Source of the DNA: Heptranchias perlo
Taxonomy: Eukaryota
Assembly: GCF_035084215.1 (NCBI RefSeq)
Contig: NC_090343.1
Span: 15,314,001-15,378,000, forward strand
Length of the DNA stretch: 64,000 bases
Reading direction: 5' to 3'
Notes under the pieces: generated by a model
The model's input: the letters and a program-made list of their open reading frames with translations, nothing else
What the model was told of the DNA's origin: nothing
The model's database searches: none
Made by a program: the position numbers and the translations under genes
Part shown: piece after piece, positions 1 to 64,000 of the stretch
Numbering within the stretch: the first letter of the stretch is position 1
How the letters are laid out: every line of letters begins with the position of its first letter

Positions 1-1028
1 ACTCCTTTGGCACAGCATGTTGGTATTCTGCTGTGTATATTAATATTCAAAAGCAATCAATCTCCTTTCTCTCCCCAACTCCATTTCCCCGTTTTCCTCA
101 TATTTTGAAAATTACTAAGAAATCTCTTTGCTTTGGAGTTAATACTGATTCTGATGATAAATTATAAACAACAATGTCCTCTAGTGGAAATAAAACACAT
201 ACCCACGATGCAAATAAAACATTTCGGGTCAGATTTTCCCTTCCATTGACTATGAACAGGCGGTTAATTTTTTTTTAGAGAAATATTTGGTAACAGAAAT
301 GATTCCACTGACACGGATCTTCTGGAACAGATGTACTTCAGGGAACTCCCCTTGGTTCAATTATCCCAGAATTTCTGCTATACTGTTGAGGGAAATAAAT
401 GGCACACTGAAGAGTCTTGTAAAGAAACCATATGAGTTTGTTTTATATGAAGTACTCATTTTTTTCTATAGATAAGTCCTTACTATTAGTAGCACTTACC
501 TGTAGTTACCTTCCCTTCTAAAGAGAATTGTACAATGTTGTAAACTTTGAACAATTCTCCACATCAGTATTTCCAACTAACATGCCAGAAGTTGATGAAT
601 TGCCATGTTGAAATTAGGTCAGGCCATTTTTCAGGCGTTAGGTCCCTCATTAGCAAATGCAAAGGGCCTAATGCCTGTTTTAGGACACCTCTGCCAAATT
701 GGGCTGCCCTGACCAAATTGATTCCACATTTATTTTAATACGCTTTTATTTTAGCCAACTGCCATTATACAAGATACTGCATTGGTAACTTTTGTGCATT
801 ATGTCTACTCATTCACAGTAGCAAAAGTGTCAGTTATCAGTCAATTCTGAAGTTGAGTGCATATATACAATGACCTATTCTGTGAGGTATCCTTAGATCA
901 GGTTTGAATATATTCCAAACATAGGCTGTAACTAACTGACTATTTCATACTTGCCATGAAAATGTTCCCTCTCATTTGAATAATTGTATAAACAGATTGA
1001 AACTAATAGCCAATCTTTGTTAATACAG

Positions 1029-1150
1029 GATTAACCTTGCTCCTGAGAATCCCCTATGGGTGGGTGCCTGGTGGATCGGATTCCTTGGAGCTGGAGCAGC
1101 TGCTTTCCTCGTATCCATCCCGATCCTTGGTTACCCCCGACAGCTTCCAG
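1029..1150 (+). CDS. SLCO4A1: SLCO4A1 coding exon (122 nt)
   Basis: tacag|G...CCAG|gtact; [40 protein letters not shown]. Confidence 0.95.
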
Positions 1151-4100
1151 GTACTCGATCCCTGACTATAGCTAGAATTTATCCTGCATAATATTAGTGT
1201 ACTAAAGCTTAATGCATTTCCACAAAATTAATTTGCGGCTATTGTAATGGATGCATTACCCATTTATTTTATTTTAAATAGGTTAACGTCTCCGTTAAAG
1301 TAGCAAAGTAGTTTTACACAAACATATTAAGTGTTGGCTGATATCACACAGGATCACATTGAGGCGCTTATCACAATTCTTTCACTGCGAAAAGCAAGAC
1401 TGATTTTTTTTTCTCATTTTAACTCGGTTGATCAGATATAGTAAGCAGAGATGAGTAGTAAAAGGTGCAAGATAACCCCCTGTCTTGTGTTGCAGGGGAT
1501 GTTACTGTGTTTTCATTACAACAGTAATTTCTCTCCCCTCATGTACCCAGTGGAATGTTACGTTACAACCAATACGCAGAAAAATATGCCCAACATTGTC
1601 TCTATGCAGCCAGCAAGCAAATTTCACACTCAATACTGTGAAGTAGATGGCCTGTGTACCATACTAGTGCATCTACTCCACCAGTATGGATTTACAGCCA
1701 GCTCCAATGGAGAGCCTTTTTATAAGATATGCAGAAACTAGAGAGTTTAAAATAAAGAACTGCTTTTGTTAAATTGTGTCTTTTGTGCTTCAATCTGATT
1801 ATTCTCAGACTTGATGCTGGTCTGTGTACAATTGGTTTCATCTTAATCTAGATGTCTAGAAACCTCCTTGGACCGGGGTTAGTCAGATGATAGGCAAAAG
1901 GAATAATTTGTTAAAGCTGTTTCTAGGAATCCTAAACTTAAAAGCCCTAGGTTTCACTTAAAACACCTCAATAATAGAACTTATTTCGAGAAGACAAAGA
2001 AAATTCAAAAACAAAATATGCTGTCATTGCTTTACGCCTACAGTTTGAACTCAATCTTTCTTTAACATTTACATAAATATTTTGAGTGCAGTTATGCTTA
2101 CATTTTTACATCAATGCAAAGCAGTTTCAGCCGCATATCAGTGCAAAAGTAGCACCTCATGTCCAGTCTCAAGTCCCCATCTGAAGGCTAAGCAGTGCGA
2201 GACCCTCTCAGAAATCCATCTTGCACCACTTGGGCTTGACAGCATGTGGACTGTAACTCTAATGCCATGTGAAACCAGATTACTAAGTGCAAAAGTGGTC
2301 ACTTGGATCTCTTGGACATTTCATAACCCTACTGCAGAGTCTCATAGTGCTTTGAGAAAGTGGAATCTCCCATCCTCAAGATATTTGCTGGCCAGGATCA
2401 CAGTGGTGATATAAGCTCTGACTGCCAGGGGACAGTACAGTTCACAGCTGTAGACAACCTACTGTATGATGGGAATCTTGGTGGCCGCTCTGTAACCGCT
2501 TACCTTAGGACAGATTGTGCAGTATAATTGCACTGTCTCTTTTTATTGTGCATTGTTGAAAATGTGGGCAGTAACAAAAATGTGAAGTTTATTCATAATG
2601 CCTTGTTCCTTTTGCAATATTTGGAGTTAAACTTTTGGAACAGCGACCAATCCCTGTTCCCCAGCCCCCAATAGTGCTTCCACATGACCAGTTTAACTTA
2701 ACTGTCATGGGCACTCATTCATTACAGGATATTGACTCCACTTTGAAGCCTTTGAAAACTAGAGGCCTTTTAAAGTAATTGGTCAAATTCCAAGCATCAG
2801 CTAATGCAGCAAGCACTTATGCCCTGAAATCATGCTGTGAGATACTAACATATGAACGCTTAACACGTTTGTCTGAAGTTTCTCTCTCTGCTAATGTAGT
2901 GGAAACATGAACCAGTTTAAAATAAATGGGCTAATACCTCTGATAATGGAAAGAAATTTCTGCTGAATATGTTAAGCATTCATATCTCACAGCGTAACAG
3001 GGACTTTTGTGCATTGAGCCACAACAAGGTCAGCAGATTATTGTAATGCAACTTTTTGCAGTGGAGTGACTCAGATCTATTGTGCAAAAAGTACAATAGA
3101 GTTGTTTAAGTAGATGTACAATTTTTGCAAACCGGTAAACTTGTCTAAACTGATGGGGATGACTTGTTGAGCCTATGTAGTTTCTACAGGAAAAAAGACA
3201 AGTAGTATAAATACTCATGCTACTTAGAAGTACAAGAGAATGTATCACAATTATTCCTTAGCAGGCGTGCACCTCAAAGTATAGATACCAAAACACAGCA
3301 CTGCCAAACCTGCCCTACTTTGATCATTTCAATATTCGATTGAACAGTTTAAATTGTTGACCAAATTCCTGTTTCAAATTCTTTAAACTGAGTTATTTTG
3401 AAAAGAAAGTAGTGGCATCAGCCTATTGCCATATTGAAAATGGAAACCAGTCTATTGAGGTGATTGTCCTAAGTTTCTATTCTTTCTAACCAAAATAATG
3501 TTGACCATACACTATTAACTTCTTCTTTGCAGATAGTAACAGAGATGCAGCAAGCCCTAATAAAATATACTAACCTTTTCCCTTCCCACCACCAACCTGC
3601 TTCCACTTGGTTCAGAAAGTTAAGTAGCTAAGTTATACAAACCAGAAGGGTTCCAGTTTCATTTTTCAGTTTGTACTAAGTTAGCTAATCTTACCTGGGG
3701 CAGTGTTACTGGTGCAATTGTCTTTATCACTACTGGGCTAGGGAGAGGAAAATTATTAAAGGTTTCTAGTCCTGTCTGCAGTTCAGAGCCTCTTGCTGGA
3801 AGTGCTTGTATGTGACTATCAGGTGAGGACAGGATAATGCCTGTGGTTAAAGGCCTGTTAACACTCACTATCTAGACTCAAAAATGCAAAATTAAAATCA
3901 CCGGCATTCTTCAAGCAAATGATGACCTCAGTGAGCTGCTGAAAGATGCAGCTATAACATTAGCATTAAATTCTATGAAGTATGGTTAGTTGGATAAGGT
4001 ACTGGAGGATTATTAGTGCTTACAAAATTTACTCTAGTAAGAAATCTGTACCTTTAGGAGAGGAGAAGCAGAAGGAATAAAGTTGGCAGAATTAGGAGAT

Positions 4101-7100
4101 GGGGGCAGAAACTGACTTAGAACATAATGTAAATCCCTAAAGGGGATGTTCAGGAATGAATGAGAAATTATTTCAATAAAATGCTGGAAGTATTCTACAT
4201 TTGTACCAATGTGATAGTTACTTCAAGATTTAAGGTCCAAAACTGCTCATTTAAATTCCATATAGCCATTAGAGAACTAGTTAGAGGTTTGCAGATAGTG
4301 CAAACAGCCTGTTTTCCTGTTGCCAGAGGAAGTGGTTAACCAATTTCATAGAAATCAAATTGAAGACATGTCATCTCTTCGGTATTTACATTATTTGCAA
4401 ATTAAAATAAACACAGAACTTTTCTGGGTGTCAGTGTGGCTTTCTGTTTAGATAACTGGGTGAAACATGCTGATCCAATCGCCTGGACCAGTTTATGGAA
4501 ATAAGTTTAAAACTTTAATGCTATGCATTTTTTGACCACAGGGTGTCATCATATCTGTGCTGCAAACTTCAATGCATGCTGTTTGGGGAATGAGTGACCC
4601 AGTATTTGTATATGCTGTGCAACTTCTCTACAGTGAACTGGATTTAAGAAACTCTATAATGAATTAATTCCAATGTACCAATTCTCTTGTCATTTAACGA
4701 GATGGACTAACGCCGAAAATCAATTCCAAGCCATTTAAGATGGCCTTTTTTACTCTTTCTCCCTCAACTCTATTTTTAAATTATTTGCTCATCTCTATTT
4801 GTTTGGATCTCCTTTTACTAAGTACCACTATATAATTGAACAGGAAACCTGCTCCCAGGCCTTGATCCACCCAGGAGTGGGAAGCAATAATACAGCTGTT
4901 TTCAATTCTCTCACTGCTGTGGCAGCACTTGGCCTCCATCTGCTACTTCCTGTAATAACTGAGATCAGGGACAAACTATGTCAGCAACTATGGGTATGAA
5001 TTCATCACCTGCCACTCCTTGGCACAGTAAGTTGAAGCATCAATCTATTGTTACTTTGCCACCACCTTCCCCCATGTATAGTAAACCCTTTGTGCCATTC
5101 TCCATATAGAGTTACATAGAATCTACAGCACAGAAACAGGCCAGTTTGGTCTATGCCAGTGTTTATGCAGCACACGAGCCTCCACCCACCCTTCATGTGC
5201 TTATCTAGCTTCCACTTAAATGCACCTATGCCATAAGGAACAGTAAATGTGTTTCCCTCCAGTTATAAAATGTTTAATCACTGTTTCGATGCTGACGGAA
5301 ACTCTTGATTATCTTTTGCTTAAACCATGCTTTCTACTGTATCCAAATTGAACTATAATCTAGAGGATCAGTTTTTTACTTGTGATGTATGCAGTTATCT
5401 CTAGGCAGGCACACCGCTTAGAGAAGCAAAGGATATGGTCAGGAAATGGTTGAGAACTGCAAGCTTTTTTTCTTTAAATTTTACATTATCTGTTAATTTC
5501 AGGATTACACTTTGCTACACTGATCAAGCTGTCAGTATTTGCTGATTGCCAACCCAGTGCGCAGCAATTTATAAAGCAGCTGCCAACTGTAAATCCTTGA
5601 CTAGTATTGTAGACCATGTAATATACTGGCTGGTACATAGCCATGTACAAAAAATACTTTGCAGTCTTTTGTTGCCACGTTCCTTAAGAGGGTGCATTCA
5701 CCCCTGTGCAAAACAGTTTGGATTCACACTGACCCTACTGCAGTTACAAGGCATATGCAGCCTGTATCCAACATTAAAGACAGACCTGTCACTGGAATGT
5801 AGTTGAGTGAGACACTCTGGAGAAGGAAACCTCAGATTGCTTCATTTTGGAGTCCATTTGGACCTTGACACCCAATTTACACTCCCAAATTTAGCATTGG
5901 TGCAGAGTAATTTTGCACCAATGCTAAACCTGTGAAGTGTGAATGCACCCAAGTCCAATGTCAAGGCACCTCTACTGTACATCACTTGGGATCTGCTGAT
6001 GTTAATGAACTATTAAATCTGTGATATCCCGGTTTAAGACTTCATTCTTCTCTCTCATCCGTCACTAGTAGCACATGAGACAACCCATTTCTTCCACTGC
6101 TTTACATCCAGCAGATCGTGCTCTTGGTTTTTCCATAACAGAACCCTTTTTATGTGGCCAGGACGCTGGCCTCACTTACAAGAGGACCGGCTAGATGCAA
6201 TTGGAGTGGGGGGGTGGTCTCCATTCCACTCCACAGCCAGAACTGCTACCTGCTGGATGCCAGCCCAGTATTCAGAGGCCAAAGCACTGATGGTCTCACC
6301 AGAGTTACGATAGGGGGAAGGCACTCTGCTCCCATCGAACACAAGACCTCCCTGGATGTCAACCCAGTATTCAGAGACCGTAATTCTGATCTCCGTTTGC
6401 CAGCGCTATCTGGAGAGAGGGCTCGAGCCCATAACCATATATATCATATTTTCTTGTCTCAGAAAGCGAACATTATTTTTCCTGGTAATTTGTATTTTTG
6501 ATGTTAGATAGCTATTGTTTTGTGTCCCTGTGCTGTAACATAACTATTAGCCTTAGTAACAAATGTTCAACTCACAAACAAAACCAACTCACCCCAACAC
6601 AATACTTGCAAGTTATGGAAACCAAGGAAGAAGAGTCTTTACAAAATAATGGGAAAATTACATAGGCATGGACCCCCTCACTGTAGTTGGTTACATGCAG
6701 AGCTGCATATACTGATCTTAATCCAAGTTAGAACTCTCAGCATGGTTTTGTTCATCCCTAATCACTGTTCTATAGTAATATACATATTTATAACTCAGTA
6801 GTTGCAAAGCAACAACTAATATATTTTTAAAATAAAAGGTGTATGTATATAAGTGTGTGTAATCCTAATAATTTCCTACAAAATGTAGAATCTTTGTCTG
6901 CTAAGTAGCTGTATATTGTCTTGAAATAACATCATGTTTAAACAGCTTTTCTGTAAACTAGGGTCGCAACGTTATGTGACAATGAGAGTCTCTGAAGCTC
7001 ATCAGCTGAAAGATGGAAGCCACCAGACAGCACTGGAGCCAGAATTTGGGAAGACGATAAAGGACATGCCGAGGTAATGTGCAAGGCAGAATTATAATCG

Positions 7101-10100
7101 TTTCTTTATATCTGTAACCTGCAGTAATCCTTGTTCACAAAAACCTGTGATATCCTTTTTGCAAAGATCCTGCTAACTTGACAAATTGTAAATCACCAAT
7201 TCTAAACCTGTGCCAGTTTATAAGTGGAAATCACCAGCAGTCATTAGACAAAACAGATACTTAGACGGACTGTCACCTTTGCTCTTGTATAGATTTCAAC
7301 TTAGAGCCTGTAAAAGGCCCATGAATAGGATCTATATTTTACCATGTGACGTTTTTTATTTCCTTAATTTTCTCCCTTATCCCTCAGAAAGTGCTAGGGC
7401 CACATTTCCTAAGTGCAGCTCCGTGGCCACAGGAGGGGAGGGTGATGATTCTGCTTCTGCAGTCCTGGTGCCACTAGTGGCACACGTCATGAAATAACAT
7501 ACAGCTAGTCCATAATTCTCGATTCATTAGCCAGGATTATTCCCCCCAGATGCTCTCTGGTGCCTTATCTAGTGGCCATTCTTCATGTGAGTTTAGACAA
7601 GATGGCAGGAGGGAATCACATCTCGTTGCCTCCCGCCATTATAACTTGCCTTGGAGCAGGCCCGGGAGGGCTGCCCACCCGAGGCAGGCGGTGGCCTACT
7701 TTACAGGGGAAAAGTCGCGGCCCAATGATGTCATCGGCGCCACAACACCATTTTTACTCAGCGATTCTGTTGCCTTGACTGCAGACGAGAACCTTCTGGT
7801 CAATATGGCCGAATGTTCCATTAGGCAGTATCTTTACCCACTGGGCCATTTGGTGGAGCTACAAAACTCCATAGTGCAGCATCACAATTTAAGAATGAAG
7901 TGAAATGCTCATAGGATGCTGGATAATGGCAATTCGGAATTGCAGGGTAGGAAAGATGCTTGCAATTACAGAATAACGAACCAGTAGATCTCAGAAGCAC
8001 ATAAACAGGGACCTGTCAGGTTTCAAAAACGTTCATAGTGTCATGGTCATTGTGACCGAAACTGTCACAAGCCACAAAAAAAAATTTTCTCTGGTACAGA
8101 CTGTTCCTCACCCACTACATAACCCTAAAGGTGAAATTTATAACCTAATCAATACGTTAAAAATTCAACTATTAAGTTTAAAAATAGCACACAGCACCGT
8201 AACTACAAATTGGGTTCCAGTGCTTATTCCCTACCTTCCAACCCCTCACAAACTGCATGACACATCCTGTGGGGCCTCTAATTTCACTCTCCCCGCTCCT
8301 AAAAACTCTCAGTCAGCACTTAGCTGGCTGACTGCCTACATTTGGCAGTCCAATGTGTCCGCCTGATGTAAACAAAAAAAAATGTACATCTGCAGAAGAC
8401 TACAATTCTCAAAAGCTGCTGCATAATCAGGGCTGCAGCATATGCACAAAGGAATGCTGCCTTTCTTCCCAAATTGTGCTAGCTCAGTATGGGCAGGAGT
8501 TGTTCTCTGATGAATGAACTCCTAACTTTCATTTCAGCAGCATGAAAGCCTGGTGAAATGGGGCTAGAAGAAAGGGGGAGAATACACAGACATGGTGCAG
8601 AAAGGAAAAGAAAAGCCCATTAGGGACCCTGTTGTGGGGGGATGGACAGAAATAGACACCCATTGGGGTGGTGGAGAAAGCCTGAAAGAGATGCTTTTTA
8701 AAGGAGAGAGGGAGGAATAAAAGATAGATAGATGGAGACCTTTTGAGCAAGAGGTGAGAAGGGAAAGAGCTTGTTGAGCCAGAAGACAGGGACCTTAATG
8801 AGGCAAAGAAGCATTTGTTGTTGTGCTTCGAAACTCGACATTACAAAACAGATTATCTGACTTAACATGAACAACAGTGCAACAACTTGCATTAATATAG
8901 TGCCTTTAACATAGTAAAACTTCCCAAGGCGCTTCACAGGACACGACACCGAGCTACACAGATATTAGGACAGGTGACCAAAAGCTTGGTCAAAGTGGTA
9001 GGTTTTAAGGAGTGTCTTAAAGGAGGAGAGAGAGAGGGGCGGAGAGGTTTAGGGCAGGAATTCCAGAGCTTAGGGCCTAGGCAGCTGAAGGAACAGCCGC
9101 CATTGGTGGAGCGAAGAAAATCGGGGATGCGCAAGAGGCCAGAATTGGAGGAGCATAGAGATCTTAGAGGGTTGTAGGGCTGGAGGAGGTTAGTGATAGG
9201 GAGGGATGAGGAATTTGGAAAGAAGGATGAGAATTTTAAAATCGAGGCGATGCCAGACCAGGAGCCAATGTTAGGTCAGTTAGCACAGGATTGATGGGTG
9301 AACGGGTATAGGCGTTCCACTAGTCCACGTGGATTCTGATGGCAGTAACAACCCATGTGTATCCCATGCACACCCAATTTAACCCTGTGCAAGTAGCACA
9401 CCCACTTTAACCCCCAGAATCCAAATTTGCCTTTAGTTAATACAACACAAACCAATCAAATCCATGGACTGCTATATCATGCATATGGTTTCTAAATACA
9501 ATTTATTGTGTGACTTTGACCAATTGCAGTTTGGTATCAGTTACTCTTTGACTATTATGTCTTTAATAAACTTCTTCCATAAATCACAATGTCTCTCAAA
9601 ACTTTATTTGCCTAAGGCATAGAAAGATGATGTGTCATTTGGGTGCAGGAATGACACTCTAGCACACCGCTAGCGGCCACACTTGACACTACCTCAGCCA
9701 GATTTCAAAAACAACACACAATAACTTGAGGCAAAAGCAAACATCTGTGTGCGCTTACTCTGAAACGTTTCTGAAACATTATTTTGAGCTTTAAACATCC
9801 AGGTTCTTTTTACCAACAGCTGGAATTAAATATTAATCTGTAAAAGTAGAAAAAATGCCAGTATTCTTAAAATTACGAATTTACAACGACAACAGCTTGC
9901 ATTTATATAGTACCTTTAATGTAGGAAAACATCCAAGATACTTCACAGGAACATAATCAGACAAAAATTGATACCAAGCCAAAGAAGGAGCTATTAGGAG
10001 GGGTGACTAAAAGCTTGGTCAAAGAGGTAAGTTTCAAGGAGGGTGTTAAAGGAGGCGGAGAGGTTTAGGGAGGGAATTCTAGAGATTGGGACCGAGGCAG

Positions 10101-13100
10101 CTGAAGGCACAGCTGCCAGTAGTGGGGCAAAGGAAGTGAGGGATGCTCAAGAGGCCAGAGTTGGAGGAACACAGAGTTCTTGGAGCGTCGTAGGGCTGGA
10201 GGAGGTGATGGAAGGATTTGAACAGGAGGATGAGAATTTTAGAATCGAGGCATTGATAGATCGGGAGCCAGTATAGGGCAGCGAGCACAGGATGATGGGT
10301 GAGCGGGACCTGGTGCGGGATGGGCAGCAATGTTTTGGATGAGCTCAAACTTGTGGAGGGTGAAAGATGGGAGGCCATCCAGGAGAGCATTGGAATAGTC
10401 GAGTCTGGAGGTAATAGAAGCGTGGATGAGGGCCAGCAGCAGATGAGCTGAGGCGGGGCAGAGGTTTGCGATGCAATGGAGTTGGAATTAGACGGTCTTT
10501 ATGATGGAGAGGATATGGGGTTGGATGCTTGGCTCAGGGTCAAATAGGATGCCACAGTTGCGAACAGTCTGGTTCAGCCTGAGACACTGGCCAGAGAAGG
10601 AGATGGAATAGGTAGCAAGGGAACGGAATTTGTAGCGGGGGCCGAACACGATGGCTTTGGTTTTCCCAATGTTTAATTGGAGGGAATTGTGCCTCATCCA
10701 AGAAATCTCATCGGGGAATGGAATTCAAAAGTGAGAAAGTGATGTTTTGGTTGTACAGAGCCTTTGATAGATCCCATCTGATATACTACATTCAGTTTTG
10801 GGCACCGAACCTCAGGAAAGATGTCTTGGAGCGGGTACGATGCAGAATTACGGGAATGATACCAGGGCTTAAAGGGTTAAATTATCAAGACAGGCTGCAT
10901 AAACTTGGCTTGTATTCCCTTGAGTTCAGTAGGTTGAGGGGTGATCTTATCGAGGTATTTAAAATGATTAAGGGATTCGATAGAATAGATACAGAGACAC
11001 TGGGCTCGATATTAGCACCCGCTATCGGGTGCATTCCTGGCGGGGGGGGCTCCGAAAATCGGGGAATCCCAGGGCGGGTCGGGTGCCCGGCTCCAACCTG
11101 CCCACTTCCGGGTTCCCCACCGACGCGCTAGCGTGCGCGCGCAGCCACCGCATGTGGGACTCCCGCAGGCAATTAAAGCTGGCGGGGTGCCACTTAACAG
11201 TATTTATTGTGGTATTTCAGATCGTTAACAGATTTTACAAACAACTGGGACTGTTTCCCGTACTGGGGGAAACACTCCCAGTTGAAATGGACGTGTTGCA
11301 GCTATCAGCCTGTGGCAGCTGCAAAGGTCCATTTGACAGGTGCGGGGGGGAGACCCTCACTCATTGCAGGAGGCCACTCTGTCATTTTGGACAAAGTTTG
11401 GCCTCCACCACCCTCCTCCTAACAATCAAATTCACAAACTTGCACACTTACCCCGGGGTCCAGAGACATGTACCTACCTTGCGGACCCCCTCAGATGTAC
11501 ATCTTCCGGATGGGGACCGCCGTAGCTGCAGTCATGACCTCCTCGGAGGTCGAACAGCCTCGCCGGCCACGCCGTCCACCTCTGACACGTGGAGCTCCAC
11601 AACACAGTGCTGTGACACATCCACCTGCACAGCAGGAGGGAGGGCAAAGGCAGAGAGAGATGCGTCGCAGAGGGCACTACCCTCGCCACAGGGTCCACAG
11701 ACCGAGGCTCAGCTTCCTGGACCTCTCTGAGCAGCAGTGCACACGGAGGCTCAGAGTCACTCGACATGTAGTCATGGACATCTGCAGCCTCCTTCATGCC
11801 GAGCTGCCCCCGGCTGGCCCGAGCACCATCTTCTTACCTGTCGCTGTCAAAGTCACCACTGCCCTCAACAACTTCTCCGCATCCTTCCAGAGTGCCACCG
11901 GGGACATCGCCGACGTCTCTCAGTCGTCTGCACAAAAGAGCCCTGCAAATACACCGACACCCACTCTGCAGTGACACAATGGGTGGCATCAGGTGTGGGT
12001 CTTCATTGTGATCCTCAGGAAAGGGCATTATTGCACAAACCAGACAAGATTCGAAAAGATGTGGCAGTAGTGGTGCCAATATAATATGTGATGTGAGTTG
12101 ATCAGAAATTAAATATAAGTAAAAACCATGACAAACCCTCAAACACCCTTGTGCATCCCCTTCATGCTCACGACACGTTTGCCTTACGCTGCCTACTGCA
12201 CATATGCGATGCATGCCCTGTGGCTGCAGCACAGGTAGTGGCAGGTTGAGTGAGGCTGACTGTGAAAGAGATGCATGAGAGGGTGAGTATGAGATAGAGC
12301 CATAAGATTGTATGAGGATTGGGTTGAGTGGTAGTGGCGGGATGAGTACTGGCGAGGTGAGTAAGTGCAGGTAAGATGAGGATGAGGTTTGAGTGGGTGT
12401 GAGGGGTGATGTGACAGAGTAGTGTTGGCAGTGCAGAAGGAGGTGTGGGGTGGGGGCGGTGATGTGGCAGATGGAGTGTAGGGGAATGAGTCAGTGTACT
12501 CACTTTGGCTGACCTACTTAGGTCATTGGAGCGCCTCCTGCACTGTATGCAGGTGCGCGATATGTTGGTGGTGCAGGTGACCTCCTCTGCCACCTCGAGC
12601 CAGGCCTTCTTGGTGGCAGAGGCAGGCCGCTTCCTCCCGCCCGCCGGGGGGAAGATCTCTGTCCTCCCCCTCCTCCTCACCCCATCTAATGATACCTGGA
12701 GTGAGGCATCATTAAACCTGGGAGCAACCTTCCCCCTGGGCTGCTCCATGCTGTAATTTTTCCTATTTCTTGCAGCATCTGTCAGTGGAGGACTGCCCCT
12801 TTAAATAGAGCTCCTCCAGCTGACAGACCTTACTGCGCATGCGCAGCCCGCCCGACGCGCAGATCAGCAGTGGTGAACCCGGAAGAACAGGTAAGTGGAT
12901 CCAATTAGGCTGCGATCGCGCACGGGGCAGACTGATTTCACCGGGCGCGTTACCCACGTGCCCAATAGACCCCCCGCCGCCGACCCGCAGCCCTGGTAAT
13001 ATCGAGCCTACTATTTCCTCTGGTGGGGGAATCCAGAACAAGAGGACATAATTTTAAAATTAGAGCTAGACCATTTAGGAGTGAAATCAGGAAGCACTTT

Positions 13101-16100
13101 TTCACACAAAGGGTAGTGGAAACCTGGAACTCGCTTCCCCAAAAAGTTGTGGATGCTGGATCAATTGAAACTTTCAAGACTTAAGATTGATAGATTTTTG
13201 TTAGGTAAGAATATCGAAGGATATAGAGCAGCGGCAGGTGAGTGGAGTTGAGGTATAGATCAACCATGATCTAACTGAATGGTGGAAATTGCTCTAAGGA
13301 TTGAATGGCCTACTCCTGTTCCTGTTTCTATGATTTCAGGCAAGCAGTCTGACAACACACAAGCAGTGGAGGGGTCGAGAGAGGTGGTGATGAGGTGGAG
13401 CAGGGTGTCGTCAGGCCTGTGGATCCTGATGTTACCGAATGTCACTGTCGACTGGCAACATGTAGCTCAGAAATAAGGGGGGGGGGGGGTAGGATAGATC
13501 CTTTTCATTTTTTTTTGACTGCATTTAATACCGCATTAAAAAATGAGGCATTAAATCTCCATTTTAATAGCTTCCCATTTACTTTGCTTTTCCTTTTATT
13601 GCATGGAAAGTGAAGGAATGAGAAGGAAAGAATTCATCAGAGAATTTAGGTTTCATACTGTTTACACATCTCAAAACCCATATCCTTGACCAAACCTTTT
13701 TTGTCCATAGGTCAGCATTGCTATTGCTGAGGAATCCAACTTTCATCTTCCTCTGTCTGTCGGGAGCAACTGAAGCTACTCTAATAGCTGGCATGTCTAC
13801 ATTTGGACCCAAGTTCCTTGAATCCCAGTTTAGTCTGAGTGCCTCGCAAGCTGCAACACTGTTTGGTAAGATTAGAATGACAGGCTGCTCATCAATACTT
13901 AGGCCTTCCTTTGCTTCAGCTTTATTAATGGAGTCTAGTGCAGCAAAAGGGTGTCCGTGTTTTGTTTTAGTCCCCTCGGCAAGTGCTGCTCTGCACGTTT
14001 AACAGACTTGTGCAAATTGCTAAATGATTGCTAGGTGTAGATTGGTTGGGATTTGAGCCACATAATAACTGTCAAGTGAAAGTTATGGTGAGGAATAACC
14101 AGACCACCGCTGCCATCCAAAAGAATTTTCAAAAAAATGTAGGATTTTAACGTGCTCCACTGTTGGTGGATATGAAGATAATTATGCACTATTTAATAGT
14201 CAATAGCAGATTCACTCGGGTATACTTTTTAAAAATGCTCTGGGTGACACTGGCAAGGCTGCATTTAGTGGCCATTGAAGGTGATGGTGGGCCTTCTCCT
14301 TGAACTGCTGCAGCCCTTGTGGTGATGGTGCTCCCACAATGTTGTTCAATAGGGAATTCCAGGATTTTAACCCCGTGACAGTGAAGGATTGGCTATGTAT
14401 GTCTTAATCGGGATGGAGATGCCTTCACACGCCCTTCTACACTCCCCACTGAACCAGGGTTAATCTCCAGGCAAGATGATGATCGAGGAGTGAGAAATGC
14501 TCTGGGCCATGATGTTACAGATTGTGGTGGTTTAAAATTCTGCTGCTGCTGGCCCACAGTGCCTTTTGGATGCCCATTTTTGGGCTGCTAGATCTGACCT
14601 TAGTCTGCCCCACTTCGCACTTTTATACCAAAATCCATCTTTTGCTTTCCTGATGAGTTTGCCTCAGATTGTGGAGATGTAGTTCAGTGTATGGCTTCTT
14701 CAATCTCCTGCTGTCCCATGAGAATTGCTCCCCTGTTCATTTAGTAGACCTCTGTAATTTTTGATTTCTGCACTATTAAGCCATGGGTTCAGTTGGTGTG
14801 GGATTTAATTTTGTTTGGAAGTAACTCCTTCCCAGGTATGTCATTGTGCACATATCCAGGCATCTTTTTTTTCCTCTTGCCTCTTCTGAGCCAGATAATT
14901 TGCTTGGAATTTGACATATAAATTATTATAGTTATTGGCCGTGCACCAACACTATCCACTCGTGGTTTGAATTCACTTCATTCCACCTTCCTCCATTGCA
15001 GCTACTGTATAGTGTGTAGGAGATTCTGACATAATTTTCCTCTCTGTACATTTCCTGCATTATGCACTCTGCAGAGTTATAGTTTTGAAGTTAATCCTCA
15101 ATTTTTGTTGGCGTCATTAGCGCAAATTGATGAGGAATACAATGAAACAACAAATCTTCAAACTGATATTGCAGCGAAACATACATTTATGAGAATAAAG
15201 GCCAAAGAACAGACATCAAATGTAGAATTTTAATAAACCAAGCCATTTCCAAATCATGGTAACTGATCCCCAAAACTGCTATATTACTGATGAGACTACC
15301 ACATCATGCTGCCATGGAGAGGGCAAGGATGATGATTTGGTTTGTATTGCCCAAATTAGATTCCTCAAAAGTGTCGTGTGTGTGTGTGTGTGATTTTTGT
15401 TTTGCAGCCAAAGTCAGGGAAATGGTGTGTAATACACTGGATCATACTTCATAATAGCAACCATTTACATGTAATGTATCCCCGCTGTATGATGTAAAAT
15501 AACTTCATCGAATCATAGAATTGTTACAGCACAGAAGGAGACCATTTAGCCCATTGAGCCTATGACATACATTTCCAAATCTCGAGTATACAAATAACTT
15601 TTTGTAGTTAGAGAAAATGAAACATAAGGTCATGGTAGACTTCTTTACCTCTGTAGTGCTTTGTTTGGTGGTGTTTGGATGTCATGTTTATTGAATAAAT
15701 TGAAATCTCCGATGTTGGCCCGTTTTATGCCAAGGATAGTTTTGTGATACAGGAGTTGGGCAAAAGAGCCTTTGCTGCTCTCCCATAGCTGACATGCTTC
15801 CCATGCAGCAGTTTTCTCCCAACCTACCTTGGCTATATTGCAGAGCCCAGCTGAAGAAATACCAAATGTCATTTTTTTTACTCCATATTCCCTCAGTTGC
15901 TCTCTGTGTGGCGGTGAATATTGTGGTAGTGGTGGATGGGGGAAGTAAGATTGGTCTGGAGAGGTTGTCGTCTCAAGATTTGGAAATGGATGTCACATGT
16001 CCACTGTGCAGCTCAGGGTTTAAAATTTGCTTGGGCTCACCTTAGGGCATGGTCTGAGAACTGGACCAATTCAGTCTGATTTAACCGAGTTTTCATACAA

Positions 16101-19100
16101 ACCCAACACCAATTTGAACCATTAAAGATGGCATAGATTTGAAAGTGAAGCCCCAATTAAATGAATATCCATGATTTATGGGGTAGAACTTAATTTGAAG
16201 AGTGAGGTGTAATTCCATGCTACTGAGTAATTTAGCTGCTTCATTATCATTTACTCACTATTGTTTGACTAAGAAATATATGTTCCTTTCTGAGTATAAA
16301 GAATATAAAATTATTTGAATGAATTTTAGCAATTAAGTTTCTCAAGAGTTCCAGAGTATCATTTGCTACAATGACACATAATTGTCAAAAACTGAGAGCA
16401 ATTGGTGATCACTTGCTGAATCTAAAGGTAGACGGATTTATAATTCCTTTTTATTCCTCTTCCCAATTCCAGGCTACCTTGTAGTCCCAGCAGGTGGAGG
16501 CGGCACTTTCCTTGGTGGATTTATAGTGAATAAATTAAAACTCCGTTGTGCTGGAATCATCAAGTTTTGTCTGATTTGTACAATCTTGAGTCTGTTAGCT
16601 ATTTTCATAGTCTGCATTCACTGCCCCAACATGCCTGTGGCTGGGATCACTTCTACTTTCAATGGCAGGTATGAGCACAAATCTAATTTTCATCTTTAAA
16701 TTTTCATATATACATTTTAATCATTCTGGAACTGTAATATATTAGGCATATTATAATTGCTACAAGAAGTTAACTAGTTTAACCAATGATCAATAAGATT
16801 AGTTAGTATAACAACCAAAAAAAACAAAATCAAGATTTCAAAATGTAGAGGACCCACAAATGTTCAATTCTTTTATTTTGGACTCAGCTAAAATAGTGGA
16901 ATCTGCACATTTTCTCTTTTACTTCTGACAAAATATCCATCAGAATTTCCTCAGTACAAATACAAAAAACTAATTTTCAATTTTGGTAAAACTCGTTCAA
17001 ACATTTTCTTACAATTGACTTATGTCCTCTGGTGCATCTTATTTCTCATTCATTCTGAATGATTTGTCATTATCTGTTTAATTTTCAAAAGAGATAAGCT
17101 TTGCAGTAATTGGGGTGAAGTAACAGGAGCTGGCAATTTTTTTTGGGGGGGGAAGGTGGATATGGTGGAGGGAGAATCTTTTTTGTCTTGTGTTTTTAGA
17201 TTTATTATTTACTGGATAATTGTGATTTTTGTAGAAAACATTCTGATTATTATTGATTGTAATGTCAACAGCACGTTGTACCCTGCTTAAAAATATAGGA
17301 ATACGGTGAAACCTTTTTTAAAGATTGAATGTGGAAGATGCATAAATAAGTTAGTTGTTTGATTTCCAGCTTTTAATATTTTAGTGATGCAGTAAAGTAG
17401 GAACTGTGCTAATTGACACTGAGGCGTTGTTATTCCACAGTTTTTATGATGGTACAATTAACTTGACTGCAGCTTGCAACGCCGAGTGTAAATGTTTAAT
17501 GGATATGTATAATCCAGTTTGCGGAGCCGATGGTTTAATGTACTACTCCCCCTGTCACGCTGGATGCACAGAATTCAACACAACACTGTCTGCAAATGGC
17601 AGAAAGGTAATTCTTCCAATTATACTTTGTGTTTCCATTAGCCACTAGCCTTACAAGGGGCTGGAAATGCTTTTAAGCTGCATACATGTGTGATTTATTA
17701 ACCTTTAAGCTTAGAGAACGAATGCTCTTCTCAACTAACCCTTTAAAAAATAAATAAATAAAATAATAATCAGTTACTTGGTATATATTTAACTTAAATT
17801 CTTTATTTTTCTCGCTGTCTGTTTAATAAAAGAAGAGCCTGTGCTGTAGATGTTATTGGGGGCTTGGTATAGTTGACAAACCCAATTTGTCATTTTAGTT
17901 AATTATACATGCATGCTGACTCAATATGCACCCAAGCTGCTTTCCCCCTAATTATTTTCACCGAGACTCCTGCACACACAGATATTAGGAGGCGAGTTAC
18001 TGTAGTATTTTTCTTCTGGAACCCAAGTACAAATCCTGTCAAGGTTGATGGAATGAAAGTCACCCCTCTTTGACAGTTTTAAGGGTACAACCTTAAAATT
18101 AGAGCTAGGCCGTTAAGGGTGATGTCAGGAAGCACTTCTTCACACAGAGTAGTGGAAATCTTGAACTCTATCCCCCAAAATGCTGTTGAAGCTAGATCAA
18201 TTGAAAACTTCAAAACTAAGATCGATAGATTTTTGATAAGTAAGAATATTAAGGCATATGGAACCAAGGCGGGTAAATGGAAGATACAGATCAGCCATGA
18301 TCTAGTTGAATGGAGGAACAGGCTCGAGTGACTGACTGGCCTACTCCTGTTCCTATGAGTAGTTTCTATTCAATTCCTAGCAGACATAGTTTGCTGCACA
18401 GATTGGTTGCCTCCATCAGAGAAACTGACAGAAAAATTGAGGCTACTGCTTATGGCCTAGACAGCTGAAGGCATGGCCGCCAATGGTGGAGCGATTAAAA
18501 TCGGGGATGCGCATGAGGCAAGAATTGGAGGAGTGCAGAGATCCCAGAGGGTTGTAGGTCTGGAGGAGGTTACAGAGATAGGGAGGGGCGAGGCCATGGA
18601 GGGATTTGAAAACAAGGATGAGAATTTTTTTAATTGAGGCGTTCCCAGACCGGGAGCCAGTGTAGGTTAGCAAGCACAGTGGTGATGGGTGAACGGGACC
18701 TGGCACAAGTTAGGATATGGGCAGCAGAGATTTGGATGAGCTCAAGTTTATGAAGAGGTCATAACCAGGGGTCATTGGTTTCTAAATCCAAGCACCAATC
18801 CCTGAGACAATTAAGTACTCCCCCCGCCCCACACCCCTCCAACTTAACAAGTACCTGCTGTTTGAATTCTTTCAGCTAGTTTCTTATCCGATTCCAGGAT
18901 TTACCTTGAATTCGTATTGCTTTTAATTTCAGTAGCAGCCGTTCATTTGAAGGCTTTCTGAAAATCTCTGTATACCAGGTCTTGTGGGATGACACTCGGG
19001 TCAGTCAGGATCTTTCCTGTTTCTGAAGCTGTACTAAATGCATTTTAATAACTATATAGCTGCAGTCTTTTAATGCTTGTGTTTATGGAAAAAGCATGAT

Positions 19101-22100
19101 GTAATTTTTGCTGATAAAAGTAACCTTTCAAATAAAATCTTACATTGGCATTGAATATATAAGGCTGTGATGATTTAAAGGCTTATGCCTCTGCATTTTA
19201 TCAAAGTGTACAATCTGTTGTTATTGAGTGCACTCAGACAATGACGGTGATCAATAATATACTGAATAGACTGAGACCTGCTGAATTTTGAAAAACGCAG
19301 GTTGGACTAGCCGTAACCTGTAGAAAACGTTAATGTACAGTATCTCCAGCTCCCAGTGAAAGAGAATAAGATATACAGTGTGTTTGTAGTAGTGCTGTTT
19401 AATTTTTCTTCTCTTAACTATGAGATCAAACCAGATGATCAATAAATTGAACAAGTGCTAATTCACACCATGACCTGAGACTTTTCATGATTTTTGTTTA
19501 CTTTCCTTCATTTTCCAGATTTTCCACAACTGCTTCTGTGTCATGGAGAACCTTGGGTCTGAGATGGGTTATGCAGAATCTGGAAAATGCAGCTCTTCAT
19601 GCTCACATATGCCACTTTTCCTGGTTCTCCTCTTCTTTGTTATATTCTTCACATTTCTGGGCAGTATTCCTGCACTAACAGCAACTCTCAGGTAAGAACA
19701 AATGGCAGCCAGTTTTGCTAACTTTTATGCCCTAGTTTCTAACAGAAGTACTGTAGTGCAATTTTTTTTTATGTCGGTAATGGAATACCCAACATTTTAA
19801 TTTGAACATTGTCACATTCCAAGCTTGGTTAGCAATATTGTCAAATGAATAATTTATTAAGCAGTAAATAAGTAAATGGAAATATATCGCCATTCCTTCA
19901 TCGTCGCTGGGTCAAAATCCTGGAACTCCCTTCCTAACAGCACTGCGGGAGAACCTTCACCACACGGACTGCAGCGGTTCAAGAAGGCGGCTCACCATCA
20001 CCTTCTCAAGGGCAATTAGGGATGGGCAATAAATGCCGGCCTCGCCAACGACGCCCACATCCCATGAACGAATTTTTAAAAAAGCAAAGATACACTATAG
20101 ATTTACTGTAGTTACAGATTTGGCTATCCTTCCTCAGAAGGTAGAAAAATAACCAACAGTTGCATCTGTTGAGCTAAACTGCAATGTAATCTGGAATGGA
20201 ATCGGGACCCCTGAGTATTAACCTTTTAAGTGGTAGTTTGTTGTTAACCATTCGGAGAGCCACTCTTGCCTGTCTTTCTTTCTGATGGCTATGGATGGTG
20301 GTCTCGATTTAAACAAGATCTAGTGGGAAGTACTTTTCAAAAAATGACTGGAACCAATGACATTTAAATATGTGTCTCTTAAACTCAAAGAGCTGCCAAA
20401 CAAACATAGATACAAATAAAACCCACAAGATGCTTGTATTTGAATGGAATGCTTTGATCCCTCCCTCAGACACTGGCCAGAGATAACATTTATATTCTGG
20501 GGCTATTTTATCAAAAGAAGCTTTATACCCCGTATGTAAAATGACTTAAAGAAAGAAGCTAAAATGATGCATTAAAAGCAAAAATGCTTCATTTTAATCA
20601 CACATGCACCCTGTTACTGCATGGCACAGGTACACCAATACTGCATCTCTGGGCCACCAAGTCACTCCTTAATGACAAGTATGTTTGGGGTGACACAATA
20701 CAACAATATCAAAGAGATGCACGTATAAAAATATTAGCAACCGCCTATTTGTTCGTTTACAGTAATGGTCTTCAGTGCTGAAGATGCATTTAATCAAAGT
20801 ACAAGAGAAACTCCCAGCATTAATATTGTACCTTCAATGTTCACAAGGAACTATATTTCTTTCTTTTCTCCTAATATCCAAAAGCACTACCTATTGTCTG
20901 CTGAATTAAGGAGTTTATTCCCAAATGGAACAATGAACTAACCAAAATTACTAAAGGAGTTGAAGGGTGGAAAAAAAAATGTCCTGCGATATTTTTGTAT
21001 AACTTAGAATTGTGATTCACTTGGAGCATAAACAACAGCTTGGGCCGAATGGCCTGTTTCTGTGCTGTGCATTCTATGTAATCTTATTTTTTTTTTATCA
21101 ATTAGGTGTGTCCCTGATAGTCAGCGGTCATTTGCACTTGGTATTCAATGGATCTTGGTCCGAACTTTAGGTAAGGATACTCTTGTCAGTTTTTAATAAT
21201 GTGTTTTTAAGTGCAGTTTTCTGGTTACTCCAGTATATATTTAATGGTAAATGAACAGCTTAAAGTCAAAATGTATTACTGTAATTGTCTAAATGGATCA
21301 TCAACAATGTATTTATCTTTGAAATAATTGCTGAAAACCTTGATGATTGCATAATTTTGATGTGTCTTTTATAAATCACCTTGTTAAATGTAAAATAAAT
21401 GTTAATAGCATCTTAATAAATTTAATCTACAAATTTAACTGAAGCAAGACTAATTATCTCTTGCTTGTATTTGCCTCTTAGATCAAGAACATCACTTCAG
21501 TTATAAGTAAAAGTTCCCATAACATTACTTTTTCAGAACTACAAAGCTAAATTGTGCAAAAGATGGGCAACTGTAATTGTTCATGGCAATACTTTTTTTT
21601 AAAAAACTGTTAATTTTAACTAACATGCAGCATTCTTTTTGAATTTTTTTTCTATTCACTTTAAAAATCTACTTTTGAACATTGCTAATTATGGAGCAGA
21701 GTAACTGGGTAGAATAAATGAGACTGACCTTTTGACTAGATGAATTTACATTATTAGATGCAGCTGTGATCTTATGTCAATGTTTGTATTAACTTTACGT
21801 TATCAAGCACAGTAAGTTCTCCTACCCAGTTCATCTAATCAGTAATAACCATCAACTAGACAGGCACTTAAACACAATTATACTTTTTTGTTAATGGGAA
21901 CACTATTGATGAAATGCCATATTTAATATTGTAATGTCTAATTCTAACTCTCTAAGACTACTGTGAATTATCTTCTTCTGGTATTTGATTTACTTTCCGT
22001 TGTATAAATGCCAACAGGAGGAATCCCAGGCCCCATTGCCTTTGGCTCGGTTATAGACATCTCTTGCTTGTTGTGGCAGGATCAGTGTGATGAGAGAGGC

Positions 22101-24250
22101 TCCTGCTATATCTACCAAAATTCAGCCATGAGCAAATATCTCCTGATTGCTGGAATTATTTATAAGGTAATATATGTGATCATTTATAGAATTCATAGAA
22201 AAAACACCAAGAGTAATAGGACATGTTGGGATCTCGCTCCTCTGCTAATTTTGGCAAGGAAAAAGTGAATAAAAAATGAGTTTAATAAAAAATAATTAAA
22301 CTTGATTAGGTCATAATGATGAAATCATGCAACTTTCTGCAGCTTTTAAGTCAAAATGAAAGGTTTTTTACTTCAGGTCAGACTTGGAATTAATGACCTA
22401 GAAATTGGATAGCGCTGTTCCTGTTTTATAGGCATAAAACCTAGGACCGATTATGGTGGGCAGCGCACATGCCCTCATTATGCGCCTGCCATATTGGTAA
22501 AGGTTCCTCTGTAGGCATTGGTGGACATGCCTGAAACAGGGCCTTTGCATATGCAAATAAGGTGTCTAACGCCAGTTTGAGGCCTCCTTTGCAAAATTAA
22601 ATTGTGCATGCTACGGTCTGTTTTTTTCAGATGCTTGGCAGCCAAACCAGCGGTCCTTAAAAGGACCACTGGAGGCTGCCACCAAAATGTAGGTTTGAAC
22701 TTTTTTACTTATTACGGCGCCAGGAGTGCTCTTCCCAGCTCCACATTAAATTTGGGGGTCTGCTGCCAGCCATCGTTCACCCCTCTCCACTGTGCCAGCT
22801 TCTCTTCCCAGATTCTCCTAACGACCTTGGCCGATGTCCGAGCTGGACGATCTTGCTGCCCTTGGTGACTGCAGCAAATGAGGCTGGCGGACCAATTTGC
22901 CGTGGTCCTGCCACCGGCATCATCATTTGCGTGCTGCATGGGCTGTATTGGAATCGCGCCCCAATTTGGATGTGATCCAATTTCTAGGCCAATGAGTTTA
23001 ACGAAGTAGGAGAACAGTTCAAAACATCATTGCATCAGTGAAAGGTATGAATAGGGCAGAGGAGTTTAGTACTAATGAATATGGGTGTAGTGACCACTGC
23101 TGGGTATATTGCAATGGAGCTGCAGTAGAGCGTCACCCAGTAGCACAGAAGTTATAGGAGACAAACAACTCAATCAGGCTGTTCTGCAACAGTCGACTAC
23201 CTGGGCATGGTGGAGAAATAGTGCACAAAGAGGTTCGAGACACACGAGGGTGGCTGTGACTGAGATGTGACACCAGGTCACGAAAAGCAGCAGGAAAAGT
23301 CATTCATATGCTAATAGCACTACTGCTCTTGATCGTTTATGCCACAGAGGACTTCCAGGCACCCAGATGTCAGCCACTCTTTGTTTTGCTTTCTTTCTGC
23401 ATAATGAAAAACAGCAATCCGAGGGAAAGTGAATTATAATTTTATTAAATTTTCCCGTGCTTGTGCAAAGGGGTCTCCTTTGCTAGAGTTGCTATGAGCT
23501 CATTGCTTTCAAAGGTAGTGCTTACTCTACTTGTGTAGACCCATTTTATGGCACAGAATTGCCACTAACGTGCGTGCCAACCAATTGTTCCTGTGTTACT
23601 CCATGTATGCCATGGCTACAGGGCCTCTCCTCATGATGCACTTGATTTGTATGTGTATGGAACACTGAGGTTTCAGAATCCCTGCCTCGTGGTTGCTTTC
23701 AACTGTTTTCTGAGGAAGTTGATGCCTGCTATTACCACATCTTGAGTTTTGGACTTTAAAGTCTCCTTTTCATACCCATGGTCTGTGTAACCTAGGTCTC
23801 CACTGCAGGTGTGACTTATGTTGCCATATGTTCATTGGAAGACTATAGTGTAAACAACCACAATAACCTCCATACAATAGAAGACCTAATAAGGTCCACA
23901 TCCCATTACAATTCAGGAGGAATTCTTCATATATTGGACTTAAAAACAGCACCAGCTGGCCCTTCTTCAGTCTCTAACATTGCTACCCTTTCATCACTCT
24001 GATTTATTGCTTCACCATGTGCTTCCTCCTCAACATCACTATGACCTTCTCCCATAATGTATGTAGCTGTGTGGGTGTTTGCTTCAAGTAGAGCGGTGAA
24101 GAGTGCAAGTGGTTTTTAGATGTGACTGGTTTACCACTGGGTTCTCCCTGGTTTGTGAACATAGCAGATCGCACACTGAGTACATAGACACACTGATCAA
24201 TTTGGGTATCCTAATGTCATTAAATGTAGCATTGTGTCCTTGTGCAAAAT

Positions 24251-24287
<37 letters not shown>

Positions 24288-26165
24288 TATTGTAACAATG
24301 TGTGATTAATATGGCACGTTCTAGTAGTGTTCATTTCCCTCCAAACGCTACAGTGCTTACACTTCCAGACTCTCCCTCCTGAATAATTCATCTATTGCTT
24401 CCTCATAGATACTATGTTGTTTCATGTCGTATGGTCCACCATCTGTTCCATATTCTACCCTCTTATTATGTTGTGGAGATGCCGGTGATGGACTGGGGTT
24501 GACAATTGTAAACAATTTTACAACACCAAGTTATAGTCCAACAAATTTATTTTAAATTCCACAAGCTTTCGGAGGCTTCCTCCTTCCTCAGGTGAACGGT
24601 GTGGAAATGAAACCCTCGAATCCTTCGCATTTGAAAATCACAGAACAATGCCCGGTGATTACTGCCCGTTGCCAAGGCAATCACAGTGAGCAGACAGAAA
24701 GGTGTCACCTAAAAGGCCACCGAATATACAAACCCCCCCAAAAAAAGAGAGAGAGAAGGAAGACAGTCAATGACCCGTTATATTAAAAACGGATAACATT
24801 TGTTCGCTGGTGGGGTTACGTGTAGTGTGACATGAACCCAAGATCCCGGTTGAGGCCGTCCTCATGGGTGCGGAACTTGGCTATCAATTTCTGCTCGACG
24901 ATTTTGCGTTGTCGTGTGTCTCGAAGGCCGCCTTGGAGGCGGCTTCGATTATGTAGTATTATGTAGTAGATTTGTCGTTCACATGAGAACAATGGGGATT
25001 GAAACAGTGATTTGGTGAATGGAAATTGCAATACAACTCCCTCTTTCCCATCCTGCCATATATATTTGCCTATCTGAGGTTTTCATTTCTACTATTACTT
25101 GCTACATATAAGTTTAATACCTACTATTTTTCCTTCATTCTTATATATCTCCTGTGCTGCAACTGTATTCATGGTTTTCCTTTGTGCTGTTCAAGCCATG
25201 CAATTTTCTCTGCACCTCTTGCTAGCTTCTCTGAGAGTGTACAGCTAATCAGTGACAAATACCCACGCTTGTTGCTTCCTTAGCATATGTGGGGATTGTC
25301 TTCCTTGCCAAAAATCATCCTATTATTGGTTCCATTGCAGTGATTACAAGTGGGGATTGAAACATTTTCTCAATTGTTGAGTCATTCTCCACAAAGATTA
25401 TGCACTCTAAGGCTGCATTAACAAACTTTTTGATATTTATACCAATGAAGTGCCACGTTAGCCGCCTGAGAAATGTTAACAAATTATTTTTATAGGTGTG
25501 TTGTTGGTTGCTATTTTTCATTACTACCAATTAAATCACATTCTCAAGAAGTGAATTATTCAAAATTGCCTGATCCCATGATTTCATTAGCAGATTGTAG
25601 ATTACCATTAAAATCATGCATTTTACCATTTTTTTTCAAAAAAGAGAGGAAACCACAGCTCATTGAAGCCTTTAGGATAAGTTATTGACTTTGATTCTAA
25701 ATTTTTAAAAAATAGTGAAACTTTATATCCCACTAGCATAAGAGTGGAGGATTGAGCAGCTAACTAGAAAAACAAGTCCAAATTCTAGTCTGTTAGTATG
25801 TGGGCATGAATAACTTAGAAAATGGATCAGTATCCAGTTCTCTGATTAAATGCAGTATTCATTGCCTTCTTACATGTTTCTCGATAGCCAAAATTGTCGA
25901 AGATCAGCCATGATCTTTTAAATGGCGGAGCAGGCCAGAGTATGGCCTATCCTGCTCCTATTTCTTATATTCTTTTGTTCTGATATTAACGAGGACTATT
26001 TTGTTCTGTTTTCAGGTACTGGGGACATTGTTCTATTTCATAGCCTTATTGCTGTACAAGCCTCCAAATTCAGCACTGAATAGTTCAAACATGGACAATG
26101 GAGAGTCAGATCTACCAGAGAAGGACAATCCACAAAAGACAGCAAACATTGTAATTACTACATAA
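1029..26165 (+). CDS. SLCO4A1: Solute carrier organic anion transporter 4A1 (OATP4A1), 3' part of gene: nine coding exons, 5' exons lie outside the window
   Basis: Spliced exons 1029-1150, 6962-7073, 13711-13865, 16473-16668, 17441-17606, 19519-19691, 21106-21170, 22018-22166 and 26016-26165 join in frame with AG/GT sites. The peptide ([71 protein letters not shown]..) matches SLCO4A1 as I recall it. Confidence 0.95.
3610..4015 (+). mobile_element. LF-SINE-like SINE relic
   Basis: Ordered motifs recalled from the LF-SINE consensus: gttagctaatct...ctgggctagggagaggaaaa...gctggaagtgcttgtatgtg...ggtgaggacaggat...aacactcactatctagactca...aggtactggagg. Confidence 0.6.
5110..5232 (-). mobile_element. 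CR1/HER1-type LINE or HE1-SINE 3' tail fragment
   Basis: catagaatctacagcacagaaacaggcc is the reverse complement of the shark CR1/HE1 tail; the same sequence occurs at 36005. Confidence 0.6.
5855..5970. repeat. Inverted repeat (hairpin), probable MITE remnant
   Basis: Perfect 15-bp arms tttagcattggtgca (5890-5904) and tgcaccaatgctaaa (5914-5928); outer partial arms ccttgaca/tgtcaagg. Confidence 0.7.
6150..6435 (+). other. GC-rich, highly self-complementary insertion with two tandem structural modules (unidentified)
   Basis: Repeated core ctggatgYcaRcccagtattcagagRcc at 6253-6280 and 6352-6379. Each is closed by its own complementary 5' arm (ggcctc 6168-6173; ggtctc 6292-6297). A 7-bp direct repeat ccataac flanks it (6133-6139, 6429-6435). 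Confidence 0.55.
6962..7073 (+). CDS. SLCO4A1: SLCO4A1 coding exon (112 nt)
   Basis: actag|GG...CCGAG|gtaat; [38 protein letters not shown]. Confidence 0.93.
8870..9310 (-). mobile_element. L2-clade LINE 3' fragment
   Basis: Tail aacaacttgcattaatatagtgcctttaac...aggcgcttcacag; minus ORF ...[15 protein letters not shown] resembles the L2 ORF2 C-terminus. Confidence 0.8.
9885..10705 (-). mobile_element. L2-clade LINE, 3' part (interrupted; continues at ~13333-13480)
   Basis: Same 3' tail as at 8870; minus ORFs [20 protein letters not shown] and [12 protein letters not shown]. Confidence 0.85.
10706..11001 (+). mobile_element. CR1 LINE fragment, 5' half of a copy split by a Harbinger insertion
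   Basis: [19 protein letters not shown]...[33 protein letters not shown] is the CR1 ORF2 C-terminus. Confidence 0.9.
11510..11974 (+). pseudogene. Truncated Harbinger transposase N-terminus (HTH region, no DDE domain)
   Basis: [39 protein letters not shown]...[35 protein letters not shown]; homologous to the start of the 58652-59816 gene. Confidence 0.85.
12504..12749 (-). CDS. Harbinger Myb/SANT-like DNA-binding exon 1 (82 codons, open)
   Basis: [24 protein letters not shown]...[11 protein letters not shown]...[13 protein letters not shown], then donor gtgagt; TATA-like tatttaaa upstream. Confidence 0.75.
13013..13332 (+). mobile_element. CR1 LINE 3' end (continuation of 10706-11001)
   Basis: atttcctctggtgggggaatccagaacaagaggacata...ttcacacaaagggtagtggaa...gaatggcctactcctgttcct tail. 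Confidence 0.9.
13333..13480 (-). mobile_element. L2 LINE RT fragment (continuation of 9885-10705)
   Basis: Minus translation [27 protein letters not shown] is a degenerate YADD region that immediately precedes WMRHNxLQLN in L2 ORF2. Confidence 0.75.
13711..13865 (+). CDS. SLCO4A1: SLCO4A1 coding exon (155 nt)
   Basis: catag|G...TTTG|gtaag; [51 protein letters not shown]. Confidence 0.95.
14240..14620 (-). mobile_element. Degenerate LINE 3' fragment (same family as 19887 and 53537)
   Basis: ggtgatggtgggccttctccttgaactgctgcag...gggaattccaggatttt is the reverse complement of 19915-20005. Confidence 0.65.
15377..15392. repeat. (TG)n microsatellite
   Basis: tgtgtgtgtgtgtgtg. Confidence 0.8.
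16473..16668 (+). CDS. SLCO4A1: SLCO4A1 coding exon (196 nt)
   Basis: tccag|GC...GGCAG|gtatg; [65 protein letters not shown]. Confidence 0.95.
17441..17606 (+). CDS. SLCO4A1: SLCO4A1 coding exon (166 nt), Kazal-like extracellular domain
   Basis: cacag|T...AAG|gtaat; [36 protein letters not shown]. Confidence 0.95.
18083..18360 (+). mobile_element. CR1 LINE 3' end
   Basis: Homologous to 13040-13330 (aaaattagagctagg...ttcacacagagtagtggaaatc...ggcctactcctgttcctatg). Confidence 0.85.
18450..18757 (-). mobile_element. L2 LINE fragment
   Basis: [27 protein letters not shown]...[13 protein letters not shown]. Confidence 0.85.
19519..19691 (+). CDS. SLCO4A1: SLCO4A1 coding exon (173 nt)
   Basis: tccag|ATT...CTCAG|gtaag; [58 protein letters not shown]. 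Confidence 0.95.
19886..20083 (+). mobile_element. LINE (CR1-group) 3' end
   Basis: ttccttcatcgtcgctgggtcaaaatcctggaactcccttcctaac...gcagcggttcaagaaggcggctcacca...ggcaataaatgccggcc; near-identical to 53537-53652. Confidence 0.75.
21106..21170 (+). CDS. SLCO4A1: SLCO4A1 coding exon (65 nt)
   Basis: attag|G...TTAG|gtaag; [21 protein letters not shown]. Confidence 0.95.
22018..22166 (+). CDS. SLCO4A1: SLCO4A1 coding exon (149 nt)
   Basis: aacag|GA...AAG|gtaat; [50 protein letters not shown]. Confidence 0.95.
22395..22990. mobile_element. Harbinger/Tourist-like MITE (596 bp)
   Basis: TIRs gacctagaaattggat / atccaatttctaggcc; 3-bp TSD AAT (22392-22394, 22991-22993); GC-rich interior with no ORF. 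Confidence 0.8.
23035..24050 (-). pseudogene. Ancient, highly decayed Harbinger transposase relic
   Basis: Minus-strand fragments in the correct order: VIAGINFL (~23725), GTI-x-GTHV (~23575), VPGS (~23360), HHAQ..EQ..I (~23190), APLQYTPAVV (~23105). Compare TALNFF, GVIGCTHI, FPGS and ALQYTP in the 58.7-59.8 kb gene. Confidence 0.5.
24254..24282. repeat. (TA)n microsatellite
   Basis: About 14 consecutive AT units. Confidence 0.95.
24470..24940 (-). mobile_element. Penelope-like retroelement, 5'-truncated 3' end
   Basis: Minus ORF end [40 protein letters not shown] (GIY-YIG C-terminal E...GLN motif), followed by a 3' UTR/pLTR shared with 49338-49465. Confidence 0.85.
24558..24596 (-). ncRNA. 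Minimal type I hammerhead ribozyme motif in the Penelope pLTR
   Basis: Minus: UUCAC CUGAGGA A GGAG gaagc CUCC GAAA GC UU GUGGA. This gives stem I, the CUGANGA core, stem II, GAAA, a palindromic AGCU stem III and a UH site. Confidence 0.75.
25898..25980 (+). mobile_element. CR1 3' tail fragment just upstream of the last exon acceptor
   Basis: gaagatcagccatgatc...aatggcggagcagg...tggcctatcctgctcctatttcttat. Confidence 0.7.
26016..26165 (+). CDS. SLCO4A1: SLCO4A1 terminal coding exon with stop
   Basis: ttcag|GTA...; [49 protein letters not shown]; TAA at 26163-26165. Confidence 0.92.
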   Translation, partial: VLGTLFYFIALLLYKPPNSALNSSNMDNGESDLPEKDNPQKTANIVITT

Positions 26166-29100
26166 TGATTAAATACCACTTAAACTACATCCCACATCCT
26201 TTATGAAAATTGCATGCTTGCCACTCATCGAAGTAGCCAGAATTTCAAAATAGTCTTAGGAATATCTCATTGACGTAATTTCCTTTGCAATCCGGCAAAG
26301 TTGGGACTTTTTGCAAGCCTGTTACATTACAGACTTGCAATGAAATAAACAAGTGTAAAAGATGTAAATATAAAATGAAGAATGCCTTCCGAGGGTGAAT
26401 AAAGTACGCAGTTCACCCACAAACCATTCTATTTACATACAAGAATTCTTCAACATAAGCATTAGCCATTGTAATGGAATGCCTTTAAGTTAGGCCTCAG
26501 AGAAAGTCCTAAGGAGATTGAAAATGGAGATGATTTTCCACATCTCCTCCAACCCATATAACTATGCTTAAGAATTTTGCTTTGTGAAATGTTCTAAACA
26601 GCAAACCTATACTAAGTCCTTTTTTAGGCAATTTCTCAATTATATGCTGAATTGTAAAGCACTGAGCTGCCATGACACATATGTAACATTTTTAATGATA
26701 GTTGATTTATCATCACTTTTACTTTACTGATAGGTGTCGTCGTTTTGGTATCTAGACTATTGAAGTCTAAGGATAAGATATCTTTTCCTTTTTTTTGAAT
26801 TCCTTTTAACTTAAGCCTTGTATCTTGCTCCGTTCTTAGTGTAACTCAACCAAGTGTCTGTCAGTAAGAATCTGCTAATTATTCCTAAAGCCTAGTACAG
26901 GACAGATGGACTCTTGCAGTTTTCCCTAGCAGTTTTTAAAATTTCTTTTGCACTATGATTGCAGAGGTATAAACGGAGAGGACATTCACTAAACCATGAA
27001 CTTGTAAAAGCTATGGCTGCCAAAAAAAAATCAGAAATCCTGCTTGGGTGGGTTACTTATTTATAGTAATTTGGCAGTTAATAGTGCTGCAGCCCACAAA
27101 GACTTACATTTTATATTTTTAAAAATCAATTCAAAATATTTGAAGGAAATTTTTAAAAATATATACGATTTCAGCAAAATGATGCTGGAATGAAGCCTGT
27201 GTAGTTTTATAAGGTGCAATACCTGTATGCCGTCACATTGAGTATTTGATGGCCTGTGTTGCTGAAGGTGGTAAGGGAGAGAGTGGAGGGAGTTGAAAGT
27301 AACAAATGTTATGCAGCATCCATATTAATAATTAAGAGAGTGGTATATTAGGTTAACAGCTGACAGAAATTTTGGCAGCATGAAAACCACCAGTTCCACA
27401 TGGATCTATATTTTTTGAAAACCTGCAGTTGCCCCCGGATGATGATGACTGTTTGCACTAGAAACTACAGAACTGGTATATATTATGGAAAAGAAAGTTG
27501 TCTGTGTTTGAAAGTACAGTGGGGAATTCAATGTGTTGTGCACTATTTAATGTTACTTACCTTTTTAAAAAAAAAAGACATAGCAAATACATGACATTTT
27601 CGTAATATTGCCCTTGAAATGACTGAGATACCAGCAAACAAAAAAATTTGTCAAATTTTTCAAACTATTTTAGTGCAGACGCTTTTCTATTTGAAATAAA
27701 TGGGATAATACCTCTGCTAAAATAACAGACTGCAAAGTTAGTGTTTGCACAGATGTATCTCATGGCATAACTTCAAGTTTATTGCACTTATAAATAGGAA
27801 TTCAAGTATTGGTTCATTAATCCTCAAGGTGTAATTTAACACTTAATCAAATTGTTCTGTAACTATGACCAAAGGCACCTAATTTTAGTAAATGTTTTGT
27901 GTATTTCAGAATAAATAAGCTTTGTGATTGATGCAGTTCATATTTAATTTTTGGAAAGTTTTTCATTTAAAAGGCACAGTTATATCAGTGTAGTGAATGA
28001 AGTTTGTGAAATTTTATCATTCAACAATTAGTATTGATAGCAGTTTTAATGTCATGTTAGTTCAATATTCTATATGTGATTGAATTTTCAAAACAAAATC
28101 TGAATTGAGATCAATAGGCTGTTCCGCTTCTTTGAATTATTGTAGATTCCACGATATGGTTAAATCCTCTTGGTTCATGCTAGTGTAATTATCTTGAAGT
28201 TGATTGTGTAAACCATTCAGCTACTTATATTTAATAGATCTTATTCAAGGTCATAAGCAAACTTTCCTGTGACCATCTTCAGTTTTTTTTTCTCCTGATA
28301 TTTACATATTTCACTATGTACAGCTCCCATTTTCATCTGACAACCTAGGACTGCAGTTCTCGTGATCTGCTTTTGGTCTGTGGGCCCACTGTTCCTTTAT
28401 TGAACCTGTAGCATCAGGTGTGTTTCAATTCTTGATTTTACAAAATCTGTATTTAGTGCAGGGAAGGACTTTTCAATTAATGTCTCCTTGAGTGCCTTTA
28501 AGACTTTAGGGGCTCCTTCAATGGCAGCAGTCTGGTCAAAAGAAGATGCAGCCTTCCAGTGTCATGGCCTCCCAGGATGAGTACTGGTGCCAAATTGAAC
28601 CAGTCCAGCCATGGATAAATTGGCCTATTATAGGATCAGGTGATCAGATTTGCAATCCACTGGCAGGCACCTTTTACACAGTGGAGCTAGTTGCACTGAT
28701 ATACAAATTGTTATGCCAATATTTCTATACAGGATCCTAGAGCAGAGGTAAATAGTTATTCCACTACATCAGTAAAACAATTTTTGTATAAATGGGAGCT
28801 TTACGGTATTTATTTTGCAGCAACACAAAAGTGACAGTATAATTCCAGAGTCAGCTCCTCATTGTCTGACTCTATAGAAAAGCAACCCACCATCCACTGG
28901 GGTGACCATCGCTCAACACTTGAATTTGACAACTATAGCCTATCCTCTTAATTCAAAATTGTTTGTCAAGTTATCGGATAATTCAAATGTTTCAGTAAAT
29001 TCCCACTGCTTAATTCTGATTATTGAATAATTCAAAAGTAACTTTAAATTGTCAGTCGTAGATTCCGCAGTGTAGTGTCAAACGGAGTTTAAAAATGCTC

Positions 29101-32100
29101 AGGGGTCCTGGACCTCTTAGGCATTTTATAAACTGCAGCAGAACACCTTGAAATGTTTCAAAAAAGCATGGGCTCCTGAACACACAAGCAAAACATTTAA
29201 AATTTCACAGCTGGGAATTCACATACATGCAGAGAGCTCTTCTGGTTGCTAAAGTCTGATTCACAGCCAGTCAGAGTAAAGTGGCTGGATAACAGAATAA
29301 AGGACTGCCGGCTACAAATTGAATCAGTAACTACTGATCTGAGATTGAACTAATAAACACCGGTTTAATGTCATTTCCTATTTCTATTCAACTTGCAGTT
29401 AATCTCCTAACAAATGTGTGATAGAAAAGCACAAAATTATATTAAAGCCTTTAGTGAGTTATTTTTTTTAATATTCTGGAAACCAATTACCATCTAAAGG
29501 GGATTTGGCCATATTTTATTTTTTTGAAGGATGAACATGACTAGTACAGTATCAATATAAGCTGCCATCCTTTTGATCTGTTAAACTTATTTGCAGAACT
29601 CAAAACATAAGCCTAGAAATCATTTTTGTCAACAGTAGCAGTTGAATGTTTTAACATATTTGTATGATATCCTTAACCACAATTATAAACACAGACATTA
29701 ATCTGATCACATTTAATGGGTTAATTTCTCTGCTAATATGAACAGTGATTTTATTGGATATAATTACAAAAAATAAGAACTTCATGGAGTGTATTAAAGT
29801 ATCCATTATGACTAATTCCAAATTTTCCAACTGGGGCTTTTATTTTCACTCCAGGTGTATTTATTTTTATTTATGCAGTCAGAAAAATGCACTAATGTGA
29901 TGCAGAGTTTTTTGTGTGCAATAAAATAAGTATCACTTTGCAAGAAAAGCACCAGTCTTAGTATAGGGTGCTCACATCGATTTGACCAGTGTTCAGAACA
30001 ATGTTGAAAAATGAATTTACTTTATTCCACTGACTGGAGTATGACTTATAACACCATTAAGATTTGCCTCATTACTATTCATTTACAAGTATGGCTAAAT
30101 TTAATGAGATCCGCCTCACCACTAAATACTCCACTAACAAATATGAGCTTTAAAAAGAATATGGGTAGCAATTAGATGGCACCCAAGACTGAGCACAATT
30201 CTAGCGGTGAGCAGTGATGGCTTGCCATAAAGAAGAGGCCCAAGGTCCATCCTAAATTGGCACTTGCGCTACATCATCATAATTCTGGCGAGCTGTTGGC
30301 CCATATTGGGTGCCCCGCGCTGCTCGCCAGTCAGGGCCTATCCAATTTCATCCGCGCTGAGGCCCACATGCAAGTCCAGGAGGGAGGCGATCGGGAGGGG
30401 GCAAATGCCAGTGGCCCGCTGCTGTTTTGCAGAGCCAGGAGGAGCACTCCTGCTCCTTCTGACTCCACAATAAAACTACATTTCTCAAAGTTTTGGAGCC
30501 TTTTTTTGAGTAGCCTCCAGTGGTCTCTTTAAGAACTGCTGGTTAGGCCACTCGGGACCCAGAAATACTAGTTGGATTTAGTCTACCTGAATTTAGGAAT
30601 CTGGGGCGTAAATGGGCATAGAAGCTTTATTTTAATATTGAAATGAGGCCTGCGCTTATTTCAGGTGGCTGCCAGGGCCGCCTAAAAACAGGTCCTGACC
30701 AATTTGGCAGTGGTCTGCATGCTCCTGCAGATCAGTGCACTTTGCTAAATTGATTATTGCTGTGTCCATCTTACAGGCGTAAAATGAGTGCAAAATGTTG
30801 AATTTATGCCCCATGGTCTAGTGGTGCTGGGTTTTAAAACTGCTGCAAAACATGGGAAATCTTGATGCTGTTGGAGCCATACAAAAAGTGTCAGTAGATT
30901 TTCAGCAACTGTGTACTGTTGTGGGTTATCTTGACCATGGTGTAAAATCTGAAATATCTTTGGTTAAATACAGTCATAAAATATAAAAAGTCACATACAA
31001 AATAGTGTATAAACATTGAAGGGTATAATGCAAAGCTCTTGCTGTATGTGCTATAGAAGTGATTGAGAAAGTGCAATGATTCCCTCAGAGAAATTAAAGG
31101 AGTAAATGTTTACCAATATAGATTCAAAACTGGAGTAGTATTTATTGGAACCTTGAGCTACATTTCCTACAGAAAGCACAACTTGTTTTATCCAACTTTA
31201 AGCAGGCTTTGACCAGTGCTTTATGACTGGTGAGCTATTGATGTATTTCTAACATCCGCAACTGAAGGCTATAGCCCACTGTTGTCAGTCAGCATGTAGC
31301 AATAAAAACTATTCATTTCTATGTGATGGCATTTCAGTCAGCCTTGTTTTACAATTGGACTCAAGGCTGTGACTTTCTTTATTGACTGTTCTCATCCGCG
31401 AGAGGAAATTGGACTAGTGGCATATAAACTAAACAATGTCATGTTGGATTAACTTTTTTGACCTTAGTTATAGTGATCACTATCACTTCTTTTAAACGTG
31501 ATCACTGAACTGGCTTGATGAGGAACTGCTGGCTGTAGCCAAAGCCTAGACTGATATAAAATAATCTATAATGTGCTATGTGGTAAAGTATTGTCCATTG
31601 AGCTATTTTGGTAACTTCATAAAACAATGCATCCTACTCCTTTGGCTATTGAATCATATATTGATGTTTGTATAGCCCTAAACTTTTGTAGTGCTACAGC
31701 TTTTTAAAAAAAAAATCATCATTTTATCATTTATATATTGCGGAACAGATTCTAAACAGAATGAAGACTTTTCCCAAAAACAAATATTAAATAGATGTTT
31801 TATAGGACATTTTTATAATTGTATTCATTTTTAAATATATATGGCAAAGATTAATAAGGCAAACTAAAATTTAATTTTATATTTACTGGAAGCATTTTCT
31901 GTTTCTTTGTACATTTTTGTAAAATAAAATGTACTTTTGATGGTTTGCTGTTTTTGTTAAAATATCCAAGACTTTGTTTCATGCTATGTATAGACTTGAA
32001 AAGGTTTGTGCAAAAAGGTGTTCGTATATAGAGAAATACATTTAGCTATTAAGAAAACCAGAATATTAATATAATTTTGCATCACTGCATATGTGTGGTG

Positions 32101-33860
32101 TATGACTATTTATTACATGGCATAAATTATATTCAAAATAAGTATCGCAGATGAAAAGTGTGTTGTCCTGCTGAATAATATTCATATTATTAGTGCAACC
32201 TATTGTAATTTACTGAACCATTAAACTGAGTTAACTGCTGTAAGTTATTTTGTTGAATTATATTGAAATATATTATCAATTAAAGCTAAATGATGATGGT
32301 AGGAGAATTATGGCCAGATATTTTTCTCTTTGCTTCTTGTGTCAGAAACTGAATACAGTTCACTATTATCAACTGCACCTTTTCAGTTGTATTTTCATCA
32401 TTTGAAGCGACTGTTTCATTGAGTGCGACCCTTAGCCGAAATGAGAATAGATGAGAAAAAAAAGAGTAAACTGTGTTACATGTGCGTTAAATTTATAGAT
32501 ATTTTTCATGAGTAAGTTACCTAGAAACGTATCGTTTTTTCTTAAATCATGAGGCTTGCTTCAGATGTCTGAAATGCAATTGGCAGTCCTGCATGCGGTC
32601 TAGAAACTGAGTAGACAACTAAAATGGTGAACATTTTATAAACCTTTCTTGATAATTTTCATGTAGGACCCTGTAAATATCTTGTAACTAATTCTTTCAC
32701 AGCTGTTAATAAGTCTATTATGCCTACTGTATATTCAGAGAATATTTAAAACTAGATTTTAGGATATAAAGTGAAGATATGAAAACAACAACTAACACTT
32801 ACATAGTGTCTTTAACATATAAAATGTCCGAAGCCACTACTACAGGAAAAAGTTCTTGGAGTAACTTCATAATCCTCGGTTATCATTTAAGAATAAGATT
32901 TAATAGTGAGACTTAGTTTAATCAAATTAAACAGGTGATCTGCATGCAGTTTCGAACACCATTGTTGGTCCAATGGACATGAATAAAAATTGACCATAGT
33001 GGTACTTGACTTTTCACCTTACCTATAGATAAAATCTAGATTAGTTAATAGCTTAATACATGCCAATACAATAAATGTTTAATAAATTAATTCTCTCTCT
33101 CTCTCTTTCTCTTCCTTTGCTGCCATGGATACAGTAGAAGCAAGCAGCTTTTAAATATGTTACTTTTCATATTCATGTCACGATAGTATAATGGATAAAC
33201 GACAATAAATTGCAATTGTGTATACAGTCCTGAGTTGCCATGTTAGTCCAAAATAAACCCAAGTGCCCCATACACACTGTTAATTCATTCTTGGTTATCC
33301 ATTATTGTCATGTTATAGCCAAGGTACTTGCAGCATAATTGCTGGCTTCACAGCGAGATGTGCAGGTAATGGTAATGAAGCTGTTTTTACATCACGGATG
33401 CAACAGCACAATTAATGCTTTGGAGCAAAATAAAAGGAACATTTGCACATTCTGATGTGTGAATGTCCAAGATAGGCTATCATTTTCAGAAATGTATTTT
33501 GTAAACATAGTACAGAGCCGTGTAAGTATTCTTCGTAGTGTTGCCAGTAAAGATTTGATAACACGTTGAGACAAAAGAATGTTGCCCATTTGCTGTGCAT
33601 TCAGATTCCATACTTACCTGTAGTAAAGTTTTTCTTTTTAAAATGATTTGATATATAATTGTGCTCTGTTACACAAATGAAATATGTTCTCGCCTAAAAC
33701 ATGAAAAGTGGGCATCCTGTGATTTTAGTGGAGGTGTTTAAAGTGGAATAGATAGATTTGCAAGTACCTTGTCAGTTGATGTAAAATAATGTTGAATTTT
33801 TCTGTACAAAGATGTTTAAATAAAAAAAACTTGTGTGTTTCGAATTCTATTGTGTGTGTA
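26166..33860 (+). other. Putative long 3' UTR of SLCO4A1 with several candidate poly(A) signals
   Basis: AT-rich and nearly repeat-free. AATAAA occurs at ~27910, ~29919, ~31301, ~31923 and ~33819, the last followed by a GT-rich tract (ttgtgtgttt...tgtgtgtgt). The true 3' end is not established. Confidence 0.45.
30243..30812. mobile_element. Degenerate GC-rich MITE-like element related to 22395-22990
   Basis: Shares gccagga..cactcctgctcc...ctccacaataaa with 22718-22750; ends in aatttatgcccc; TIR and TSD not clean. Confidence 0.45.
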
Positions 33861-34959
33861 ATTCAGTAGGTAGAGACATGCCACTGGAAATGATACACCT
33901 GTACTTATAATACTTTACTCATTTGTTCCACTCATATTAAGATGCTCTGCATTTTTGCCTTTTCCTTTCTTATGCTGTATATCTCGGCCAGAAAAATAGA
34001 ATGGAGATGAGTGGCACTGCAGATGTTTCAACAGCCCTGGGGATTATGTAATTGTATGGTTAGACTGATGGTTGACTTGCAGCTATCTTAAGACAGATGC
34101 AACCTGTTTGCTCAATTTGTATCATTTTGTTCTTTGCTCAGCTAGGTATGCTGGTTGGCATGCTAAAACACAAAAATCCAATTACAGTAATTCTGTGGGG
34201 ATGTTAGTTTTCAGAAATCTAGGGAATGGGTTTCCACTATTGTCACTCTTTAAAATCTCTCCTTCAAATATGGTGTTTCAAACTTGATAGTGGACAGCAC
34301 CAAATAAATATGAAAAATTTAAAAAATCATTGACGAGATCTGTTTGATATTTTGATTGCCTTGGGGTAGCAGCTTTTCCAACCCATTTTAAGTTTATTTT
34401 TTGTTTTCATTCTAGATTTAGCCAGATTGGTTCTTTGTTTTATGTTACATGATCATTACCTATAATTTTTTCATTGTGCCTCCTACACATTAATATTTTC
34501 ATCCTCCATTCAACTTTGGAAGCCATACACAATCTACTCAAAAGAGATTTTCATTGGAAAAGACAATTCTGGTGTCTCCACCACTCCGTCAGTCCGAAAT
34601 TGCCCCATCTGTCGATAAAGAAATTCGAAGGGATTTCCCTTGAGACCATACTATCAATTATAGCCAGGATATGGGGAGGCAGGCAATGGAAGGAGGAGAG
34701 GAGAAACATGTTAAAGAGGCAAATTATGTTCAAATGTTCACACTCATACAGAAGACGAGAGCACCTTTGCAGTGAATTACCAACCTGCAGCCTCTACTGG
34801 AATGGTACATGGCTCGGTATACATGAACTGTAGATGGGGAAGAGAAAAAAGCAAAACAAAATTGTGTGCTTCTCTATACAGAAAATTCATAAAGCTATTA
34901 TTGCCTTTTAACAATTTGGTATTTAATCCAAATCTAATGTTCCTCAATGAATGTGCTGC

Positions 34960-35240
34960 CTGGTACAGTACTGAGACCAGGAAAGCTTGATCACTGGTCT
35001 GAATCAGCTGATGTAACGGTGGGGACATTACTATTGACCTTGGCACCCAGGTGCTGAAGAGGGGAATAGTCAAGGAGGGTTCACACTCATGATTGTTATT
35101 CATTGACAACTGTTGAGAAGTGCACAAGATTTGGCTCTCCTGCAGTGCTCCCCATTGTAATCTGCTGACAGTCTAGACTCTTGCATGAAGATTGCCCATT
35201 TGGATGAGTTACTGGAGTAAGAGTTACCACCTTGAAAGGA
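34960..35240 (+). mobile_element. LF-SINE-like relic
   Basis: ctggtctgaatcagctgat...gtctagactc..catgaagattgcccatttggatgagttactggag resembles the LF-SINE head and tail and 3610-4015. Confidence 0.5.
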
Positions 35241-36001
35241 GGAAGAAAATTGTGGAGAAAAAAATTGCTATCTTAATTCCAGGAGTCCAATATCAAACCA
35301 AAAACAATGTTTCACAAATAAACAAAAAAAAACTTGGTCTATTTATATTCATTTTTAAAAGCCGGTGGTATGCTAACCAGCATACCCTAACTTTTAAAAT
35401 TCTGAGGTATTAAGATATTTGGAAAAATTTAAGCATATAGCTTCAGGTTCTCATTCACAAATCCAATTGAGTTGTATTGTAAACACTGAACAGTAATTTC
35501 ATTGACCAATTTCAACAGATTGTGCTAGCCACGTAGCAAAGGCTTACAACAAAGATAATCAGCAAGTAGTCGGCAGAGGTCTGCCATAATACCACCGCAG
35601 CCATGATGCACTGATTTTGCCTCCAATAATTTCACGTAGCCTTGAATGTGACTAGAACTGGATCTCTTGCTGTATGTGTGTCAAAAATATAGAGGGACAG
35701 ACCAGGAGGATTGATTTTTAGTACAAATCCAATGTGAAATTATATCATAATTGGAATAGATTGATCTACAATATAAAAATGTTTAGTACTATGAGCTCGA
35801 AATATAATCGGATAAACCAGTCTGTCTATTTTAGGTTAAGTAATTTGATAAATCATCTATTCAATTCACCATTGGGTATAGCACTAATCTCCATCTCTTG
35901 TACTCCTGTGATGGGGAATTAAATGGTACATGATTGAAGCTGGGGCCATTTGTCATTTGCTTAGTTCACTTAGACTCACCACCCCTTAGGAAACCTGAAC
36001 G

Positions 36002-36352
36002 TAGAATTACATAGAATGTACAGCACAGAAACAGGCCATTCAGCCCAACTGATAAATCATCTATTCAATTCACCATGCTGGACTATGCTGGTGTTCATGC
36101 TCCACACGAGCCTCCTCCCTGCCTACTTCATCTAATCCCATCAGCATTTTCTTCTATTCCTTTCTCTCTAATGTGTTTATTGAGCTTCCCCTTAAATGCA
36201 TCTATGCTAGTTGCCTCAATGACTTGTAGTAGTAAGTTTCACATTCTAACCACCCTCTGGGCAAAGAAGTTTCTCCTGAATTCCCTCTTGGATTTATTAG
36301 TGACTATCTTATATTTATGGCCCCGAGTTCTGGTCTCCTCTGCAAGTGGAAA
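36002..36352 (-). mobile_element. CR1 LINE 3' end
   Basis: tagaattacatagaatgtacagcacagaaacaggcc tail; cacattctaaccaccctctggg..aagaagtttctcctgaattcc. Confidence 0.8.
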
Positions 36353-36789
36353 TATGAACATGATCACCTGCTGGCAACACAAGTAGTGCTTGGATATTAG
36401 TGACACTTAATAAACTTTCATATATTTGCACTGCTTCTGAAGTATAGACTGTCAAGTCTGTAGCCTAAGGAGAAAGGACAGCTTTAATTGGAAATGTGAG
36501 AATCACCATAAATCATTTTTTAAGGGCAAAAGTGTGGTACATTGGAAACTAGAATTAAAAAAAGACTCATTGAAAGATGCACAGAAGTTTTGTCACTGTT
36601 CAGAAAATTCTTAGACGTAATTTATATTGGAGGCATGCTAGCCATTGCAGAGTATACACAAATATGCAAAAGCCAGTTTTAAGTATTCGACAGCTGCTTG
36701 TTCACTGCATTGTAGTTCGGTGACTGACCCAGCAGAGGGCCAGTATCAACTTTGATAATTGAGCAGTTGTGCTATCTTGATATAGACCT

Positions 36790-37162
36790 GCTGTTTCTTC
36801 TTGGAATAACAGAGAGACCTGCTCCTCTTGGCCCACTAGGAAACTATTTTTTAAAATGAAAACTTACATTGCTGGGCCTCTTCCAGCCCTGGCTGCTGTT
36901 TTGAGCAGGTTTTGCCTGGCGGGAAAGTCACTACTGCTCAAGCCTCAGATTAAAATGGCACAACAGGCCCCAGTGAAATCATCCGAGCCCAAACTGCATG
37001 TTTAAAGGGGACCGCACCGACTTGAGGCAGGTGTCCTTTCCACCTGAAATTTTAAGTTGTAGTCGGCCAGATCAGGGCGGGAAAGCAATGGGTATGTACC
37101 TCGTTCCATTTTAACTGCCCTCTGCCTGGTTTTGCCAGGTGTGGGGAGTAAAATTCGAACCT
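36790..37162. mobile_element. Possible Harbinger-type MITE remnant
   Basis: GC-rich; right end taaaattcgaacc resembles the Harbinger TIR taaaatcgagccc; left boundary unclear. Confidence 0.35.
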
Positions 37163-37480
37163 TTGGAGTGGGGCTTGGATGGGTAGTAGGCAATATGGAT
37201 TTTAAAGCAGAAGAGTGGATCAGGGTGAGGTGCTCGACGGAGGAGGACAGGGAGAGGCCAAGGTGTTTGGTGATAAGGGCTACTCTGCCACTGTGGCTGT
37301 TTGGGAAGGGCAGATGGTGGAAAGTATAGCCAGGCAAGGAGGCTTTGGTAAGGGCCATGGCATTGCCACCTGTGAGCTAGGTCTCAGTCAAAGCCATAAT
37401 ATCATACACTCATCCACAATAAGGACATGGATGGCAAGGGCCTTGTTAGCAAGTGAACGGAAATTCTGGCAGCTCAGTCT
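37163..37480 (-). mobile_element. L2 LINE APE-endonuclease fragment
   Basis: Minus ALTKASLPGYTFHHLP..GRVALITK; gctaggtctcagtcaaagcc encodes the ALTETx motif. Confidence 0.6.
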
Positions 37481-37844
37481 AGAGTAAAAAGCCCCAGCAG
37501 AGGAGCAGAAACTGAGCCTGCAGGAGCAAACCAGTTAGTGGAATAGGGTCAGTCCAGCAGACAACGTAGAAAGCAGCAGCAAAGGTAGAGGTCACAGTAA
37601 AGCTCATAAGCCAATTGAAAAATGGAATTCAGTGCAGCAGGTAATCACAACAGGTGGGAAATGGGCATTGTAGGCTAGAAGAGATTACCTTTAACTTAGA
37701 GATGAAGTGGCAGAGCAGAGTCACAGCAGCTGAGGCACACAGTGTAGTCCAGCAGAGTGGTGCAGTCTTGATGGCAGAGAGGTTCAGGAATCTGGAAAAC
37801 AAATGCAAGCAGAATCCCAGCCATTGAAAAGTGTTCAGTTAAAA

Positions 37845-39403
37845 AAGATGGGGTGGTCCGGATGGAATGCACCCTAGGCTGCTGAGGGAAGTAAGGGTGG
37901 AAATTGTAGAGGTACTGGCCATAATCTTGCAATCATCCATAGATATGGGGGTGGTGCCAGAGGACTGGAGAATTGCAAATGTTACACCCTTGTTCAAAAA
38001 AGGGTGTGAGGATAAACCCAGCAACTACAGGCCAGTCGGTTTAACCTCAGTGGTGGGGAAGCTTTTAGAAATGATAATCCAGGTCACTTAGACTAGTGTG
38101 GATTAATTAAGGAAAGCCAGCACGGATTTGTTAAAGGCAAATTGTGTTTAACTAGCTTGATTGAGTTTTTTGATGAGGTAACAGAGAGGGATGATGAGGG
38201 CAATGCGGTTGACGTGGTGTATATGGACTTCCAAAAGGCGTTTAATAAAGTGCCACATAGTAGGTTTGTCAGCAAAGTTGAAGCCCAAGGAATAAAAGGG
38301 GCAGTGGCTGCATGGATACAAAATTGGCTAAGTGACAGGAAACAGAAAGTAGTGGTGAACGGTTGTTTTTCTGACTGGAGGGAGGTATACAGTAGTGTTC
38401 CCTAGGGGTCGGTACTGGGACCACTGCTTTTTTTGATATATATTAATGACTTGGACTTGGGTGTACAGGGCACAATTTCAAAATTTGCAGATGACACAAA
38501 ACTTGGAAGTGTAGCGAACAGTAAGGAGGATAGTGATAGACTTCAAGAGGACATAGACAGGCTGGTGGAATGGGCGGACACATGGCAGATGAAATTTAAC
38601 ACAGAAAAATGCAAAGTGATACATTTTGGTAGGAAGAATGAAGAGAGACAATATAAACTCAAGGGTACAATTGTAAAGGGAGTGCAGAAACAGAGAGACC
38701 TGAGGGTATATGTGCACAGGTCATTGAAGGTGGCAGGGCAGGTTGAGAAAGTGGTTAAAAAAGCATACGAGATCCCGGACTTTATAATAGAGGCATTGAG
38801 TATAAGAGCAAGGAGGTTATGATGAACCTTTATAAAACACTGGTTCGGCCACAACTGGAGTATTGTGTCCAATTCTGGGCACCGCTCTTTAGGAAGGATG
38901 TGAAGGCCTTAGAGAGGGTACAAAAAAGATTTAATCAACTGGCTCCAGGGATGAGGGACTTCAGTTATGTGGATAGACTTGAGAAGCTGGGGTTGTTCTC
39001 CTTACAGCAGAGAAGGTTGAGAGGAGATTTGATATAGGTATACAAAATCATGAGGGATCAAGACAGAATAGATAGAGAGGAACTGTTCTCATTGGCGGAA
39101 AGGTTGAGAACCAGAGGACACAGATTTAAGGTGATTGGCAAAAGAACCAAAGGCAACATGAGGAAAAACTTTTTTATGCAGTGAGTAGTTATGATCTGGA
39201 ATGCAATGCCTAAAATGGTGGTGGAGGCAGATTCAATCGTGGCTTTCAAAAGGGAATTGGATAAGTACTTGAAGGGAAAAATTCTTCAGGGCTACAGGGA
39301 AAAGGCAGGGGAGTGGGACTAACTAGATTGCTCTTGCAGAGAGCCAGCACGGGCTCAATGGGCCGAATGGCCTCCTTCTGTGCTGTAATCATTCTATGAT
39401 TCT
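37845..39403 (+). mobile_element. CR1 LINE, 5'-truncated (RT domain with stops and frameshifts, plus 3' UTR)
   Basis: VPEDWRIANVTPLFKKG..NYRPVGLTSVVGK; VDVVYMDFQKAFNKVPH; SKFADDTKLG; LYKTLVRPQLEYCVQFWAP; tail gggccgaatggcctccttctgtgctgtaatcattctatgattcta. Confidence 0.95.
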
Positions 39404-40489
39404 ACGGTGGGGCAGCAGGGGGTGCAGTGAAGGAGAGCAGAGGAGACGGGGGGGTGGGGGAGATAGGGATGGAGTTGTAAAAGAGAGGAACTCAGTAGGG
39501 AGCTGCTAGCCTGGGAACCATCTTCGAACCAGAAGCTCTTTATTCTTAAGCTTTCCCTTAACAAACAACTTAAACGCCTTTAGTAGTAACCAGTGTCATA
39601 AGAATTGTGGGACTTTCTGTATGTATAGACCGGAATTCCAGTCCAATTCACATTTGCACTCACAATCTACGATCCATTTCTCCTCCCCCACCCTCAACAG
39701 GATGAACTTTGCCATTCATGACCAAATTGTGTGGGAGAGGAAAGAAAAAAAACAGCCAAAGCCATGAGTGGGAGGAAGGACCTTTGCTACATTGCTTGGG
39801 AATTACCTTGATCAAGGAGTAGCATTCATAGCTTCTTAAAACATTTGGCTGGACCATCCCATTCCATTTGAATACACAGATCCTGTGGAGGATAGAGAAA
39901 GAAGAGGGAGGAGTTACAAAATTAGCACATTCTAGGAACCCTTTCATTCAGTGGAATGTTTAGAAATCTATATAAGTAGATAAAAGTATACCGTAAGTTT
40001 GAATTCGTCTAAATTCAGTCATTTACAGCAGAGCAAGACATACCTGTGTGGTTTCTATTGACTACTGGTCATAGGTCTTAGGTACCAGGGGCAGATCAAA
40101 GCAGTCAAATGAGGCCAATTAAAAAGTAAGGCCAAGAGCTTTAAATCAGTCAGTTCAATGGTTCATTTTCTGGCAGTCCCACTCCTCCTTAAAATACTGG
40201 AGAATGCCCTGTTCCATATGCTTTGGATTGCGCTGATTCATGGCAGATTTTATGTTCTGACTTACGCTAACGAGTTTGTGCGGAAACTTTGAGTGTAACT
40301 TCACCTCAGCAAACCAACCCAGTGCCCAGTGCATTCTGGGTACATTTTGCCGATTGCACCCCTAGCAGAAAGTCCTTGCCGCAATCCTTAACTAAATTGC
40401 ACCATAATATTTGCTTCAATTCCTTCACAGTATTAAGTAACAAATGGTGATTCATTGAATGTTTTCTGTATTTTTAAGTCAGTAACTTT

Positions 40490-40510
40490 GAGACCAGCAG
40501 GTGGCACTGG
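40490..40510 (+). promoter_or_regulatory. Candidate CTCF-binding site
   Basis: agaCCAGCAGGTGGCACtg matches the CTCF core CCASYAGRKGGCRS in unique sequence. Confidence 0.55.
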
Positions 40511-42387
40511 TTAATGACTATTTCCTCGTGTGTGCCAGCGAGTGAATTGTGCAATGAAGTTGGACAATTCCTGTCTAACGCTTTACTAGTGTTTGTTTTC
40601 TGTACTAATAAATGTGCATTAATTTCCTGAATATGTTAAAGTTTCCTGCAACTGCTGTGTAAACACTTAACAGTTCAGGTTATTTTTAACAGCCTTAACT
40701 TAATGAGGGATTTTATGCAAAATAATTAAGAGCAGTAAAGTATGCTACCATAGCAGAATATTATCCTGTTGAGGTTGAAAACTCCAAGTCGAATACAATG
40801 TGAAGAACTTTTCAGTATTAGTCACTATATTAGTAGGTTTCTTCATTTCTGTAGTTGTGCACATGGAGCCATGAACATTATTTAGCAGTACCATACATAC
40901 CATGGATTTCAGCCCTGTACATTCAGATATCCTTATTCCTCAAAAGTAAATGTATTACTTGACAACTCTCCCTGCTCACAAACACACACATGTATATATC
41001 CACATTAGAAATGATGAAAAAGTCTCATGCTATCGAATGAGATTGTTTTGCCACTCAAAACATATTCTTACCGAACATAGCCAATGGAAAAAAAATGATT
41101 GTCAAGCATCACTTTCCCTGTGCAAATATAAAGCTAACAAAGGATCACCATCCATGGACATAAAAGAACTTGCTTTTAAAGCACTTTATCACATCTCTAT
41201 TTTACTGCACAGACGTATGTTTTCATGTTTAAAAGAAAGCTCCAGATACACAACTCATCCCTCTTTGAGTGCTCAACTCATTGTGTTTTTCATTTCCTGA
41301 TGAGAGCAGTTTTTCTGGTATGCATCCCATTCACAAGACAAATGAGCAAGCATTGTACCTTGGCCAAGTTTAAGAGTACATTTTTAAAGGGGGAAGTTTT
41401 CAGGAGCAATCTGAAATTTTTGCTTGAAAGAATATCACAATTCCACTTTTGTGAAGAATCATTAATTTCCTTTATTCTTCTCAGCCCCCAACCTCACCCA
41501 CCAACTAACTTCTGCAACTGGTTCAAATCAAAAAACTGAATTATATCAATGTTACATCTTTCTGTGCAAAAGTCATTCTTCTCATGGCTACCACATTTAC
41601 CACCTAACAATAATAACTGCACAATGTAATGTAATTCATTGTAGGTGAAGCAATTTGGGACATTTTGAGTGACGTGATAAGGTGTTTTAAATAAAAATTC
41701 TTTTATTTCCATGGATGATGATCCTTTGTTAAGTTTTTATTTGTAATTGGTGGTTTAATAGGTCCATGTACTCACAATGTTTTGTTTAAAGAAAGTCAAA
41801 TGTGGATTGACAATTTGCATAGCAGAGAGCGGATAATAATATGTCACAACTCTAATGGCTGAAATGATGCAATAACTCTAACAATGATCTTTAACTCCTC
41901 GCAGAAGATTTGAGGTAAATCCCAAACCTACCAATATTTGAATTTTTGTCTTTAGTAGATTAGTGTCATCAGTTCTCAACTAGATTGCTAGATGGAGTCC
42001 CTGACTGTAGCTCAGGAAAGTAAGAAAAAATTGACAGGACTGATCCAACCGTAGAAGGACACTTTTAGTTGGTTAACAGAGCAGCATTGGTGATACCAGA
42101 GAAGGCGATGGACAATGCAATCCTATTTTGCAGTGTTAAGAAAGAAGATGGTGGTAGCATCAGATGGTAGGTTAGAGGAAGCTGAAACAAGAAAGGCTTC
42201 TTTTAAAAACATTATTCTGGGAGTTAAATTTGAATACAGTCTATCTCTGTCTCCTATGATTATGGGTTCTTAAGTAAAATTGGTTTGTGCAATCTTAATC
42301 TAGTCACCAGGTAACATATGTTCACAGAATATTACTAAACCTCAAATGTCCAAGTTGGTTTATTTATAGAATATGTATCTGTAATTT

Positions 42388-42550
42388 GCAGTGTCAGCTT
42401 GGCTCAGTGGGTAGCACCCTTACCTCTGAGTCAGACAGTTGTGACTTCAATACCGACTCCAGGACTTGAGCACAGGCTGATACTTTGATCCAATAATGAG
42501 CAAATACTGCAGTGCTGTCCTTAAACCAAGACCCTGTTCAAGTCAATATT
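42388..42550 (+). mobile_element. tRNA-derived SINE head (SacSINE1/Deu-like)
   Basis: A box tggctcagtggg; cctctgagtcaga; decayed B box gacttcaatacc; ccaggacttgagcac. Confidence 0.7.
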
Positions 42551-42552
42551 TA

Positions 42553-43165
42553 ACAACAACAGCAACTTGCATTAACATAGCACCTTTAATGTAGTAAAAT
42601 ATCCCAAGGTGCTTCACAGAAGCATTATCAAATGAAATTTGACACCGAGCCACATAAGGAGATATTAGGACAGGTGACCAAAAGCTTGGTCGAAGAGGTA
42701 GGTTTTAAGGAGTGTCTTAAAGGAGGAGCGAGAATTAGAGAGGTTTAGGAAGGGAATTCCAGAGTTTAGGGCCTAGGAAGCAGAAGGTACGACCGCCAAT
42801 GGTGGAGCGAAGAAAATTGGGAATAAGCAAGGGGCCAGAATTGGAGGAGAGCAGAGATTTTGGAGGGTTGGCGTTAGGGCTGGAGGAAGTTACAGAGTTA
42901 GGGAGAGGCAAGGCCATGGAGGGATTTGAAAACAAGGATGAGAATTTTAATATTGAGGCGTTGCCAGACTGGGAGCCAATATAAGTCAGCGAGCACGGGG
43001 TAATGGGCGAAAGGGACTTGGTGCGAGTTAGGATACGGGCAGCAGAGTTTTGGATGAGCTCAAGTTTACGGAGGGTGCAAGGTGGGAAACCGGCCAGGAG
43101 AGCATTGGAATAGTCGAGTCTAGAGGTAACAAAGGCATGGATGACAGTTTCAGCAGCAGATGAGT
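42553..43165 (-). mobile_element. L2 LINE 3' fragment
   Basis: [23 protein letters not shown]...LELIQNSAARILTRTK...GPKLWNSLP; (aac)n tail. Confidence 0.9.
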
Positions 43166-45129
43166 GGAGATACCATGCCATTATTTGGGGAATTTCTATT
43201 CTCCCTGTGAACGTATGTTTCTCAAATAACACCAAAACTAGATTACTTGATCATTCATCCCATTTAATCTGAATTGTAAACATGAGTTTCTATCCGAAAA
43301 ATTCTGGGCAGTCCATTAATCAAACTGACTGTATTCTAGTTTATACAGTTTAACTTCCTCTGTAGTAAAACTTTGATTAAACAAAAATAATACTAATGTG
43401 GCTAGTGCTGATGCTCCACCCAAACACATTGGGGCTGGTAATGCAGTTTTGGCACTGTGGGGTGGACACAGCACCAATGTGCCAGGATCATATTATATAA
43501 TTTGTCAGTGCTCCTGGCACCTGAGATGCTATGGCAGCAGGGGGTGGATTATTGGGCTCCATCAACTCTGAAACGGCTTCTTGCTGCCCTTAAAGTTGTA
43601 CTGAGAATAAAAAATGGCTGCAATCAAGTAGAACTGGTGAATGGAGCACATTGTTTTAGAGATCCTGCAAAGAAGGGCGGTTCTATTTGGAGGGGAGGGA
43701 CAACCTTGCAATCAGGAACTGTACCAAAGCAGCATGGGTGGAGGTGAAAGAAAGGTCAATTCTTTCACTTCTGGCCTAAACATGGTAACAGCTGAGGAAA
43801 AAGCTTGCTGGCAAAAGTAAGGTTACCATGGCAAGTGTGCTGCCATACAGCTTGATTTTATAATATCTTAACTGTTTTTTAAACTAAACCTGGTGTAGCA
43901 TCACAAAGGCACAATGCACTCCACCTTGCCAACTGTTCACATATTTCATCCATGCATAGACACGCTTATGCTGTACCAAGGCACATATTAAATGTGACAA
44001 GTATCAAGAAGTTAGTATGTTGCCAGCACAAGGTGGTTCTGGCTCATCTCCATCTCTATCGGCAGAGAGTGAGACACAACTCTTCTTCCCACTGGGGATT
44101 CACTTATGAGGAGCCATTTTTAGGAAGTGGTAGACACACACCATACACTTTTGCATATGGGCGTTCAACATCTGGGGTGTTCTTCGGGCACTCCAGATGC
44201 ATTATGGGGAACTCCCCTCATTTACCTAATTTTTATAGATCTAATGAGTCTTGAGAAAAACACATGCACAAGCTCTAGTACATTCATGCGCAGAGGAATC
44301 AAGCTCTGAGTAGCATTGCTATAGGTACGAGGAAGTGCGTTGTCACTCCCCATTGTATACTAACGATTAATCAAAAATTTCTTCAGTGTTTCACTGAATG
44401 TCAGAATCAATACCCTGCCGCTAATTTATACTAAATTATTTTGTAATACTTTTCTGTAAACCACCGAATGTGAATTATTTGATATACTGTCTGCCATTTA
44501 TTGGCCATGATACCCAGTCCTGTGATTAGTTTAAAATTACCTAAACCATTGATGAAAGTAAATAGCGTCTACATTGCCAAGAAAACAATCTTCTCAAGAT
44601 GTGTGGCTGTGGAAATGGAAATGTTGAGAAAGCCTCTTCTATTCTCTAAGAATCAAGTAGAAAATATGAGGCTGAAACAAATCAATCTAAGAATTCTAAT
44701 ATAATCTTTCTCGGTGACATTACATTGCTCCTAAGTCTAGTGTGCTGCTATTTCAAGAAATGTAGACTAGTAAAGTTTAAATGGTTATGAAAATATGAGA
44801 ACTTAGAGTAAACATTATTAAGAATTTCAATTGGTGCTGGATTTTAGTGGGAAACAATGCTACTATCTGTCACTGAAGATGTCCTTTCATTTTTCATATA
44901 TAATTGTTTCTTCTAAAAAAAAGAATTTCAATGAAAGAACAGAAGAAATTCACTTAATTCTGCTCTCCTTTTATTAATCTTTTATAAGGTAATTAACCTG
45001 CTCTTTTCATTTTAAGATTGACTTGTTTCTTGTTTGTGAAGACATCATTTACCATATTATCTAGATAATATCCTACAATGTATGCAACAGAAAGAAAAGG
45101 AAGAATTTGCATTTAGATGGCACCTTTGA

Positions 45130-47500
45130 GCACTATACTCTCATCCGTCCCTTCTACCTATCACTTAAATCCTTCATGGTTTATCACCTTCTCAAGCCGC
45201 ATGACAACAGTGTCACTGATGTTTTTTCCCTGCTCCCTTCCCATAGCCTCTGCCCCAAATGACAACTTTGCTCTAACTTCACTGTTCCCCTGTCCTCACT
45301 CAATCTCACCCTTCACGTAAATTCACCCACCACATCAATAGCCATCTCCTCAACCTCACCATCTAATGTGGCCTCTCTATCTCCGAGGTCTTGATCACAG
45401 ATAAGGTTACCTTGACAACTTTCTTGTCTCCCTTACTACAATCTACCTTCCTTTAACTCCATTACCTTCTTCCCTGGAAAAGTGTCTCTCAAACACCCAA
45501 CTTCATCTACTCTGGCCCCTCTACTTGTCACAAAATCTCTGCTAACTGTTCCGTTACCTTTGTCTTTGACACCTAAGTTCCCACCAAATTACTCACTATC
45601 TCCCACCACTACCATTCCCACTTATAATTCCAGCTTTTCTCCTTACAGTCTAAGGGCTTCAAACCTGATTTTCAGGTCTTGTCATCCTTTGCCAGACGTA
45701 GCTCGATCATATAAAGATCTACGGATCCACTCTTTGCTCCATCTAATCCTCCTATACAATAGGACCAAAACAAACCAGGGCTCCCTTTCTCCGTGATGAA
45801 TGGTCTTCTCAAATTTCTTTCCCCTGTCCTCTCCATTCTCTTCTCCAACTCTAAATAGAAGGAGCTCATGGATGTCTTCATCTCCAACATTGAGACTATC
45901 TGTGCAGCTGCCTCCACCAGCACCTCCTCCCTCTCCCTACTCTCGATCCCCTCTCGCATTTTCCACCACCCTCTCCAAGCTCCTCTCTACCATGAGACCT
46001 ACCTCTTGTTGCTTCGATCCTCTCCCCACCTAACTCCTGACCACTCAATTACCTGTCCTGACCCCCATGCTTGCTGATATTGTTAATGGGTCCCTTTGTT
46101 CAAGCACCCTCTCCTTTTCAAAATCACCATCGTCACTGCCCTCTTCAAAAAGCCCATCCTTTACCTGTCCACCCTGTCCAGCTAACCTTCATTTCTTCTC
46201 TAAGGTCATTGAATGTGTCATCACCTTTTAGCTCCAGGTCTATGTCTCCCAAAACTTTCTGTTTGAATCCTTTCATTTCACAGCACCAAGATCAAAATCA
46301 TAAATTGTATTCTTCTTGACCGTGACTTTGTTATCCCTACTTGACCTCTCTGCAGCATTTAACATGGTTGACCACACCTTGCTCAATCATCGCCTCTCCT
46401 CTGCTGTTTAACTTTGTGGGATTGTCTTTGCACTGTTCTGTTCCTACCTATACTAACATAGCTAGAGCATCTCCACCAATGGCTTCTCCTCAAACCTCTG
46501 GGTTCCCCAAGGACCTCCCCTTGGTCCCCTCCTCTTCCTTCTCTATATGCTGCTCCTTCGTGACATCATCTTCACCCAACTCTACTTCTCCACCACTTCT
46601 CTCGAGCTTACCACCACCTCTATGCTGTTAGACTGTCTGGCTGACATGAGGCTGCTGTTGTTTCATAATTTCCTTCAATTGAAGATCAGGAAGATTCAAA
46701 GTCACCATTGTTGACCCCCACCATACATCTTCTCCCTTGCCATCGACTTTAATCACCCTTCCCAGCCACTTCCTCAGGCTGAATAAAGCTGTATGGAACC
46801 TTGGCATCCTGTCCAATACTGAACTCAGTTTCATATCTCACATCTAATCCATCACCAAAACTACTTACGTCTACCTCCACAAAATTGCCAACCTCTATCT
46901 CTATCCCACCTGCACCATGGCTCTAGTTCTTATCCATGCTTTATCATCATTAGATTCAGTTTCTCTGGACTCAAGTTCTTCAACATCATTTACCTTCCAC
47001 AAGTTCCAATGCATCCAAAACTCAACCACCCATATCATGTCCTGCAAATTCAACACACCTGCCCTTTCTGATCTACACTGGCTCCCGGTCCTCTAGTAGA
47101 ATCGATTTAAAATCAAGCCATAATCTTGTCCCCGCCCCTCCCCCCATCCAACTTCTGCAACCTCCTCTAACCTTGTATTCTTTCCTAAACCATTTACCCC
47201 TCTGACTCCGGCCTTCTATACATCTACCACTCCCCCCACCCCCTCCACCCCCACCAGCTCCCTTCACCCTACCATTGGCAGCAGAGCCTTTATCAACTTC
47301 AGCCCTACTCTCTGGAATTTCCTTGCAAACCACTCTGTCCCTCTACTTCACTCTGTACCTTTAAAAGTCTCCTTGAAACCCATCTTTTCCATCAAACTTA
47401 CAGTTATCTCTCCTCTCACACTATGGCTCAGTGACTTTTCCTCTATAAAACACCTCACGATTCTTTCTATGTTCAAGGTGTTATATAGATGAAAGTTGTT
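45130..47500 (+). mobile_element. Old, degenerate L2 LINE (RT to 3' tail)
   Basis: C/T-rich strand; cttgacctctctgcagcattt (LDLSAAF), ggggttccccaagga (GVPQG), ctacactggctcccg (LHWLP), tggaatttcc; tail ttcaaggtgttatatagatgaaagttgtt. Confidence 0.8.
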
Positions 47501-48104
47501 CTTTTACTTGAGGTTGCCACTGGGAGTGTGAGAACCATGTGTCAGGATGCCAATAGCACAGCAATATAAAAATAGATTTAGATACAACACTGGTCAGGTT
47601 GTGAGAATACAGAACAATTCCTTTGAACAAGCATTAATGAAGATAACAGCTTTTAGGTTGAACTATCAGATACCGTTTCATAACTTGTGTAAAGTGTAAA
47701 TTTATGCACAGAATACAAGACAGTGGTTATGCGTGTGTGATGTCTGGGCTGCAACCTTCATCCAGTGTCTGTGCTATAATTTGCAAGCAAAGTGTTCATT
47801 TCTGTCAGGCTTTTGCAATATTGCATTTGAGTAATAACTTTGTGTTATTGTTAATTATTTTAATAAATCATATTATTGCTGAAGTTTGAAAGGTAATTGA
47901 ACATTGAAGCATAACTAAGGATGAAATAACAGTTCCTTGGATTGCAAAGAATTAATCTGAGATCATCTGAGTACATCTTTGAAGCTAAGTGCTGACCTGG
48001 TGGGAGATTGTTTTTTCCAACAGACTGTCAAAAAGACATTAAGAACAAAATGGCCATTGTAGATTGACACTTCAATGGACATACTGGAGTTTATTTCCTT
48101 ATCT

Positions 48105-48400
48105 GATACCAAGTCCCGTTTGCCTATTACCCCTGAACTCACTAGCCTTCATTAGCTCCCTGTCCACCAATGCCTCGATTTTAACGTTTTCATCCTCACG
48201 TTCAAATCCCTCCATGGCCTCACCCCTCCCTATCTCTGTAACCTCCTCCAGCCCTACAACCCTACAAGAACTCTGCATTCCTCCAACTCCGGCTCCTCAC
48301 TCCCTTCGCCCCACCATTGGTGGCCATGCTTTCAGCCGTAAGCACTGGAGCTCTGGAATTCCCTCCCAAAACCTCTCTGCCTTTCCACCTCTCTCATCAT
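48105..48400 (+). mobile_element. L2 LINE fragment
   Basis: ttcaaatccctccatggcctcacccctccctatctctgtaacctcctccagccctacaaccct is the reverse complement of the 18540-18620 type. Confidence 0.8.
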
Positions 48401-48994
48401 AACTGTAGCATCAGTGCCATGCAAAATGATGCTATGGTTGTATTGTAGATACACCCTATGTTACCAAAAACCCACCAGCAAATCAGTCTCAAGTGAGTTG
48501 TGATGGTTGGGTCACAAGCTAAATATTTGGTGGTATTCAATTGGCTACTGCCTCAAAGTTCTGTTTATTCCACTTATGTGGGCTTTCACCCAATAGAACA
48601 AACAAATGCTTTTATAGAATAACCAGAGGGGTTGCTGGTGCTTAGACCAGGCTTCCATGCTCATGACAAGAACACCAGAGCAACTCTACATTCTTTATCA
48701 GTCCATAAAGTCTGCATTGAATGTCAACATTACACACAGCTGATTGTTGCCTAGAAAACTTATGAACAGAAGTTGAAATGCAGAAAAAGCCATCATTTCC
48801 TGAACTAGGATTATTGGAAATGTTTGACTTCTATTTTGCACCCCAATGTAATTTAACAAAGAAATCAAATTTATTTAAATCGTTTTTGCTCTTTCATCAA
48901 TCGCAAGGTCAGGTTTGTGAGATGTCTGTAACTATTTGTCTCAAACTGCACACTGTTTTATGCAAAAGCAAAAATGTGAGACATAGTACAACCC

Positions 48995-49142
48995 TATTTA
49001 AAATGAGATTGATAGGTTTTTGTTAGGCAAGGGTATTAAGGGTTATGGAACCAAGGCGGGTAGAGTTAAGGTACAGATCAGCCATGATCTAATTGAATGG
49101 TAAAACATACTCAAGGGGCTGAATGGCCTACTGCCATTCTTA
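48995..49142 (+). mobile_element. CR1 3' tail fragment
   Basis: gagattgataggtttttgttaggcaagggtattaagggttatgg...agatcagccatgatctaattgaatgg...gaatggcctact. Confidence 0.8.
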
Positions 49143-49259
49143 TATTATAAGAAAACCTTGTCAAAAATATGCAGTTGATTAATATGCAACTGAATAGAAT
49201 TGCAATCCTGTTATAGTGAAAGGATTAGCTGCTTATAACGAATGTCTATATTATTTATG

Positions 49260-49465
49260 TACAGAATCTTACAACACCAGGTTATAGTCCAACAATTTTA
49301 TTTGAAAATCACAAGCTTTCGGAGGCTTTCTCCTTCGTCACCTGACGAAGGAGAAAGCCTCCGAAAGCTTGTGATTTTCAAATAAAATTGTTGGACTATA
49401 ACCTGATGTTGTAAGATTCTGTACATTTGTCAACCCCAGTCCATCACCGGCATCTCCACATCATG
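49260..49465 (+). mobile_element. Penelope-like insertion: pLTR preceded by an inverted copy (palindrome)
   Basis: 84-bp arms 49257-49340 and 49343-49426 with one mismatch and a 2-nt spacer; tail gtcaaccccagtccatcaccggcatctccaca as at 24472-24505; 13-bp direct repeat tatattatttatg at 49247-49259 and 49466-49478. Confidence 0.9.
49338..49374 (+). ncRNA. Minimal type I hammerhead ribozyme motif
   Basis: UCAC CUGACGA A GGAG aaagc CUCC GAAA GC UU GUGA. Confidence 0.78.
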
Positions 49466-52409
49466 TATATTATTTATGCCACTGGCAGCAGTGGAATGCA
49501 GCTCCTAGCTCAATAGAATCTCATGCTTCCAGTTGTAGAGCATATACCTCTGTGCACTGATGGTCTTCTGAATTGTAATTTTTAAAAATGTTAAATTCAC
49601 CAACTGGAAATATTCAATTGCTGAATAACCATCATATTTGTAAAATAGGCAGAGAGTGTTATTTCAGTCACAGACTGAAGCGATGAGGGACATTGTATCT
49701 TCACATTAGAGACACTTCGAATCTGTGAGAGGAATGCAGTAAATTCAGATTGGCAGGACAGTTTACTAGAATTCCTTCATATCACAACAGTATCGCTCAC
49801 TAACAGTCCATCGCTAGGCTCTGATAGAGTAAAGTTCCTGATGTGATTACACTTTATTCTGGTAATTTATCAACTTCATGTAAATTGGATTATTGTATTA
49901 GACGCAATGAGTGAACAAGGCAAAAAACAGTTGATATGTTTTATTCTGGTAATGCTGTACTGTGATATAATGGATTTACCAAAAGTGTCAACTCCTTGAT
50001 TGAACGCACCTAGCGTTCACAGGGAGCATTGATTGGGAAATTGTAGACCCAAGGTGCCTGGTTTTCTGTCTATTTGTTTAGATGGATGAAACACCAGGCA
50101 CTATGGTCCCCCAATTTCCTGACTAGTACTCTCTGTGAATCAGGAGTACCTGATAGGAGAATCATCCCCGAAGTGTTAACTTTTTCATATCTTTTGCAGT
50201 TAATATCTTTACTAATCATTATGTTGACTGGCTTTAACAACATAGTTAAATTGCAACTTTTTAATATAAGGCTACCAGATCTTGTATTGCATTGCTCATG
50301 GTGAGTCGGAAGATATGCTGTTTAATAATAATAGGGGCGTTACTAGCAAAGTGTGATGGGGAAAATGTGACAAGAAGTCGGTGTGACACTTATGGGAAAT
50401 GCATGGCATACACAAGACTTTTAATAAATTACTAGTGAATCTTCCATGGCCTTGCTTATGGTTAGTGAGAGGAAATGTTGTGCCTTTTAGCTGTATTTGT
50501 TGTAACAGCTTGAGAGAGATTACATTGCCACCATTAGCGCAAGTAAGAACAATAAGCAGGGCAGAGGCTGGGTATTAGATGAGGCAAGACTTGATATAAA
50601 TCATTAGACTGCTTTATTTCACAGTAAGGTAAATATAGAGTAACCGTTAGAATCAGATCAATTTAGTTCAATCAGTACCACTTATCTTTACAAAATAAAG
50701 AACACACAATGCTTCCCCACATCAATAGGTAATCTTACTTGGCTTGAACACAAGGGGGTAGAACTTCCATAGGGGCTCCCTGGTCCTCCGCCGTAACTTC
50801 AGCAGAAGATTGGCAGAAACCTCAGCAATATGGCATAAAAAGCTGCTTGCAAGGACTTATACAGATAGCGATCAAGACTTGACTAATGAGGGCCCGCAAG
50901 CTACAAGACCTCATGGAAGTCCCACCCTGCCTCACTTCCGGTGGCACAATGGCGCTGTCACAATTTTGGGTCCTTTCTTTCCCCCTCACTTCCTATCACT
51001 CTCTCTGACCCCAATGTCTCTGTCTCTGTTTCTCTCACTCAGCTTAATACAAAAGTATCAGTATCAAACCCTGGCTTTTAGAAGAGGCTGAGACCTTCAA
51101 GTAAAAACTTTAATTAAACCATTACAAGTCAATTTAATGGATACATTTCATTATCTTATTGTGAAATATGTAATTTTTTCTTTAGTTTAAACCCTTATTT
51201 TGGACATTAAAAATTTCAGTAACAATGAGAGAAAATGGCAATGAGAAACAATTTAGAAGTCATTTTGAAAGATTTGTGGGAACTTGGTGGTCAGATTGCA
51301 CAATCACAGACAAAACCCATTATGAATTTGTAATGGGAAAAAGTTAACACAAAAATTATGACAGAGAGGAGGTGCCTTAGATCAACATGACAATATATGA
51401 TTAGAATATTTACAGCAACCAGGTGTGGTATATTTGCTTTTCTGGGACAAACTCAGTGATCACTTACGGGCATGCAAGTGTTTTGGGTATATTGTCATTT
51501 ACCTCTTTGCAATTCTATGATGTATTTCAAATCTCATCAACATGAGCATGTCCAAACTATTCATATGTGGAAACGGAGAGCACATGGGAAATAAAAATAC
51601 AAGATGAGTTACTTTACCAAATGTGAAGTGATTTTTTTAATTAGATTTATGGTGTTGGTTTATGGATTAGAAACTGGACTGTAATAACAACATTTGAGCT
51701 GCTCTACATAGTTTTAAGATGTTCTTTGCACTTTTTAATTTGCACTATGTGTGGGTAGAGGTTTTTAATTACCATTCGCACTGATGAAGTGTCACTTTTG
51801 TCATTAAAAATCTGTAAATTTTGCATCTGATTTCTTTCAATCTTTTCAAAATACTGATGAACTGTAAAATCAGAGTAAGTTATTTATAATTAATAAGTTA
51901 TCTGATGTGTTTTTATGTATAACATGGACAAGCCCAGCAACTTTTATCACTTTTTCCTTAATTTATGTTAAGCACAATGCCATATTTTGAAGATTAACCA
52001 TTTCAATTCTATATTTTATTTCATACAGTTTTGAAATAGCTGGAGTTAAAATGGAAGCTATTTTTGTTTACCAAATTTCAAAATGAAGAAGATGAGTTAT
52101 CTGCAGACCAGACCAATTTGAATGATCTGGAAGTGAGTCGGGTTACCATTTTAAATCATAGTCAAGGGATTAATAGGTGTTTAGAACCAAATGACATGAG
52201 TACCCAATCATCAGCATTCTGTGCAAAAGTCCTACACTTGTGTCTTTAATCGGGGATGATTGACAGTTATCATTACAATAAATGTAATTGTCCAGTGGTA
52301 TATTACCAAATCTATATTTTTATTTCTGAATTATAAACATAAAAAGGTGCTTCTGTGAAACTGTAGATAAAATAGAACTCTAAGATTGAAGGTTTTAGTC
52401 TTTGGAAAG

Positions 52410-52640
52410 TGTGTCCTTGCCAATATTTATCCCTCAACCAATCACTAAAAACAAATTATCTGGTTATTATCACATTACTGTTTGTGGGACCTTGCTGTGT
52501 GCAAATTGGCTGCTGCATTTCCCACATTACAACAGTGACTGCACTTCAAAAGTACTTCATTGGCTGTAAAGTGCTTTGGGACGTCATGAGGTCATGAAAG
52601 GTGCTATATAAATGCAAATCGGTCTTCCTTTCTTTCTTCT
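52410..52640 (+). mobile_element. Deu-domain SINE (SacSINE1/AmnSINE1-like), body and tail
   Basis: ctgtttgtgggaccttgctgtgtgcaaattggctgctgcatttccc..acaacagtgactgcacttcaaaagtacttcattggctgtaaagtgctttgggacg...aaaggtgctatataaatgcaa. Confidence 0.8.
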
Positions 52641-53536
52641 AACCCAAACTCAGAAAAATCTTGGTGAATAAAGTATAATTGCTGTTCTTTATATGTTAGT
52701 CTTGATTCCCCAATCTGGCACTTCCTGTGGGCACTGCTTCATGCTCGGAATGCCCCATCAGGGAACCAGCCCTATTGTCCCTGAAAGGGAAAACTTAAAG
52801 ATGAAGAAGGGAAGTTTCAAATGGGGAACTAATAGGATCCTAATTGCTTTAGGGCTATGGCGCTTTGCTATTTCATCTCTTTTATCTGTACTGTCACACA
52901 GAACCAATTTTTGCGTTTGTATTCGAAAGGATTGGTTTTCTAAACACGCTACTGTGATTTCCCAATATGTGGGTCCAGTGAGCAACGCTCCCCATCAGTA
53001 GCGCACAATTCCAAAAATCCATATGATAATCATTCAGAAGTAATATTATAGATTACTACTGCACAATCACATTGTTTGCAATGCAGCAATTCATTCCATT
53101 GTTTTGACAGGCAGAGCTGCAAGGGAAGAATTGAATCATTCCCAGTTCTACAGTGTAACACAAGATGCACCTCAGCAGGAAAAAAAGGTGTTGGGCAGCT
53201 TGTTAGGAAAGAATGGAATCTTATTCCGAGTATAGAGTACAACACAAGATGCACTTGTCATAAGAATCTAAGACACTGTCATTTTTATAAATTGGCATCA
53301 AACTCAATTTGTCATTGTGTGAAGGTCTTAGGCAGTTCTGGTAAGTCTTAACACTACATATGTCTTCATGAGTACTTCCACCCTAAGTGTTGAGAGATTA
53401 GCTCCATGGCCATTTCACAGAATAACTAGGGCTTCATTTCAATTCTGTACAATTTATCAGGTGGCATATTAATTTTGACTTCTCGTAAAATGCATATGCA
53501 TAATTTTTTAAACTATGTTTAAATCATTATGCATTA

Positions 53537-53652
53537 TGGACTGCAGCGGTTCAAGAAGACGGCTCACCACCACCTTCTCAAGGGCAATTAGGGATGGGCA
53601 ATAAATGCCGGCCTTGCCAGCGACGCCCACATCCCATGAATGAATTTTTTAA
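53537..53652 (+). mobile_element. LINE 3' end fragment (same family as 19886-20083)
   Basis: ggactgcagcggttcaagaagacggctcaccaccaccttctcaagggcaattagggatgggcaataaatgccggcc. Confidence 0.75.
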
Positions 53653-53962
53653 AATGTTGTTTTCAAACCACAATATATCACCGAGATTTGTACTCCCATC
53701 TGAGCTCCACTCACTTCCCAAACATTAGTGGATTGATTTCTCACTTTCAAATCCCTTCATAACCTTACACCTCCCTACCTTAGTGAACTGTTAAAAGTCT
53801 CAGGTCTGCACGAGATATTGGGCTCGATTTTAGGAGGGAGGCAGGTTGGCTGCGCAGCGGATAGACTGCGCAGCCGCATCATAGGCTGTCAGCTGGAGGA
53901 GCCCTATTTAAAGGGACAGTCCTCCACTGACTGATGCTGCAGAAAGGAGCCAAAATTACAGC

Positions 53963-54205
53963 ATGGAGCAGCCCAGGGGGAAGGCTGCTCCCAGGTTTAA
54001 TGATGCCTCACTCCAGGTCCTACAGGATGGGGTGGTGAGGAGGAGGACAGAGATCTTCCCCCCTGTGGACGGGAGGAAATGGCCTGCCTCTGCCACCGTG
54101 AAGGCCTGGTTCGAGGTGGCAGAGGAGGTCACCAGCACCATCAACATATCACGCACCTACATACAGTGCAGGAGGCGCTTCAATGACCTAAGTAGGTCAG
54201 CCGAA
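53963..54205 (+). CDS. Harbinger Myb/SANT-like exon 1 (81 codons, open)
   Basis: [24 protein letters not shown]...KAWFEVAEEV...QCRRRFNDLSRSAE|gtgagt; tatttaaa upstream. Confidence 0.75.
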
Positions 54206-54752
54206 GTGAGTACACTTACTCATTCCCCTACACTCCGTCTGCCACATCACCGCTCCCACCCCAGATCTTCTTCTGCACTGCCAACACTACTCTATCACAT
54301 CACTCCTCACACCCACTCAAAGCTCATCCTGATCTTACCTGCAATTACTCACCTTACCTGCACTTACTCATCTCGCCAGTACTCATCCCACCACTACCAC
54401 TCAACCCAATCCTCATACAATGTCATGGCTCCGTCTCATACTCACCCTCTCATGCATCTCTTTCACAGTCATCCTCACTCAACCTGCCACTACCTGTGCT
54501 ACAGCCACAGGGCATGCATCACATTGTGTAGTAGGGAGCGTTAGACAAATGTGTCGTGAGCATGAAGGGGATGCACAAGGGTGTTTGAGGGTTTGTCATG
54601 GTTTTTACTTATATTTGATTTCTGATCAACTCACATTACATATTATATTGGCACCACTACTGCCACATCTTTGCAAATCTTGTCTGGTTTGTGCAATAAT
54701 GCCCTTTCCTGAGGATCACCATGAAGACCCACAACTGATGCCACCCATTGTG

Positions 54753-55229
54753 TCACTGCAGAGTGGGTGTAGGTGTATTTGCAAGGCTCTTTTGTGCAGA
54801 CGACTGAGAGACGTTGGCGATGTCCCTGGTGGCACCCTGGAAGGATGCGAAGGAGAAGTTGTTGAGGGCAGTGGTGACTTTGACAGCGACAGGTAAGAAG
54901 ATGGTGCTCGGGCCAGCCGGGAGCAGCTCGGCATGAAGGAGGCTGCAAATGTCCACAACTACATGTCGAGTGACTCTGAGCCTCCATGTACACTGCTGCT
55001 CAGAGAGGTCCAGGAAGCTGAGCCTCGGTCTGTAGACCCTGTGGCGAGGGCAGTGCCTCCTGCGACGCATCTCTCTCTGCGGTTGCCCTCCCTCCTGCTG
55101 TGCAGGTGGATGTGTCTCAGCACTGTGTTGTGGAGCTCCACGTGTCAGAGGTGGACGGCGTGGCTGGCGAGACTGGTGATGCTCTTCGTCCTCCGAGGGG
55201 GTCATGACTGCAACTATGGAAGCCCCCAT
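54753..55229 (-). pseudogene. Truncated Harbinger transposase N-terminus
   Basis: MGASIVAVMTPSEDEE...[17 protein letters not shown]...[34 protein letters not shown]; no DDE domain. Confidence 0.85.
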
Positions 55230-56513
55230 CCGGAAGATATACGTTTGAGGGGGTCCGCAAGGTAAGTAAATGTGTCTGCACACCGGGGTTGAGGTTGCAA
55301 GTTTGTGAATTTTATTGTTAGTAGGTGGGTGGTGGAGGCCAAACTTTGTCCAAAGTGACAGAGTGGCCTCTTGCAATAAATGAGGGTCTCCCCCCCACCT
55401 GTCAAATGGACCTTTGCAGCTGCCACAGGCTGCAACACGTCCATTTCAACTGGGAGTGTCTCCCCCAGTATGGGAAACACGCTCAGTTGAGTTGAAACTC
55501 CCACCCCTCCTAAAATATCCTACAAATCCAGTCTGCAAACGACCTGAACTATCTAATTAATTGGTTTAAGTGGGATCCCTCCGGCTTTAATTGCCGGCGG
55601 GAGTCCTGCATGCGGGGGCTGCGCGCGCATCTAAGTGCATCACTGGGGAACCCGGAAGTGGGCGGGTTGGAGCTGGGCTCTGGACCCGCCCAGGGAATCC
55701 CTGATTTTCGGAGCCCCCCGTCATCTCGGACGTCCGAAAATCAAGCCCATTGTCTTAGGTTCAGTATCAACCGTCTTTCTCATAAGTGGACCCTGCATCC
55801 CTAACAATCAGGTGTTTATCTTTACTGCTCAGTATCTGGTTATACAATAACATGATCTGGGGATAGTGACAATGAAACCCCACATCATGAAACATGACAG
55901 TTGTATTACCTAGATTATGTGAATGCCCTAATCAATGTATGAAATGTTGGACAGGAAAAGAATAGCTGGCCCATTGAGCCTGTCCATACAAATCCAATGT
56001 ATTATTATCAGTGTTGACAGCCACACCAAGCAATATAAAAAACTCCTGTGTGAGAACCTTGAAAGATTTATTTCTAAAATACATTAAAATAAGATGTCAG
56101 TAATAATAAAACAATAGTTGTAAGCAGTATAGGTTATAGAAATCAGAAAAGTGCTGTCACTTGCCTTTTTAAGATGTGAACCTTAATTGAACCATTTCTC
56201 AGAAAGATGCATTGGATACTTCCAGGCACACAGTTAGGGCCCGATTTTACCAGGCCTGCGGGTTCCCATCGGGTGGTCCTCCGGGAGCGTGGAAAACGCG
56301 AACGGTTAATTGAGGGCGCCCCCCGCGCGATCGTGGGATAATTGATTGAGTTAAGCCGTGGTTCTGGGTTCGCCGCAGGCCAGCTGTGCGCCGGCCGCCC
56401 GCGCATGCGCCGGCCGCCCGCGCATGCGCATTGACGCCAGCGCGATGGTGGAGCCGCACTTAAAGGGGCAGTCCCACAGAGCCCCCCCTGCATCCAGCAC
56501 CAGGAAGCGGACC

Positions 56514-58352
56514 ATGGCGCAACCCAGGGGTAAGGCTGCGCCCCGCTTTTCCGACCACGCGCTGCAGCTCCTCCTGGACGGTGTGCGGAGGAGGAGGGAC
56601 ACGCTCTTCCCGAGGGACGGACTGAAGTGCCCTGGCTCGGTAACCAGGAGGGCATGGGCAGAGGTGGCGGCGGAGGTGAGCAGCAGCTCGAACACCAGCA
56701 GGTCTTGGGAGCAGTGCCGCAAGCGCTTCAACGACCTCACGAGGTCCGGCAAGGTGGGTACACGAAGGCCCCCCCCACCAGAACCCGTCTCGACCATCAC
56801 GCCAAACACCCCACAACCCCGTCTGCACAGCCACCACAGCGCTCCCACAGGAATCCTCACAGCCACTCACTCACCATCCTCACCGTGCCTGCACTCACCC
56901 ACCATCCCCGTCCCCACTGGACCACTACCACACGCCCCAACCCCATGCAATGGGACGGGCATGTGGCCCACGCATCCTCCCTTCCATCCGCCCCACGCGC
57001 AACCCACCCACACCGATGCTCCAGGCGTCTCACTATGCAATCTGCACGTACTCACGCATCTGTGTTTTGCCTTCACAGGAGAAGAGATGCAACAACGCGC
57101 GGGAAAGGGACCGCACTGGAGGGGGCCCGCCGCACGTGCTCGAGCTCACGGATGCCGAGGTGGAGGCGCTCGAGCTGAGCGGAACGCAACTTTGCCTGTC
57201 GGTGGGTGATGGCGAGTCTGGCGCTACAGCATCGGCCGGTAAGGGACAGCCGACACTCAACACTCATGATCGCGAATGACCTTAGCATCACCTGCCATCT
57301 GGCGCACCGCGACCTCTGTGCACATGCCTCATAGTGCCCTCTGTTCTCTTGCAGGGCCGTCCGCGAGCGCTTCGTGCGAGGAGGGCGATTCCTCAGAGGA
57401 CATGCCGGTCTCTGAGAGTGCTTCGTCACATATGAGCCAACCATCCCCCAACGCAGAGACACGCACCTCGGTGGGTCCCCCTCGCCAACTAGTTGGGGTT
57501 GCACTTGGTGAATCACCGCGCACGTGTGAGCATGAACAGACCCTGGTGGCAGGGGCAGCCGCGGAGGGTCCGTGTCGGTGGGAGCACTCATCTCCAGGCT
57601 CTGCTCAGCCGGACCCAGATGCTGAACCCAGGGGGCCACCAGTCAAAAGGAGAGTCGTCGAGGGGCACCAGCTAATTGCCGAGGTACTGGGAGAGGTGCC
57701 GCGCGCATTGTCCACAATCGTGCAGGCGATGGAGGAGTCCAACTCCTGCATGCGGGCATTGGTGGCACAGGCACAGGAGGGTACCGGCGACACAGTGTCG
57801 CGGGTAGGTGCGGGAGCGTCTGCGGTGGAGGACAGGCTGGCCTCCCTCGAGCGTCACGCACAGCTCCACATCGAGTCCGTGCAGGCCCTGACAACGGCTG
57901 TACGGATCCAGGGTGAGCAACATTCCGCCACCATAAACAGGCTGACGGATACACTAGGGGTGGCCTTGCAAGGCCTCACACATGCAATCCAAACTGCCGT
58001 CCAGCAGGGTGGAAGGGGTGATGTGGGCCGAGGCCACGAGAGGGATGATGGTGACCGGGGACATGGAAGCGGGGACACTTCTCAAGGTGCCCCCACGTCC
58101 CACCCGTTGCCCCCCTCTCAACCAGTATCCGCAATGGTGCCTCCTCTCCAGGTGCAAGAGTCTGCCCCTGCACAGGTGCAGGAGGAGCAGTCTGTGGAGG
58201 TGCCCTCACGGGCACCGAAACCCAGGGGCCGTCCGCCTAGAGCATCTACCCGGTCAGGGCAACAACACGAGCAACCTGCCACTACCTCTGCTGGAGCCAC
58301 AGGGGTAGCACCACGTAGGGGTACCCGGAGAAGAACTCCAAAGGCGTTGTAA
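56514..58352 (+). CDS. Harbinger Myb/SANT-like DNA-binding protein (MSANTD/NAIF1-like), three exons, 465 aa, apparently intact
   Basis: Exons 56514-56753 (AAG|gtggg), 57079-57238 (cacag|GAG...GCCG|gtaag) and 57355-58352 (tgcag|GG...TAA) are in frame (240+160+998 nt). Motifs RFSDHALQLLLDGV, RRAWAEVAAEV, RSWEQCRKRFNDL, RTGGGP; ATTAAA at ~58424. Confidence 0.85.
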
Positions 58353-58651
58353 GCACAAAAGGTATGCACCAGGGTGCCTGTTAATTTGTACACTTTTTGT
58401 TTATCGTTTTGCACCTTGTCGACATTAAACACTATCGTTCTCACCACTCCTGCCACCTCTCGTCCATTCTTCTGCGGCCTGTGCAATAGGTGCGCTCCGT
58501 GCAGCACATCATGACGGCGAACACCTGCTGCCGCCCATTGGGCACACTGCTGTGGGTGCAGGAGTACTGGCAACACTCTTCAGTGGAGGGGGCTGGTATG
58601 GCCCCTCGCATGTGCAGGTGAGGAGATGCGAATGCCTCGCAATGTCTGACT

Positions 58652-59816
58652 CTAGGAGAACCGTTGACATATGAGTGCCTCCCTGGCCCGGCGAGCATCC
58701 CGGTGAGTCGGGGTTCGGCGCATGGGTCATTCCTCATCCTCGCGCGCGTCCTCCTCCTCCTCCACCTCCTCGTCCTCATCGCCGTCCTCAATGTGGGTGG
58801 CGGGTGTGGATTGGGCCTCCTCCAGCGGCACCCCTCTCTGTTGGGCCATGTTGTGCAGGGCACAGCAGACAACTATGATTCGTCCCACTCTGAATGGTGT
58901 GTATTGCAGCGCTCCCCCAGCAGTGTGGCTGTCATTGTACCGACGCTCCGGCCCGGTGATGGGGTTCCTCAGAGGCGTCATGAGCCACGTGTGTAGGGGA
59001 GGCCCCTTGTCGCCGATGAGCCAGCCGTTGCCCGCGTTGGGTGCGTGGAAGATGGGCGGGACGGTGGACTCCCTGAGGGCGAAGGCATCGTGGCAGCTGC
59101 CGGGGAATCTGGCGCACACATGTACGAATCTCTGGCGGTGGTCACAAATGAGCTGGGCATTCATGGAGTGATGCCCCTTCCTGTTGATGAACAGCCCTGG
59201 CTCATGCGGAGGTGCCCGTATTGCGATGTGGGTGCAGCCGATTACACCCTGCACCTGTGGGAAGCCGGCCATGGCATGGAATCCAACCGCCCTCTCCATC
59301 TGGCTGCGCTTGTCCATGGCGACGTTGATGTAGTGCGAGGCCCTGCGGAACAACCCATCGGTGACCTGCCTTATGCACTTGTGTGCAGACGACTGACAGA
59401 CCCCGGTGATGTCCCCAGTGGCACCCTGGAAGGATCCGGATGCGAAGAAGTTGAGGGCAGTGGTGCCTTTGACGGCGACAGGTAAGGAGATGCTGCCTGG
59501 TCCATCTGGGAGCAGCTCGTCGTTCAGGAGGCTGCAGATGTCGGCGACTACCTGGCGATTGACTCTGAGCCAACGTATGCACTGCTCCTCGGAGGGGTCC
59601 ATGAAGCTGAGCCTCGGTCTGTACACCCTGTGCGGAGGGTAGTGCCTCCTGCGACGCATCTCTCTCTGCGGTTGCCCATCCGTCCTGCTGTGCAGGTGGG
59701 CGTGCAACAGCACCGTGTTGGGGGGCTCCACGTCTCTGCGGCGGACGGCGTGGACTGCGAGGCTGCTGGGGCTGGTCATGCTGTTCATCCTCCGAGGGTG
59801 TCCACGCACCACCCAT
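58652..59816 (-). pseudogene. Harbinger DDE transposase (HARBI1-like), disabled
   Basis: Motifs GFPQVQGVIGCTH, NRKGHHSMNAQLICD, FPGSCHD, LIGDKG, YNDSH, CCALHN. Lesions: frameshift ~59680, catalytic D->G (59237-59239), deletion of the RxxIExxFGxLKxRF block at ~58921, premature TGA at 58727-58729 before ...AREALICQRFS*. Confidence 0.9.
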
Positions 59817-60894
59817 CTGGCAGGTGTTGGTCTGAGGGGTTGTGCAGGGTAGGTAGGTGGTTCCTCGAACTGGGGCTACGGTTTCACGTCGGTCTGTCCT
59901 CTGGCTTGGCGGGGGGTGGTGGGGGGCAGGGGTTGCCCTATGTGACGCAGTGGCCTCCTGCGTGGGTGAGGGCTCTCCCCCCCCCTGTGGAGTGCACCTT
60001 GGCAGCTGCCACAGGCTCCTGGCTGCAACACGTCTGGTTGGAGGGAGACTGTTTCCCCCAGTGTGTGAAACACTCTGCGTTGAAGGTAAAATCCCACACT
60101 TCCTGTTATGACAGCTGATTCAGCTCATTTAATGACCTCAACAAGCAAGGTAAGTACACTCAAGTGGAACCCCGCTGGCTTTAATTGCCTGCGGGATTCC
60201 CACCAGCGGGGGCCGCGCACGCAGCCCCGCACGTCAGCGCGGGACCCGGAAGTGACCGGGATCGCGGCGCGATCCGCTCCCGCACGTGGAAATTGACATT
60301 TTCGAGCCCACCCCGCCGATAACGCACAGGGAACCCGCTACTAAAATCGAGCCCTTAATGTCAAAGAACTGTTTCTTTTATCCTTTTGTTTAGATGGTAG
60401 GTCTGCTTCAATGATGACTTTTACATAAATTTGATAATGTCTAGTTCTCTTACTAGTTTGACTTTAGCAACAAAAGGGGTTCATGTGGTATTCTATCCCC
60501 TTTATGTGCAATTTATCTGGAGTTTTGACATTTGTCAGTATATCGGGAAAAGACAACAAGTTCCAGAATTTCCCAATACCTGGTGTACACAAGAAGCCCA
60601 GAAAACTAATGACTGTCCATTACAAATAAAATGAGTTGATTAGTTTGCATATTTGCATAGGTGGAATTGATCTATGAAAGGCCTATTGGCCTTTTCCTGT
60701 CCTTAAAAAATCAAATGTTATTTTATTCTATTGGCACAATAGGAACAAAATGTGGGATATAAAAAAACAATCTGAGCATTTGGTAGTCACTGATTTCTGA
60801 AAATGATAATGTTTAAAGGCTGTTATTTTGTGATCTTTTTTAAAAACACCTGAGAACAATGGTCCTGTCACCCTCTGTCCATACAACAGCCCTC

Positions 60895-61012
60895 TTACAT
60901 TACAACGGTGACTACACTTCAAAAGTACTTAATTGGCTGTAAAGCACTTTGGGACGTACTGAGGTCATGAAAGGCGCTATATAAATGCAAGTTCTTTCTT
61001 TCTTCTTTCTTT
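60895..61012 (+). mobile_element. Deu-SINE 3' tail
   Basis: acattacaacggtgactacacttcaaaagtacttaattggctgtaaagcactttgggacg...aaaggcgctatataaatgcaagttctttct; homologous to 52524-52635. Confidence 0.8.
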
Positions 61013-61821
61013 CAAAGCCTTCCACCTGTAGACTGTAGAACCGGTGAAGAAATAAGTCAAGAGAAAAAAAAATCACATCCTAATTAAAGGAAAATCCGAC
61101 TTCAGAAAAACTTTTAATCAGAGGTTCACATTGCGTCATCTTCAGAGTATAAAGCAAAAGAAATTCAAAGATTAGTTTTCTTGTTTTGCTTGTTCCAGCA
61201 TTGAGAATATCATTTACCAGCTCACTGATCAGGAAGGCTATGTTGCACTTCATTTGGTGTCTTCATTAAACTTTGGATGCAGAGGTCATTTAATATAGAC
61301 GACTGTGCACGCTAACTGAATTTGCATCATGAATATAAAAGACCCACAATTTACGTGCAGTGCAGACAAGAATGGATTATGAGGTCTTTGAGAAAAATAA
61401 ATCAGAAGTGCACTACTACCATTGCAATGTATTACTTAACATGTGCCTGTTTGTCAGTAAAAAACAATGATCAAAATCAATTATTTTCAAAATATAAGAT
61501 ATGAGATTTTAAAAATGTATGTAACAATGTAACTCTATTGTCTGAAACATCCAGTTTGATAGCCATGACAGCTGTGCATCTTAGGACTTGACAACGATCT
61601 TTAGCTAAGTGGCAATGCTAAGATTTTGGATACTTACTAGTCTTCTTTCATACAGATATTTTCACAGTCAGCAGTTCCATTCTCCAACTAAACTAAAGAT
61701 CTAAAAACTTAAAAAGCACACCTGCCAAAAATATAAACCCTTATTTTACAGTATGGTTCAAACAGACTAGAGAACTTAGAGAAAGCTAGAAGTAAAGAAA
61801 TCGGGAAAGCTTAAGACAGCA

Positions 61822-62030
61822 ATGGGTACAAATCAATTAATAAATTAATACAGCAAGAGGCACCAATGAATTAAATGGAGAAGTGGACAGTATAAATAAA
61901 TGAATGGACCAGTGTGTACTCCAACAAATCAATAAATGAATGGAGTAGCAGACATCATTGAATTGATAAATTCATGGAACAGTGAGTACAAGAACAATCA
62001 ATAAATTAATGGAGCGGCAATGGATCAATG
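61822..62030. repeat. Degenerate ~35-bp minisatellite
   Basis: Core ataaatNNatgga at 61896, 61932, 61966 and 62001 (spacing 36, 34, 35), with weaker copies at ~61840 and ~61866. Confidence 0.7.
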
Positions 62031-62291
62031 GTAGTAACACAGTGCATTTGTTTTAACCAAAAAAGGTAATTCTGACATGATGTGCAAACAGCTAGATTTT
62101 TGATAGTTTTACCATTAGGAAAAGCAATAGTGTCTCCTCGCACAATGGCAGCCTTACAGATATTAAAATATCACCAGCTTGAGGTGCTGGCAAGCCAATT
62201 GGGCTACGGTGAGGTTCTGTTTACAGTTAAAGATGTGTACAAAAGGCAGACCATGTCTCCCATACCTTTCAATGTCAAAACCAGACATGTT

Positions 62292-63043
62292 GGGCCAGAA
62301 ATAGCGCAAAGGGGCAAAGCAACGCCCCCTGCAGCACCTGCGAATTAAATTAACGAAAATACTTACTGTGGGCTCTGTGGCGTTGAATTGCTTGAATTTG
62401 AACTTTTTAAAAAATGTGTGTTATCAACCCAGCCTCTGAGCAGCGTGAATTACCGCGTGGCTAGAAAAGTCTGTGAGGAGAAGACAAGCCCATAAAATCT
62501 GTCAGGAAGAGAAGTCACGTCCACAGATTCAGCCTGCATTGCTCAAGATGGCAAGCAGACTTTCTGTATTCTGTATGTCATTGTAATTAAAATGTTAATT
62601 TTTTTTAATAAAAAGCTGAAGAAACAATTGAATTAAATTAGAGACAGAAGGGAAAAGTAAAAAAAATTCTTAAGGAGTAATATGAGACACCACATATTTA
62701 AAAGTTAATTTTTCGGCGTTTGGCAGACATTAAGACTTAGCGCGTTGTTAAAACTTAGTTTAGACCTGGTATTTTTAAGCGTACCTGTTTGGTGGCGATA
62801 TTAGTTACTTTCCAGCTGGGCAGATAAGCAAGTTGGTGCTTTATCAATGATTTTTCTGATTGCAGTGTGCAATGGCCCTTTAATTCAAAGTTGTCATATC
62901 GCCGGCGAACCACGAGGACCAAGTTCCGAATTTCCGCGTTTCACTGCGCATGTGCAAACGCTGGAGCTTGCTCCTTCAATTCACCACTAAAAACTGAGCG
63001 CGCTATTGAGCTCCTCTGTAATTTAGGGAGGGATTTCTGTCTC
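62292..63043. mobile_element. Probable Harbinger-type MITE
   Basis: Imperfect TIRs gggccagaaat / atttctgtctc; flanks gtt and gat; CpG-rich ends around an AT-rich core. Confidence 0.45.
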
Positions 63044-63431
63044 GATGTCTATCACTTACTCACAAGGGCAGCAGAATCTCCCAGAAAGCAACCACGGAAG
63101 CATATTTTAAATAGTAACAATAATAGGCCTGCTTACAAACTTCTTTAAAAATGTATACTTGTTGACCTCTCATGGTGTTGCGCATGAGGAGAATCATAAC
63201 CATATGTAGTCTTTAGGTGAAATTGGGTTAACGGTCAGAGGATAAGTGGACTGTGGTGCACAGATGATCCTCATTTTAAAGTCATACATTCTGTATTTAT
63301 TTTTATATATTTCCATTATAAATTCATATGCCTGTATTTATCATGGTAACTATCAATGTGAGCTTATATTGTAATTACACCCACCTGTTAACACTGGCAC
63401 TGTAAAATTTCCACAGGGTGGAGGATATAAT

Positions 63432-64000
63432 GGGCCCGATATTACCATGGCGGCGGGGGGCGATTGGGCGCGTGGGTAACGCGCCCGGTGAAATCAGTCT
63501 GCCCCGCGCGCAATTGCAGGCTGATTGGATCCACACACCTGTTCTTCCGGGTTCCCCGCTGCTGAGCTGCACGGTGGGCGGACTGCGCATGCGCAGTAAG
63601 GTCTGTCAGCTGGAGGAGCTCTATTTAAAGGGGCAGTCCTCCACTGACTGATGCTGCAAGAAATAGGAACAATTACAGCATGGAGCAGCCCAGGGGGAAG
63701 GCTGCTCCCAGGTTTAATGATGCCTCACTCCAGCTCTTATTGGATGGGGTGAGGAGGAGGGGGAGGACAGAGATCTTCCCACCGGCGGGCAGGAGGAAGT
63801 GGCCTGCCTCTGCCACCAAGAAGGCCTGGCTCGAGGTGGCAGAGGAGGTCACCTGCACCACCAACATATCGCGCACCTGCATACAGTGCAGGAGGCGCTG
63901 CAATGACCTAAATAGGTCTTCCAAAGTGAGTACACTTACTCATTCCCCTACACTCCGTCTGCCACATCACCGCCCCCACCCCACATCTCCTTCTGCAAAA
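63432..64000. mobile_element. PIF/Harbinger element (same subfamily as 11002-13009), runs off the window
   Basis: TIR gggcccgatattacc preceded by AAT; sequence nearly identical to the reverse complement of ~12425-13009. Confidence 0.9.
63680..63925 (+). CDS. Harbinger Myb/SANT-like exon 1 (82 codons, open)
   Basis: [82 protein letters not shown]|gtgagt. Confidence 0.75.

Follow-up and report, generated by a model that had tools for sequence, protein, structure and literature searches.

The segment at 6046-6436 of the window (the whole 64,000-nucleotide stretch of Heptranchias perlo DNA that was analysed) is, judged from its sequence, almost certainly a decayed member of a tRNA-headed SINE family that is dispersed in the genome and has tandem units of ~101 nt. 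The copy is antisense to the OATP/SLCO gene that hosts it and its sense strand is the minus strand. The family, its anatomy, its target-site duplications (TSDs) and a pile-up of copy starts at both unit starts were observed. The reading favoured here, with a probability of roughly 0.55, is that in this SINE, likely RTE-mobilised, the unit would set the RNA's 5' terminus at its own first base by site-specific cleavage. A 5' end that is nucleotide-sharp inside the SINE body, and at both tandem units, is the oddity of the family; the window segment by itself is an ordinary dead SINE copy.

The window segment and its SINE family

The segment is intronic, as the preliminary description had stated, with Pfam OATP matches of an OATP/SLCO gene on the plus strand at 1024-1188 and 16409-16696 on either side of it. 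Exons of the transporter were placed at 1024-1188, 6962-7073, 16409-16696 and 17388-17645 (+) from OATP and Kazal_2 matches, the exon at 6962-7073 showing AG/GT borders and no Pfam match. Read on the minus strand, the element consists of a 73-nt tRNA-like head, one or two units of ~101 nt, an RTE 5'-UTR-like piece, an RTE-like tail and GAA repeats, and the family consensus lengths are 327 and 443 nt. The window copy is a two-unit member in which the 5' part of the head is lost or decayed, with 79% identity to the family consensus and a non-CpG divergence of ~10%, which is also the figure for the family. Of the tRNA-like Pol III head, a piece from its 3' part (consensus 48-73) is left at 6410-6436, with one base of the B box altered, and a possible additional decayed head (consensus ~36-47), uncertain in its assignment, lies behind a 14-nt AT-rich insert at 6437-6463. 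Unit 1, with a predicted three-way junction and G/C hairpin, occupies 6307-6407, and its closing helix is broken in this copy; unit 2, a tandem near-copy of unit 1 that is also decayed here, occupies 6198-6306. Headless copies in the family begin at the first base of unit 1, and unit 2 is their second start site. The RTE 5'-UTR-like segment follows at 6124-6197, as judged by eye against RTE-2_DPl/HaSE1 in the supplement of PMC5786205, and the 3' tail at 6046-6123 resembles the last codons of an RTE ORF and ends in GAA-type repeats. Candidate TSDs at 6036-6049 (tail side) and 6464-6477 (head side) are weak, being identical at 9 of 14 positions in a by-eye count. The copy has neither an intact head nor an intact B box, the closing-helix probability in its predicted fold is below 0.2 and it is predicted to be inactive. 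The head-side junction (6389-6599) was spanned by one contig in each of two sequencing runs of other organisms, at 34 differences, which makes an old insertion common to these organisms likely. Hundreds of family contigs were found in each of three other organisms. Family-like contigs also occur in runs presumed to be RNA, where the contigs show neither strand nor ends.

The preliminary description had interpreted 6150-6435 as two covarying modules of a plus-strand ribozyme, aptamer or retrozyme-like RNA flanked by a 7-bp TSD. The letters and coordinates of the modules were accurate, and the 28-nt block common to both has exactly two occurrences in the window, one at 6253-6280 and the other 99 nt further on at 6352-6379, beyond a chance expectation of 0. 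The stems and the two ccataac repeats (6133 and 6429) that it listed can also be read in the window, and the idea of a mobile element that derives from RNA and contains a structured unit in two copies was right. The element actually extends over 6046-6436, its promoter head and its tail point to the minus rather than the plus strand as sense, and the modules represent, in circularly permuted form, the true unit, whose repeat phase begins at 6407 and 6306 on the minus strand. Among 17 aligned two-unit copies, four of the five helices tested were complete only in the window copy, namely the module-1 closing helix that had been called compensatory (1 of 15 ungapped copies), the 5' stem ggccag-gacg-ctggcc (1 of 16), the long-range pairing cgctggc/gccagcg (1 of 15) and the module-1 hairpin (1 of 4). 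The module-2 closing helix does stand in the family consensus and was complete in 4 of 18 other copies; it is a by-product of the unit's own hairpin, appearing because each unit has a GAGAC...GTCTC hairpin and the unit is doubled. The internal hairpins, described as unrelated, occupy the same position of the two units and are nearly identical in consensus, hence homologous. The gggctcgagccc palindrome, proposed as an RNA stem, is the Pol III B box with one base altered. Both copies of ccataac are family sequence inside the element, one in the tail and one in the head, and therefore do not constitute a TSD.

With the helices private to the window copy, the hairpins homologous and ccataac internal, the claim of covariation between modules fails, and what had been read as covariation is post-insertion decay in one copy. 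The fold z of the segment was -1.23 on the plus strand and -0.77 on the minus strand, no better than shuffles, and in a query-biased set of 110 distinct copies one unit motif was present in 74, two in 25 and none in 11. No hammerhead core was found on either strand, and TSDs and tail show target-primed insertion, so the element is not a retrozyme. The plus-strand two-module reading is already refuted as stated and has next to no probability left; as far as sequence can show, the segment belongs to a dispersed retroposon without covariation, an outcome that the preliminary description had itself named as contrary to its proposal. Its ribozyme idea loses the plus-strand evidence and stays alive on the opposite strand through the sharp 5' ends at unit starts.

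A search of the same genome gave 40 scored places out of 398 candidates on many contigs, with an identity of 69-81% for the other copies. A 24-mer query produced 64 exact matches over many contigs (control, 0) and was exact in 1 of 46 independently found units, so the family probably numbers in the low thousands, as a rough figure. The family head has a B box at consensus 56 and an A-box-like motif that is visible in the alignment and has no match to the strict pattern, and its similarity to the genome's tRNA-Cys reached a z of about 5 (4.9-5.2). Up to consensus position 73-74 the head is shared with an abundant SINE, presumably of the SacSINE1/Deu-SINE type, whose body and tail differ; a decayed copy of that SINE lies at 42398-42470 (+). 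A 5S rRNA-derived (SINE3) domain was ruled out (z -0.6 to 0.7 against the genome's 5S).

The family ends were sharp in the alignment. In 36 loci that were hand-picked for TSD candidates, two of which look spurious, the TSDs had a mean length of 12 bp and began with A in 30, and upstream of the TSD a T was present at -12 in 29 and at -11 in 21. These TSDs match the RTE insertion signature as given in PMC6007223, a T stretch ~10 nt upstream of the TSD and a first TSD base tied to the 3' repeat. The SINE was likely mobilised by an RTE-clade LINE. The likeness of the body piece to an RTE 5'-UTR is by eye only and is clearer in a sister family. The tail scored 28-30 against the genome's RTE ends (shuffle maxima 30-33) and translates like the last codons of an RTE ORF, with similar translations in 2 of 11 DUF6451 loci, not above shuffles. 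None of these 11 loci or of several RTE-like families carries the tail of the SINE, none of 30 tail matches was seen extending into recognisable LINE-like upstream sequence, and the one endonuclease match among 32 ORFs downstream of units belonged to a separate LINE 500 nt away (L147). The genome's old RTE-like LINEs with DUF6451 belong to at least three families, all fragmented (L067-L077). The core motif gave 0 matches in metagenome and viral contigs.

The closest known systems are the tRNA-headed bipartite RTE SINEs HaSE1, CoeSINE4, SINE2_Gav and the Ceph-SINEs (PMC5786205), which share with this family the tRNA head, body, RTE 5'-UTR-like piece and RTE 3' tail with microsatellite, as well as the RTE insertion signature of PMC6007223. 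Head and tail exchange between families is described for them in PMC5786205 and is likewise seen here. The present family differs in its body, a single or doubled ~101-nt unit that a motif search did not find in the supplement of PMC5786205, and in the many copies that begin at the unit. Among papers screened by title or the start of the abstract, none named this family or described a SINE whose copies start in this way; the family may already be named in Repbase, Dfam or SINEBase.

Copy starts at the first base of the unit

In a set that was picked by the 24-mer alone and treated as unbiased, hand classification showed that 24 of 56 family matches started at the first base of a unit. Under strict extension, 16 of the 39 truncated copies in this set started within 5 positions at the unit start (p 5e-11 against an even spread). 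The 24 unit-start copies comprised 9 of the unit-1 type, 5 with two units and 10 of the unit-2 type, although two of the five two-unit copies probably go back to a single insertion that was duplicated. A unit start was also the beginning of 15 of 64 copies in a tail-anchored set. Surviving TSDs reach into the unit by its first one to three bases and end there, and the leading A of the unit was present in 9 of 12 TSD-defined cases; the RNA 5' end is thus most likely that A, one base ahead of the closing helix, which has 6 bp and a G-U as its first pair. The start offset was identical behind two upstream contexts, the head and the hairpin of unit 1.

Headless copies of the unit-1, unit-2 and two-unit types were found with both long and short tails, and their divergence was the same as that of headed copies (0.09-0.12). 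The class counts are compatible with a single cut probability of ~0.4 (chi-square p 0.19-0.36 on small weighted counts), which is agreement and not proof. A long tail was present in ~13 of 16 headless copies compared to about half of the headed ones. A second, broader pile-up comprised 7-8 of the 64 tail-anchored copies, which started at consensus 287-299, just ahead of the RTE 5'-UTR-like motif, some with clear TSDs (L034, L039, L046, L047, L051, L064 and L217), so the family has other truncation hot spots. Unusual copies included two headless ones in inverted orientation, separated by 870 nt and sharing their 5' flank (L105/L106), a copy with three 68-nt partial units in tandem (L147:1470-1670) and one with an inverted duplicate of the unit core (L156:1476-1550).

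A sister family was available as control, in which the head and unit core occur twice, ahead of an RTE 5'-UTR of the Ceph/BovB type and a tail unlike that of the main family. A total of 830 candidates were found in the genome, and the loci L087, L089, L094, L095, L104 and L227-L256 were dimers with one trimer (L238). Of 30 copies, 13 were full length, 3 started at the second head and 1 at a unit start, and this proportion of unit starts (1/30) differed from the 24/56 of the main family with a Fisher p of 5e-5. The sister units depart from those of the main family at a junction base, by changes within a loop or in their closing helix. The sister family has a similar core yet only this one unit start, so the core alone is insufficient for the effect, and its having the same head with no pile-up speaks against the head as the cause of a stop or cut.

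Proposed cleavage at the unit start and its alternatives

In the proposed mechanism, Pol III would transcribe the element from its tRNA-like head, and the unit would fold as a three-way junction, which would be cut one base before the closing helix, either through self-cleavage or by an RNase P-type enzyme. Of the two products, that on the 3' side would keep the tail, be reverse-transcribed and insert as a headless copy, while template jumps at the cut 5' end would join the doubled unit and the head. Cleavage is favoured by a unit without an intact B box, by the same offset in two contexts and by headless variants that are as old as the headed ones. Against it stand the weak fold z of the unit, no true covariation, no known ribozyme core, the sister family without a pile-up, the lean of headless copies towards long tails and the second hot spot. 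As to the agent, self-cleavage is a tentative proposal from sequence, and a host nuclease such as RNase P would take up the rest of the probability given to cleavage. It was argued in PMC5786205 that a 5' ribozyme is excluded from SINEs, as it would cut off the head; the head loss so predicted for a ribozyme-bearing SINE is the pattern seen in this family.

The same starts could also come from separate headless source elements, either a bipartite non-autonomous RTE or an older SINE headed by a degenerate tRNA-like unit, with transcription starting at the first base of the unit and no cut. This origin is possible but doubtful. It would suit the sister family without a pile-up and the position of the head-unit and unit-unit junctions, which fall at the first base of the unit, where template jumps at the 5' end of an RNA would place them, and bipartite RTE elements usually retain the LINE 5' end according to PMC5786205. 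The mitochondrial model of ARAGORN called unit 2 and the majority one-unit consensus as a D-armless tRNA from the second base of the unit (0-2 calls in 300 shuffles), but made no call on the CpG-restored unit 1 or on either sister-family unit. Neither an intact B box nor an A-box match was found in the unit. Many parallel headless masters of equal age would moreover be required, and a per-column comparison of the tail region showed no headless-specific diagnostic bases among 20 headless copies.

A reverse-transcriptase stop or a second-strand priming hot spot on intact headed RNA is unlikely, even though a stable helix ends 1-4 nt upstream of either start site, the junctions show 1-3 nt of microhomology and a second hot spot exists at consensus 287-299. 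The same head helix precedes the sister-family units without a pile-up, and the same G/C hairpin, where it ends terminal units, yields 1 start in 64. The offset also tracks the downstream unit and not the upstream helix. RNase Z processing is an improbable cause, as it would leave two extra bases and would not explain unit 2.

Fold of the unit and known RNA classes

The predicted fold of all four master units was a three-way junction, loosely tRNA-shaped, of closing helix, variable-top hairpin and T-arm-like hairpin, and the predicted closing-helix probability was at least 0.94 in both masters of the main family. The fold z of the unit was -1.0 to -1.3. The sole apparent double change in the closing helix, C-G to U-A, is CpG decay, so there is no true covariation in the unit. 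Comparison with six tRNA sequences gave a z of 3.8 for unit 2 against tRNA-Thr and of 2.3 or less for the other units.

The preliminary description had found no match to known ribozymes, and this was borne out. Rfam gave no match over the window element at E up to 10, nor in 10 other family copies, and tests for the hammerhead, hairpin, pistol and twister-sister motifs were negative. The HDV-like nested double pseudoknot was found neither in the window copy nor in the one-unit master, and loose matches in two other masters lay away from the unit fold. For twister and its T-variant, taken from the table in PMC8501958, the L4 loop, the two pseudoknots and the G opening the 3' L1 strand were absent from the masters.

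To get out of host transcripts, RTE elements probably require processing of their 5' ends, for which HDV-like and twister ribozymes are the known means. A T-variant twister ribozyme is reported in PMC8501958 beside the TSD where Perere-3, a Schistosoma element of the RTE clade, has its 5' end. Like that variant, the unit starts at an A adjoining the TSD and continues with a closing helix and a GC dinucleotide, then with one hairpin that varies and another whose loop has 9 nt. No match was obtained for the sequence of the loop, for either pseudoknot or for the G with which the 3' L1 strand opens. HDV-like ribozymes are described at the 5' ends of RTE, R2 and L1Tc (PMC6765202, PMC3185411), including promoterless RTEs (PMC6765202). 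The unit shares with these a discrete 5' end before a helix opened by G-U and the need for nothing specific upstream, but has no P2/P3/L3/P1.1 arrangement from the unit start and starts one base before the G. The unit is neither HDV-like nor twister; if cleavage is true, it would be a ribozyme of a new class or belong to a retroposon that RNase P processes.

As predicted, the unit resembles tRNA-like RNase P substrates of the mascRNA/menRNA type in its ~61 nt, in an acceptor-like helix stacked on a T-arm-like hairpin and in a shrunken D arm. It differs from them in its 6-bp acceptor, its non-canonical T loop and its start at -1, and had no such match in Rfam. In the boldest version of the cleavage reading, which is rather improbable, the ~100-nt unit would be a self-cleaving ribozyme of an undescribed class, with its origin in an RTE LINE's 5' end and its activity retained in a vertebrate SINE. 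It would have cut the promoter off ~40% of transcripts and left a genomic fossil map of the site, and the sister family would have escaped by its changes in junction and loop bases.

Other features were recorded in the window and beyond. Read depth over the head and the first ~20 nt of the unit was ~40-60 times that over the rest of the unit in two other organisms (L003:1524-1547; runs X8 and X9), and not in run X5; a related element with high head depth may have expanded in those two organisms. A 70-nt imperfect inverted repeat at 5875-5944 of the window, also present in contigs of other organisms, is probably a small DNA-transposon relic. Finally, tandem tRNA-Cys arrays (~2.35-kb spacing) and a 5S rRNA array (~3.1-kb spacing) were found on C23 and at C5:113.67-114.17 Mb.
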